The translations under genes and the position numbers were made by a program. A model generated the notes under the pieces. That model was not told the DNA's origin and did not search any database. It saw only the letters and a program-made list of their open reading frames with translations. A stretch of DNA of 59,420 bases from Thiotrichales bacterium (GTDB taxonomy: Bacteria > Pseudomonadota > Gammaproteobacteria > GCF-002020875), in NCBI GenBank assembly GCA_018658305.1, contig JABHVM010000073.1, positions 1-59,420 on the forward strand, given 5' to 3'. Positions 1 through 59,420 of this stretch are shown piece after piece (the stretch's first letter is position 1; each line of letters starts with the position of its first letter).

Positions 1-35
1 AATGTCTGGCTTCCATTGCAACAGAGAATAAAAGT

Positions 36-1271
36 ATGAATCTAATAGATCGAAATAATAGAACTAAAAACATCTCTGTCTGGCTGAGCGCTGGCTTTAT
101 ATCTCTCCTTATTTTAATGTCTATTACTATTGCTCTTTCAGTGCAAGAGATTAACAGTCTTCATAAATATTTGGGGAAAATTGTAAATCAGGCTATTGTT
201 AAAAAAGATCTAGTTAGTCAGATGATAGATGCAAATCAGAATAGGGCTATTATAGTTCTTAAAATGTTGTATGAAGATGATCCATTTGAAAAAGATGATC
301 TGGCCATCCAGTTCGGAGAGTACGCTGGGGACTTTATGGTTGCACGCGAGAAGTTGATGCAGATGGATCTCTCTCCTATGGAGTTAAACAGTCTCCGAGA
401 CTCTTTTGGTAAGTCCAAAATAGGGACTGTAGCAATGACTAAAATAGTTGAGCTGGCGCTATCTGTTGAAGATATTACAAATGAGCAGCAAGATGAGTTA
501 ATTAAGGTTATGACGGAGCAGACAGAGCCTGCGCGTAAAAATGTTGTAGCAAATATGAATAATATAAAACGCGCAGCAGACGATAGTATTGCAAAAACTG
601 TGGTTAAAGCAAAAGAGGGGGCTGAATCAGCTCTCCAACTATTCTGGATCTTAGCTCTATTTATGCTTATAATTGCATCTACTACTGCATTTATCATCTT
701 CCGTAAAGTAACTGCTGCATCTAATCAACTCCAATTTATGTATGAGCAGATGGATCAGTTAGCGCGCAATGATGGGTTGACAGGGCTGCTAAATAGACGC
801 AGTTTTGAGGAGCACCTAGAGCTATCTATTATGCGTGCTAAGCGTTATCATAATAGTATAGCTGTACTTTTTTTAGATTTAGATGGATTTAAAGCGGTAA
901 ATGATTCGTTAGGGCATCAGGCAGGAGATATAGTGCTGCAAAAAGTATCGGCTCTATTCTTGGAGCAGATTAGAGATGTTGATACAGTAGCGCGGCTCGG
1001 TGGAGATGAGTTTGCAGTTATTCTTAATCAACCAGGTGATAGAGTGGAAACTGAAAAAGTTGCGACTCGTTTTTTAGCCTGTCTAGAATCTAATATAGAG
1101 TTACCTGCTGGGGAGAGCGCTGAGATAGGGGTTAGTATAGGAGTTGCTATATTTCCAAAAGATGGAGAAACAGAAGATGAGTTAGTGCAAAAGGCAGATG
1201 AGGCTATGTATAGATCTAAAAAAGCGGGTAAAAACTGCCTCCATTTTGCCGAGACCACAGAGAGTATATAG
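36..1271 (+). CDS. Membrane-anchored diguanylate cyclase (GGDEF domain) with N-terminal sensor region
   Basis: 411-aa ORF. Two hydrophobic segments (ISVWLSAGFISLLILMSITIAL and LQLFWILALFMLIIASTTAFIIF) flank a helical region. The C-terminal GGDEF domain has an intact RLGGDEF motif, an RDVD (RxxD) I-site five residues upstream, and the GLTGLLNRR signature. Confidence 0.85.
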   Translation: MNLIDRNNRTKNISVWLSAGFISLLILMSITIALSVQEINSLHKYLGKIVNQAIVKKDLVSQMIDANQNRAIIVLKMLYEDDPFEKDDLAIQFGEYAGDFMVAREKLMQMDLSPMELNSLRDSFGKSKIGTVAMTKIVELALSVEDITNEQQDELIKVMTEQTEPARKNVVANMNNIKRAADDSIAKTVVKAKEGAESALQLFWILALFMLIIASTTAFIIFRKVTAASNQLQFMYEQMDQLARNDGLTGLLNRRSFEEHLELSIMRAKRYHNSIAVLFLDLDGFKAVNDSLGHQAGDIVLQKVSALFLEQIRDVDTVARLGGDEFAVILNQPGDRVETEKVATRFLACLESNIELPAGESAEIGVSIGVAIFPKDGETEDELVQKADEAMYRSKKAGKNCLHFAETTESI

Positions 1272-1322
1272 AGTGAGAGAGCAGATAGAGATACTATTTA
1301 AATTTAGGTTGAGAGCAATACT

Positions 1323-1973
1323 ATGAATAGAGGGAAATTCATCACTGTTGAGGGCTCTGAAGGAGTTGGTAAAACTACTAATATCAACTATATTCGAACT
1401 ATTCTTGAACAACAAGGCAAGGAGGTAGTGGAGAGTCGCGAACCTGGGGGAACTCCTCTAGGTGAAGAGCTCCGTGAGCTGCTTCTCGATCATCGTCATA
1501 CTGGGATGAGCGAAGATGCGGAATTGCTCCTGATGTTTGCCGCGCGTGCCGAACATCTCGCACAACTAATCATTCCAGCTTTAGAGGCTGGTAAGTGGGT
1601 TATCTGTGACCGCTTTACAGACGCCAGCCACGCTTATCAGGGAGGAGGGCGTGGGATTAAGAGCTCTCGAATCTCAACACTAGAAAGTTGGGTGCAACGA
1701 TGGGAAGATGGATCAGAGCTGCAACCTGATTTCACTCTACTCTTAGATATTGATCCTAAAATAGGGCTGGAGCGAGCAGGTAAACGAGGTGCGTTAGACC
1801 GTTTTGAGAAGGAGCAGAGTGACTTTTTCGAGCGGGTGCGTCAAGAGTATCTGCGTAGAGCAACTGAGTCACCAGAACGCTTTCATATCGTAGATGCAGG
1901 AGAGACATTAACAGAGGTTCAGCAGAGTATTGCAGCTGCATTATTGTTAATGACGAATATAGGAAGTTCTTGA
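1323..1973 (+). CDS. tmk: Thymidylate kinase
   Basis: 216 aa. P-loop FITVEGSEGVGKTT, a DRF motif and typical Tmk length. Followed by holB as in other gammaproteobacteria. Confidence 0.95.
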   Translation: MNRGKFITVEGSEGVGKTTNINYIRTILEQQGKEVVESREPGGTPLGEELRELLLDHRHTGMSEDAELLLMFAARAEHLAQLIIPALEAGKWVICDRFTDASHAYQGGGRGIKSSRISTLESWVQRWEDGSELQPDFTLLLDIDPKIGLERAGKRGALDRFEKEQSDFFERVRQEYLRRATESPERFHIVDAGETLTEVQQSIAAALLLMTNIGSS

Positions 1974-2929
1974 TGCCCACTCCTATATTCTCTTGGCATC
2001 AACAGCTCTGGGAAGATTTTATGCGCCGCATTGTGCAAAATAGAGTTCCCCACGCACTTCTGCTGTATGGACAAGCTGGAAGTGGAAAACTTCAGTTTGG
2101 ATTGGCTCTAGCAGAGCTCAGACTCTGTACCACCGCTAACTCTTCCTCTACTGCCTCCACTCCTAGTCCAACTGCCTGTGGAGAGTGCTCATCTTGTAAA
2201 CTATTTAGAGCTGGCACTCACTCCGATTTTACTCTACTCCAACCAGAGGAGGGCAAGAGTATATTGAGTGTAGATGCGATGCGGGAGATGGTAGCAGGTG
2301 CAGCGTATACTCCACAAATATCTCCTCGACGAGTGGTGGTAATTAACCCAGCTGAATCTATGAATCGTAACTCTGCCAATAGCCTCCTAAAAACTTTAGA
2401 GGAGCCGCCAGGAGATACTAATATAATTTTAATCTCGCATACTCCATCTATGCTACTTCCTACTATTCGTAGCCGTTGTCAGCAGATCGCGTTTCCTCCA
2501 CCAAGTTCTGCAGAAGCAGCGCAGTGGTTACAGGAGCAGGGAGTGAGTGCGGAAGAGGTCGCTGAGGTGCTGCAGCTTGCCGAGGGAGCACCACTACACG
2601 CGCTAACACTTGCCAGTTCCGATCAAAGAGAGCATAACAAGCTGATGGGAGAGGAGCTCAACGCACTACAGCGGGGGCAAGCAAACCCGATCAAAGTTGC
2701 ATACCGCTGGGCAAACAAAAAAAACGATCCTGTATTAACCCTACGCTGGTTGCAGCAACGAGTGGTATCTATTATTAAAACTGCCTATAAAGTTGAGTCA
2801 CCAGCTTCTCAGCAACTGTTTCTCTTTTTAGATAAGGTTAATGAATCACTCTCACTCGCTAACTCACCGCTCAATAAAGAGCTGATGTTTGAAACGCTAC
2901 TTTTAGATTGGAGCAAACTTAGATCATGA
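1973..2929 (+). CDS. holB: DNA polymerase III subunit delta prime
   Basis: HALLLYGQAGSGK, a Cys-rich zinc module (CGECSSCK) and SRCQ sensor motifs. The ORF track starts at TTG 1970. ATG 1973, overlapping the tmk stop (TGATG), is the more likely start. Confidence 0.85.
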   Translation: MPTPIFSWHQQLWEDFMRRIVQNRVPHALLLYGQAGSGKLQFGLALAELRLCTTANSSSTASTPSPTACGECSSCKLFRAGTHSDFTLLQPEEGKSILSVDAMREMVAGAAYTPQISPRRVVVINPAESMNRNSANSLLKTLEEPPGDTNIILISHTPSMLLPTIRSRCQQIAFPPPSSAEAAQWLQEQGVSAEEVAEVLQLAEGAPLHALTLASSDQREHNKLMGEELNALQRGQANPIKVAYRWANKKNDPVLTLRWLQQRVVSIIKTAYKVESPASQQLFLFLDKVNESLSLANSPLNKELMFETLLLDWSKLRS

Positions 2930-3678
2930 TCGATTCACATTGCCACTTAGACCGCCTAAACTCGGTTGATGATGCGTTAAAGCTTGCAGAGGAGGAGGGG
3001 GTGTCTGGCTTTCTTAATGTCTGTATAGATCTGGATAACTTTGATAAAGTTCTAGCTATTGCCGAGGCACACTCTAATATTGTAGCTTCAGTTGGAGTCC
3101 ATCCCAATGATGTTGGTGAGTCTGAGACAGATATTAGAGAACTTTTAAGTTTGGCAGATAATTCAAAAGTAGTTGCAATTGGTGAGACAGGGTTGGACTA
3201 CCACTACACCATCGAAGCACTGCAGTATCAGCAACAGAGTTTTCGTACTCATATTCAAGCAGCTAAAGAGTGTGGTAAGCCATTAATTGTTCACACCAGA
3301 GAGGCGCGAGAAGATACTATTAAAATCTTGCAGGAGGAGGGGGCAGAAGAGTGTGGAGGTCTCCTCCACTGTTTTACAGAAAATTTAGCTATGGCACAAC
3401 AGGCTCTTGAACTGGGCTTCTATATATCATTCTCTGGAATAATTACATTTAACAGTGCCAAAGAGTTGCAGGAGATAGTTAAAGAGATACCTGAAGATAG
3501 AATCTTGGTCGAAACTGACGCTCCATATCTAGCTCCCGTCCCATTTAGAGGGAGACCAAACCAGCCAGCCTATGTTAAACAGGTTGCTGAGAAGATGGCA
3601 GAGTTACGAGGGGTAAGTTTAGCTGAAATTGATACAATTACTACGGACAACTTTAATAGACTATTCGGCTCGATCTAA
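2926..3678 (+). CDS. TatD-family metal-dependent hydrolase/DNase (YcfH-like)
   Basis: 250 aa. N-terminal IDSHCHLD, GETGLDYH and ETDAPYL motifs of the TatD family. Its ATGA start overlaps the holB stop. Confidence 0.9.
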   Translation: MIDSHCHLDRLNSVDDALKLAEEEGVSGFLNVCIDLDNFDKVLAIAEAHSNIVASVGVHPNDVGESETDIRELLSLADNSKVVAIGETGLDYHYTIEALQYQQQSFRTHIQAAKECGKPLIVHTREAREDTIKILQEEGAEECGGLLHCFTENLAMAQQALELGFYISFSGIITFNSAKELQEIVKEIPEDRILVETDAPYLAPVPFRGRPNQPAYVKQVAEKMAELRGVSLAEIDTITTDNFNRLFGSI

Positions 3679-4712
3679 TGCCACTCTCTAGTGAAGATCA
3701 ACTCCGTATTCAAGTTATGTTTCATAATAACCCAGAAGCTATTCGCATAGATGAGAATAGAATGGTTCTATATGCACTAACTCAAAACGGGGAGGCATCG
3801 ATTCCGCTCTCTCCAAACTGCACAAATGATAACTATATTAAAGAGTTAAAAGGGATGCTGGCTGAGTATACATTGGGAAGTAGTGGAGGATATCCAATCT
3901 ATCTCAAGCGCTGGAGTAGAATGGGTGACACTGAAGGGAGCCATCTACAGAAGTTTCTTCTCTTAGGAGAACCTGAAGCGGTGGTTGCAGTAGCGAACTC
4001 GCCAGCATTAACTATCGATTTAGCCCATAAAGCATGGTGGGCAGTGACAAATACAGCTGAGCAATCGGAGCAGGGACTCCAGATGTTGTGTCATGAATGT
4101 GTAGTTAAAGATTCGTTAGGGGTTGAAATTGCAGAGTATTTAATGGAGTACCTCCCGTTTTTAGTGAATGAGGAGAAGATATTGGCTACTCTATCTACTG
4201 TTCTCCAAGATGGACTACTAAGTGAAGAGAGGGTAACTAAAATTTGGGAACGGAGTCAGGATCGAGGAAAGGGCATCTATCAGATAGCTTTTTTACAGGC
4301 AAGAGTTAACTCTCTCCCTATTAACTCTATAGATCTTAGTTTAGAACTTCTAGATAAGGTCTCAAATGAGACCTCTGTATACGCACTGCTAAATGCGATA
4401 GGGATATCGTTTAGTAGTGCGGATCCTGTAAAGTTAGCCCTGAATAAACTGATACTAAAAGAGAGAGAGTATAGTGAATTTACCGAGCTGATAGATATAG
4501 TGGATAATTTTATAGCAGATGAGAGTGTAAAGTATGAGAGTGGTAATTATAATAATAAAACAGATAGATCAGAACTTATTCTCTCTCAACTAAACGAAAA
4601 AGCAGCATTTAGTTATATTCTCCATAGTGGTTCAGTAGGAAGGTCTTTACGCAAAAAAGTGTCTCCACTGTTTAGTTTAATCAAGCAGCATCTACTTAAA
4701 CTGAAAAGTTAA
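3678..4712 (+). CDS. Hypothetical protein, translationally coupled to tatD
   Basis: 344-aa ORF with protein-like composition. Its start overlaps the tatD stop by 1 nt (TAATG). I recognise no motif with confidence. From memory only, the N-terminal half (SSEDQLRIQV..AIRIDE, GGYPIYLKRWSRMG, LLLGEPEAVVA) may resemble the DsrS-type proteins of sulfur oxidisers; this is unverified. Confidence 0.55.
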   Translation: MPLSSEDQLRIQVMFHNNPEAIRIDENRMVLYALTQNGEASIPLSPNCTNDNYIKELKGMLAEYTLGSSGGYPIYLKRWSRMGDTEGSHLQKFLLLGEPEAVVAVANSPALTIDLAHKAWWAVTNTAEQSEQGLQMLCHECVVKDSLGVEIAEYLMEYLPFLVNEEKILATLSTVLQDGLLSEERVTKIWERSQDRGKGIYQIAFLQARVNSLPINSIDLSLELLDKVSNETSVYALLNAIGISFSSADPVKLALNKLILKEREYSEFTELIDIVDNFIADESVKYESGNYNNKTDRSELILSQLNEKAAFSYILHSGSVGRSLRKKVSPLFSLIKQHLLKLKS

Positions 4713-4897
4713 GATAGAGATAAAACTATAAATATATCAACCAAATAACAATAGAACTGTCCAGTAAAATTATCTTAATTCATATAATTAAGCGCATACC
4801 ATCCAAGTCAAAACTGAGATTGACTTTATATCCATAGAGGTATAAAGTTGTTCGTGCATACATTGCATATTTGAATCTATAAAAGGAGTATTGAAAA

Positions 4898-5422
4898 ATG
4901 AAAAAAATGGTCATGATTGTGGGGTTTTTCGCTACACTGTTATCTCTATCACTCTCCGCAGAGGTGATGGATGTTGAGAAATATTCAATAATTGCAACGG
5001 AGATCATTCGTGAGTCGATGAAAATGGAAGGGGCGGATACTCAAAAAATGTTACAGCAGAGTGAGACACTGATTCAGATGGGAATAGCCTCCAGTCGCGC
5101 CTACGCGGCAGTAAATCCTGAATATACGAAACTGCTCACTCTAACGGCAGACAATGCCGAGGGGATGAAAGCAATGTCGCTGGATCAGGTTGAAGAGGAG
5201 TGGCATGAGTTTGCTTTTCTTGCACGTCATGGAATTGATGCAGAGGAGATTGAACATTTTGGTGCAGCGATCAGCCTGATGGATACCATTGTGCATCCTG
5301 CAACCTCGGTCATTGCAATTCGCGCCTATCAAGCGGAGAAAGATGAGGAGCATCTGGAGCAGGTCAAGGCGGAACTCTCTGAGGTGCTGGAGCATATCAA
5401 ACATGTCAATGAAGCGCATTAA
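4898..5422 (+). CDS. Secreted all-helical hypothetical protein
   Basis: 174 aa. AAGGAG lies 9 nt upstream of the start. N-terminal signal peptide (MKKMVMIVGFFATLLSLSLSA/EV). The mature part is acidic, helical and His-rich at the C-terminus (EHLEQVKAELSEVLEHIKHVNEAH). Confidence 0.6.
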   Translation: MKKMVMIVGFFATLLSLSLSAEVMDVEKYSIIATEIIRESMKMEGADTQKMLQQSETLIQMGIASSRAYAAVNPEYTKLLTLTADNAEGMKAMSLDQVEEEWHEFAFLARHGIDAEEIEHFGAAISLMDTIVHPATSVIAIRAYQAEKDEEHLEQVKAELSEVLEHIKHVNEAH

Positions 5423-5508
5423 GGGAAAATAAACAGCTCAATATAAATTATTTCTCTATAACTTGTCCTCAGTAGGATCTGGGGATCTTTTCATTTAAGG
5501 AGTATTAT

Positions 5509-5622
5509 ATGTCGTTGAGGCTACGGTCAAGATTGTTGTCTGGTTTTTTGGGAATCGCAGCCCTCCTGATGATTTCGGTGGAAAAAAGTGATTCCATTAA
5601 AAAAATCGACCATAAAGGATAG
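5509..5622 (+). CDS. Candidate 37-aa membrane mini-ORF, or fossil N-terminus of a sensor protein
   Basis: Below the ORF-track size cutoff. AAGGAG (5497-5502) sits 6 nt before ATG 5509. It encodes MSLRLRSRLLSGFLGIAALLMISVEKSDSIKKIDHKG, a signal-anchor-like sequence. It ends TAG TAA, immediately followed in the same frame by the ATG of the next gene. Confidence 0.3.
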   Translation: MSLRLRSRLLSGFLGIAALLMISVEKSDSIKKIDHKG

Positions 5623-5625
5623 TAA

Positions 5626-7740
5626 ATGGGCAGAATTATGAAACGATTAAATTATGAAACGATTAGTCGAGTGAGTATTAAGGGTAGAACACTCAAACAG
5701 AAGCTCTATCTGGGGATTGGAGCAATGTTACTCTCCATTGTGGCAATGTCAGGATCATCTTTCTATCTGCTGGTTCAGGCTATATCAGAGACCGATCAGC
5801 TGGTGATGCAGGAGTTTAAGCAGCAGGAGCAAGATGCTTTTGTGGTGACTCAGTTAGAGCAAATTATTGGTCAAGCACAAGGTTATACTACTATATGGGA
5901 TGAGGCAGTCTTGGAGCAGTATCGTGCGGATATTCGACAAGGAATTTTCGAGATTACAGAAATTGTTTCAAACTCCTCCCGCCCACAAATTTTACAATCC
6001 GGTTTTCAGTCCTCACTGGAGGCCCTCTCCAATACGATTGAGATGATCTTTGATGCCCATGATGCGCGTGCGAACTTCTTTTTTGTTTTTGAAGAGCATC
6101 AATATGATTTGAGCCGTTTTGTTATGTTGGTTCATCGTGAGCTAGACCAATGGATTCTTCAATTACGAGATGCTGCACAATTTAATGTTCCATTTAAGGG
6201 TAATTTGGATACGAATGCCTCCCTGTTTGAGCGCTGGTATCCACAGTATCAAATAAGGTTAGATGATCTTGAGTTAGAGAGGATGTTGGATCGTTACCGA
6301 ACCCTTAACCAGAAAGCGTATCGTTTTGCCATTAAGGTCAATAGTGCTGAGGGAGATCTTAGGATGTCTCACTTTACTCGTGGAATTAATCGGCAAATTT
6401 ATAAAGCCCGACGCACTCTTACCCAGGTCGAGGCTCATATTTCTCCACGACTAAATCAAGTTAATCTTTCTGAGGCAGAGGCAGTTCTTGACCTAATGGC
6501 AGATGTGGGTGATTTCAGAGAGATGATTGATCTCTATCGTGACGAGGGGGGTGTGATCATCAATGAGGCAAGAGAGAGACTTTTTCAACTTCAGCAGCGA
6601 GTCTATAATTTCCTCTATTGGGGGATTTTTTTAGCGATTGTTTTCTCCATCGTATTTGTGACTCGTTTTGTCCGCACTATTCACCAACCTATTCATTCGA
6701 TCACCAATACGATACGCACCATTGCAGCAGAGGGGGTGCTCACCTATCGCACAGAGGTTTATGGGGTCGGGGAGATTGCCGATGCGGCTGATTCACTGAA
6801 TCACCTGCTGAATCGACTGGAAGAGATGTTTTCTCGCACCCAGGCGCTGATGAATGAGGTGGTGGCAGGTAATTTCAGTGATCGAATCGATACGGAGGTC
6901 ACGGGGGATCTATTGCAGCTAAAACAGTCGATCAACCAAGGTGTTGGTGAGGTTCATGCCTCGATGGAAGAGATCAACAGGGTGTTGATTGCAATCAGTT
7001 TTGGTAATTATGGGTATCGTGTGGAGGGAGACTACCAAGGGGCACTGGAGATCACCAAAGCCAATATTAATTTAGCAGCAGCGGCTCTGGAGAAGAAGAC
7101 GACTGATCTTGAGCAAGCTAAAGATATGCTGGAACTTAGAGTCATTGAGCGCACGCACCAGCTCGAGGAGTCCAATCGAAACTTGGAAAAAGAGATTGGG
7201 CAGAGAAAATTGGTCGAAGAGAAACTGAAACGGATGGCCCACTATGATGTGTTGACAGGACTTCCCAACCGAATGTTGTTAATGGATCGTCTACAGTTGG
7301 AGTTGAGGCGAGCGGATCGTGAAAAGACCCATCTGGCACTTCTCTTTCTGGATCTGGATGGGTTTAAGGCCGTCAATGATACGTTGGGCCATAAAGCTGG
7401 AGATCTACTATTAATTGAGGTTGCCCACCGTCTGCGAGCGCTGGTCCGTGAGGTGGATACCGTATCTCGTTTAGGTGGAGATGAGTTTGTGATTCTGTTA
7501 GGAGATTGGGAGAGTGGCTCATTTATTGATCAATTTGCAGAGAAGCTGATTAAGGAGTTATCAAAACCCATTACTGTAGAGAGAGAAGAGGCGAAAATTG
7601 GGGTCAGTATGGGGATCGCATTCTATCCAGATCACGCAGAAACCCAGTCGGATCTGCTGAAATTTGCAGACCAGGCGATGTACCAAGCCAAAAAACAGGG
7701 GAAGGGTCAGTTTTGTTACTATGGTGAATGTAGCGAATAA
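5626..7740 (+). CDS. Sensor diguanylate cyclase (large N-terminal sensor region, HAMP-like linker repeats, coiled coil, GGDEF)
   Basis: 704 aa. Two TM segments (LYLGIGAMLLSIVAMSGSSFYLL; FLYWGIFLAIVFSIVFV) bracket a ~290-aa sensor region. The C-terminal GGDEF domain has RLGGDEF and an REVD I-site. An alternative start exists at Met5 (5638). Confidence 0.85.
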   Translation: MGRIMKRLNYETISRVSIKGRTLKQKLYLGIGAMLLSIVAMSGSSFYLLVQAISETDQLVMQEFKQQEQDAFVVTQLEQIIGQAQGYTTIWDEAVLEQYRADIRQGIFEITEIVSNSSRPQILQSGFQSSLEALSNTIEMIFDAHDARANFFFVFEEHQYDLSRFVMLVHRELDQWILQLRDAAQFNVPFKGNLDTNASLFERWYPQYQIRLDDLELERMLDRYRTLNQKAYRFAIKVNSAEGDLRMSHFTRGINRQIYKARRTLTQVEAHISPRLNQVNLSEAEAVLDLMADVGDFREMIDLYRDEGGVIINEARERLFQLQQRVYNFLYWGIFLAIVFSIVFVTRFVRTIHQPIHSITNTIRTIAAEGVLTYRTEVYGVGEIADAADSLNHLLNRLEEMFSRTQALMNEVVAGNFSDRIDTEVTGDLLQLKQSINQGVGEVHASMEEINRVLIAISFGNYGYRVEGDYQGALEITKANINLAAAALEKKTTDLEQAKDMLELRVIERTHQLEESNRNLEKEIGQRKLVEEKLKRMAHYDVLTGLPNRMLLMDRLQLELRRADREKTHLALLFLDLDGFKAVNDTLGHKAGDLLLIEVAHRLRALVREVDTVSRLGGDEFVILLGDWESGSFIDQFAEKLIKELSKPITVEREEAKIGVSMGIAFYPDHAETQSDLLKFADQAMYQAKKQGKGQFCYYGECSE

Positions 7741-7765
7741 TGATGAGAAAAGGGAGTAATCAACG

Positions 7766-8170
7766 ATGCTGATTAAGTGGGAACCAAAAATGACCGTAGG
7801 GGTTAAGGTGATTGATGAACATCACAAGCAATTGATTGGTTTAATCAATACACTGTTTGATGCGATGCGTTCTGATCAGGGAGAAGCGGTGGTTGGGGGA
7901 GTGCTCCAGCAGCTGGGGGAGTATGTGCAATATCATTTTGATTATGAAGAGGGGTTGCTAAAAAAGTATGATTATCCTCAGTTTAATAGTCACCACCAGG
8001 AACATCAACTGCTAATAGGAAAGCTCAAGGTGCTACAGATAAAGTCGAGTAGTCATCAGGCAGAGCTCACGATAGGTGTGATGCATTTTCTCCGCGATTG
8101 GTTACAGAACCATATTCTGGTGAGTGATATGGCCTACGCTACATTCCTGCAGGAAAAAGGGATCTCTTAG
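7766..8170 (+). CDS. Bacteriohemerythrin (hemerythrin-like metal-binding protein)
   Basis: 134 aa. WEPKMTVGVKVIDEHHKQL is a typical N-terminus. His/Glu/Asp ligand pattern: HH..., H-x3-E (YHFDYEE), HHQEH, and HFLRDWLQNHI..D. AGGGAG SD lies upstream. Confidence 0.85.
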   Translation: MLIKWEPKMTVGVKVIDEHHKQLIGLINTLFDAMRSDQGEAVVGGVLQQLGEYVQYHFDYEEGLLKKYDYPQFNSHHQEHQLLIGKLKVLQIKSSSHQAELTIGVMHFLRDWLQNHILVSDMAYATFLQEKGIS

Positions 8171-8234
8171 AAAATATGCCTCTGGACTGTAAGATAAATA
8201 ACGGTAGAACCTAATATGAATAATAGAACCTAAT

Positions 8235-8993
8235 ATGATACTGATAATATCGCCAGCTAAAAAATTAGATTTTGATGATGTTGTTCCAGAGATTGGAATG
8301 AGCAGACCGCAACTTATGTCAGATGCAGTTGAGCTTGCTTCAATTATGAGCAAGCAGAGTCAGGATGAGATTAAACACCTAATGAAGTTGAGTGACAATC
8401 TTGCATCACTCAATTTTGAACGCTATCAAAGCTGGACAGATGATATAAGTGAACTACACTCAAAACAGGCGATTCTAGCTTTTAGAGGAGATGTCTATGC
8501 TGGAATGGCAGCTACAAGTTTTGAGCAGTCAGATTTTGATTTTGCGCAGCAACACCTAAGAATTCTATCTGGTCTTTATGGCGTGCTCCGTCCATTAGAT
8601 ATGATTCAACCACACAGATTGGAGATGGGGACAAAATTAGCCAATAAAAGAGGTAGAGATCTCTATGCATTTTGGAGAGAAAAGAGTGCTAAATTGATAG
8701 ACTATGAGAGTCCAATTATCAACTTATCTTCGCAAGAGTATTTTAAATCTATAGAGCAGTCACAATTAAGCTCTAAAGTGATAACCCCAGTTTTTAAAGA
8801 TATGAAAAATGGTGAGTACAAGATCATCAGCATCTACGCAAAAAAGGCACGAGGAATGATGGTCGATTTTGCACTCCGTAACCGTTTAAGTAATCCTGAA
8901 CAGCTAAAAGAGTTCTCGGCAGCGGGCTATAAGTTCTCAAAAGATGGATCTAATGACGAACAGTTACTCTTTTTGCGTGATATGCACATATAG
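8235..8993 (+). CDS. yaaA: Peroxide stress protein YaaA (UPF0246/DUF328)
   Basis: 252 aa. Starts MILIISPAKKLDF, has the RILSGLYGVLRPLDMIQPHRLEM block and the SIYAKKARGMM block, all characteristic of YaaA. Confidence 0.9.
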   Translation: MILIISPAKKLDFDDVVPEIGMSRPQLMSDAVELASIMSKQSQDEIKHLMKLSDNLASLNFERYQSWTDDISELHSKQAILAFRGDVYAGMAATSFEQSDFDFAQQHLRILSGLYGVLRPLDMIQPHRLEMGTKLANKRGRDLYAFWREKSAKLIDYESPIINLSSQEYFKSIEQSQLSSKVITPVFKDMKNGEYKIISIYAKKARGMMVDFALRNRLSNPEQLKEFSAAGYKFSKDGSNDEQLLFLRDMHI

Positions 8994-9150
8994 ATAAAAT
9001 CCAACAGGCAAAATAAGAGTCCAGCATAATCATCACAATTGCGCATAATCTATATTATGTTAAATTACCTTATATTGATTAAGACTACCTTATTAAGAGT
9101 TACTTCTGACGAGCCTTGTCTGCTCTTCTTGTATTATAACCGACCAAGGT

Positions 9151-9381
9151 TTATCTGCAAGTCACAACAATGCGCTCTACAAGCCATAACTTTATTAGTG
9201 ATTGCCTCGTAACTCCTACTCGACTAGCTTCATTATCCAGACTTTTAACAACCCATTTTGGAAAATCTACATTAACCCGAAATGTCTCATGATTAAGACG
9301 ACTCGCACTACTAAGGTCTGCGAGATCCATTACATCTGTCTCTCCCTCATCAACCAGTTTGTCGATTTGTTTAGCCTTCAT
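9151..9381 (-). CDS. brnA: BrnA-type antitoxin (ribbon-helix-helix/CopG-like)
   Basis: 76 aa. C-terminal VNVDFPKWVVKSLDNEASRVGVTRQSLIKLWLVERI is an RHH signature typical of BrnA. Overlaps the upstream brnT by 11 nt. Confidence 0.8.
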   Translation of the reverse strand: MKAKQIDKLVDEGETDVMDLADLSSASRLNHETFRVNVDFPKWVVKSLDNEASRVGVTRQSLIKLWLVERIVVTCR

Positions 9382-9640
9382 AATATTGAATCTCCTTTTT
9401 TCTTGCTCTGCGTACAGAAATAATGCGGACTGCTTCGTCTCTATATGTATACACAGCAGTCCAATGTTTTTGTCCTATTTTGCCAATGGCAAAGAATCTC
9501 AGCTCTGACTCTAATTCGGATTTAGCATTTAGCCCGAGAAGATCAGGGTCATCCCAAAGTGCCTGAGCATCGTGAAAGTCTATTCCGTGCTTTTCTAGAT
9601 TCTTCTGACTTTTTACTGAATCGTACTCAAAAATAATCAT
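9371..9640 (-). CDS. brnT: BrnT-type toxin (DUF497 ribonuclease family)
   Basis: 89 aa. FEYDSVKSQKNLEKHGIDFHDAQALWDDP ... RIISVRRARKKE matches the BrnT/DUF497 pattern. Toxin-first order, as in BrnTA. Confidence 0.85.
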   Translation of the reverse strand: MIIFEYDSVKSQKNLEKHGIDFHDAQALWDDPDLLGLNAKSELESELRFFAIGKIGQKHWTAVYTYRDEAVRIISVRRARKKEIQYYEG

Positions 9641-9641
9641 A

Positions 9642-9656
9642 GTATAATAATTATAC
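9642..9656. promoter_or_regulatory. Perfect 7-1-7 palindrome GTATAAT-A-ATTATAC overlapping a TATAAT -10-like hexamer just upstream of brnT
   Basis: Read directly. Lies 2-16 nt upstream of the brnT ATG on its sense strand. This is typical geometry for a TA autorepression operator. Confidence 0.4.
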
Positions 9657-9898
9657 CATTTCCGCTATTATTGTTCAACTCCCAAATCCACACATAGGAA
9701 TCTACTCTATCCGAGGAGCGAGGTCGTGCAACCCATAACTGGAGCTTAAAGCAATGCTCGGGTCTGCTATAGTCCTAGACCAATATTTATCTCTATTTTT
9801 TTGATTCAGGTTAATGACTCCATTGGTTATATGTGTCATCATTAGCTGATATTTACACTTCTATAAAAGTATTTTAACTGAGACTAAATTAACTCCTT

Positions 9899-10684
9899 AT
9901 GAATAACCAGATCCCATACTACCAACCTCAACATAATGAGGTTGATATTTTTGAGTACGCTTTTTCGAATCAACTTCCAGTCCTTATCAAAGGTCCAACT
10001 GGCTGCGGTAAGACTCGCTTTATTAGCCATATGGCGGCAAAGTTTAATATTCCTCTCAATACGGTGGCTTGTCACGATGATCTTACTGCTGCTGATCTGG
10101 TTGGTCGTCACTTGATAGGAGATGGTGAAACTTACTGGAGTGATGGGCCGCTCACTCGCTCTGTGCGCAGTGGCGGGATCTGTTATCTAGATGAGGTTAT
10201 TGAGGCGCGCAAGGATACAACCGTTGTCCTCCACCCACTCTCTGATGATAGGCGCATTCTGCCTTTAGATCGTACAGGTGAAATTTTAGATGCACCTGAT
10301 GATTTTATGTTGGTTGTCTCCTACAATCCAGGTTATCAGAACTTCTTAAAAGGGATGAAACCGAGTACTCGACAGCGCTTTATATCGATCCGTTTTGATT
10401 TTCCTACAGCAGAACTTGAACAGCAAATTATTAGTAATGAGAGTAGTGCAGATGGCGATTTAGTTAAACGGATAGTATCTCTGGGCAGAGCTCTGCGCAC
10501 TCTCAAAGATCACGATCTTGAAGAGGCTGCCTCTACCCGCTTATTGATCTATGCTGCCCGTCTTATCCATAGCGGATTTGATCCTGTAGAGGCGTGTCGC
10601 TGTTCGTTAGTGGAACCTCTAACCGATGACCTTGAAACTGCAGATGCTCTGATGGAGATTGTTAGAGCTACCTTCGGTAGATAA
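9899..10684 (+). CDS. MoxR-class AAA+ ATPase of the CbbQ/NorQ/NirQ family (orphan copy)
   Basis: 261 aa. Walker A KGPTGCGKT and Walker B ICYLDEVIEARKDTTVV, plus SYNPGYQ and STRLL blocks. Long identical blocks are shared with the cbbQ at 31616-32425. Confidence 0.85.
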   Translation: MNNQIPYYQPQHNEVDIFEYAFSNQLPVLIKGPTGCGKTRFISHMAAKFNIPLNTVACHDDLTAADLVGRHLIGDGETYWSDGPLTRSVRSGGICYLDEVIEARKDTTVVLHPLSDDRRILPLDRTGEILDAPDDFMLVVSYNPGYQNFLKGMKPSTRQRFISIRFDFPTAELEQQIISNESSADGDLVKRIVSLGRALRTLKDHDLEEAASTRLLIYAARLIHSGFDPVEACRCSLVEPLTDDLETADALMEIVRATFGR

Positions 10685-10702
10685 CGGAATATATAATTTA
10701 GT

Positions 10703-12595
10703 ATGGAAGAGCAGGTAGGAGCCTATTGGCATAGACTAATTACTCGCAGCGCTAATCGGCGCTATCCTGAAGCTGTGGTCGCGCTGGATGATATTAAAAA
10801 AGTTGTAGGGGTGATGTTTCGCGCTTTAGGTGGAGATAGTGGATTAAAGGTTGAGGAGAGTTATGCAACTAACCATTTTGGTAGGCGCACCTTTCTGCAG
10901 AAAATTGCCGGATCTGATCAGCGCATTCATAACTCCTGGCTTGATGAGAGCGCCCTACTTCTTCCCCCAACTATAGATCTACTCCCAGAGCGTGAACTTA
11001 ATAGGGATCTCTATATCTGGCTTGCAATGCTTGCATCTTTAAAATTAAAGTCTAGAGAGGTGTTGCACTGGATAGAGCAGAATCGGCGTCAAAGTAGTGC
11101 GACACTGCTCCGCTTTCCTGGTTTCGCAGATAGATATAGTGCTCTTGCGAGCGCAGTGGTTGAGCTTAGGGTTGAACTTAAAACTCTCGCTCCTGATCTG
11201 CGAAAAATTGAACAGCAAGTGCGTGAGATAATTATCAACCCTACTAACCCAGCTACCGATCTTTTTAAAGTTGGTGACTATAGCCCCGAGCAGTCTGTGC
11301 CGTTGTGGCTAGTCCCGCATCCTGCCCAACTTGCGGGAGATAAGCTGAATGATTTAGATGATAAACAGGAACATAAATCTAAGCAAGATGATCCTGAAAA
11401 TGGTGAAAATGAGCGCTCTAAGGAGTCAAAAAAGGAGCGGAAAAATAGGCTCAGAAAAGCGGAACGCACTGATGATCCTGATGGTAAAAGTGGCTTGATC
11501 GCATTTCGGATGGAGAGTCTATTTACTCTTGCAGAGTTTGTTAAGGTTGACCGTACTACAGATGATGAGAGTGATGATGATGCCGAGAGTAAAGCTGAAG
11601 ATCTTGATGTTATAACTATATCTAAAGAGCAACAGAGCGGTAAGGGGGGGCTTAAATTTGATCTTGATCTCCCCGCCGCAGAGTATGATGATACTCCACT
11701 AAGTGCACCTATTCTCTATCCAGAGTGGAACTATAAAACTGGAGTTTTAGAGAAAAATATGTGTAGTATAGTTCCGTTAATATCTAATAAGGTGGAGTCA
11801 GTTAAACTTCCTGTAGAGTTACAGAGCTCGGCTCAAAAAGTTCGACGCCAATTTGAGGCGTTAATTCCTCAACGCACGTGGTTTCGTGGTGAGGTAGATG
11901 GATCTGAGTTGGATATAGATTCCTATATTCAGTTTAGGAGTGCAAAAAGTTTATCTCATAATACGCAAGAGCCCGCACTCTATAAAAATTTTCGGAGTGG
12001 TAGCCGTGACCTAGCCACCCTACTTTTGGCAGATCTCTCCCTCTCAACTGATAGCTGGGTTAATAACCACTCTAGGGTTATTGATGTGATTCGTGAAAGC
12101 CTGCATCTTTTTGCTGATGCCCTCTCTCACACTGGAGATCGCTTCTCACTCTATGGCTTCTCTTCCAGAAGTCGTGAACATGTCCGTTTTCATCAGTTAA
12201 AAACTTTTAGTGAGCCGTTCAATGATCAGGTACGTGGGCGGATTGAGGATATAAAGCCAGGCTACTATACCCGTATGGGGGCGGCTATTCGACATGCAGC
12301 ATCTATTCTCTCTAAACAGCCCGCAGCTAGAAGAATACTCTTAATTCTAACCGATGGAAAACCAAATGATTTAGATCACTATGAGGGACGTTACGGAATT
12401 GAAGATACGCGTGAAGCAATTTTTGAGGCTAAACGCCAAGGTCTCTATCCATTCTGTGTAACCATAGATGAGGAGGGGAAAGAGTATCTACCGCACATCT
12501 TTGGTCCGAGTGGATTTATTGTTATTCGTAAGCCAGCCGAACTACCTATGCGCCTTCCTAAGCTCTACGCTAAGATTACGCAAGGAGAGGCGTGA
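10703..12595 (+). CDS. VWA-domain adaptor of the CbbO/NorD family (orphan copy)
   Basis: 630 aa. C-terminal von Willebrand A domain with MIDAS DLSLS (LLLADLSLSTDS) and LILTDGKPND. It closes with IRKPAELPMRLPKLYAKI, like the CbbO end VEKLPEKLPTLFASL. The central part carries a highly charged low-complexity insert. Confidence 0.8.
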   Translation: MEEQVGAYWHRLITRSANRRYPEAVVALDDIKKVVGVMFRALGGDSGLKVEESYATNHFGRRTFLQKIAGSDQRIHNSWLDESALLLPPTIDLLPERELNRDLYIWLAMLASLKLKSREVLHWIEQNRRQSSATLLRFPGFADRYSALASAVVELRVELKTLAPDLRKIEQQVREIIINPTNPATDLFKVGDYSPEQSVPLWLVPHPAQLAGDKLNDLDDKQEHKSKQDDPENGENERSKESKKERKNRLRKAERTDDPDGKSGLIAFRMESLFTLAEFVKVDRTTDDESDDDAESKAEDLDVITISKEQQSGKGGLKFDLDLPAAEYDDTPLSAPILYPEWNYKTGVLEKNMCSIVPLISNKVESVKLPVELQSSAQKVRRQFEALIPQRTWFRGEVDGSELDIDSYIQFRSAKSLSHNTQEPALYKNFRSGSRDLATLLLADLSLSTDSWVNNHSRVIDVIRESLHLFADALSHTGDRFSLYGFSSRSREHVRFHQLKTFSEPFNDQVRGRIEDIKPGYYTRMGAAIRHAASILSKQPAARRILLILTDGKPNDLDHYEGRYGIEDTREAIFEAKRQGLYPFCVTIDEEGKEYLPHIFGPSGFIVIRKPAELPMRLPKLYAKITQGEA

Positions 12596-12606
12596 GTAGT
12601 GCAAGT

Positions 12607-13986
12607 TTAATATATTACAACAGAGGCGACAGCTCCTCCACCCTCTCTATTTTCTATATCTACACTCCAGCCATTAACGGCTGCTAAATTATGTACAACT
12701 GCCAACCCTAATCCTGATCCTCCACTCTTTTTAGAGCGAGAACTATCCACTCTAAAAAATGGACTAAACAGATTATCTATATCCTCTGTTGGGACTCCCG
12801 GACCTCTATCTAAAACTTTTATCTCTACACTATTTGAGGATGAATGGAGCTCAACTTCAACCCCTTTTCCATCAGCATAACGCTCACTATTATCCAGATA
12901 GTTAGATAAAATTCTCTCTAGGGCAACTCTATCTATGTTTCTAACTACCGCTATGTTTCTAACTACCTCTATACTTTTTACTGTTGCAAGAGTACTCTTA
13001 TTTTTCCAACTTATATTGCGCCCATCTCTCTTTTTGCGTTCAACCACAGTGGTTATTAAGCTGTTCAACTCTACCTTCTCAGTTGCACTCTGTTTCTCTC
13101 CCTGCGCATAAGCTAGTGATTCGCGGATCATTCGATCCATCACCTCTATATCCTCCACCATTCCATTAATTAGCTCTGGATCGGGCTCCGTTGCGAGAAT
13201 CTCTATACTCAAGCGCATTCGTGCTAATGGGGTTTTGAGGTCATGAGATATTCCAGCCAACAAGGTGGAGCGGTTCTCTGTCAATTTGCGTATGTTTATC
13301 ACCATCCAGTTGAAATTTTCAATCAGGGAGCGTAGCTCTTGCGGTCCATATTCAGGAATTTGCTCAGGATACATCCCCATTCCCAACTCACCAACTGCTG
13401 ACTTTAACTCTAAAATAGGTTTAACTAGCCAGCGTGCAAGCAGATATACAGCTATTGAAGTACTTAAAAGAACTAGCAGTAATACTGTTATTAAGGTTAT
13501 GGGGTTGAGACAACCTTGGCGGTTAGCCGAGAACCCTATGCGAATAGTACTGTTTCCATAATGCTCTGGTAGATCTACCCAGTAGTGCTTATGCTTATGC
13601 TTATGCTCCATACTACCACTCTCTAATTGAAGCACTCTTACAGGTTGAGAAAATCGTCTGCTCAGCTCATTTTCCAGAAAGTACCAGAATGGTATTTTCC
13701 ACTCTACAGCTCTACTACTCAGTTCAATATCACCTTTAATAAATCCTGCGGTCTCATTCTCCTCCTCAATACCTATAAAATCATCTACGCTTTGCATTAG
13801 GGATGGTCTTTTGGTTGTGGCGACTAATGCATCTGCAAAGTTATTAACCTGAATATCAATGCTAGGAAGTATCACCTGCTTGAATAGTATAGTGAGAGTC
13901 AAGATTTGTAACACTACCATCACTATCCCTACTAGAAGTAGAGTGCGACTATAGATACTCTTAGGTAGTTTGAATAGTCTAAACAC
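12607..13986 (-). CDS. Sensor histidine kinase (EnvZ-like, HAMP + HisKA + HATPase)
   Basis: 459 aa. Two TM segments. H-box LLAGISHDLKTPLARMRL, N-box LSNYLDNSERY and G-boxes DRGPGV / GGSGLGLAVV. Overlaps the RR gene by 8 nt. Confidence 0.85.
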   Translation of the reverse strand: MFRLFKLPKSIYSRTLLLVGIVMVVLQILTLTILFKQVILPSIDIQVNNFADALVATTKRPSLMQSVDDFIGIEEENETAGFIKGDIELSSRAVEWKIPFWYFLENELSRRFSQPVRVLQLESGSMEHKHKHKHYWVDLPEHYGNSTIRIGFSANRQGCLNPITLITVLLLVLLSTSIAVYLLARWLVKPILELKSAVGELGMGMYPEQIPEYGPQELRSLIENFNWMVINIRKLTENRSTLLAGISHDLKTPLARMRLSIEILATEPDPELINGMVEDIEVMDRMIRESLAYAQGEKQSATEKVELNSLITTVVERKKRDGRNISWKNKSTLATVKSIEVVRNIAVVRNIDRVALERILSNYLDNSERYADGKGVEVELHSSSNSVEIKVLDRGPGVPTEDIDNLFSPFFRVDSSRSKKSGGSGLGLAVVHNLAAVNGWSVDIENREGGGAVASVVIY

Positions 13987-14725
13987 TACTATCCATATTG
14001 TCGGTTGTGAAGAGGTAGCCTACACCGCGTACAGTCTTGATAAACTCGGGGTGTTGTGAATCTTTCTCAATTTTCTTTCTAATTCGTGCAATTCGGACAT
14101 CTATGCTGCGATCAAATGCCTCCTCTGCCCCTATCTCTAATATATCTAGAAGATGATCTCTACTCATAACTCTTCCTCTATTTTCTAATAGATGCCTCAA
14201 TAGCTCAAATTCACCGCTAGTGATCTCCACTCTATCCCCGTTGTGACTAAGCGAGTAGTTGTCTAGATTGACTATATACTCGCCAAAGGTAATACTGTTT
14301 TTACCACTAGCCATCTGTTCAATCTCCTTCTCCTCATTAATACGTCGCAAAATAGAGCGAACTCTCGCTAAGAGCTCCCTTGGATTGAATGGTTTTGCTA
14401 AGTAGTCATCTGCCCCAACCTCTAATCCAACAATGCGATCCACCTCATCCCCTTTGGCGCTTAGAATTATAATTGGTAATTTAGAGACGGCGTCGCTACT
14501 ACTACTACTGTGATGTAATCGTCGGGCGATTGAGAGACCATCTTCACCAGGAAGCATTAGATCGAGAATTAAGAGGTCTGGAGTAAAACTCTCCAGTACT
14601 CTATCCATCTCTACCCCATCTTCAGCAGCATCAACCTCAAACCCATGCTGTTTCAGGTAGCGACAGAGAAGATCTCTTAATGATTTATCATCATCAACAA
14701 CTAATATTTTATTTTTATCACTCAT
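13979..14725 (-). CDS. OmpR/PhoB-family response regulator
   Basis: 248 aa. Receiver domain (ILVVDDD ... LILDLMLPGEDG ... ILSAKG) plus winged-helix output (FIKTVRGVGYLF). A poly-Ser insert (HHSSSSSD) comes from an ACT trinucleotide run. Confidence 0.9.
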   Translation of the reverse strand: MSDKNKILVVDDDKSLRDLLCRYLKQHGFEVDAAEDGVEMDRVLESFTPDLLILDLMLPGEDGLSIARRLHHSSSSSDAVSKLPIIILSAKGDEVDRIVGLEVGADDYLAKPFNPRELLARVRSILRRINEEKEIEQMASGKNSITFGEYIVNLDNYSLSHNGDRVEITSGEFELLRHLLENRGRVMSRDHLLDILEIGAEEAFDRSIDVRIARIRKKIEKDSQHPEFIKTVRGVGYLFTTDNMDSSV

Positions 14726-14776
14726 AAGTTAGCCATAAATAGTATGTTTGTGTATACACTTAGTTCATTATACCTA

Positions 14777-14813
14777 TTCATCTTAACTATAAGATGAATT
14801 TTTTTATTTTTTT
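14777..14813 (+). terminator. Orphan hairpin plus T-tracts in the divergent intergenic region
   Basis: TTCATCTTA-ACTA-TAAGATGAA (perfect 9-bp stem) followed by TTTTTTTATTTTTTT. There is no upstream plus-strand gene. The stem is AT-rich, so it is weak. Confidence 0.3.
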
Positions 14814-14886
14814 GCCGCAGAAATATATTGAAACATTCGGACATATTGGTGAAATAGAGCTCCGCTATAATAGTCGCAACTTAAAG

Positions 14887-14909
14887 GGAAACCTTAGAGG
14901 AAAACCTTA
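14887..14909 (+). promoter_or_regulatory. Direct repeat GGAAACCTTA / GGAAAACCTTA (12-bp period) upstream of the small secreted-protein gene
   Basis: Read directly. Lies 35-57 bp upstream of ATG 14944. OmpR/PhoB-family regulators bind direct repeats with about one helical turn of spacing. Confidence 0.35.
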
Positions 14910-14943
14910 TCTAACTTAACTTTAATATCAAGGAAACTTAATC

Positions 14944-15204
14944 ATGAAAATTTTAAACAAGGGTATAACAACTATCGCTGCAACTCTACTTATTGCTAGT
15001 TCAGCTTCAGCAGTAAACTATTATGACCTAGATGATACTGGTTATAACTGGTCATCTGAGAGTAATAACATTGAGCAGGCTACTGTTTCACATTACTCAC
15101 TTAAAGATAGTGGATTCTACTGGTCACAGGATGAAGAGACGAGCGTAGAGCCTGCTAGTCACTACACTTTTGAAGATTATGCAGATAGTGGGTATGACTT
15201 TTAA
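14944..15204 (+). CDS. Small secreted aromatic/acidic repeat protein
   Basis: 86 aa. Signal peptide ending ASSASA/VN. The mature ~63 aa contains three degenerate repeats (DTGYNWSSE..ATVSHY / DSGFYWSQDE..EPASHY / DSGYDF). AAGGAA SD. A terminator follows. Confidence 0.55.
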   Translation: MKILNKGITTIAATLLIASSASAVNYYDLDDTGYNWSSESNNIEQATVSHYSLKDSGFYWSQDEETSVEPASHYTFEDYADSGYDF

Positions 15205-15248
15205 TGAAAATATAGATTAAACTCTATATTTAAGTATGAAGTACACTT

Positions 15249-15281
15249 AACAGCTCTCAGTTATTACTACTGAGGGCTGTT
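15249..15281. terminator. Hairpin between convergent genes (small ORF and merR-like)
   Basis: AACAGCTCTCAG-N9-CTGAGGGCTGTT forms a 12-bp stem with one G-U. On the plus strand it is followed by TTGCTGTTT. Confidence 0.5.
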
Positions 15282-15287
15282 TGCTGT

Positions 15288-15647
15288 TTAAGTAAGTAAC
15301 TCTAAAATTGATTCGAGTTCGCGGCGAACCTCCGCCATATCCGCCTTGGAGTTACCTCTACCCTCTTTATTATCCATCTTCTCGTTTGCACCGTTGATAG
15401 TAAACCCCTCTTCATAGAGTAGTGCGCGAATTTTACGAATAAGCTTTATATCTTTTTGTTGGTAGTAACGCCTCTTTCCTCTACGCGTTAATGGTGTTAA
15501 CTGTTTAAATTCTTGTTCCCAATAGCGCAGGACATGTGGTTTAACTGCGCATAATTCAGATACTTCACCAATGGTAAAGTAGAGTTTATCAGGTATGGGC
15601 GGGAGGTCACTAACCTTTACACTGTTAGATATAGCATCATGGCTCAC
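15288..15647 (-). CDS. MerR-family transcriptional regulator (ihfA-linked type)
   Basis: 119 aa. HTH block [25 protein letters not shown] ... RRYYQQKDI. Overlaps the ihfA stop by 11 nt, in the position conserved downstream of ihfA in gammaproteobacteria. Confidence 0.8.
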
Positions 15648-15930
15648 TATAACCGCCCACGCTCTCCTTTAAATTAAGACCAGCTTTAAAGGTGACTACA
15701 CGGCGAGCAGTAATAGGAATCTCTTCACCAGTTTTAGGATTTCTTCCTGGACGAGGTGCTTTTTCACGCAGATCAAAATGGCCGAAACCAGAGAGTTTAA
15801 CGCTCTCTCCGCTCTCTAGTGAGGAGCGAATCTCCTCATAAAACATCTCAACCATCTCTTTAGCTTCGCGTTTATTGAAGCCTAACTCTCTATTTAATTT
15901 ATCACTAAGTGATGCTTTGGTTAATGTCAC
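15637..15930 (-). CDS. ihfA: Integration host factor subunit alpha
   Basis: 97 aa. Near-colinear with E. coli IhfA (LTKA..., [41 protein letters not shown]). Confidence 0.95.
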
Positions 15931-15948
15931 TATATTCTGCTCCTAATG

Positions 15949-16000
15949 TTCTATCTAATAATTCTATCTAATAATTCCATCTAATAATTCTATCTAACCA
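15949..16000. repeat. 13-bp tandem repeat x4 (TTCTATCTAATAA) upstream of ihfA
   Basis: Units at 15949-15961, 15962-15974, 15975-15987 (1 mismatch) and 15988-16000 (degenerate 3' end). The array starts 19 bp upstream of the ihfA start codon. Confidence 0.85.
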
Positions 16001-16139
16001 TTAATATATTCTGTTTTTACTGCCTACATACTAATTATTAGTTACTCTATTCGCTACTTTATGTTTTTTATTATTGCATTACAGCGCTATGATACTACAT
16101 TTAATGCGCTATTTACAGTATTACCATATATATATTTTA

Positions 16140-18599
16140 CTAATCTCTTAATTTAGCTTCAAAATTCTGTTTTAAGTTTGAGACAATAGATTTAATTATG
16201 TCATCAACCTCTTCATCAATAAGAGTTTTTTCACTATCTTGCAGGATGATTGAGAGCGCAATGCTCTTCTCATCTGGAGCTAAATTATCTCCTTGATAGA
16301 GGTCAAACAGAGAGACATCACGCAATATTTTATCGGTAACACTCTCTTTAACTGTATCAATTAACTCTTGTGCCGCAACGCTATCTTTAACCAAAATTGC
16401 AATATCACGGCGCACAGTCGGAAATTTTGATAGTTGCTGAAAGCTGAATATATCTCTCTGCTGTAAAGGCTCTAACTCAAATTCAAATAGATATATATTT
16501 TTAGGAAGTGACAGTTTTACTGCTACCCCTGGATGGATGGATCCTATCCAACCTATACTGTTTTCAGCAATATCAACTTGTGCTGCTTTACCTGGATGGA
16601 GCAGAGGATGTACACTGTCGCGTATAGATAACGAGGCGTTGAGTGGAGTTAATAGAGGTTCAAGATCACCTTTAAGATCAAAAAAGTCTACTGCTCTACT
16701 GTTACTTCCCCACTGCTCAGGTGTAATATCTCCAAACAGTACTCCACTTAACATATTCTGTTGGCGCAGAGTTCCATCAGGCTCTTCGATAAATCTAAGT
16801 CCCATCTCAAATAGACGCACCTGACTCTGTTGGCGTTTAAGGTTGAAGCTAAGAGTCTGGAGTAGACCGCTCCAGAGAGTAGTACGCATAACAGAAAGAT
16901 CGCTAGAGATAGGATTCGCTAGTGCCAGTGCAGTGCTCTCAGGATCAACTATCTTCTGCATCTCTGGATCTACAAAACTGTAGGTGATAACTTCGTGATA
17001 CCCCTGATTAACCAGTAGGTGACGAATATAGTTTGGCGTCAGTATAGTTTCGGTAATAGGTTCAATTTCAGCACTCCACTCTGGATGGGTGCTGGGAAGA
17101 CGGTCATAACCGTAAATTCGTGCGACCTCTTCAATTAGGTCAGCTTCAATTTTTAAATCAAAGCGCCAAGATGGTGAGAGGACTCTCCACTCATTATCCT
17201 CTAACTCGACCTGCATTCCTAGAGCTGTTAGCATTGCACTAACCTCGTCCATTTTAAGGTTAGAGTCTCCCTCACCTATATCTAATCCTAAGGAACGCTG
17301 TAATCTATCTCGACGCAGAGTAATATTATTCTGTTTAGGAAGAGTTGAGTTATCTACAACCTCTGTCACCTCTCCAGCTCTGCCGCCTGCAATTTCTAGC
17401 AGGAGTGAGGTTGCTCTATCCATTGCTAACTGCTGCAACTCGGGGTCAACTCCGCGTTCGAAACGGTGCGAAGAGTCTGTATGCATACCGTAGCTCCGCG
17501 CTTTACCAGCAATAGCTAACGGCGCAAAGAACGCACACTCTAAAAATAGGTCTGTGGTGTTATCGCTAACTCCACTATGCTCTCCACCCATAATTCCTGC
17601 TAACGCAAGAGGAGCGCCATTTTCAGTTGAGCCATCTGCAATTACTAGAGCATCTTGATTCAGTATCAGCTCTTTGCCATCAAGTAGAACCATCTTCTCG
17701 CCATTAGTAGCACGGCGCACTACTACAGAGCCGTTTAGTTGCGCTAGATCGAATGCGTGCATTGGTTGTCCCAACTCCAGCATTACATAGTTGGTTACAT
17801 CTACTAGAGGACCAAGAGAGCGCATTCCAGCACGACGCAAGCGCTCTTGCATCCAGAGAGGAGTAAGCGCAGCTGGATCTACTCCCTCAATTACTCGCCC
17901 CAGATATCGAGGACAACTCTCACTATCTTCTACCGCTACAGAGACCATCTTCTCTGCATTAGCGTCAGAGTTTATAGCTACAGTAGAGAAGCTCTCGGTA
18001 ATAGCCCCCACCTTATGTTGGTTAATAGCTCCAACTTCGCGTGCAACACCGATAATGCTGAGACAGTCTCCTCGGTTTGGAGTGAGGTCAACTTCAACTA
18101 TCTTATCATCCAACCCTAACAGTTTACGAATATCAGTTCCTGGTATCACAGTAGCGGGGAAACGCTCTAACTCTCCCCCCTCCTCTACCAAGCCAAGAGT
18201 TGCCATTGAGCAGAACATACCAAACGATGGTACTCCACGCAGTTTTGCCTTCTTAATCTTTAACCCTTTCTCGCCCTCTGCTGCTGGAGGTAACACGCAT
18301 CCAACTTTTGCAACAGCGATCATCTCATCAACTGCAATATCTGCGACATTAGTTACGATAGTTAATGGTTCATCTCCACTACCTTCTGCAGAGATAGCAA
18401 CTGTAGTAACTCTTAATCTATCTGCGTCAGGATGTGGGGCTACTGAGAGAATCTTGCCGACAACTACTTTCTCAAACTCTGGGGCAGCACTCTCTACAGA
18501 GTCTACCTCTAACCCCGCCATGGTGAGCTGCTCTAAGAGCTTCTCTGTCGATATCTCTGGATTGACCCACTCTCTTAACCACGCTTCACTAAACTTCAT
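16140..18599 (-). CDS. pheT: Phenylalanine--tRNA ligase beta subunit
   Basis: 819 aa. N-terminal MKFSEAWLREWV is a typical PheT start. tRNA-binding, B3/4, B5 and FDX-ACB organisation. Directly downstream of pheS. Confidence 0.95.
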   Translation of the reverse strand: MKFSEAWLREWVNPEISTEKLLEQLTMAGLEVDSVESAAPEFEKVVVGKILSVAPHPDADRLRVTTVAISAEGSGDEPLTIVTNVADIAVDEMIAVAKVGCVLPPAAEGEKGLKIKKAKLRGVPSFGMFCSMATLGLVEEGGELERFPATVIPGTDIRKLLGLDDKIVEVDLTPNRGDCLSIIGVAREVGAINQHKVGAITESFSTVAINSDANAEKMVSVAVEDSESCPRYLGRVIEGVDPAALTPLWMQERLRRAGMRSLGPLVDVTNYVMLELGQPMHAFDLAQLNGSVVVRRATNGEKMVLLDGKELILNQDALVIADGSTENGAPLALAGIMGGEHSGVSDNTTDLFLECAFFAPLAIAGKARSYGMHTDSSHRFERGVDPELQQLAMDRATSLLLEIAGGRAGEVTEVVDNSTLPKQNNITLRRDRLQRSLGLDIGEGDSNLKMDEVSAMLTALGMQVELEDNEWRVLSPSWRFDLKIEADLIEEVARIYGYDRLPSTHPEWSAEIEPITETILTPNYIRHLLVNQGYHEVITYSFVDPEMQKIVDPESTALALANPISSDLSVMRTTLWSGLLQTLSFNLKRQQSQVRLFEMGLRFIEEPDGTLRQQNMLSGVLFGDITPEQWGSNSRAVDFFDLKGDLEPLLTPLNASLSIRDSVHPLLHPGKAAQVDIAENSIGWIGSIHPGVAVKLSLPKNIYLFEFELEPLQQRDIFSFQQLSKFPTVRRDIAILVKDSVAAQELIDTVKESVTDKILRDVSLFDLYQGDNLAPDEKSIALSIILQDSEKTLIDEEVDDIIKSIVSNLKQNFEAKLRD

Positions 18600-18671
18600 A
18601 TCTATTATCCATCTATTATTTAGTCACTATTTAATTATGTACTTAATTGGTTTAACCCAAAAAATATTTAT

Positions 18672-19712
<1,041 letters not shown>

Positions 19713-19777
19713 TTACTATTTTATTACTGATATCATTATTTGCAACCCAATATTTAGAACGTAAAATTTAGAACATA

Positions 19778-19818
19778 AAAAAAGCAGCAACTTTCTCTCA
19801 AAAGTTGACTGCTTTTTT
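19778..19818 (-). terminator. Intrinsic terminator / possible attenuator between rplT and pheS
   Basis: On the minus strand: A-run, stem GCAGTCAACTTT...AAAGTTGCTGC (one bulge), then TTTTTTT. Symmetric A/T runs make it potentially bidirectional. Confidence 0.6.
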
Positions 19819-19865
19819 TACGCATAAGTTCTACTATTTAAGCTTGCTAAATTTAAGAGCACCGC

Positions 19866-20219
19866 TTATAGAGCGGCTTTAGCTTGCTCTGCAATTGCCG
19901 CAAATGCAATCTTATCATGGACAGCAAGATCAGCTAAAACTTTACGATCAACTTCAACTCCAGCTTTGTTAAGGCCGTTAATCATGTTGCTATAGGATAG
20001 TCCGTTGTTACGAGCCTCCGCATTAATTCTAACAATCCATAGTGAACGAAACTGACGTTTTTTCTGACGACGATCACGGTAGGCATACTGTCCAGCTTTA
20101 GTGACGGCCTGTTTAGCAACGCGATATACTCTACTCCGCGCTCCGTAATATCCGCGCGCCTCTTTTAAGACTTTCTTATGGCGTGCTCTAGCTTGAACAC
20201 CTCTTTTTACTCTTGGCAT
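19866..20219 (-). CDS. rplT: 50S ribosomal protein L20
   Basis: 117 aa. [39 protein letters not shown] is the canonical L20 start. Confidence 0.97.
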
Positions 20220-20235
20220 ATTTTATTCTCCTAGC

Positions 20236-20433
20236 TTAAGCGTAAGGTAGCATGCGTTTAACCGCATCCGTATTACTTTCGTGAACACCTAATTGACTAC
20301 GCAACTGACGCTTGCGCTTAGTAGATTTCTTAGTCAAGATATGACTACGGAACCCTTGCCCTCGCTTGAAACCGCCTGACGCGGTACGCTTGAAGCGCTT
20401 AGAAGCACCTCGTTTTGATTTCATTTTTGGCAT
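20236..20433 (-). CDS. rpmI: 50S ribosomal protein L35
   Basis: True start is the internal [15 protein letters not shown] (ATG 20433). The 12-codon ORF-track extension is not L35-like. The C-terminus LPYA matches E. coli L35. Confidence 0.95.
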
Positions 20434-20562
20434 CTTTATCACCTCTATGTAATGTGGGAAAAATCCCATTTAAAATTCTCAGCAGGTGTGCCTTTAACCA
20501 AACTGAGACTGAATTAACTATTGTAGCATATAAAAGTGAGGTAGTCACTTCTTCTTTTTAGA

Positions 20563-21126
20563 TCATTTTTTCTTTTTAGAGATTGGACCTATCACCATTA
20601 CCATCTGGCGCCCCTCCATCTTGGGGAACTGTTCAACCTTGCCGTAGTCAACTAAGTCGGCTTCGATTCTCTTTAACATTTCCATCCCTAACTCACGATG
20701 CGCCATCTCTCGTCCACGATAGCGGATAGTGATTTTTGTCTTATTACCCTCTCCCAGAAACTGCATTAGGTGTTTAACTTTAATTTGGTAGTCACCATCT
20801 CCAGTGCCAGGACGGAATTTAATCTCTTTAACCTGCATCTTCTTCTGTTTCTTCTTAGCAGCGTTTTTCTTTTTACTCTCTTCAAAAAGAAATTTACCGT
20901 AGTCCATCACTTTACATACTGGCGGAGCTGCCTTTGGTGCAACTTCTACTAGATCCAATTCGGCCTCTTCAGCCATTACTAGAGCTCTAGCTAGAGATAC
21001 AATTTCAGACTCATCACCCTCTGCTCCAAATACGCGAAGCTCCTTTGCGGTAATGTCCTCATTAATCCTATGCTCTCTTACTTTTTCAGGAGCTTTTCCT
21101 CTAGCTCCTATTGGTGGATATGCGAT
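20563..21126 (-). CDS. infC: Translation initiation factor IF-3, probable non-AUG (AUC) start
   Basis: Colinear with E. coli IF-3 from ~[13 protein letters not shown] to the C-terminus. AGGAG lies 8 nt upstream of in-frame ATC 21126. The ORF-track GTG 21165 would add a hydrophobic extension that contains the SD. infC classically uses a non-AUG start. Confidence 0.85.
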
Positions 21127-21275
21127 CTTAAATTCTCCTAAAAATATATATAATAAACCACTCACTAACTGCTAATTACTTACTATTAACTACCCAACTA
21201 TCAACTACTACTAACTAAACTAATATACTACAACTAATAATTTATTTAATCAATAAAATTGACAGTAAAACTTTT

Positions 21276-23186
21276 TTATTTACGCTCTTTCAGATCTTGC
21301 TGTAGTCGCTCTATAAACTGATCTATTTTTACTGTGCCGAGATCTTCCCCACCTCTTGCACGAACTGCCACAGCTCCATCTTCCATCTCTCTATCCCCTA
21401 TAACTAATATGTATGGAACTCGCTGCATAGAGTGTTCACGAATTTTAAGACCAATCTTCTCATTTCTCAAGTCAGACTCTACTCTAAATCCTAAATTGTT
21501 TAGTTTAGTCGCTACCTCTTCAGTAAACTGACGCTGCTTGTCTGTAATGTTAACTATTACAGCCTGGATTGGAGCAAGCCAGAGAGGCATAGAGCCAGCA
21601 TACTCCTCAATTAATATTCCAACAAAGCGTTCGAGTGAGCCGAGTATTGCGCGATGCAACATAACTGGGCTCTTTTTCTCACCACTTTCATCTATGTAGG
21701 TCGCATCTAACCGTCCTGGCATTGAGAAGTCAACTTGAATCGTACCACATTGCCACACTCGACCTATACAATCTTTTAGTGAGAACTCAATTTTTGGACC
21801 ATAGAATGCTCCCTCTCCTGGCTGAAGATCCCAATCTAGTTCGCTTCTATTAAGGGCGGTCTCTAGCGCCTCCTCAGCCTGATCCCAGACATCATCACTG
21901 CCTACCCGCTGCTCTGGACGCGTTGAGAGCTTTATGATAACTTCGTTAAACCCAAAGTCTCGGTAGACCTCAAATAGTAGCTCCATAAATGCAGCCACCT
22001 CTTGTTGAATCTGCCCCTCAGTGCAGAAGATGTGAGCGTCATCTTGAGTAAAATTGCGCACTCGCATCAATCCATGCAGCGTGCCAGACGGTTCATTGCG
22101 GTGACAAGAGCCAAACTCAGCCATACGCAACGGGAGGTCACGATAGCTACGCAGACCTTGATTGTATATTTGAATATGTCCAGGACAGTTCATAGGCTTA
22201 ATTGCGTAGTCACGATTCTCTGAGTGAGTAGTGAAGATCATATCTCCAAACTTATCCCAGTGTCCAGACTTCTCCCACAGTACTCTATCTATAACTTGCG
22301 GAGTGTGCACCTCTTGATAGCCGTGGTGGCGCAATTTCTCACGAATATAATCTTCCACTTCGCGATAGATTGACCACCCTTTACTATGCCAGAAGATCAT
22401 TCCAGGAGCCTCCTCCTGTGCGTGGAATAGATCTAGCTTCTTCCCTATTTTACGATGATCCCGTTTCTCCGCCTCTTCCAAATTATGAAGATAGGTCTTT
22501 AACTGTTTCTTATCAGGGAAGGCAGTTCCATAGATGCGTTGCAGCATCTCATTATTGGAGTCTCCTCGCCAATATGCGCCTGCCAGTTTCATCAACTTGA
22601 AACCGCCTTTAAGGTGTCCAGTTGATGGAACATGTGGTCCACGACAGAGATCTATAAAATCACCTTGACTGTATAGGGATAGGGTCTGGTCAGCAGGGAT
22701 GTCTGCAATAATCTCTGCCTTATATTTTTCACCTTTATTTATAAAAAACTCTACAGCCTCATCTCTGCTCATTTCAGAGCGTTCAAGAGGAAGATTCTGT
22801 TTAGCTATCTCAGCCATCTTCTGTTCTATTTTTTTAAAATCATCGGTACTGAATTTATCTTCTCGAGAGAAGTCATAATAGAATCCATTTTCAATTACGG
22901 GACCAATGGTTGTCTGAGTCTCAGGATAGAGCTCTTTAACTGCTTGTGCTAGGAGGTGCGCGGTCGAGTGGCGAATTATGTCAAGCCCCTCTATGTCTCT
23001 CTTAGTAATGAGTGAAAGATTTACATCACTCTCGATGAGATAAGAGGTATCAACAATAGTGTTATCAATTTTCCCTGCAAGTGCTGCCTTAGCAAGTCCT
23101 GGACCTATATCAGATGCCACATCTAAAACAGTAACTGTTTGATCAAAACTACGCTTAGAGCCGTCAGGCAGGGTAATAACTGGCAT
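21276..23186 (-). CDS. thrS: Threonine--tRNA ligase
   Basis: 636 aa. [10 protein letters not shown] start (TGS domain), editing-domain HSTAHLLA, and class II motifs ([26 protein letters not shown]; GTIQVDF). Confidence 0.97.
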
Positions 23187-23239
23187 TATGTAATCTCAAT
23201 CTAATTTTTAATTTCTGTTTCTAAGCTTTATTAATAATA

Positions 23240-23316
23240 TGGTGGGTGCGAGTGGATTCGAACCACCGACTTCCACCATGTCAAGGTGGCACTCTAACCA
23301 ACTGAGTTACGCTCCC
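23240..23316 (-). tRNA. tRNA-Val (anticodon GAC)
   Basis: The reverse complement folds as a cloverleaf: GGGAGCG-UA-ACUC-AGUUGGUUA-GAGU-G-CCACC-UUGACAU-GGUGG-AAGUC-GGUGG-UUCGAAU-CCACU-CGCACCC-ACCA. Core is near-identical to E. coli tRNA-Val(GAC). CCA is encoded. One A4:A69 acceptor-stem mismatch. Confidence 0.9.
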
Positions 23317-23374
23317 AAATTAATCGTGGCGAATTTTACACCACAATATAAAAGTATATCAAGATTTAATTTAT

Positions 23375-25942
23375 CTAAACCAAATCTTTTTTTGAGAAAT
23401 CCATACTCTTATATATTTCAGAGTGTGAATTACTCAACAACTTGAGCTGTTGGTGATACTCCTCAACTGTTGGGATTTTCCCCATCACAGCCGCGATGGT
23501 TGAGAGCTCTGCTGAGGCGAGATAGACATCTGAGCTGTTTCCTAATCTATTTGGAAAGTTACGGGTTGAGGTAGATAGTGCTGTACTATTATCAGCAATA
23601 CGCGCTTGGTTCCCCATGCAGAGAGAGCAGCCTGGCGTCTCTAGCCGTGCCCCAGAGCGCCCAAACACATTATAAACCCCCTCCTCCATTAACTGCTCTC
23701 TATCCATTCTGGTAGGAGGTGCGATCCAGAGTCTGGTAGAGAGAGCTGATACATCTTCTAATAGTTTACCCGCCGCTCTAAAGTGTCCAATATTTGTCAT
23801 GCAGGAACCGATAAAGACTTCATCAACTTTTACCCCCGCAACTTCAGAGAGTTTTTTCGCATCATCAGGATCATTCGGCGCACAGAGAATTGGCTCCACA
23901 ATGCTGTTCATATCAATTTCAATAACCGCAGCATAAGTTGCATTCTGATCTGCGCGTAAAAGTTGAGGTGATTTTTCTGACGCAGCTAGCCACTGTTCCA
24001 TTGCAGCAATACGACGCTCTAGAGTTTTCCTACTCTCATAACCATCTTCTATCATTGTTTTGAGAAGCGCAATATTTGAACGCAGATATGCTGCTACGCT
24101 CTTCTCGCTTAGGTTGATTGTTGCTGCACTAGCTGAGCGTTCAGCACTCGCATCAGTCAACTCAAACGCCTGTTCTACTGGGAGATCCTCTAACCCTTCG
24201 ATCTCCAAGATTCGACCAGAGAAGATGTTCTTCTTCCCCTTTTTTTCAACAGTTAGAGCTCCCTGTTTAATCGCAAAATAGGGTATAGCATGCACTAGGT
24301 CGCGTAGAGTTATACCTGGCTGTAGATCTCCACTAAATCTAACTAGCACTGATTCAGGCATATCTAAAGGCATAATGCCAGTGGCAGCGGCAAAAGCTAC
24401 TAGACCAGATCCTGCTGGAAATGAGATGCCTAGAGGGAAACGGGTATGAGAGTCACCGCCCGTGCCGACTGTGTCTGGGAGTAACATTCTATTAAGCCAG
24501 GAGTGAATAATTCCATCTCCAGGTTTTAGAGAAATACCTCTGCGCTCCTGCATAAAATTTGGGAGGGTTTTTTGGGTAGTAATGTCTACTGGACGCGGAT
24601 AGGCCGCAGTGTGACAGAATGACTGCAACACTAGGTCTGCACTGAAATCTAAACAAGCGAGATCTTTGAGTTCATCTCTCGTCATTGGACCTGTCGTATC
24701 TTGTGAGCCAACACTGCTCACTCTTGGTTCACAATACTCTCCTGCAGCAACTCCACTTCGTCCACATGCTCTGCCAACCAACTTCTGAGCAAGAGTATAT
24801 GTGGTTTCAGAATCCTCTGTAGAGTGGATATCAAACTCTGTAAATGGAGATGGATCAGTTCTTCCTAATAGTTTACGAGACTGCTCCGTTAAGGCTCGCC
24901 CAATCATTAGTGGAATTCTCCCTCCAGCTTGAACCTCCGCTAAGATTATCTCTGTTTTTAACTTAAATGTAGTGATAAGTTTAGAGCTCTTGTGATCTCG
25001 TAACTCACCTTGGAGTGGATAGAGATCTACAGTATCTCCCATATTTAGTGAGGATACGGACATCTCTAGTGGAAGAGTTCCAGCGTCCTCCAGAGTGTTG
25101 AAGAATATCGGGGCAATCTGTCCACCAAAGCAGTATCCTCCATCTCTCTTATTTGGGACATACTCTATATCATTTCCAGTATGCCAGAGTAGCGAGTTTG
25201 TTGCTGACTTGCGAGATGATCCTGTGCCAACTACATCCCCTACATATACTATAGGGAACCCCTTCTGTTTTAACTCTGCAATCTTCTCCAGCGGATCTCC
25301 ATCCAAGCCTGCTCGTTTCATCTTTAACATAGAGAGTGCATGTAGTGGAATATCTGGGCGTGACCAAGCATCCATACCAGGCGAGAGGTCATCAGTATTA
25401 GTTTCACCTGGAACTTTAAATACGGTTAGGGTTATCTTCTCTGGCAGGGCTGCTCTCTTTTTGAACCACTCTGCAGATGCCCAGCTCTCCATTACTTCTG
25501 CAGCACTTTCACTTCCTTTTTTTCGTTTATCGTTAACACTATTAATTGCATCATAAATAAGAGTTGTATGGCTAAGTGCAACTACAGTTGCTGCGACAAC
25601 TTCAAGTTCATCACTATCTAACGCTGCAATTAGTGGGGCGATATTGTAACCACCACGCATAGTAGCTAACATCTTAACTGCTGCCACCTTAGTTAGTGGG
25701 GCAGAAGATACTCCCTCCTCTTCAACTATAGATGCTAAATATTCGGCCTTAACTTTTGCGGCAGCATCAACTCCTGGTGGAACTCTATTTTCTAGCAGAT
25801 ATAGGAGTTCATCTATCTGTTCAATATCTGTTGTAGAGTTCAATAAAGCAGTTATTTTCTCTACCTCTTCAGCAGTTAACGGTTCTGGAGGGAGTCCGTC
25901 CGCAGCTCTTCTCTTCTCTTCTACTCTATATTTTTGCAACAT
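23375..25942 (-). CDS. acnB: Aconitate hydratase B (bifunctional aconitase 2 / 2-methylisocitrate dehydratase)
   Basis: 855 aa. Colinear by eye with E. coli AcnB along its whole length (e.g. TVFKVPGETNTDDLSP, GDSHTRFP, IGSCMTNIGHFRAAGKLL, CSLCMGNQAR). Confidence 0.95.
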   Translation of the reverse strand: MLQKYRVEEKRRAADGLPPEPLTAEEVEKITALLNSTTDIEQIDELLYLLENRVPPGVDAAAKVKAEYLASIVEEEGVSSAPLTKVAAVKMLATMRGGYNIAPLIAALDSDELEVVAATVVALSHTTLIYDAINSVNDKRKKGSESAAEVMESWASAEWFKKRAALPEKITLTVFKVPGETNTDDLSPGMDAWSRPDIPLHALSMLKMKRAGLDGDPLEKIAELKQKGFPIVYVGDVVGTGSSRKSATNSLLWHTGNDIEYVPNKRDGGYCFGGQIAPIFFNTLEDAGTLPLEMSVSSLNMGDTVDLYPLQGELRDHKSSKLITTFKLKTEIILAEVQAGGRIPLMIGRALTEQSRKLLGRTDPSPFTEFDIHSTEDSETTYTLAQKLVGRACGRSGVAAGEYCEPRVSSVGSQDTTGPMTRDELKDLACLDFSADLVLQSFCHTAAYPRPVDITTQKTLPNFMQERRGISLKPGDGIIHSWLNRMLLPDTVGTGGDSHTRFPLGISFPAGSGLVAFAAATGIMPLDMPESVLVRFSGDLQPGITLRDLVHAIPYFAIKQGALTVEKKGKKNIFSGRILEIEGLEDLPVEQAFELTDASAERSASAATINLSEKSVAAYLRSNIALLKTMIEDGYESRKTLERRIAAMEQWLAASEKSPQLLRADQNATYAAVIEIDMNSIVEPILCAPNDPDDAKKLSEVAGVKVDEVFIGSCMTNIGHFRAAGKLLEDVSALSTRLWIAPPTRMDREQLMEEGVYNVFGRSGARLETPGCSLCMGNQARIADNSTALSTSTRNFPNRLGNSSDVYLASAELSTIAAVMGKIPTVEEYHQQLKLLSNSHSEIYKSMDFSKKDLV

Positions 25943-26001
25943 ACTCTATTTTATCCTCAATATCTATTTTTTCTCTATAATATTATCTGCTTAATGGTAG
26001 A

Positions 26002-27327
26002 TCAGCGTTCATCCATCGGAATATAATCGCGTTTAGTGGCACCTAGGTAACATTGACGAGGGCGGCTTATTTTAGAGCTATCATCTCCCATCATCTCATT
26101 CCACTGCGATACCCACCCTACAGTGCGTGCCATCGCAAAAATTACGGTAAACATATTTAATGGAATACCTATCGAAAGCATGATTATGCCGGAGTAGAAG
26201 TCCACATTAGGGTAGAGTTTGCGCTTTATAAAGTACTCATCAGCTAGTGCCATACCCTCTAATTTGAGAGCCATATCTAACAGTTTTTTATTTTCTACGG
26301 AGAGGGCACTCTCACTCTCACTCCCAATACGGTGACAAAGTTTACGAATTATTTTTGCACGAGGATCGTAGTTTTTGTAGATACGATGCCCAAAACCCAT
26401 CAGTCTAAAGCTATCACTCTTGTCTTTAGCTCGCTCTATATAACTCTCTATACTTTTTTCAGAGCTCATCATATCTTGCAACATACGAATAACAGCCTCA
26501 TTTGCTCCACCATGAGCTGGACCCCAGAGTGATGCTATCCCAGCAGCAACGGAGGCAAATGGGTTAGCTTCAGAGCTACTAGCTAAACGAACTGTTGAGG
26601 TGGAAGCATTCTGTTCATGGTCGGCATGTGAGATCATAATAACCTCTAAGGCTTGAGCGATAAGTGGATCTACTATATATTTATCCGTCGGAAGGTCGAA
26701 CATCATATGAAGAAAATTTTCCACGTAAGTATAGTCATGTCGAGGATAGACAAACGGCAATCCATTCGCATAGCGGTAACTCCAAGCCGCAATAGTAGGC
26801 ATCTTGGCGATCAGAAGCTTTGCGGCATCTTTTCTATTTATAGGGTCGTGAATATCTAAATACTTATGGTAGAAAGCGGAGAGCGCTCCCACTACTCCAA
26901 CCATAATTGCCATAGGATGGGCGTTGGAGTGAAAGCCAGAGAAGAAGCGTTTAATCTCCTCCTGCAGAAGACTATCTTTGGTTATCTCTACTGAAAACTC
27001 ATCGAGCTCGCTTTGTGATGGAAGATGCCCACAGAGGAGCAAAAATGCTGTTTCTATAAATGAGCTCTCCTCTACTAACTGTTCAATTGGATAACCTCGA
27101 TACTGAAGCTCCCCCTTCTCACCATCTAGATAAGTTATTTTACTCCAGCAGCTTGCGGTGACTGTAAAACCGGGATCATAGGTGAAGAGCCCGAGCTTAT
27201 TGTGAAGCGATTGAATGTCTATAATCCGATCCCCTTGAGTAGGTTCAATTATATCTAGCTCAATCGAATTGCCAGTCTGATTATCAGTTATAGTAACTGT
27301 GTTTACCCTATCCTTATCTGTGCTCAT
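26002..27327 (-). CDS. gltA: Citrate synthase (type II, GltA)
   Basis: 441 aa. GFGHRIYKNYDPRA catalytic signature and HADHEQNAST block. The SD AAGGAG lies inside the last icd codons, with a 2-nt gap to the icd stop. Confidence 0.95.
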   Translation of the reverse strand: MSTDKDRVNTVTITDNQTGNSIELDIIEPTQGDRIIDIQSLHNKLGLFTYDPGFTVTASCWSKITYLDGEKGELQYRGYPIEQLVEESSFIETAFLLLCGHLPSQSELDEFSVEITKDSLLQEEIKRFFSGFHSNAHPMAIMVGVVGALSAFYHKYLDIHDPINRKDAAKLLIAKMPTIAAWSYRYANGLPFVYPRHDYTYVENFLHMMFDLPTDKYIVDPLIAQALEVIMISHADHEQNASTSTVRLASSSEANPFASVAAGIASLWGPAHGGANEAVIRMLQDMMSSEKSIESYIERAKDKSDSFRLMGFGHRIYKNYDPRAKIIRKLCHRIGSESESALSVENKKLLDMALKLEGMALADEYFIKRKLYPNVDFYSGIIMLSIGIPLNMFTVIFAMARTVGWVSQWNEMMGDDSSKISRPRQCYLGATKRDYIPMDER

Positions 27328-27329
27328 AA

Positions 27330-28631
27330 TTAAATCTCCTTAATACCGACTGATATATAGTGTGACATCGCATCAGCAAATTCGCTAGTGGTTAACAGGG
27401 TTGCTCCATCCATCAATCTCTCAAAATCGTAGGTCACTCTCTTACTCGCAATCACCATCTCTAGGCTCTGTTGAATAAGATCACTCACCTCTTTCCAGCC
27501 AATATACTCAAATAGCATCGCTCCTGAAAGAATAATTGATCCCGGGTTGACTCTGTTCTGTCCAGCATATTTAGGGGCAGTTCCATGAGTTGCCTCAAAA
27601 ATCGCGTGTCCTGTCTGCTGGTTTATATTAGCACCAGGTGCTATTCCAATACCACCCACACTTGCGGCTAATGCGTCAGATATATAGTCGCCATTCAAAT
27701 TTAAGGTCGCTATTACTGAATATTCAGCTGGGCGTAGTAGAATTTGCTGTAGAAAAGCATCTGCGATTGAGTCTTTAATGATAACCTTTCCAGCCGCTTC
27801 TGCCATCCTGAGTGCGTCGTTAGCGGACTCTTCACCAGATTTTTCTTTAATTCTATCGAATTCACTCCAGCTAAAAATCTCTTCAGCAAACTCGCGCTCT
27901 GCAAGTTCATACCCCCAACGCTTAAAGGCACCCTCAGTAAACTTCATTATATTACCTTTATGAACCAGAGTTACCGATGGGAGTTTATGTTTTACTGCAT
28001 AGCTAATTGCCTCTCTAATTAAGCGTTCTGAACCCTCTTTAGATACTGGTTTAATTCCAAATGAGGAGCTATCTGGAAAACGGATATTTGTAACTCCCAT
28101 CTCATCGAGTAAGAATTTTTTTAATTTATCACACTCTGTTGTGCCGTTGAGGTATTCGATCCCTGCATAGATATCTTCTGTATTCTCTCGAAATACCACC
28201 ATATTAACTTTTTCTGGATTCTTAACTGGAGTCGGCACTCCTTTAAAGTAGCGAACTGGACGCAAGCAGGTAAATAGATCTAGCTCTTGCCGTAGAGTCA
28301 CATTTAATGAGCGCATCCCCTCGCCAACAGGTGTAGTCAAAGGACCTTTAATCCCAATTAAATATTTTCGAAAAGCTGCCATAGTCTCTTTTGGAAGCCA
28401 GCTCCCGCTCTGGTTAAACGCTTTCTCTCCAGCCAGCACCTCTTGCCACTCAATAGAGCGTTCAGTTCCATAACAGGCAGACACCGCATCATCAAAAACC
28501 TGTTGCGCAGCACTCCAAATGTCTACTCCAATTCCGTCACCCTCAATATAGGGGATGATAGGATGGTTTGGAACCATCAACTCATCCCCATTTTTAGTTA
28601 CTATATTTTCACTTATAGAGTTATTATCCAT
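27330..28631 (-). CDS. icd: Isocitrate dehydrogenase (NADP-dependent, dimeric type)
   Basis: 433 aa. [39 protein letters not shown] and [13 protein letters not shown] closely match E. coli Icd. Confidence 0.93.
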
Positions 28632-28815
28632 CTATTGCCTCCTTAATATCGTCAACTGCTGCTTGCAATCTATCCGTAGGGTAACCTTGTAAGTTATTAA
28701 GCAGAACTTGCTCCATCTGTCTGCGTTGTCCACCATCATACTCCTTACACCAGTGTTCAAGTAGATGAGCAAGCAGCTGCTGTCGTGATCTATCTTCAAA
28801 AAAAATTGTTTCCAT
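28624..28815 (-). CDS. Hypothetical 63-aa protein, translationally coupled to icd
   Basis: Helical, protein-like sequence ([26 protein letters not shown]...). AAGGA lies ~10 nt upstream. The stop overlaps the icd ATG by 8 nt. The competing frame (28632-28844) looks less protein-like. Confidence 0.45.
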
Positions 28816-28847
28816 ATTTCTTTATTCCTTACTATTATTGTCAAGTA

Positions 28848-29762
28848 TTATACACTACTCTCCCTGCCCTCCTCCAGTATAAACTTCCGAAATGCCTGGG
28901 CTACTGGAGAGAGTCTCTTTCCTTTTCTGTAGACCAAATGCCATTTGCGCTTAATAGGAAGATCCTCTACATCTAAGATGCGCACTACTTTTGCTTGAAG
29001 CTCTAGCTTGATTGTATGAATGGATACTATAGCTAACCCCAACCCTGCTTGCACTGCCTGTTTTATCGCTTCGTTACTGCCAAACTCCATACTAGTCTCT
29101 AAATTAAGTTCGCGCTCTCTAAAAAAACGCTCCATTGCAGTGCGAGTGCCTGACCCCTTTTCACGCACTACAAATTTATACTGTTCAACTTCAGATGGAG
29201 TAAAAGTGCTCTTTGCCCGCTTTCTGTAGAGTGGGTGTCCTCTACCCACAATCATTACTAATGGATTATCCATAAATGGATCTGCCACCAGATCTAACTT
29301 CTCTGGAGGTTGCCCCATGATCACCAAATCTGACTCATTGGATTCCAAGGTTTCTATGAGGCGTTGGCGATTAGTAACATCTAGGGATATGGTTATCTCG
29401 GGGTGACGCTGAATAAAAGTTGCAAGCAAATTTGTCGCAAACGAATTTGCTGTAGTCGCCACAACAATTTTTAGATGTCCTTGGCGTACCCCCTTGAGCT
29501 CCTCTAGATACTCCTCTACACTCTCTAGCTGCTGAGTAATATTACGACTACTTTTATAGAACTCCTTTCCTGCATCAGTGAGAAATATTTTTTTTCCAAG
29601 ATGGTCGAATAGAGCTATCCCTAAATTACCCTCTAACTGCCGTATCTGCATAGAGACTGCTGGTTGAGTTAGGTAGAGCTCTTCTGCCGCACGGGTAAAG
29701 TTGCTATTATTAGCAACAGCCTCAAAAACTCTCAACTGTCTAAATGTTATATTTATTGCCAC
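28848..29762 (-). CDS. cbbR: LysR-family transcriptional regulator, CbbR by position
   Basis: 304 aa. N-terminal wHTH ITFRQLRVFEAVANNSNFTRAAEELYLTQPAVSMQIRQLE. Divergent from cbbM with a 185-bp shared control region. GTG start. Confidence 0.8.
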   Translation of the reverse strand: MAINITFRQLRVFEAVANNSNFTRAAEELYLTQPAVSMQIRQLEGNLGIALFDHLGKKIFLTDAGKEFYKSSRNITQQLESVEEYLEELKGVRQGHLKIVVATTANSFATNLLATFIQRHPEITISLDVTNRQRLIETLESNESDLVIMGQPPEKLDLVADPFMDNPLVMIVGRGHPLYRKRAKSTFTPSEVEQYKFVVREKGSGTRTAMERFFRERELNLETSMEFGSNEAIKQAVQAGLGLAIVSIHTIKLELQAKVVRILDVEDLPIKRKWHLVYRKGKRLSPVAQAFRKFILEEGRESSV

Positions 29763-29796
29763 TCCTATCTCCTATCATTAAATTTCATCATCTATT

Positions 29797-29830
29797 TTAA
29801 CCATAACATATTACTTATGATAATGGTTAA
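29797..29830. promoter_or_regulatory. Inverted repeat TTAACCAT-N18-ATGGTTAA in the cbbR-cbbM control region (candidate CbbR operator)
   Basis: Perfect 8-bp arms read directly. Lies 35-68 bp from the cbbR start and 118-151 bp upstream of cbbM. Confidence 0.4.
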
Positions 29831-29947
29831 AAAGATTTACTGTTAATTATAGTTAAATACCTCTATTGTTCATCTCACTGGTTTGGGGAACACCCCTTTC
29901 CATCGTATATTTTTATATTTTTTTATAACAAACTTGGAGTTTATAGA

Positions 29948-31327
29948 ATGGATCAATCCGCAAGATATGCAGACCTGAATCTAGACGAAGATACGCTATT
30001 AAACGAGGGCAAACATATTTTGGTTGCCTACACTATGCACCCTGCTGCTGGCTACGGTTATCTAGAAGTTGCTGCACACATTGCAGCAGAATCTTCTACT
30101 GGTACTAATGTTGAAGTGAGTACTACAGATGACTTTACTAAAGGAGTTGATGCTTTAGTATATTTCATTGATGAAGCTGAAGGGATTATGAAGGTAGCTT
30201 ACCCTATCGACCTTTTTGATCGTAATGTTATTGATGGTCGCACTATGATCGTCTCTTTCCTCACGCTAGCGATTGGTAATAATCAGGGAATGGGAGACTG
30301 TGCTGATCTGCAGATGCAGGATTTCTATGTGCCACCTAAGATGCTTGAGCTCTTTGATGGTCCAGCTAAATCAATTAATGATCTCTGGACTATGCTTGGT
30401 CGTGACCACGATAACGGCGGTTATATCGCAGGAACAATCATCAAGCCTAAACTAGGTCTCCGTCCTGAGCCATTTGCTGAAGCGGCCTACCAGTTCTGGT
30501 TGGGTGGTGATTTCATTAAGAATGATGAGCCCCAGGGTAACCAAGTATTCTGTCCAATGAAAAAGGTTCTTCCACTCGTTCGTGACGCTATGAATCGCGC
30601 ACAAGATGAGACAGGTGAAGCAAAACTCTTCTCTGCTAACATCACAGCTGATGATTACCATGAGATGTGTGCTCGTGCAGATTATGTACTTGAGACATTC
30701 GGTGAAAATGCACCTCGCGTCGCATTCTTGGTTGACGGTTATGTAGGTGGACCAGGAATGGTTACTACTGCGCGTCGTCAGTATCCAAGTCAGTATCTCC
30801 ATTATCATCGTGCGGGTCACGGTGCAGTGACTTCTCCATCTTCTAAACGAGGCTATACAGCGTTTATTCTTGCTAAAATGTCTCGTCTAATGGGCGCGTC
30901 AGGTATCCATGTTGGTACAATGGGATATGGCAAGATGGAAGGCGGTAAAGATGACAGAATCATCGCCTATATGATTGAGCGTGATAGCGTTGATGGTCCT
31001 TTCTATCACCAAGAGTGGCATGGTATGAAGCCAACTACCCCAATCATCTCTGGTGGTATGAATGCACTGCGTCTACCAGGATTCTTCGAAAACCTCGGTC
31101 ACGGTAATATCATCAACACCTCTGGTGGTGGCTCTTATGGTCATATTGATAGCCCTGCTGATGGTGCAACGTCACTACGTCAATCTTACGAGTGCTGGAA
31201 ACAGGGAGCTGATCCAATTGAGTTTGCGAAAGATCACAAAGAGTTCGCACGCGCATTTGAGTCATTCCCACATGATGCTGACTCTATCTTCCCAGGATGG
31301 AGAGATAAACTAGGCGTTCATAAATAA
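29948..31327 (+). CDS. cbbM: Ribulose-1,5-bisphosphate carboxylase/oxygenase, form II
   Basis: 459 aa. Colinear with Rhodospirillum rubrum CbbM (MDQSARY..., [59 protein letters not shown]). There is no small-subunit gene. Confidence 0.97.
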
Positions 31328-31445
31328 CAATTCAGCTCACCCATAAAATTCACCATCTCTGCGTTGCAAAATGCTCATTTACACTAGTAAACTCACATTT
31401 TGCACCTTGACCTGATGAATTTTAGAGGCAATCTGAATCGTTATT
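31324..31445 (+). other. Nested stem-loop element immediately 3' of cbbM
   Basis: Outer stem 31324-31335/31433-31444 (11 of 12 bp). Middle stem 31344-31352/31416-31424 (9 bp). Inner hairpin 31365-31373/31396-31404 (9 bp), with an apical 5-bp stem 31378-31382/31387-31391. Confidence 0.4.
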
Positions 31446-31453
31446 TCATTAAG

Positions 31454-31501
31454 AAGCCCACTTCAGCGATCTACATTTATTTCGTTGGAGTGGGCTTTTT
31501 T
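31454..31501 (+). terminator. Strong rho-independent terminator after cbbM
   Basis: 16-bp stem 31454-31469/31482-31497 (two G-U pairs, GC-rich base AAGCCCAC/GTGGGCTT), 12-nt loop, then a T6 run. Confidence 0.75.
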
Positions 31502-31511
31502 AATTTAAGTC

Positions 31512-31551
31512 TTAACCGTTAAGTGCTAAATTATTAGTATTTAACCGTTAA
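31512..31551. promoter_or_regulatory. Two copies of the near-palindrome TTAACCGTTAA upstream of cbbQ
   Basis: Copies at 31512-31522 and 31541-31551 (29-bp spacing), between the cbbM terminator and cbbQ. They share the TTAACC/GGTTAA half-site with the cbbR-cbbM inverted repeat. Confidence 0.35.
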
Positions 31552-31615
31552 TATTTTTCGATAAACAACTTTAAATATAACCTGTAACGCATTATTAAAT
31601 ATAAAGGTAATCATT

Positions 31616-32425
31616 ATGTCAGAGATAGATAGCAAGCAGTATGAAATCAACACAGAGCCATATTATGAGTCTCAAGGTGATGAGGTCGCACTATATGAAG
31701 CCGCCTATGCAGCCCGCCTTCCAGTAATGGTGAAAGGCCCTACAGGTTGTGGGAAATCCCGCTTTATTGAGTATATGGCATGGAAACTGAAGAGACCTCT
31801 TATCACTGTTGCTTGTAATGAAGATATGACTGCGTCAGATCTAGTTGGTCGTTATCTACTCGATGCTAATGGAACTCGTTGGTTGGATGGTCCTCTAACT
31901 GTAGCTGCACGCATCGGGGCGATCTGTTATCTTGATGAGATTGTTGAGGCTCGTCAAGACACCACGGTAGTGATTCACCCTCTAACCGACCACCGTCGCA
32001 CTCTACCTTTAGATAAAAAAGGGGAGTTAATTGATGCTCATCCAGATTTTCAGATGGTGATCTCCTACAATCCAGGTTATCAAAGTTTGATGAAGGACCT
32101 TAAGCAGTCTACTAAGCAGCGTTTTACTGGTTTAGATTTTGACTACCCTTCCGCTGCTTTAGAGAGCAAAATCGTCCAAAAAGAGACTGGAATAGATCAA
32201 GAGACTGCTGAAAAATTAGTCCAGATTGCAGAGAGTGCGCGTAATCTTAAAGGGCATGGGTTGGATGAGGGAATATCAACTAGATTGCTCGCTTACGCTG
32301 CCAACTTAATGGATAATGGAATTGAAGCAAAAGCTGCCTGTCGTATGGCTCTAGTCAGACCTATTACTGATGACGCTGATATTAGAGAGACCTTAGATCA
32401 TGCAGTTGACGCCATTTTTGGGTAA
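31616..32425 (+). CDS. cbbQ: RuBisCO activase AAA+ subunit CbbQ (MoxR class)
   Basis: 269 aa. Walker A KGPTGCGKS and Walker B ICYLDEIVEARQDTTVV. Located downstream of cbbM and upstream of cbbO. Confidence 0.93.
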   Translation: MSEIDSKQYEINTEPYYESQGDEVALYEAAYAARLPVMVKGPTGCGKSRFIEYMAWKLKRPLITVACNEDMTASDLVGRYLLDANGTRWLDGPLTVAARIGAICYLDEIVEARQDTTVVIHPLTDHRRTLPLDKKGELIDAHPDFQMVISYNPGYQSLMKDLKQSTKQRFTGLDFDYPSAALESKIVQKETGIDQETAEKLVQIAESARNLKGHGLDEGISTRLLAYAANLMDNGIEAKAACRMALVRPITDDADIRETLDHAVDAIFG

Positions 32426-32433
32426 AAAATTGG

Positions 32434-34719
32434 ATGTATATCAAACAGGAAAAAAGTGCAAAAATTCAGCTGACGGAAGATGAGAAAGCCACTTATCGAG
32501 AAAAACTTAAGTGTGGATTCAGTGAAATTGACGACCATTTTGATGACTATCTCAGCGCTGCGCTGAGCCAGTTCTCTACGGAAGCGGTTGAGGCATATCT
32601 AAAAGGTGCTTCCACTATCTGTATGATTGGGCGTGGCGTAAGCCCAGTTCTCACCTTTCTGGAAGAGATGCCAGATATAGTCTCTCGCTCTGGAGAATCT
32701 ATTATTGAGAAGAGCTTCACTATGGTGTGGGATCTTTCACGCACTCCAAATGGAGCGGCTATCATCCCCTTTCTAAATACTCTCTCAGAAGCCTCTAAGA
32801 GACTCCCAACTGAAAAGCAGCTAGATTGTTACTTTGATCTTATCCACCACCTTGCAGAGAAGACTACCGGCTCCATCCACGGTTTTCACAGCACTATTCC
32901 AAGTCCAGGATTGCCAGAGTTTTTGCAACAGTCTCCATTTCTACTCCATCAAGTTTCGATCGAGGGGCTGCGTAAATGGGTAGATTATGGAATTAAACAC
33001 TACAATAATCACCCTGATCGGCAACGAGACTACTTTAATCTTGATACTGCAGATAGTAAAGCGATGCTGCAGAAGGAGCAAGATGGCACCCTCTTTGTTG
33101 ATAATGAGAAAAAACTGGATCTCTTTATGCGCTCGATGTGGGAAGAGGGAGTTCACCTTGTCCCCTACTCTCCTGGATATGATCTACTGCGTTCTCCGGT
33201 ACCATACTTTACTGTCGATGGAATGCGTATCCCTGATGTCTATAAAGGTCGAGATGGCGTAACTGGTCTCGACCGTTACCGTGCGGTGATGGGACATATG
33301 GCTGCCCACCGTCAGTGGTCGAAACCGATTGTTGCAGATAACTTCAGCCCTTTTCAGCGCCTCACTATTGAGATGATTGAAGATTCACGAGTAGAGTATC
33401 TGCTAATGCAGCGTTACCCAGGTATGCGTAAGATATTTAGGGCTCTCCACCCAACTCCAATTGAAGAGAGCTGCTCTCCTGAAGAGGAGTCTTGTATTAG
33501 GCATCGTACCACCATGCTCTCCCGAGCGCTATTAGACCCTGAACATGGATACAAAAATCCAATCTATCAGGAGTATAGAGATAAGTTCATGGATATTATG
33601 GAGCAGGGTGAGAGTTCTACTCAAGAGATCGCATCACTTGGTTCACTCTTTGTCGCAAAAACTAGGCTCCAGAGCGATCAGAGTGCCAATATGCGTTTTG
33701 AAGATACGGTCATCGACTACCGAGACGATAGCCGTCATATGTGGAAGTTTATCGAGGAGGGAGATGAGGAGGAGATGTTTGAGACTAAACGCGATGCTTC
33801 TATTGATGAGAAGGAGTCAGAGGGGCTTCCTCCCCGCCACTATAATGAGTGGGACTACAGTAGTAACACCTATCGTCCAGACTGGGTAACACTTTATGAG
33901 GCAAAACATCCTGCTGGTGAGGCGAAGGATATTGATCAACTGCTTGAGAAACATAGCGGACTAGTTAAGCGAATGAAGCAGATGCTAGAACTTCTTAAAC
34001 CACAAAATTATGTACGTATCCGTTACCAAGAGGATGGGTCGGAACTAGATCTTGATATCGCTATACGCTCCCTTATTGATTTTAAAAGTGGGGCTAATCC
34101 AGATCCACGCATCAATATGGATCACCGTAATGATGGACGCGATATTGCCGTAATGCTCTTAATTGACCTTTCCGAATCGCTTAACCAGATTCCAAATGGG
34201 TCTGAGCAGACTCTGCTTGAGCTCTGCCAGGAGGCAACCGCCCTCCTCTCTTGGACCATTGAGCAGCTCGGTGACTCTTTTGCGATTGCTGGATTTCACT
34301 CCAATACTCGCCATGATGTGCGCTACCACCATATTAAGGGTTATGGTGAACATTGGGGCGATGAAGTAAAATCTCGTCTTGCTAAAATTGAGGCTGGCTA
34401 CTCCACCAGAATGGGGGCAGCAATTCGTCATGCATCTCACTATCTAGAGGGGCAGAAAGCAGACAAAAAATTGATGCTAATCTTAACCGATGGTGAACCT
34501 TCAGATGTCGATGTCGAGGATGAAGCTCTGCTCATTCAAGATAGCCGTAAAGCTATCCAGGAGCTGGATGAGAAGGGAATCTATCCATTCTGTATCTCAT
34601 TGGATCCAAATGCGGATGAGTATGTGCGAGATATATTTGGGCAGAAGTTTGTAGTTATTGATAATGTAGAGAAGTTGCCTGAAAAGTTGCCGACTCTATT
34701 TGCCTCTCTAACTAAGTAA
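32434..34719 (+). CDS. cbbO: RuBisCO activase adaptor CbbO (VWA domain)
   Basis: 761 aa. C-terminal VWA with MIDAS DLSES (LLIDLSESLN) and LILTDGEPSD. Position follows cbbQ. Confidence 0.9.
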   Translation: MYIKQEKSAKIQLTEDEKATYREKLKCGFSEIDDHFDDYLSAALSQFSTEAVEAYLKGASTICMIGRGVSPVLTFLEEMPDIVSRSGESIIEKSFTMVWDLSRTPNGAAIIPFLNTLSEASKRLPTEKQLDCYFDLIHHLAEKTTGSIHGFHSTIPSPGLPEFLQQSPFLLHQVSIEGLRKWVDYGIKHYNNHPDRQRDYFNLDTADSKAMLQKEQDGTLFVDNEKKLDLFMRSMWEEGVHLVPYSPGYDLLRSPVPYFTVDGMRIPDVYKGRDGVTGLDRYRAVMGHMAAHRQWSKPIVADNFSPFQRLTIEMIEDSRVEYLLMQRYPGMRKIFRALHPTPIEESCSPEEESCIRHRTTMLSRALLDPEHGYKNPIYQEYRDKFMDIMEQGESSTQEIASLGSLFVAKTRLQSDQSANMRFEDTVIDYRDDSRHMWKFIEEGDEEEMFETKRDASIDEKESEGLPPRHYNEWDYSSNTYRPDWVTLYEAKHPAGEAKDIDQLLEKHSGLVKRMKQMLELLKPQNYVRIRYQEDGSELDLDIAIRSLIDFKSGANPDPRINMDHRNDGRDIAVMLLIDLSESLNQIPNGSEQTLLELCQEATALLSWTIEQLGDSFAIAGFHSNTRHDVRYHHIKGYGEHWGDEVKSRLAKIEAGYSTRMGAAIRHASHYLEGQKADKKLMLILTDGEPSDVDVEDEALLIQDSRKAIQELDEKGIYPFCISLDPNADEYVRDIFGQKFVVIDNVEKLPEKLPTLFASLTK

Positions 34720-34726
34720 CTAGCGC

Positions 34727-35041
34727 TTACTTTGAAGGCTCGGTACTGCTACCGCTAACTCCCATGTTGTCAGTCCAAGTTACGGTTACTTTATCTCCCT
34801 TACTACCCTCTACCTTAATACGCAGATAAGGGTTTTTAGAGATAGTAGAGTTAATATCCGCCTGCATAAAGAGTTCGCCATTCACTTCTGCTATAACATT
34901 TTGAATAAAATGTTTAGGGATAATCTTTCCACTTTTTTTATCCTTTCTTAGCCCAGTCTCCATTGGATGACTTAACAGACATTTGATATCGATAACTCCA
35001 TCCCTCTCTTTTGCTCTTAGTTTTACTGCTCTTTTAGCCAC
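34727..35041 (-). CDS. soxZ: Thiosulfate oxidation carrier complex protein SoxZ
   Basis: 104 aa. LSHPMETGLRKD, IPKHFIQ, SKNPYLRIKV and WTDNMG blocks typical of SoxZ. GTG start with AGGAG 9 nt upstream. Confidence 0.88.
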   Translation of the reverse strand: MAKRAVKLRAKERDGVIDIKCLLSHPMETGLRKDKKSGKIIPKHFIQNVIAEVNGELFMQADINSTISKNPYLRIKVEGSKGDKVTVTWTDNMGVSGSSTEPSK

Positions 35042-35067
35042 TATAATATCTCCTATAACTTAATATA

Positions 35068-35511
35068 TTAACCGCCACAACCACCGATAGTCACTTTAAT
35101 TTGTGCTTTCGTATAGAATGTTCCAGTTGCTGTTTTAACCACTCCATAAACATCACCAGTCTTACTCATTTTTAAGCGAGTAGATACGAAGGCTAGAGCT
35201 TTTTGTTTAAAGTTGTAAGTTGCTGCTAATGGAGTACCGTTAGCAGCTGCTAAAACACTAATACTCTCAACTTTACCCTCAACACCTGACGCATCAATAG
35301 TAATAGGAACTACAGCACCATTCTCGGCAATCTCTGGCATATCAAGTTTTATTGAACTAGTAGAGACTCCAGTATTCATCATATTTTTAGACTCCATTAC
35401 TGCCTTAGGCCATGCAGCTAACACTACACGAGGAGTTAACAGGCCAGCACTAAGGGCTACGCCAATAGTTCCCCCAGCTATAGTCCCTTTCATAAATAAC
35501 CTTCTCTTCAT
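35068..35511 (-). CDS. soxY: Thiosulfate oxidation carrier protein SoxY
   Basis: 147 aa. Twin-arginine signal (MKRRLFMKG...) and the invariant C-terminal GGCGG swinging-arm motif. Confidence 0.9.
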   Translation of the reverse strand: MKRRLFMKGTIAGGTIGVALSAGLLTPRVVLAAWPKAVMESKNMMNTGVSTSSIKLDMPEIAENGAVVPITIDASGVEGKVESISVLAAANGTPLAATYNFKQKALAFVSTRLKMSKTGDVYGVVKTATGTFYTKAQIKVTIGGCGG

Positions 35512-35711
35512 AACATACTCCTTTTTAATTCTACACTCTATTCATAAATTCCCAATAATTTATTGAAACATCTTATTGAATAATTGACTACTCAATTTTA
35601 AATAATATCTTATAGGATGTCGATCTTTTTTTAATATCTTTTTTAACTATGCGTTGTTACATTAACCTCTTCATTAAGCTTTCTTATCTTAGATTTGGGT
35701 TATGTTTATAT

Positions 35712-38532
<2,821 letters not shown>

Positions 38533-38535
38533 ACC

Positions 38536-41500
38536 TTAACTCCGCACCATCGCCTGAGCCTCTTCTATATCAACTGATACCATACGAGACACTCCAGGTT
38601 CATGCATAGTTACACCAGAGAGTTGATCCGATATCTCCATAGTTGCTTTATTATGGGTGATGAAGATAAATTGAACTCTATCTGACATCAACTTAACCAT
38701 ATTACAGAAGCGCCCTACATTTGCCTCATCTAGTGGCGCGTCGACCTCGTCCAGCATGCAGAATGGGGCTGGATTCAATTCAAATATAGAGAATACGAGT
38801 GCTACGGCGGTAAGCGCCTTCTCACCACCAGAGAGAAGATGAATTGTACTATTTCTCTTGCCAGGAGGTTGGGCCATTATAGTGACTCCGGTATCTAATA
38901 GATCATCACCCGTCATCTCTAGATGTGCTCGTCCACCACCAAATAGTTTGGGGAAGTTTGCTTTTAGCCCATCGTTAATCTTCTCAAATGTATCTTTAAA
39001 TCGGCTTCTGGTCTCACGATCAATTTTAGCTATAGCATCTTCTAAGATTTTTAGAGCCTCTAACAGATCATCATTCTGTTCATCAAGATATGTTTTTCTC
39101 TCTGATTCACTCTGGTACTCTTCAATTGCAGCTAAATTAATAGGACCGAGTCTTGTTATCTTCTGCTCTATATCACTAACCAGTTGCTGCCACCTCCCCA
39201 CTGTGGCACGACCTCGTTCCTCGGTTATATCAGCATCTAATGTCCTTAATAGTGTATCTCGTCCATAACCGCTCTCTTGAAGCTGCTCATCCAAAGTTTG
39301 ACGACGCACATGAATCTCTTGTTTATCTAGCACCCTCTTCTCATGCACTACCCTTAGATCTTGGACTTCACGCTCTATTCCTATTCTCTCCCCATCCATC
39401 TCCCTAAGTTTATGCTCTATCTCTTCAAGCTGACGACGAGCATCCATAAGCTCATTCTCTACTAGCAACTGTTTAGCAAGCTCCCCCTCAAGCTCTTGCT
39501 TTAGCGCTGTGATCGGCTCCTTAATATTCTCCCTATCAGCACTGATCTCAATTTTCCTCTTTTCACTAGAGGCTAGTTGCTCCTCCATACGCACCAACCC
39601 ATTACGAGTTGACTCTAAACGAGTTCTAGACGATTCAATCTCTACCGTAATCTTATGAAGTTGATCCCTCTTCTCTCGAGCACTATCTCGTGCTCTATCC
39701 ATATTTTCACGCAACACTATCTTATGAGAATCCATCTTATCTCGTTTAGATTCACTCTCTTGCATAGCTTCCAAAGCAACCTCTAATTTAGCCCTAAGAA
39801 TATGGATACTCTCTTCAGCCTCCTTCTCATCACTATTTATTCTATGCAACTCTACAGCGATACTCCCTCTTCTCTGGTCAGCTTGCTCTTGACGAGCCTG
39901 CTTTCCACTCAACTGCGCCTTTGCAGTACCAATCTTAGATGCACGCTGCTCAAGCTCTCGCTGCTCCTGCTCTAACTTCTGCTCTTGCTCTTTCTGTGAG
40001 TTATTAGCTAAATTTATCTTAGCAGCTAAAACCTCTAAAGCTGCCTCTAACTCTTGCTGGCGCTGCTTAAGATCTCGAATAGATTGCTCTCTTTGGAGTA
40101 CACCTTCTGCGCGATCATCTTCCCGTACTATTTGTGACCAGTTATGTCCAATCCATACCCCTCCATTTTTAGTAACTAGAGATGCACCTGCTCTAAGCTG
40201 AGAACGCAGCTCAAGCGCTAGTTCTAAATTCTCAACTCCATAAACTCCCTGTAACAATTCGTCAACACCACTGCCCATTTTAATTACTGAATCCTCACTC
40301 AATAGTGAGGTCAACGGAGTTGCTCCAGTCAGCTCTATCTCTGTTATCTGCTCTAATGAAGATGCGGAACTATCTGCGCTCTGCGCACTACCTTGGATAA
40401 AGCTTACCATTCCTTTTTTAAGCTTAGATGAGCTCTGCAGCAACTCACTATCACTATTAACGCTCACTGCCTCTAAATAATCCCCAAGAACAGTCTCTAG
40501 TGCTTGCTCCCAGCCCGGCTCTACTGTTAATAATTCCGCTAAACGGGGAGCATCTGCCATTCCACTCTGTTGTAACCAATTTTTAATACCGCTTTTATCT
40601 CTTCCTAGAGCATCTTGTTGTAGCGCCTCCAATGAAGTTAATTTACCACGCAGGCGTTGTAGTTCGCTACGCTCACTATTCTGTTGCTCAGAAAATTTGC
40701 GCACCTCCTCTCGTTGAGCAGTTATTGAACCTCTCAAATTTCTTAAATTATCTCTCTGCTGCTGTAGCTCTAACTCACCCTTTTCAAGAGTTTTGCTCTC
40801 TTCCAGAAGAGAGTTTATATCTACAACGGGGAGAAGTTTCTGTTCATCGTGCAGTCTCTGCTGTTGATTGCGTCCACTCTGCTGTTGGCGCTCTAACTGT
40901 TCAATCTGTGAACGAGATATCTCAGCATCTCTAGTAGGGTCGTTGGCTGAACGGTTGAATTCTTCAAACTCACTCTGCCACTCATGCCAAGCATTTTCCG
41001 CACTCTCCCACTCTCTACTAAATACAGCATCCTCCTCGGTTAGCTTTTTCCACTCAGGCTCATCTCTCTTTAGATTTTCCTCTAACTCAATAATGCGTTG
41101 TTGGTCTGATTTCATCATAGCATTAGCTTCATGCCAACTCTCTTCAACCTTCTGTAGATCACTCTCAAGCTGGGACCGTCTCTCTCTCATCCCTTTTAAG
41201 TTCTGTTCAGTACGGGCAATCTCTGCTCCCACCTCATAAAATCTGCCTTGTATTTTGTTAAATGAATCATTTGATTCAGAGTGCTTTTCACGACTCTTCT
41301 CAATATCAGCTTCAACTCCTCGCTGCTTCGCTATCTTCTGTTGGACTGCTAACTCTGCCTGGCGTGCAATCTTATCTTGTTTACTGGCTTGCTCATCATA
41401 ATCTCGCCAACGCAGTGCCAAGAGCTCTGCTTGTAGAAGACGCTCTTCCTCTTTTAGTTTACGATATCGTTTTGCGGTTTGAGACTGTCGTTCTAGACGA

Positions 41501-42117
41501 CGCAACTGCTTTCCTAACTCTTCCCGCAGATCATTAATGCGATCAAGATTCTCACGGGTATGGCGCATCCGTGTTTCAGTCTCTCTGCGGCGCTCTTTAT
41601 ATTTGGAGATTCCTGCAGCTTCTTCAATTAGTACTCGTAAATCATCTGGTTTCGCCTCTACAAAACGAGAGATCATCCCTTGCTCAATAATTGCGTAACT
41701 GCGTGGACCTAGACCTGTACCTAGAAAGAGATCCATAATGTCACGGCGACGGCACTTAGTTCCATTCAGATAGTAGCTAGATTTACCATCTCGTGATCCT
41801 TTGCGCTTAACAGAGATCTCACTAAAACTTGAGTACTGTCCCTGTAATTTACCATCGGCATTATCAAAAATTAGCTCTACTGATGCGTGCCCTACAGGCT
41901 TTCTACTGCTAGAGCCATTAAATATTACATCAGACATGGAGTCACCGCGCAGCTGCTTGGCAGAGCTCTCTCCCATAACCCAGCGCACCGCATCAATTAT
42001 ATTTGATTTACCACAACCATTAGGACCAATTACTCCCACTAGATTACTGGGAAATGGTACTGTGGTTGGGTCTACAAATGATTTGAAACCAGCAAGTTTA
42101 AGTGTTTTTAATCGCAT
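38536..42117 (-). CDS. smc: Chromosome segregation protein SMC
   Basis: 1193 aa. Walker A GPNGCGKSN, long coiled coils and hinge, signature LSGGEK, Walker B FCMLDEVDAPLD. Confidence 0.93.
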   Translation of the reverse strand: MRLKTLKLAGFKSFVDPTTVPFPSNLVGVIGPNGCGKSNIIDAVRWVMGESSAKQLRGDSMSDVIFNGSSSRKPVGHASVELIFDNADGKLQGQYSSFSEISVKRKGSRDGKSSYYLNGTKCRRRDIMDLFLGTGLGPRSYAIIEQGMISRFVEAKPDDLRVLIEEAAGISKYKERRRETETRMRHTRENLDRINDLREELGKQLRRLERQSQTAKRYRKLKEEERLLQAELLALRWRDYDEQASKQDKIARQAELAVQQKIAKQRGVEADIEKSREKHSESNDSFNKIQGRFYEVGAEIARTEQNLKGMRERRSQLESDLQKVEESWHEANAMMKSDQQRIIELEENLKRDEPEWKKLTEEDAVFSREWESAENAWHEWQSEFEEFNRSANDPTRDAEISRSQIEQLERQQQSGRNQQQRLHDEQKLLPVVDINSLLEESKTLEKGELELQQQRDNLRNLRGSITAQREEVRKFSEQQNSERSELQRLRGKLTSLEALQQDALGRDKSGIKNWLQQSGMADAPRLAELLTVEPGWEQALETVLGDYLEAVSVNSDSELLQSSSKLKKGMVSFIQGSAQSADSSASSLEQITEIELTGATPLTSLLSEDSVIKMGSGVDELLQGVYGVENLELALELRSQLRAGASLVTKNGGVWIGHNWSQIVREDDRAEGVLQREQSIRDLKQRQQELEAALEVLAAKINLANNSQKEQEQKLEQEQRELEQRASKIGTAKAQLSGKQARQEQADQRRGSIAVELHRINSDEKEAEESIHILRAKLEVALEAMQESESKRDKMDSHKIVLRENMDRARDSAREKRDQLHKITVEIESSRTRLESTRNGLVRMEEQLASSEKRKIEISADRENIKEPITALKQELEGELAKQLLVENELMDARRQLEEIEHKLREMDGERIGIEREVQDLRVVHEKRVLDKQEIHVRRQTLDEQLQESGYGRDTLLRTLDADITEERGRATVGRWQQLVSDIEQKITRLGPINLAAIEEYQSESERKTYLDEQNDDLLEALKILEDAIAKIDRETRSRFKDTFEKINDGLKANFPKLFGGGRAHLEMTGDDLLDTGVTIMAQPPGKRNSTIHLLSGGEKALTAVALVFSIFELNPAPFCMLDEVDAPLDEANVGRFCNMVKLMSDRVQFIFITHNKATMEISDQLSGVTMHEPGVSRMVSVDIEEAQAMVRS

Positions 42118-42239
42118 CTACTAATGTCTATATATTCTTAATATGTATCTTCTTAATGAAATGGCGTATAATACCACTTGAGAACACTTTGTAGTGTTAA
42201 ATTTTTCATAGTAATTGTAGAGTATTTTAGAGAGTATTT

Positions 42240-42629
42240 ATGCCTAGTAGCCCAAGCACCGAATTAGAGACCTTCGATAATCCAACCCCAGAACGCGACT
42301 ACACAATACGCATAAACAGTCCTGAATTTACCTGCCTCTGCCCTAAAACTGGACAGCCAGATTTTGCCACTTTAGAGCTGGAGTATATTCCAGATCAGCA
42401 ATGTGTAGAGCTTAAATCATTCAAGCTATATGTCTGGTCATACCGCGATAAAGGCGAATTTCATGAGGCTGTTACTAACCATATTCTCTCTGACTTAATT
42501 GCTGTAACTCAACCTCGTTTTATGCGTTTAACTGCTATATTTAATGTGCGTGGTGGAGTATACACCACCGTTATTGCAGAGCATAAGGCAGTTAACTGGG
42601 AGTCATCTCCAGTTGTTAAGCTACCTTAA
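42240..42629 (+). CDS. queF: NADPH-dependent 7-cyano-7-deazaguanine reductase (type I QueF)
   Basis: 129 aa. Catalytic Cys context [14 protein letters not shown] and the QueF motif [13 protein letters not shown]. Confidence 0.92.
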
Positions 42630-42664
42630 TTTTATCAGTTGAGGTAGGAGTGGGCGTTACTATT

Positions 42665-42989
42665 TCAGTCAATTAACTTCTTAGCCTCTTCTATACTTAT
42701 TCCGGATGAGACTAAGGCTGTCACTGCTGTCTCAATAGAAGAATTTTTTCTAGCTATCTCTTCTTCTACTTTTCGCTTTTAGGTAGGGTATCTGTATGAT
42801 GTCGCTGTCGTGGGTTAGGCCTTCGATAAACTCCTCTTTTGTCTCCAACTCACTATTTGTGGCGTGGTCTATGTAGCTTCTTTTGACATGGACAATTGTG
42901 GCAGTGAGGTGTTGGAGTTTGCGCCCTAATAAAGTGGGGAATTTAATGGGTAAGGGAGAATGGTGGTATTTTCTCAACACTAAGTGCAA
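42665..42989 (-). pseudogene. Possible degraded gene remnant (79-aa TTG-start ORF plus out-of-frame C-terminal tail)
   Basis: The 42750-42989 ORF has odd composition and no SD. Immediately downstream, in another frame, the sequence reads ...IETAVTALVSSGISIEEAKKLID-stop (ends 42665), which suggests a frameshifted remnant. I cannot assign a family. Confidence 0.25.
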
Positions 42990-43027
42990 GAAAAAGAGAG
43001 TGATAAATTCAGGCTAAAAGATTCTGA

Positions 43028-43279
43028 CTAAAAAATCCAAACTAAGAATCGCAATAGAATAAAAACAGCTGTGTAGTATATCGCTGGCAAAATCAATAGC
43101 AGCGGTATGCCTAGTAACATCTCCACCATTCCAGCCTGTTCAGAAAGTATTATCTGTAAAAAATCTTTCTCTAGTAATACCCACCAAAACCAGAGCAGAC
43201 TTCCTGCTCCTCCAACCAGCTCCCCACTCTTCTGTAGAGTTGGAGAGAGTTCAATCTGTCGAAATTGCTCTAGTGTCAT
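43028..43279 (-). CDS. Small hypothetical membrane protein
   Basis: 83 aa with two hydrophobic helices (GAGSLLWFWWVLL; LLGIPLLLILPAIYYTAVFILLRFLVWIF). Starts 1 nt after the cbbY stop. Confidence 0.45.
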   Translation of the reverse strand: MTLEQFRQIELSPTLQKSGELVGGAGSLLWFWWVLLEKDFLQIILSEQAGMVEMLLGIPLLLILPAIYYTAVFILLRFLVWIF

Positions 43280-43280
43280 T

Positions 43281-44027
43281 TTACAGCTTCGATATCCATT
43301 CTAGATTTAGATAACCACCACCATCAGCATCATCTCCTGCAATGACTTTACACTCACTATCTGGTTCACCTAAACCATCCAATACTAAAGCTGCCCCACT
43401 AAAGTCATCTTTATCTGTATAGCCATTCACAGTAATTACAGTCTTTAAACCAGCTGCTTGAGAAGATAGAATTCCATTGCGAGAGTCTTCAAAAGCTATA
43501 CAGTCCGCAGCATCTAACCCTAACTCATCTAGTACATAATTGTATATATCGGGAGCCGGTTTCTTGTTTGGGATAATATCTCCAGCCCCAATAACTTTAA
43601 ACCAAGCCGCAGCTCCAGGAAAGAGCGCATACTCTAACAGAGCGGATACATTCTGTGGAGTTGTAGTTGTTGCAATTGCGAGGGTAACTTTAGCATTATG
43701 AGCCTCAGTTAACAGACGACGCACGCCACTACGGAGTGGGATTTTACCGTCCTCTAATAGCTTAACAAAGTGACGAGTTTTAGCCGCATGTAGCTCAGCT
43801 ATCCACTCTTTCATATCTCCAACTTTAGGAATTGATGGTTTTTTACTATCAATAAAGTGGAGAATTCTCTCCTTACCACCTGTAACTGAGAGTAGCTCAC
43901 CGTAGAGCTCCTCACTCCAATTCCACTCTAATCCAGCTTCATTAAATGCGAGGTTAAAAGCGACACGATGTCCGTCCCGCTCTGTGTCAGCTAAAGTTCC
44001 ATCCACATCAAAAATAAGTGCTCTCAT
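43281..44027 (-). CDS. cbbY: HAD-superfamily phosphatase, CbbY-like
   Basis: 248 aa. HAD motif I FDVDGTLADTERDGHRVAFN, plus further CbbY-like blocks (GGKERI, IATTT, FEDSRNG). Confidence 0.8.
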   Translation of the reverse strand: MRALIFDVDGTLADTERDGHRVAFNLAFNEAGLEWNWSEELYGELLSVTGGKERILHFIDSKKPSIPKVGDMKEWIAELHAAKTRHFVKLLEDGKIPLRSGVRRLLTEAHNAKVTLAIATTTTPQNVSALLEYALFPGAAAWFKVIGAGDIIPNKKPAPDIYNYVLDELGLDAADCIAFEDSRNGILSSQAAGLKTVITVNGYTDKDDFSGAALVLDGLGEPDSECKVIAGDDADGGGYLNLEWISKL

Positions 44028-44071
44028 ATTTATATCTCTTAATTAGTTTCTCAATAATTTATTAAACTACA

Positions 44072-44110
44072 AGCCCCTATTTAACTACAGCTGTAGCTAA
44101 ATAGAGGGCT
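44072..44110. repeat. 39-nt near-perfect palindrome in the divergent cbbY/dksA intergenic region
   Basis: AGCCCCTATTTAACTACAG|CTGTAGCTAAATAGAGGGCT, with a perfect 12-bp core palindrome CTACAGCTGTAG and arms carrying one bulge and one mismatch. Confidence 0.6.
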
Positions 44111-44253
44111 GATTATAACATGAACCCTTATAATCTCTTACGATATAAATTGCAAATCTCTTAATAATCTGTTAATAATACACAGTTATTAGTGACTATT
44201 AGTGATGTATTGATAGTTTTAGAATTGCTTACTTATAAAATTGAAGAGGATAT

Positions 44254-45117
44254 ATGATGGCTACCGTAAAGAAAAAGACAGTTAAAAAGAAGAAGATAGC
44301 GACAAATAAAACGGTAGCAGTAAAAAAGAAAGTAGTTAAAAAAAGTCCATCTAAGAAAAAGTCAGTGAAAAAAAGTATCGCTAAGAAAAAAGTTGTTAAG
44401 AAAAAAGTAGCCAAAAAGAGTGTTGTTAAGAAAAAAGTTGTAAAGAAAAAGGTGGCTAAAAAGAGCGCTGTTAAGAAAAAAGTTGTAAAGAAAAAGGTGG
44501 CTAAAAAGAGCGCTGTTAAGAAAAAAGTTGTAAAGAAAAAGGTAGCTAAAAAGAGCGCTGTTAAGAAGAAAGTTGTAAAGAATAAGGTGGTCAAGAAAAA
44601 AGTGGCTAAAAAAAGTGCGTCACCAGTAAGTGGTTCGATAAAAAAACTGACGAATAACAGTCAGTTAAAAGGAAGATCTAAAGTAGCATCTAGAAGAAAA
44701 TCAATTCAGCATCTGCCAGGAAATATTAAGCCATATAAGAATAAGCGTGGTGAAATCTATATGAATACTGAACAGAAAGCCCACTTCAAAAATATCCTAC
44801 TATTTTGGAAGCACGATTTAATGGCGGAAGTTGACCGCACAGTTCACCACATGCAAGATGAGACCATCCACCTTGCTGACCCAAATGATCGAGCAACCTT
44901 AGAGGAGGAGTTTTCACTTGAGCTGAGAACTCGTGATCGTGAACGCAAACTTATTCGTAAAATTGATAAAACTCTGCATGAACTAGATTCGGATGAGTAT
45001 GGATATTGTGAATCTTGCGGCATAGAGATTGGAATTCAACGCCTTGAAGCTCGCCCTACTGCCAACCTCTGTATCGACTGTAAAGAGTTACAAGAGATCA
45101 AAGAGAAGACTACTTAA
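44254..45117 (+). CDS. dksA: RNA polymerase-binding transcription factor DksA with a lysine-rich repeat N-terminal extension
   Basis: 287-aa uninterrupted ORF. The C-terminal part is colinear with E. coli DksA, including the DPNDRA tip and the CESC...CIDC zinc finger. The N-terminal ~125 aa are K/V/A/S repeats. SD GAAGAGGA lies before ATG 44254. Confidence 0.85.
44380..44604 (+). repeat. 45-bp coding tandem repeat (~5 copies) encoding [15 protein letters not shown]
   Basis: 44425-44469 and 44470-44514 are identical. 44515-44559 differs at 1 nt. The flanking copies (44380-44424, 44560-44604) are degenerate. Confidence 0.9.
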
Positions 45118-45148
45118 TTTTATTCGATCGCTTGGCTTGGATGGGAGA

Positions 45149-46009
45149 GTGAAAAAGCAGTTAAAGGGGCGTTTTGCTCCCTCTCCTAGCGGAGACCTCC
45201 ATTTTGGATCACTAGTTGCTGCAGTAGCAAGCTATCTAGAGATAAAAAAAACTGATGGAGAGTGGTTGGTAAGAGTTGAAGATATAGATCCACCACGAAT
45301 AGTAGAGGGTGCTAGCAGTGCCATACTGCAGAGCTTAGAGTCTCACCATCTCTATTGGGATGGTGAAGTTAGCTATCAAAGTAAGCGTATCCACCACTAT
45401 CAAGAGGTGATGGAAAATCTAAAAAGATCCAACCTTATATATGGATGTGAATGTAGCCGCAAGCAGCTAAAAGGGGTATATCCCTACCCTAAGCTATGTC
45501 GTAATCTTACTCTGCCAATTAACCACATCTCAACAAATCAGCGTAACTATGCGCTTCGTATTAAAACTAAATCAGAAGAGATAAATATGAGTGATCTCTG
45601 GCTTGGAGATCTATCTTGGAATATGGAGAGCGATATTGGGGACTCTATTTTACAGCGTGCAGATGGCATATTTAGCTACCACCTGGCTGTTGTAGTTGAT
45701 GATTTTTTACAAGGTATAACTCAAGTAATTAGAGGCTCTGATCTGCTCGATTCAACCCCCATACATATTCACCTCCAACAACTTCTTGGTTACAACACCC
45801 CGCAATATGGACACATTCCGACAGCAACCAATAGTGATGGTGTTAAACTTAGCAAGCAGTATGGAGCCAAGCCACTTAACAACAACTCTCCTCTAGATAA
45901 TATATTTCTGGCTCTTCAGTTTTTAGGAGCTAACCCACCCAGCAAACTCAGAGATCACTCTTTAGACACGCTTTGGAGTTGGGCTTTAGAGAACTGGAAA
46001 ACCAGGTAA
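45149..46009 (+). CDS. gluQ: Glutamyl-Q tRNA(Asp) synthetase
   Basis: GRFAPSPSGDLHFGSL (HIGH-like), WLVRVEDIDPPR, AVVVDD and KLSKQ match E. coli YadB/GluQRS. The likely start is GTG 45149 (or TTG 45137), after the dksA stop. The ORF-track start 45029 lies inside dksA. Confidence 0.88.
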   Translation: MKKQLKGRFAPSPSGDLHFGSLVAAVASYLEIKKTDGEWLVRVEDIDPPRIVEGASSAILQSLESHHLYWDGEVSYQSKRIHHYQEVMENLKRSNLIYGCECSRKQLKGVYPYPKLCRNLTLPINHISTNQRNYALRIKTKSEEINMSDLWLGDLSWNMESDIGDSILQRADGIFSYHLAVVVDDFLQGITQVIRGSDLLDSTPIHIHLQQLLGYNTPQYGHIPTATNSDGVKLSKQYGAKPLNNNSPLDNIFLALQFLGANPPSKLRDHSLDTLWSWALENWKTR

Positions 46010-46012
46010 TTT

Positions 46013-46474
46013 ATGAATAATCCCACTCAACAATTTACCAACAATAAACAAAATACCTACCTAGAGAAGTTTAATGGTTCATTTAACAGCCTTTTACAGT
46101 GGGATGATCTTACAGAATTTTGGAGACTACTTAGTAGAAGCGAAGAGTCTTGGTATATATACACTGTTGGAAAACTGCCACCAACTGAGCCAACCACATC
46201 TAAAATATTTATCAGTTTCATAGAGGAGATTGATAAGTTACTGCGCCGAGAACATGATAGTCGTATCTGTGGAATTGTCTATAGTGACAACAGCAAGTTC
46301 CCTAGTATAGTTAAGATATATGATCCTAACAATCTTGGGATTTCATGTGGCTCCAGCGAGACCCCTCCTCTACCTGGATGGGTACTCTCTTTAGATCCAC
46401 CAGAAGATTTAGAGCCGGTTCAGATATTACCAAATAATCGCAAACGCTGGTGGAGTAGAGTGTTAGGCAATTAA
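46013..46474 (+). CDS. Hypothetical protein
   Basis: 153 aa. Starts 4 nt after the gluQ stop. Protein-like composition. No motif recognised. Confidence 0.5.
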   Translation: MNNPTQQFTNNKQNTYLEKFNGSFNSLLQWDDLTEFWRLLSRSEESWYIYTVGKLPPTEPTTSKIFISFIEEIDKLLRREHDSRICGIVYSDNSKFPSIVKIYDPNNLGISCGSSETPPLPGWVLSLDPPEDLEPVQILPNNRKRWWSRVLGN

Positions 46475-47539
46475 CTCCCGCAAAACTACAGTAGCATACG
46501 CCCCTGCGGGTAACCAAAACGAGAGCTCTAGATTGCTTGCTGAATCTACTCCATCAAGCATACGCCAACTCATATCTTCTGGAATAAGGCGTAGAGAGCG
46601 TCTTCCGTGCTCCATTCTTGCACCAGCTAAACCATGCTGCATATCCGCAAACCTTTCAATCCCTTGCACTACCGACTCTTCTAGCTCTCTAGCCGCAGCA
46701 CTGCTCTCTAACTCACCATCCCCCCAGAGTGGCGCAGATGGATGAATATCGTGCTCCCGTAACCTACGCTCAACTTCACTATCGATCTCCTCTTGATGAA
46801 AATATGCTTTGCTTTTATCTAAAGAGTAGACCTCTCCAACTAAAGCTCTATTCCAGGTTTCAGAAGCAACTCTATGCGATAGGATATGGTTAAATATTTC
46901 CGAACGAACTGAAGATAACAGCAACCCTCGCTCATGCCGACCCCGTGGTTTATATTTTTTATCAAACATCTGCAGAGCTTTAGCCACATTACTACCGCCT
47001 CTCCCAAAACGCTGTTCACCAAAATAGTTTGGGACTCCCTCTCTCTTAATTTGTTCCAATCTCTGCTCTAATTTTTCCACCGAACCATTTAAGTCACTGC
47101 TATACTCTATATTTCGTAGGATCAGTTTAAACCAGTTACCTCTTAACGCACCAGTGCGAATCTTTCTATTATGCAACTCAGCTTTAACTACCTTTAGATA
47201 ACCACCATACTCTGTTTCACACTCTAGCTCACTCCAGTCTGGCGGAGCTTTTCCCATTAAGTCAACAGAGAACCACTGCTGAGTAATTGCAGCTCTATCT
47301 TTAAGACCAGCCACTCCCACATCTCTGCGTTTAAGCCCCATAAATTTTGCGATCTTAGTTGCTACTTGATCACTATTCATCTCTCTCTTTTCGATCCTCA
47401 CCATCTGATGTTGCCCTTCGCCAGTTGGTGAAAAGCCTAGATCCTCAGTAACTCTAAAATCTTCTGGACAACTTTTAATTTCCGCCTTAGCTACTGGGCC
47501 ACCATGAGCGAATGAGAGCACTTCACTCATCTTCAACAC
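46463..47539 (-). CDS. truD: tRNA pseudouridine(13) synthase TruD
   Basis: 358 aa. PEDFRVTEDLGF start region, GLKDRAAITQQWFS (catalytic Asp), VPNYFGEQRFG, and the C-terminal LPAGAYATVVLRELI, as in E. coli TruD. Confidence 0.93.
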   Translation of the reverse strand: MLKMSEVLSFAHGGPVAKAEIKSCPEDFRVTEDLGFSPTGEGQHQMVRIEKREMNSDQVATKIAKFMGLKRRDVGVAGLKDRAAITQQWFSVDLMGKAPPDWSELECETEYGGYLKVVKAELHNRKIRTGALRGNWFKLILRNIEYSSDLNGSVEKLEQRLEQIKREGVPNYFGEQRFGRGGSNVAKALQMFDKKYKPRGRHERGLLLSSVRSEIFNHILSHRVASETWNRALVGEVYSLDKSKAYFHQEEIDSEVERRLREHDIHPSAPLWGDGELESSAAARELEESVVQGIERFADMQHGLAGARMEHGRRSLRLIPEDMSWRMLDGVDSASNLELSFWLPAGAYATVVLRELIA

Positions 47540-48011
47540 TCTGAAGTAGAGTTACAGCATGTACTGCGATCCCCTTCTCCTCCCCGATAAAACCTAACCG
47601 CTCTGTAGTCGTTGCTTTCACACTTACTTGGTCTAATTTTAGCTTTAATAGATAAGTAAGTTTTTCGCGCATTGGAGTAATATAGTGAGCCATCTTCGGT
47701 TTTTGGGCAATTATAGTTAAGTCAATATTCTCTATTTGATACATTTTATGCTGAATTAACGAGTAGACTTCAAGTAGAAATTGAGAGCTATCTCTATCTT
47801 TATATGCTTCATCACTATCAGGAAAGTGGGTGCCAATATCTCCCAGAGCAAGAGCTCCCAGCAGAGAGTCGCAGAGCGCATGAATTAATACATCTCCATC
47901 GGAGTGAGCTCTAAATTTTTTATTATGGGGAATCTTCACTCCACCCAAAATAATATGATCCCCCTCTTCAAAGGCGTGCACATCAAAACCGTGTCCTATG
48001 CGTATTCCCAC
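47523..48011 (-). CDS. ispF: 2-C-methyl-D-erythritol 2,4-cyclodiphosphate synthase
   Basis: 162 aa. IGHGFDVHAF and HSDGDVLIHALCD motifs. Confidence 0.95.
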   Translation of the reverse strand: MGIRIGHGFDVHAFEEGDHIILGGVKIPHNKKFRAHSDGDVLIHALCDSLLGALALGDIGTHFPDSDEAYKDRDSSQFLLEVYSLIQHKMYQIENIDLTIIAQKPKMAHYITPMREKLTYLLKLKLDQVSVKATTTERLGFIGEEKGIAVHAVTLLQSVEDE

Positions 48012-48059
48012 TACTTACCTCCCTATTTATCTCTTGGGTTCAACCTTTAAATTATCTAT

Positions 48060-48806
48060 CTAAACTCTCTGCGCTTGAACTATATTTTCTGCCACTGAAA
48101 TATCTCCAGGGTTAGTTATTTTAATGTTAGTTGCGCTCCCCTCGACCACTATTGGTGAATATCCTAACTTCTCAATAGCCTGAGCATCATCGGTCACTAC
48201 GACACCTTCCGCCTTGCACTTCTCTAGAGCTCTGCGTAACATTCCAAGACGGAACATCTGTGGGGTCAAAGCTCTCCAGAGCCCACTACGCTCAACGGTC
48301 TCAATAATTTCACTCATACCACTTTCTACACCACTCATACTTGGGGCAGTACGCTTTATCGTATCATTTAGCGGTGCAGCCAATATACCTCCAACCGCAC
48401 TCCCTTCAAGTTGTTTAATTAAGCTGTTTAAATCTTTTGCAGTTAGACAAGGACGAGCCGCATCATGAACCAAAACCCAGTCATTCTCAGCTCCTAACTT
48501 AGAGGTATCAAGTAGATAAATTAACGCGTTTAATACCGAGTCAGCCCGCTCCGCGCCACCGTGTACACTATGCAGTCTGGTACGCTGCTCATCACTAACT
48601 CCTCTCCACTCTAACTTAGCCCAGTAACTATCTTGCTCTGATACAGCAACTACAACTCCAGAAACTTTACCAAATATACTCTGGACACTCGTCTCTATAA
48701 CTGTAGACTCTAAAGATTTAGAGCTCTTAAGAGTAAGGTACTGTTTTGGGCAGTTAGACTTCATTCTACTACCAACTCCAGCTGCAGGAATAACTCCCCA
48801 AATCAT
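48060..48806 (-). CDS. ispD: 2-C-methyl-D-erythritol 4-phosphate cytidylyltransferase
   Basis: VIPAAGVGSRM signature. The start is taken at MIWGVIPAAG (48806), abutting the ftsB stop. The ORF track begins 6 codons earlier. Confidence 0.92.
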   Translation of the reverse strand: MIWGVIPAAGVGSRMKSNCPKQYLTLKSSKSLESTVIETSVQSIFGKVSGVVVAVSEQDSYWAKLEWRGVSDEQRTRLHSVHGGAERADSVLNALIYLLDTSKLGAENDWVLVHDAARPCLTAKDLNSLIKQLEGSAVGGILAAPLNDTIKRTAPSMSGVESGMSEIIETVERSGLWRALTPQMFRLGMLRRALEKCKAEGVVVTDDAQAIEKLGYSPIVVEGSATNIKITNPGDISVAENIVQAQRV

Positions 48807-49135
48807 CTGCTCGTCTCCACACACCTACTATTAATGCCGCTAGAACGAGAGATACTATCTTCATTGATAGTATCGAAAAAGATCTCATTTTGCATTACCA
48901 TACCTAACTCACTTCTAGCGCGCTCTTCCAGAGCATCACGCCCATTTTTAAGATCTACAACCTCAGCCCTTAACTGACTATTACACTGTTCCAACTCTCT
49001 ATTGAGCTTACTCTGCCTTGCAATCTCTCTATCCATCTCCCATAATTGAGGAATACCTTTAGGAGATAACCAAACTTCATACTGCAACCATCCTAAAAGT
49101 AGGAGAAGTATAGGGATCAAAAGGCGTAACTTCAT
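48803..49135 (-). CDS. ftsB: Cell division protein FtsB
   Basis: 110 aa. N-terminal TM (LLIPILLLLLGWLQYEVW) followed by a coiled coil, with ALEERARSELGMV matching E. coli FtsB. Confidence 0.85.
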   Translation of the reverse strand: MKLRLLIPILLLLLGWLQYEVWLSPKGIPQLWEMDREIARQSKLNRELEQCNSQLRAEVVDLKNGRDALEERARSELGMVMQNEIFFDTINEDSISRSSGINSRCVETSR

Positions 49136-49162
49136 CCTTAAATACCCGCTAATGAGTTAATG

Positions 49163-50470
<1,308 letters not shown>

Positions 50471-50508
50471 TTAAAATTTAACACTAATGATCTATTAATT
50501 GGTTAATA

Positions 50509-51342
50509 CTACATCTCTAACTCAGCAAATCGACCACTCTTTACTGTCTGGTCGATAGTTAAGAGAGTTTCAAGTAGTGACTCCATCTTATCTAATGGCC
50601 ATGCATTAGGGCCATCACTTAAAGCTTTTGCTGGATTTGGATGAGTCTCCATAAAGAGCCCTGCCACTCCGGCTGCTACGGCAGCTCTTGCTAATACTGG
50701 AACAAACTCTCTCTGTCCTCCAGAAGTCCCTCCCTGCCCTCCTGGCAACTGTACAGAGTGAGTGCCATCAAATACTACTGGGCATTCTGTTTCACGCATT
50801 ACCGCAAGTGAGCGCATATCTGAAACCAAATTATTATAGCCAAAACTTGCTCCACGCTCACACGCCATAATTTGGTTATTTCCAGTTGCCTTAGCCTTCT
50901 CTGTTACATTTTTCATATCCCATGGAGATAGAAATTGTCCTTTCTTTATATTTACAGGAAGCCCCTGTTTGGCAACGCTCTGAATGAAATTTGTTTGTCT
51001 ACATAGGAAAGCTGGGGTCTGAAGCACATCAACTACAGAACTAACCTCATCTAATGGAGTATCCTCATGCACATCGGTAAGTAGTGGTACTCCAATCTGC
51101 TCTTTCACATCTGATAAAATTTTCAACCCCTCCTCTATTCCGGGACCTCGGTAGCTGTTAATTGAGGTGCGGTTAGCTTTATCAAAGGATGATTTATAGA
51201 TAAAATTAATGTTAAGAGCTTCTGTAATCTCTTTCATCTTGCCAGCACTTTCCATAGCAAGCTCACGGCTCTCAATAACGCATGGTCCAGCAATTAAAAA
51301 TAGCGGTCTATCTAACCCGACTTCAAACCCACATAGTTCCAT
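50509..51342 (-). CDS. kdsA: 3-deoxy-8-phosphooctulonate synthase
   Basis: 277 aa. [21 protein letters not shown] and [12 protein letters not shown] blocks. Confidence 0.95.
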
Positions 51343-51382
51343 TTTTATATTCTCCTTTAAATGTTTTTATTACTACTGTTTT

Positions 51383-53044
<1,662 letters not shown>

Positions 53045-53072
53045 TTAAATAAAAAATGTATTGTACCGCAGT

Positions 53073-54410
53073 TCACTCATCTACCCCTACAGAAACTTTG
53101 ATTGAGACCCCATTTTTATCTGTTAAAAAGGGTTTACAGACAAAGTATCCGACCACTACTGCCAACTCATCATCTACAAATAGGAGTGGAATAGTATTGC
53201 GTTCCCAAGGAGGAACCCTCTCTTCTCGCAAAATATTTTTAAGAGTTCTTCTATATTCACTAAATGGAGGATGACAGCGCTCCCCCCCAACTCTGGATCG
53301 CACTGTTATTTTTTTATCCTTTAGTTTCTCTCTATCTAAACCAGTAGTGGATATATCTACAGCTTCCAGCACTCTACTATCTGGTAGAGTGAGCGGAGAA
53401 GAGATATCCCAATCTATAACAAATGGGCGGCTGTCGCTGTAGGTTTTGTGATTAGAGCCATCTAAATGAAGATAACCTTGAAAACGCCGCACTTTAATTT
53501 CCACTCCTCGACGGCTAACCCAGCGTAGAAGAGGGGTAGCATCTTCTTTTGCTGCAGCTACTTCAACTATTATTTTCTGTAGATGAGATTCACTTGGAAC
53601 TCCTGCTCCATTTAACTCAAGCCAGTGACGCACCCTTAAACTCATCCGTGTTGACTTTTCATTAATAATAATTGGTAGCGGATCACCAACCTCAATCCCA
53701 GCTAACTGTTTATCTCCCCAGTCACTCATAAGCTCTGCAGCATCTGCAGAGTGACGCGCACTTCTAGATAGGGTTACAGCAGCAGCTTGCCAGCGCTCTT
53801 TTAATAGAGGAATAACTTGGTGACGAATATAGTTGCGATCATAAGATAGTAGCTGATTAGATGGATCTTCAACCCAACTAATTCCACTCTTCTCTGCATA
53901 ATCGAGCAGTTGCTGCTGTGATATTTTAAGAAGAGGCCTAACCATCTCACCACTCCCAAACTCAGAACTGTCCCCCATTGCTGCCAAACCCCGTGGTCCA
54001 GCACCTCGCAGAGCCTGAAGCAAAAAAGTTTCTGCCTGATCCTCTTGATGGTGTGCTGTTACTAGACAATCACCTTCACTAATGATAGCTCTCAAAGCAC
54101 CATATCTAGCATCTCGTGCCGCTTCCTCTGGACTCTCTCCAGAAGTGGGGGCGGCATCAACTGCAATAACTTTGATTGGAGTATTAAGTTTGTGTGAGAA
54201 TTCACTACAGTGTTGAGCCCACTTTTCAGATTCTGAACTTAACCCATGGTTGATATGGACAGCTTTAAGATAACCACTAATCTCTCCACTGTCTCGTAGT
54301 TTAGCTAGAGCATGCAGAAGCACAGAGGAGTCTACCCCTCCGCTAAATGCAACATATATAGTTCTATAGCGGTTATTAAAGAAAGAGAGTAGCTGTTTTT
54401 GTAGATTAAT
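53073..54410 (-). CDS. tilS: tRNA(Ile)-lysidine synthase, 5' end uncertain (no canonical start upstream of the PP-loop)
   Basis: The ORF track starts at GTG 54323, which lies after the essential PP-loop VAFSGGVDS encoded at 54353-54327 in the same open frame. The frame is open back to TGA 54419-54417 with no ATG/GTG/TTG. ATT at 54410 is the best candidate start. INLQKQLL...VAFSGGVDSSVLLHAL aligns with the E. coli TilS N-terminus. Confidence 0.8.
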   Translation of the reverse strand: MNLQKQLLSFFNNRYRTIYVAFSGGVDSSVLLHALAKLRDSGEISGYLKAVHINHGLSSESEKWAQHCSEFSHKLNTPIKVIAVDAAPTSGESPEEAARDARYGALRAIISEGDCLVTAHHQEDQAETFLLQALRGAGPRGLAAMGDSSEFGSGEMVRPLLKISQQQLLDYAEKSGISWVEDPSNQLLSYDRNYIRHQVIPLLKERWQAAAVTLSRSARHSADAAELMSDWGDKQLAGIEVGDPLPIIINEKSTRMSLRVRHWLELNGAGVPSESHLQKIIVEVAAAKEDATPLLRWVSRRGVEIKVRRFQGYLHLDGSNHKTYSDSRPFVIDWDISSPLTLPDSRVLEAVDISTTGLDREKLKDKKITVRSRVGGERCHPPFSEYRRTLKNILREERVPPWERNTIPLLFVDDELAVVVGYFVCKPFLTDKNGVSIKVSVGVDE

Positions 54411-54421
54411 TACAGATCACT

Positions 54422-55390
54422 CTACTCTATACCATAGTTTCCGTAACTCATTAATCTTTTGTAACGAGCATCTAGCAGTGCTTCACTACTCACAGTCTGC
54501 AGCTCTTGCAACTCTTTCAGCTGAATCAGAAGTGTATCTTTAAGTGCTGCTGCAGCTTGCTCAGGTTGACGATGAGCTCCACCTAATGGCTCCTCAATGA
54601 TACCATCAATCAAAGAGAGCTCTTTCAATCGAGGAGCTGTTAGCCCCATTGCTTCCGCAGCATCAGCAGCTTTATCTGCACTTTTCCAGAGTATAGATGC
54701 ACACCCTTCTGGAGAGATTACTGAATAGGTACTATATGACATCATATTAGTTCTATCCCCAACCCCGATCGCTAATGCCCCTCCAGATCCTCCTTCACCG
54801 ATTACAGTACAGATTATAGGAGTCTTAAGACGAGCCATTACAAACAGGTTCTTTGCTATAGCTTCACTCTGCCCCCTCTCCTCCGCATCCATACCAGGGT
54901 ATGCTCCAGGAGTATCAATAAAGGTAAAAATAGGCATTCCGAATCGTTCTGCCATACGCATCACTCTAAGTGCTTTGCGATACCCTTCTGGACGCGGCAT
55001 TCCGAAATTCCTCTCCACCTTCTCTTTAGTCTCTCGCCCCTTCTCATGCCCAACAATCATTACCGGCTCTCCATCCAGACGCGCCATACCACACACTAGT
55101 GCAGAATCATCTGCAAAGGCACGATCTCCATGGAGCTCATGAAAGTCTGTAAATATATTGTTTATATAGTCAAGGGTGTATGGTCGTTGAGGATGGCGTG
55201 CCAGCTGAGAAATCTGCCAAGAGCTCAATGAGGAGAAGATAGATGCGGTAAGCTCACGACTCTTCTCATCTAACTTAGTGACCTCATCACTGATATTAAT
55301 ATCACTCTCATCGTTAACATAGCGAAGCTCTTTAATTTTAGCTTCAAGTTCAGCGATAGGTTGTTCAAAGTCTAGGAAGTTTAAATTCAT
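54422..55390 (-). CDS. accA: Acetyl-CoA carboxylase carboxyltransferase subunit alpha
   Basis: 322 aa. [19 protein letters not shown] start, [12 protein letters not shown] and IDTPGAYPG blocks. Confidence 0.96.
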
Positions 55391-55413
55391 AATTTTTGTA
55401 GGTGCTCAATATT

Positions 55414-55450
55414 AAATAAATAGTAAATTAATAGTAAATAAATAGTAAAA
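55414..55450. repeat. 11-bp phased A/T repeat (TAGTAAA core x3) upstream of accA
   Basis: TAGTAAA at 55421, 55432 and 55443, within TAAATAAATAGTAAATTAATAGTAAATAAATAGTAAAA. Lies 24-60 bp upstream of the accA ATG. Confidence 0.7.
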
Positions 55451-55522
55451 GATTTAACGACTACTATACCGTAAATTGGATCTAGAGCGTAGAGTTTTAT
55501 AATTGCGAGCTCTTTAGGTTAA

Positions 55523-58500
55523 TTACGGATACTCAGGTAGTACGGCATCATCCCCTAAGTTTTCTCGAAGTCTGGTAAATAACTCTTCACTTGGCTGCAC
55601 ACTCCACTCTGGATCTAAGTCGATTTTTGCACTCATATTTAGATTAGAGCTGTTTTGCTGGTACTCAACTCTTACTGGACAATTTCCTTCGCAAAATGGT
55701 TTAATTATTGTTGATAGATTATTCGCAGAGTGACTACTATTCTGTTCTGGATTTAATCTTAAAATCAGACGACGCATATAGGATGATCTTGCTCCATCTA
55801 AGTTCCAGAGCTCCTCTACATTCATACGCAGACCGCCGCTATAGTCATCTTCTGCCACAGTCCCACGGACTACTAGTATTGTATCTTTCTCTAAAAGGTG
55901 ACGGTATTTCTCATAAGACTCTGCAAATAGAGTCATCTCAATTCGACCGCTTCTATCGTCTAACATTAAAATTGCAAGCGGTTTGCCAGTACGGGTTTTA
56001 ACTACCCGTATTGCTATCATCAATCCAGCCAAGGTGACACTTTTATCTTTATCGCTACTGAGCTCACTCATCCGTTGAGTAATTATGTTACTTAGCTCAT
56101 CTTCATACTGATCGATTGGATGCCCTGTTAGATATAAACCAAGAGTATCCCTTTCGTTTTTAAGTCTCTCATCTTTGCTCCAGACCTGAGAATCTCGATA
56201 GCTGATTTCAACTGCTACAGCTCCATCACCTACTCCACCAAAGAGATCTGCTTGCCCTCGCTCTTGATCACGCAGATACTGTTCTGCTGATTGCACCGCC
56301 TCTGGCAGAGAGTTCATAAAGGTAGATCTACTGTCGTAATTAATTTCCCACCCCTTATCGAGAGGAGCAATATCATCAAAAGCTCCCGCTTTCACCAATG
56401 ACTCAAGAACTCTCTTATTTACTTTGCGCAGGTCAACTCTACGGCAGAAGTCAAAAAGGTCTATATATTTACCATCTAGTTCACGCCCTTGGATGATGCC
56501 CTCAATTGCACCCTCGCCAACCCCTTTAATTGCCCCTAAACCATAAACCACCTCCTTATGGTTGAGAACTGTAAATCTGTAGAAGCTACTATTTACAGTT
56601 GGAGGGTGCACTGTTAACTTCATCACCCTACACTCTTCAATTATAGTTACCACCTTGTCGGTGCCATCCATATCAGCAGATAGGACTGCTGCCATAAACT
56701 GGGCTGGGTAGTGAGATTTGAGCCAAGCTGTCTGATATGAGACCAGCGCATAGGCGGCAGAGTGAGACTTGTTAAATCCATACCCAGCAAACTTCTCTAC
56801 TAGATCGAAGATCTTCATAGCCAACTTGCTATCAACCCCATTAGCTAATGCACCCTCTTCAAATACTGAACGCTGCTTTGCCATCTCTGCTGGTTTCTTC
56901 TTACCCATTGCACGGCGTAACATATCCGCCCCACCAAGTGAGTAACCAGCAAGTACCTGCGCAATCTGCATCACCTGCTCTTGATAGAGGATAATCCCAT
57001 AAGTTGGATGGAGAATATCTTTCAGTGATTCATGCTGATATTTCATGTCTGGATATGAAATCTCTTCTCGTCCATGTTTACGATCTATGAAGTTTTCCAC
57101 CATTCCTGACTCTAGTGGACCTGGGCGATATAGAGCTACTAGAGCAACTATATCTTCAAAAGAGTCTGGATGAAGTTTAGCAATTAGCTTCTTCATCCCA
57201 GATGATTCGAGCTGAAATACCGCTGTAGTTTGAGAATCTTGAAGTAGAGTAAATGTCTGCTTATCCCGCATATCTATATCTTCAATAACTAGAAGATTTT
57301 CCCCATCAGCCTTTCGTTGGTTGTTAACCATCTCTACAGCCCAATCAACAATGGTTAAGGTTCTTAAACCTAAGAAGTCAAACTTTACTAGCCCTACAGC
57401 CTCAACATCATCTTTATCAAACTGGGTTACGAGTCCACCTCCACCCTCCTCACAATAGATTGGAGTAAAATCATTAATGTCAGATGGTGAGATGACGACA
57501 CCTCCAGCATGCTTACCAGCATTACGAGCCACCCCCTCTAAAGTCCGCGCCATATCAATTAACTCTTTAACCTCATCCTCTTGCTCATAGCGCTCGCGTA
57601 GATCATCAGACTCCTCTAGCGCTTTATCTAAAGTCATACCAAGATCAAAGGGAATTAATTTGGCAATACCATCCACCATTCCATAAGGTAGCCCCTGTAC
57701 TCTACCCATATCTCGTATCACCCCTTTCGCATTCATTCTGCCATAGGTTATGATTTGAGAGACGCGATCTCTGCCATAGGTCTCTGAGACATACTTGATC
57801 ACCTCTTCTCGCCTATCCATGCAGAAGTCTATATCAAAATCTGGCATAGAGACTCTCTCTGGATTCAGAAAGCGTTCAAATAGAAGTTTATGCTCTAACG
57901 GATCTAAATCTGTAATTTTCAACACATACGCAACTAGTGAGCCAGCCCCTGAGCCGCGTCCAGGACCAACTGGTATACTTTGCTCCCTAGTCCAACGAAT
58001 AAAGTCAGCAACAATTAAGAAGTAGCCAGGAAACCCCATTCCGTTAATAACATCTAACTCAATTGTAAGGCGCTCATCATATTCAGCTCTAATCTGCTCT
58101 ATCTTTTTACTATCTTTAAAGATCTGTTTGAGGCGTTGCTCTAAACCTTTCTCCGACTCACTACGGAGAAACTCCTCAATTGTAGAGCCTTTAGGGATAG
58201 GGAAATCTGGTAGATAATTTTTACCCAATGAGAGCTCAACATTGCAGCGCTTGGCAATCTCTTCACTATTCTCTATAGCCTCAGGAATATCTGCAAACAA
58301 CTCTTCCATCTCTCTGCTTGAACGGAGATACTGCTCTCCACTAAAGTTTTTTGGACGCCGTGGGTCATCTAGCACTCTGCCCTCATAGATACATACTCTA
58401 GCTTCATGGGCAGCAAACTCATCCTCTAGAATAAATTGCACATCATTGGTTGCCACAACAGGTAGGTTGAACTTCTCCGCTAAGAGAGCTGCGGCATGGT

Positions 58501-59065
58501 TGTAATTCTCATCTCCACTCCTCCCTGTACGCTGGAGTTCAAGATAGTAACTACCTGGGAAAATATCCATCCATATCTTTAGACGCTGCTCTGCTTCTGC
58601 TTGCTCCTCTGCAAGCAGAGCTTGCCCTACATCTCCACCCTTTGCACCAGAGAGCGCGATTAACCCACTACTCGTTTCGGCAATCCACTCTCGCTCTAAC
58701 TGAGGAACACCACGATGTTGCCCCTCAATGTATGATCTAGAGAGTAAAATTTTTAAGTTTTTAAAACCATCTCCATCTCTAGCCAAGAGCACCATGCGTG
58801 AACACTCCCCACCCTCTTGCAGAGCTCGAACTCTAACCTCCGCACCAAAGATTGGTTTAACCCCAGCTGCGGTTGCTGCTCTAAAAAACTTTACAGCTGC
58901 AAACATATTTCCCACATCAGTAATCGCAACAGCTCTAACATATTCAGCACCATCTTCTGAACTTAAATCAGCATCTGCATTAAGGCTATTCATAAGTTGA
59001 GGTAGGCGAATCAAACCGCTCTCTAAGGAGTATTCGGTATGAACCTTAAGGTGAACAAAACTCAT
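55523..59065 (-). CDS. dnaE: DNA polymerase III subunit alpha
   Basis: 1180 aa. PHP-domain start [12 protein letters not shown], polymerase core ([21 protein letters not shown]), and OB-fold C-terminus. Confidence 0.97.
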
Positions 59066-59420
59066 CTTACAAGACTCTCTATAACTTTACGCACGGGAGA
59101 GAATGAGCGTCTATGTTGTGGCAGCACCCCATACTTAGCCAGTGCAGCGAAGTGTTGCTTAGTTGGGTAACCTTTATGACTTGCAAATCCATACTCTGGA
59201 TAAAGAGCATCTAACTCTACCATCATCTTATCTCTTGCTACTTTTGCGATTATAGATGCAGCGCTGATCTCCTCTATTTTTGTATCACCCTTAACTATCG
59301 CCTCTGCTGCAATATTTAACTTTGGAATTTTATTCCCATCTATAAGTGCCTTAGTGATTACTGCTTCACTATCTCTACTAACAATGGACTGAGCCTTCTC
59401 AACCGCTCGTTGCATCGCCA
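59062..59420 (-). CDS. rnhB: Ribonuclease HII (3' part; the gene continues beyond the window end)
   Basis: MQRAVEKA...[10 protein letters not shown]...[22 protein letters not shown]...HKGYPT...HRRSF aligns with the C-terminal ~115 residues of E. coli RnhB. The true N-terminus lies outside the window. 4-nt overlap with the dnaE start. Confidence 0.9.

Follow-up and report, generated by a model that had tools for sequence, protein, structure and literature searches.

The dksA locus

The window, by which we mean the whole stretch of 59,420 nucleotides that was analysed, carries on its forward strand a single uninterrupted open reading frame of 287 aa (44254..45117 in the list of open reading frames), which codes for both a lysine-rich N-terminal tail and a C-terminal DksA core. 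The features of the locus are as follows.

44229..44594, reverse strand: antisense 'shadow' open reading frame of 121 aa, rich in F, T and L, produced by the repeat (list of open reading frames)
44243..44250, forward strand: SD-like GAAGAGGA, read directly, whose GAGG end lies 7 nt 5' of ATG 44257
44254..44259, forward strand: two adjacent ATG start codons, 44254 and 44257 (sequence and translation of the open reading frame)
44257..44628, forward strand: polycationic low-complexity tail, residues 2-125 of the open reading frame, 90% K/V/A/S, no acidic residues, predicted to be disordered
44380..44604, forward strand: five 45-bp (15-aa) units in codon register, with the core units at 44425, 44470 and 44515 (TRF, unit comparison)
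44629..44709, forward strand: Ser/Thr/Lys/Arg-rich linker from the repeats to the DksA core, without in-frame ATG, GTG or TTG, variable in the alignment and of low pLDDT
44710..45114, forward strand: DksA core, residues 153-287, with N-terminal segment, coiled coil, zinc finger and C-terminal helix (HMMs, alignment with E. coli, structural model)
44878..44895, forward strand: coiled-coil tip motif DPNDRA, residues 209-214, corresponding to E. coli D71, D74 and A76 (residue mapping)
45007..45081, forward strand: C4 zinc finger CxxC...CxxC (C252, C255, C273, C276), corresponding to E. coli C114, C117, C135 and C138, then K139
45149..46009, forward strand: gluQ (glutamyl-Q tRNA(Asp) synthetase), with GTG 45149, 31 nt past the dksA stop, as its most likely start

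In identical loci gluQ is called as a protein of 286 aa with a PF00749 domain. The linkage of dksA and gluQ has been described for Gammaproteobacteria (PMC3542578), and a wider order, smc-queF-...-dksA-gluQ, is conserved in relatives. Those with 72-73% identity in the DksA core combine this order with tails of ~100 aa, on MAG contigs of 2.7-2.85 Mb. A terminator scan found no terminator between dksA and gluQ, and promoter-like sites are no commoner at the locus than the shuffled expectation. Scans of the window with Rfam and for tRNAs returned nothing in or near the dksA locus, and a structured RNA was rejected as an explanation of the repeat on these grounds.

Which of the two adjacent ATG codons starts the protein? 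The first-pass annotation, made from the letters of the sequence, had seen an SD ahead of ATG 44254, and an SD-like element does lie there, at 44243-44250. ATG 44257 is the more likely start of the two, since its spacing to this element is better and the N-terminus that it gives, MATVKKK, fits the conserved MA(A)KKK of homologues. In our alignment this N-terminus is common to 31 diverse homologues, and members from NCBI of the cluster formed at 90% identity around the window protein (e.g. P0121, P0123) begin with MATVKKK, that is, at the second ATG.

The same annotation had read tail and core as one frame of 287 aa, had placed the beginning of DksA homology upstream of the internal Met at 44761, and had concluded that choosing another start would not remove the extension. 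All of this holds. Homology begins at residue 153 (nt 44710), ahead of Met170 (nt 44761), and there is no in-frame ATG, GTG or TTG between the last repeat unit (~44613) and Met170. As no start codon separates the tail from this conserved methionine, the tail is not removable by re-annotation, and since more than 100 homologues and every copy-number variant keep it in frame, the open reading frame is not a product of chance. The long start is the correct annotation, and we strongly infer that the tail is translated. The antisense frame of 121 aa was rejected as a gene; the same situation exists in Xanthomonas, where XCV2557 lies opposite dksA and the case was settled for dksA by proteogenomics.

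A conserved DksA core

In the proteobacterial control of growth rate and starvation, ppGpp has DksA as its central partner, and to our knowledge nearly all mechanistic work on DksA has been done on the 151-aa protein of E. coli. In the window protein, Pfam DksA_N (PF21157) matches residues 174-243 (E 9.7e-31, 106.3 bits vs a cutoff of 27) and zf-dskA_traR (PF01258) residues 249-280 (E 1.3e-11, 44.8 bits vs 24.9). TIGR02420 scores 164.9 bits, above its cutoff of 115.5, and the enterobacterial full-length equivalog NF008045 stays below its own (199.2 vs 289). The match to E. coli DksA (1TJL) has an E-value of 3.2e-53 and aligns residues 153-285 with E. coli 16-147; 5VSW and 7KHI, structures of its complexes with RNAP, are found as well. 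Identity in the core is 66% over 128 aligned residues (E. coli 19-147).

The residues D71, D74, A76, R91, K94, L95, K98, R125, R129 and K139 of the E. coli protein are all conserved, as are the four cysteines. Among them are the basic residues of ppGpp site 2, which we take to be R91, K94, K98, R129 and K139 and which are all kept; nearby, R124 is replaced by Gln and N88 by Thr. The structure of the protein was predicted with AlphaFold2. The core is modelled with block-mean pLDDT values of ~58-92, mostly above 80, and helices at 171-204, 209-244 and 273-285, and a Foldseek search with the model gave 1TJL, 5VSW and 7KHI as the only significant matches (E ~1e-10); the model has the fold of DksA, in which a long antiparallel coiled coil is combined with a globular zinc domain and a C-terminal helix. 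Residues 1-152 are modelled at pLDDT ~41-52 and without secondary structure; a tail of ~150 aa is thus predicted to be intrinsically disordered.

The window protein therefore shares with E. coli DksA (1TJL, 5VSW, 7KHI) the tip, the C4 zinc finger, the site-2 residues, the fold and the downstream gluQ. The two differ at the N-terminus: E. coli DksA has ~15 residues before the start of the alignment, whereas the window protein has ~150 aa of polycationic repeat before its core. To judge from this conservation, the gene is the dksA orthologue with the usual housekeeping role in a marine Thiotrichales bacterium, and its product would regulate RNA polymerase (RNAP) together with ppGpp through the secondary channel.

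A lysine-rich tail made of repeats

The extension had been described as almost only K, V, A and S and as built from a 45-bp repeat with two identical copies and a third that differs at 1 nt, a description that stands in every part. Residues 1-125 contain 60 K, 30 V, 13 A and 10 S, together 113 of 125 (90%). Over residues 1-150 the net charge is +68 with not a single Asp or Glu, and the core has a net charge of -5. TRF reports a period of 45 bp with 4.6 copies and 94% matches at 44382-44588; the units, in codon register, have their first bases at 44380, 44425, 44470, 44515 and 44560. Those at 44425 and 44470 are identical and the one at 44515 is off by 1 nt, a synonymous change from GTG to GTA, while the unit at 44380 differs from that at 44425 by five synonymous and two non-synonymous, conservative codon differences.

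Runs of A in the tail are never longer than 7 nt, with AAA and AAG Lys codons interleaved, and this is matched by 0.08% of 5000 codon shuffles. In the allele with one copy, which lacks the duplicated units, 0.34% of shuffles equal the observed value; because repeat units are not independent, the avoidance of A-runs is supportive of a coding tail, but short of decisive. The mostly synonymous differences between diverged units likewise speak for a tail that is coding. In eight other tailed lineages the same test falls nominally below 5% of shuffles in two (L002, 0.024; L012, 0.04). The other six give no such signal, which suggests that it is specific to KKK-rich tails such as that of the window. 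Within the window itself, Lys tails are not a visible habit: the only other Lys-rich open reading frame is that of IF3, which has an ordinary Lys-rich linker.

Repeat number among near-identical strains

From the perfect repeats, variation in copy number had been predicted, and it exists. Twenty-eight proteins make up the 90% cluster to which the window protein belongs, and they are named as DksA of 'Thiotrichales bacterium' MAGs. One of the samples behind the cluster comes from Saanich Inlet at 100 m. The proteins of the cluster are otherwise identical, and their lengths of 256, 271, 286, 301, 316 and 331 aa correspond to one to six 15-aa units, all in frame, with the proviso that short-read assemblers can mis-count perfect 45-bp repeats and reported copy numbers may be wrong.

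When the units are told apart by their nucleotide differences, the window has the array A-A-B, an exact number of units that is uncertain because perfect 45-bp copies are hard for short reads. The most frequent allele has B only, and the flanks are 99.5-99.9% identical. An allele with four copies was found in five assemblies, made from different samples, and each time its SNPs mark out the array A-x1-A-B. Even the minimal allele with one copy still carries a tail of ~120 aa.

Distribution of tailed DksA proteins

How common is such a tail? The first-pass annotation had held the architecture to be unusual and had proposed to look for it in homologues. The search was made, and the claim did not survive it. 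With the full-length protein as query, the best 120 homologues listed are all 220-308 aa long and have DksA domains, and most also match HC2 compositionally; K-rich N-termini are present in all 16 that were examined of these 120. A second search with the core only covered 1.84 billion cluster representatives at 50% identity, of which the best 150 were assessed. At least 40 aa lie ahead of the core in 105 of the 150, and 71 of the 150 have in addition at least 20% Lys, a count that is inflated, since variable tails split into many 50% clusters and short DksA proteins collapse into few.

A view that is based on loci rather than clusters is given by contigs from one genome per species. Among the 80 best-matching loci, 11 have long N-termini rich in K, A and P (~100-280 aa), 9 medium and 52 short ones. 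Short, medium and long forms all occur within the Halieaceae. The long tails of other lineages also consist of in-frame tandem repeats, with periods of 12, 15, 18, 24, 30, 48 and 60 bp, and these differing periods point to independent expansions.

The first-pass annotation had also proposed to see whether the fusion is conserved in related genomes. The relatives at 72-73% core identity have it, and the nearest one does not. In the nearest species-level genome, the Piscirickettsiaceae MAG L001, the DksA core is 83% identical and the order HAD/dksA/gluQ/153-aa open reading frame is the same. Its DksA has 145 aa and begins MAAKKKKQSTLLVGGIKPYK, with only MAAKKKKQ ahead of the core. A relative this close that has no long tail indicates that the tail is dispensable for DksA function.

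By these comparisons of sequences, DksA with a tail is not unusual but widespread in environmental Gammaproteobacteria, and the tail comes, goes and changes its length rapidly, while the MAxKKK seed stays conserved. It looks like, and is better described as, an in-situ, in-frame low-complexity expansion at the N-terminus of DksA rather than a domain fusion.

Histone-H1-like proteins and published precedents

The tail had been likened to histone H1 and AlgP. In composition this is justified; as a statement of homology it is not. All HMMs of such proteins score below their cutoffs: PF07382 (HC2) reaches 29.1 vs 40, NF038052 17.5 vs 135, and NF038053 (Burkholderia H1-like) 34.2 vs 80. With only two Pro in residues 1-125 there are no KPAA repeats, and the tail is not of the AlgP type. 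A search with the N-terminal region alone, another of the checks suggested at the outset, covered 5.8 billion proteins and found no protein family; its one match is an unrelated protein with a similar Lys tail at the C-terminus, which gives no evidence for the fusion of a stand-alone H1-like gene. Hc2, the Burkholderia H1-like proteins and AlgP were accordingly rejected as homologues, by score or for want of the repeat type, and are regarded as analogues only. The likeness to H1 and AlgP is one of composition only.

As analogues they are nevertheless instructive. Pseudomonas AlgP, PhaF and Chlamydia Hc2 (PF07382) have, like the window protein, disordered polycationic tandem repeats, and in their case these tracts bind DNA or polyphosphate (polyP). 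The repeat number of AlgP and Hc2 varies between clones or serovars (for Hc2, PMC2848022), as it does here. AlgP needs its Lys-rich repeat tail to associate with polyP granules and the nucleoid, and Lys-rich tracts such as the KPM of EngA and SrmB bind polyP non-covalently. The window tract differs from those of AlgP, PhaF and Hc2 in its repeat unit, has no detectable homology to them, and is joined to an RNAP-binding factor.

Two DksA proteins with extensions have been described before. In Xanthomonas euvesicatoria, proteogenomics led to the re-annotation of dksA from 147 to 256 aa, with translation of the extension shown by the MS peptide AAPAAAKPAAKPVASK and by start-codon mutagenesis; a processed DksA variant was seen beside the long form, and the antisense XCV2557 was discarded (PMC5559785). 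This protein is, like that of the window, gammaproteobacterial, with a basic low-complexity extension at the N-terminus, an upstream start and a spurious antisense frame. Its tail is rich in Ala, Pro and Lys, as the peptide illustrates, and is encoded by a GC-rich genome, while the window tail consists of Lys, Val, Ala and Ser with almost no Pro. The re-annotation paper is silent on the function of the tail and on repeat copy-number variation (PMC5559785), and the extension also goes unmentioned in a functional study of DksA from X. citri.

The second precedent is DdbA of Streptomyces coelicolor (SCO2075), in which an H1-like DNA-binding tail is combined with a DksA-like domain (PMC3643593). 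EMSA showed that the H1-like N-terminal domain binds DNA and that the DksA-like domain does not. Overexpression of DdbA suppresses a relA phenotype, its knockout has phenotypes, and the length of the tail differs among species (PMC3643593). The window protein has the same layout, with a Lys-rich low-complexity N-terminus and a C-terminal DksA in one polypeptide. DdbA is, however, an actinobacterial DksA-like paralogue that is distant from E. coli DksA (the paper gives E 8e-11, vs 3e-53 for the window protein), and its orthologues were found only in streptomycetes (PMC3643593), which implies that the architecture is convergent, not orthologous. From this restriction and the weak match to E. coli DksA, orthology of the window DksA with DdbA is unlikely. 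Beyond the Xanthomonas re-annotation and the Streptomyces DdbA we found no literature on the spread or function of gammaproteobacterial DksA tails. What the window encodes may thus best be called a DksA with a histone-H1-like polycationic tail, of a kind that is widespread in Proteobacteria.

A possible role of the tail

What could such a tail do? Translation from ATG 44257 (or 44254) would place a disordered tail of ~150 aa and a net charge of ~+68 before a canonical DksA core. The tail arose and changes its length by in-frame slippage or recombination of Lys-rich units of 15 bp and 45 bp, and these units appear to grow from the short MAxKKK seed with which DksA proteins of the short form already begin. 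By electrostatic contact and without sequence specificity it would bind polyanions, and we consider this its most likely function. The example of DdbA makes DNA the likeliest partner; polyP or RNA would be possible by analogy with AlgP and the KPM targets. In structures of DksA with RNAP, the N-terminus of DksA belongs to the globular domain, which sits at the edge of the secondary channel, and from there a flexible tail of 150 aa could reach nearby DNA. Binding to polyanions would enrich DksA on the nucleoid, close to RNA polymerase that is transcribing or bound at promoters, and the length of the tail would adjust how much DksA is free and how much is bound. Binding and its regulatory effect are both drawn entirely by analogy with DdbA, AlgP, PhaF and Hc2. 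The picture of a housekeeping DksA with a disordered tail that was grown by slippage and holds the protein near the nucleoid through polyanions is the one that we favour, and it is probably, though by no means surely, correct. Against a function of the tail stand the nearest relative L001, which does without it, and the patchy occurrence of tails within one family, and copy-number change among near-identical strains agrees with weak or relaxed constraint no less than with tuning.

These last observations lead to an explanation without function, in which a disordered N-terminus that tolerates insertions carries a Lys-rich seed that slips, and the length of a nearly neutral low-complexity expansion drifts without an adaptive role in targeting. 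It would account for a nearest relative that lacks the tail but keeps the MAAKKKK seed, for the distribution of 11 long, 9 medium and 52 short N-termini among the best-matching 80 genomes, for one to six copies among near-identical strains, for the absence of a protein family matched by the tail alone and for the similar Lys tail at the C-terminus of an unrelated protein. Drift would less readily explain that independent lineages hold the composition tightly, always K-rich with A, V, P or T and never acidic, that diverged units differ mostly synonymously, and that slippery A-runs are avoided. Tailed forms have moreover been retained in clades that have their gene order in common and ~72% core identity, and in Streptomyces the same architecture arose and its knockout has phenotypes. 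We therefore regard a neutral origin as unlikely on balance, though as a serious contender. A tail that serves as a regulatory handle instead of a DNA tether appears rather improbable: it would bind the polyP that starving cells make, or be a pro-region sensitive to proteases, so that sequestration, or processing to the canonical size, sets the amount of active DksA. The processed variant beside the long form in Xanthomonas (PMC5559785), the non-covalent binding of polyP by Lys-rich tracts as in EngA and SrmB, the localisation of AlgP to polyP granules and the regulation of polyP accumulation by DksA in E. coli, the last according to work as cited in other papers, all fit this idea; the homologue alignment, however, shows no conserved cleavage motif in the variable linker.

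Should the tail be doubted altogether? It might be untranslated, with a protein that starts internally, at Met170 or a non-canonical codon, and an open frame that is a by-product of an A-rich repeat. At least one public gene call does start at the internal Met (P0125, 118 aa), and the repeat keeps even the antisense frame open for 121 aa, which makes an open frame alone weak evidence. A start at Met170 would, however, drop 17 residues that homologues conserve and that align with 16-32 of E. coli DksA, and between the repeats and Met170 there is no ATG, GTG or TTG to replace it. The conserved SD and MA(A)KKK start, the in-frame state of all length variants and the upstream start used experimentally in Xanthomonas (PMC5559785) also point the other way, and we give this explanation very little credence. 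Even less likely is that the repeat tract, or its join to dksA, is a spurious product of assembly. Perfect 45-bp copies are hard to assemble from short reads, and the spread of one to six copies across assemblies would be in line with such errors; but more than 100 independently assembled contigs contain the same gene with the same flanks, the four-copy array A-x1-A-B is identical in five assemblies from different samples, the one-copy allele retains ~120 aa of tail, and tailed orthologues lie on contigs of 2.7-2.85 Mb.

Turning back to a tail that binds polyanions, what would follow from it? Many environmental Gammaproteobacteria encode a DksA with a long, polycationic and disordered tail that evolves through slippage of its repeats and differs even between strains that are nearly identical. 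If it tethers DksA to DNA or polyP, DksA would find RNA polymerase differently, and the state of the nucleoid or of polyP may be linked to the stringent response. A more speculative extension, which we think decidedly doubtful, is that the array works as a contingency-type 'rheostat': slippage by 45 bp would yield strains or subpopulations with one to six extra cationic units, each length with its own partition of DksA between the nucleoid or polyP and free RNAP. If this were true, the set-point of the stringent response would be diversified within a marine population, and a large share of environmental Gammaproteobacteria would use a form of DksA regulation, tethered to the nucleoid, that has been overlooked under the paradigm of E. 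coli.

For practical purposes, copy numbers from short-read assemblies should be distrusted, the antisense open reading frame can be dismissed as spurious, and the long start is the right one.

Start sites and gene calls around dksA

Downstream of dksA, the glutamyl-Q tRNA(Asp) synthetase gene gluQ and the reading frame that follows it were delineated as listed here, together with the counterpart of the latter in L001, a Piscirickettsiaceae MAG and the nearest species-level relative.

45029-46009: gluQ as a mechanical ORF, opening at TTG 45029 within dksA
46013-46474: conserved ORF of 153 aa, directly after gluQ
L001 4611-5123: its counterpart of 170 aa, directly after gluQ

The true start of gluQ is likely GTG 45149, which yields a protein of 286 aa, and this is also the length found in gene calls at identical loci. 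A terminator scan of the 31-nt gap between dksA and gluQ found none. For the ORF after gluQ no Pfam matches are on record; its window and L001 versions share the motif ...GSSETPPLPGWVLS...

In another assembly the window dksA gene (P0125) is publicly called from an internal Met as a protein of 118 aa (MNTEQ...), a call that cuts off conserved DksA residues. Such a start is likely a mis-annotation in some MAGs. The loci L003, L026, L028 and L055, with a gammaproteobacterial-type dksA, come from MAGs named Pedobacter, Bacteroidia or Klebsiella, probably through wrong binning or labelling of the contigs.

Upstream DNA and the lysine repeat

The region 5' of dksA and the strand opposite its repeat hold the following features.

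43281-44027, minus strand: HAD-family hydrolase gene, divergent from dksA
44074-44107: palindrome CCCCTATTTAACTACAGCTGTAGCTAAATAGAGG with a 15-bp stem, between these two genes
44155-44179: short direct repeat AATCTCTTAAT, 2.3 copies, closely upstream of dksA
44187-44205: short direct repeat TATTAGTGAC, 1.9 copies, closely upstream of dksA
44229-44594, minus strand: antisense ORF of 121 aa, F/T/L-rich, mirroring the Lys repeat

The palindrome may serve as an operator or represent a repeat element. The antisense ORF is almost certainly spurious, comparable to XCV2557, the discarded ORF opposite dksA in Xanthomonas.

Outside the window, an unrelated protein of 240 aa retrieved with the tail alone (P0285) ends in a C-terminal KKKAAKKK... 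tail, which shows that similar Lys repeats have also been added to proteins other than DksA.
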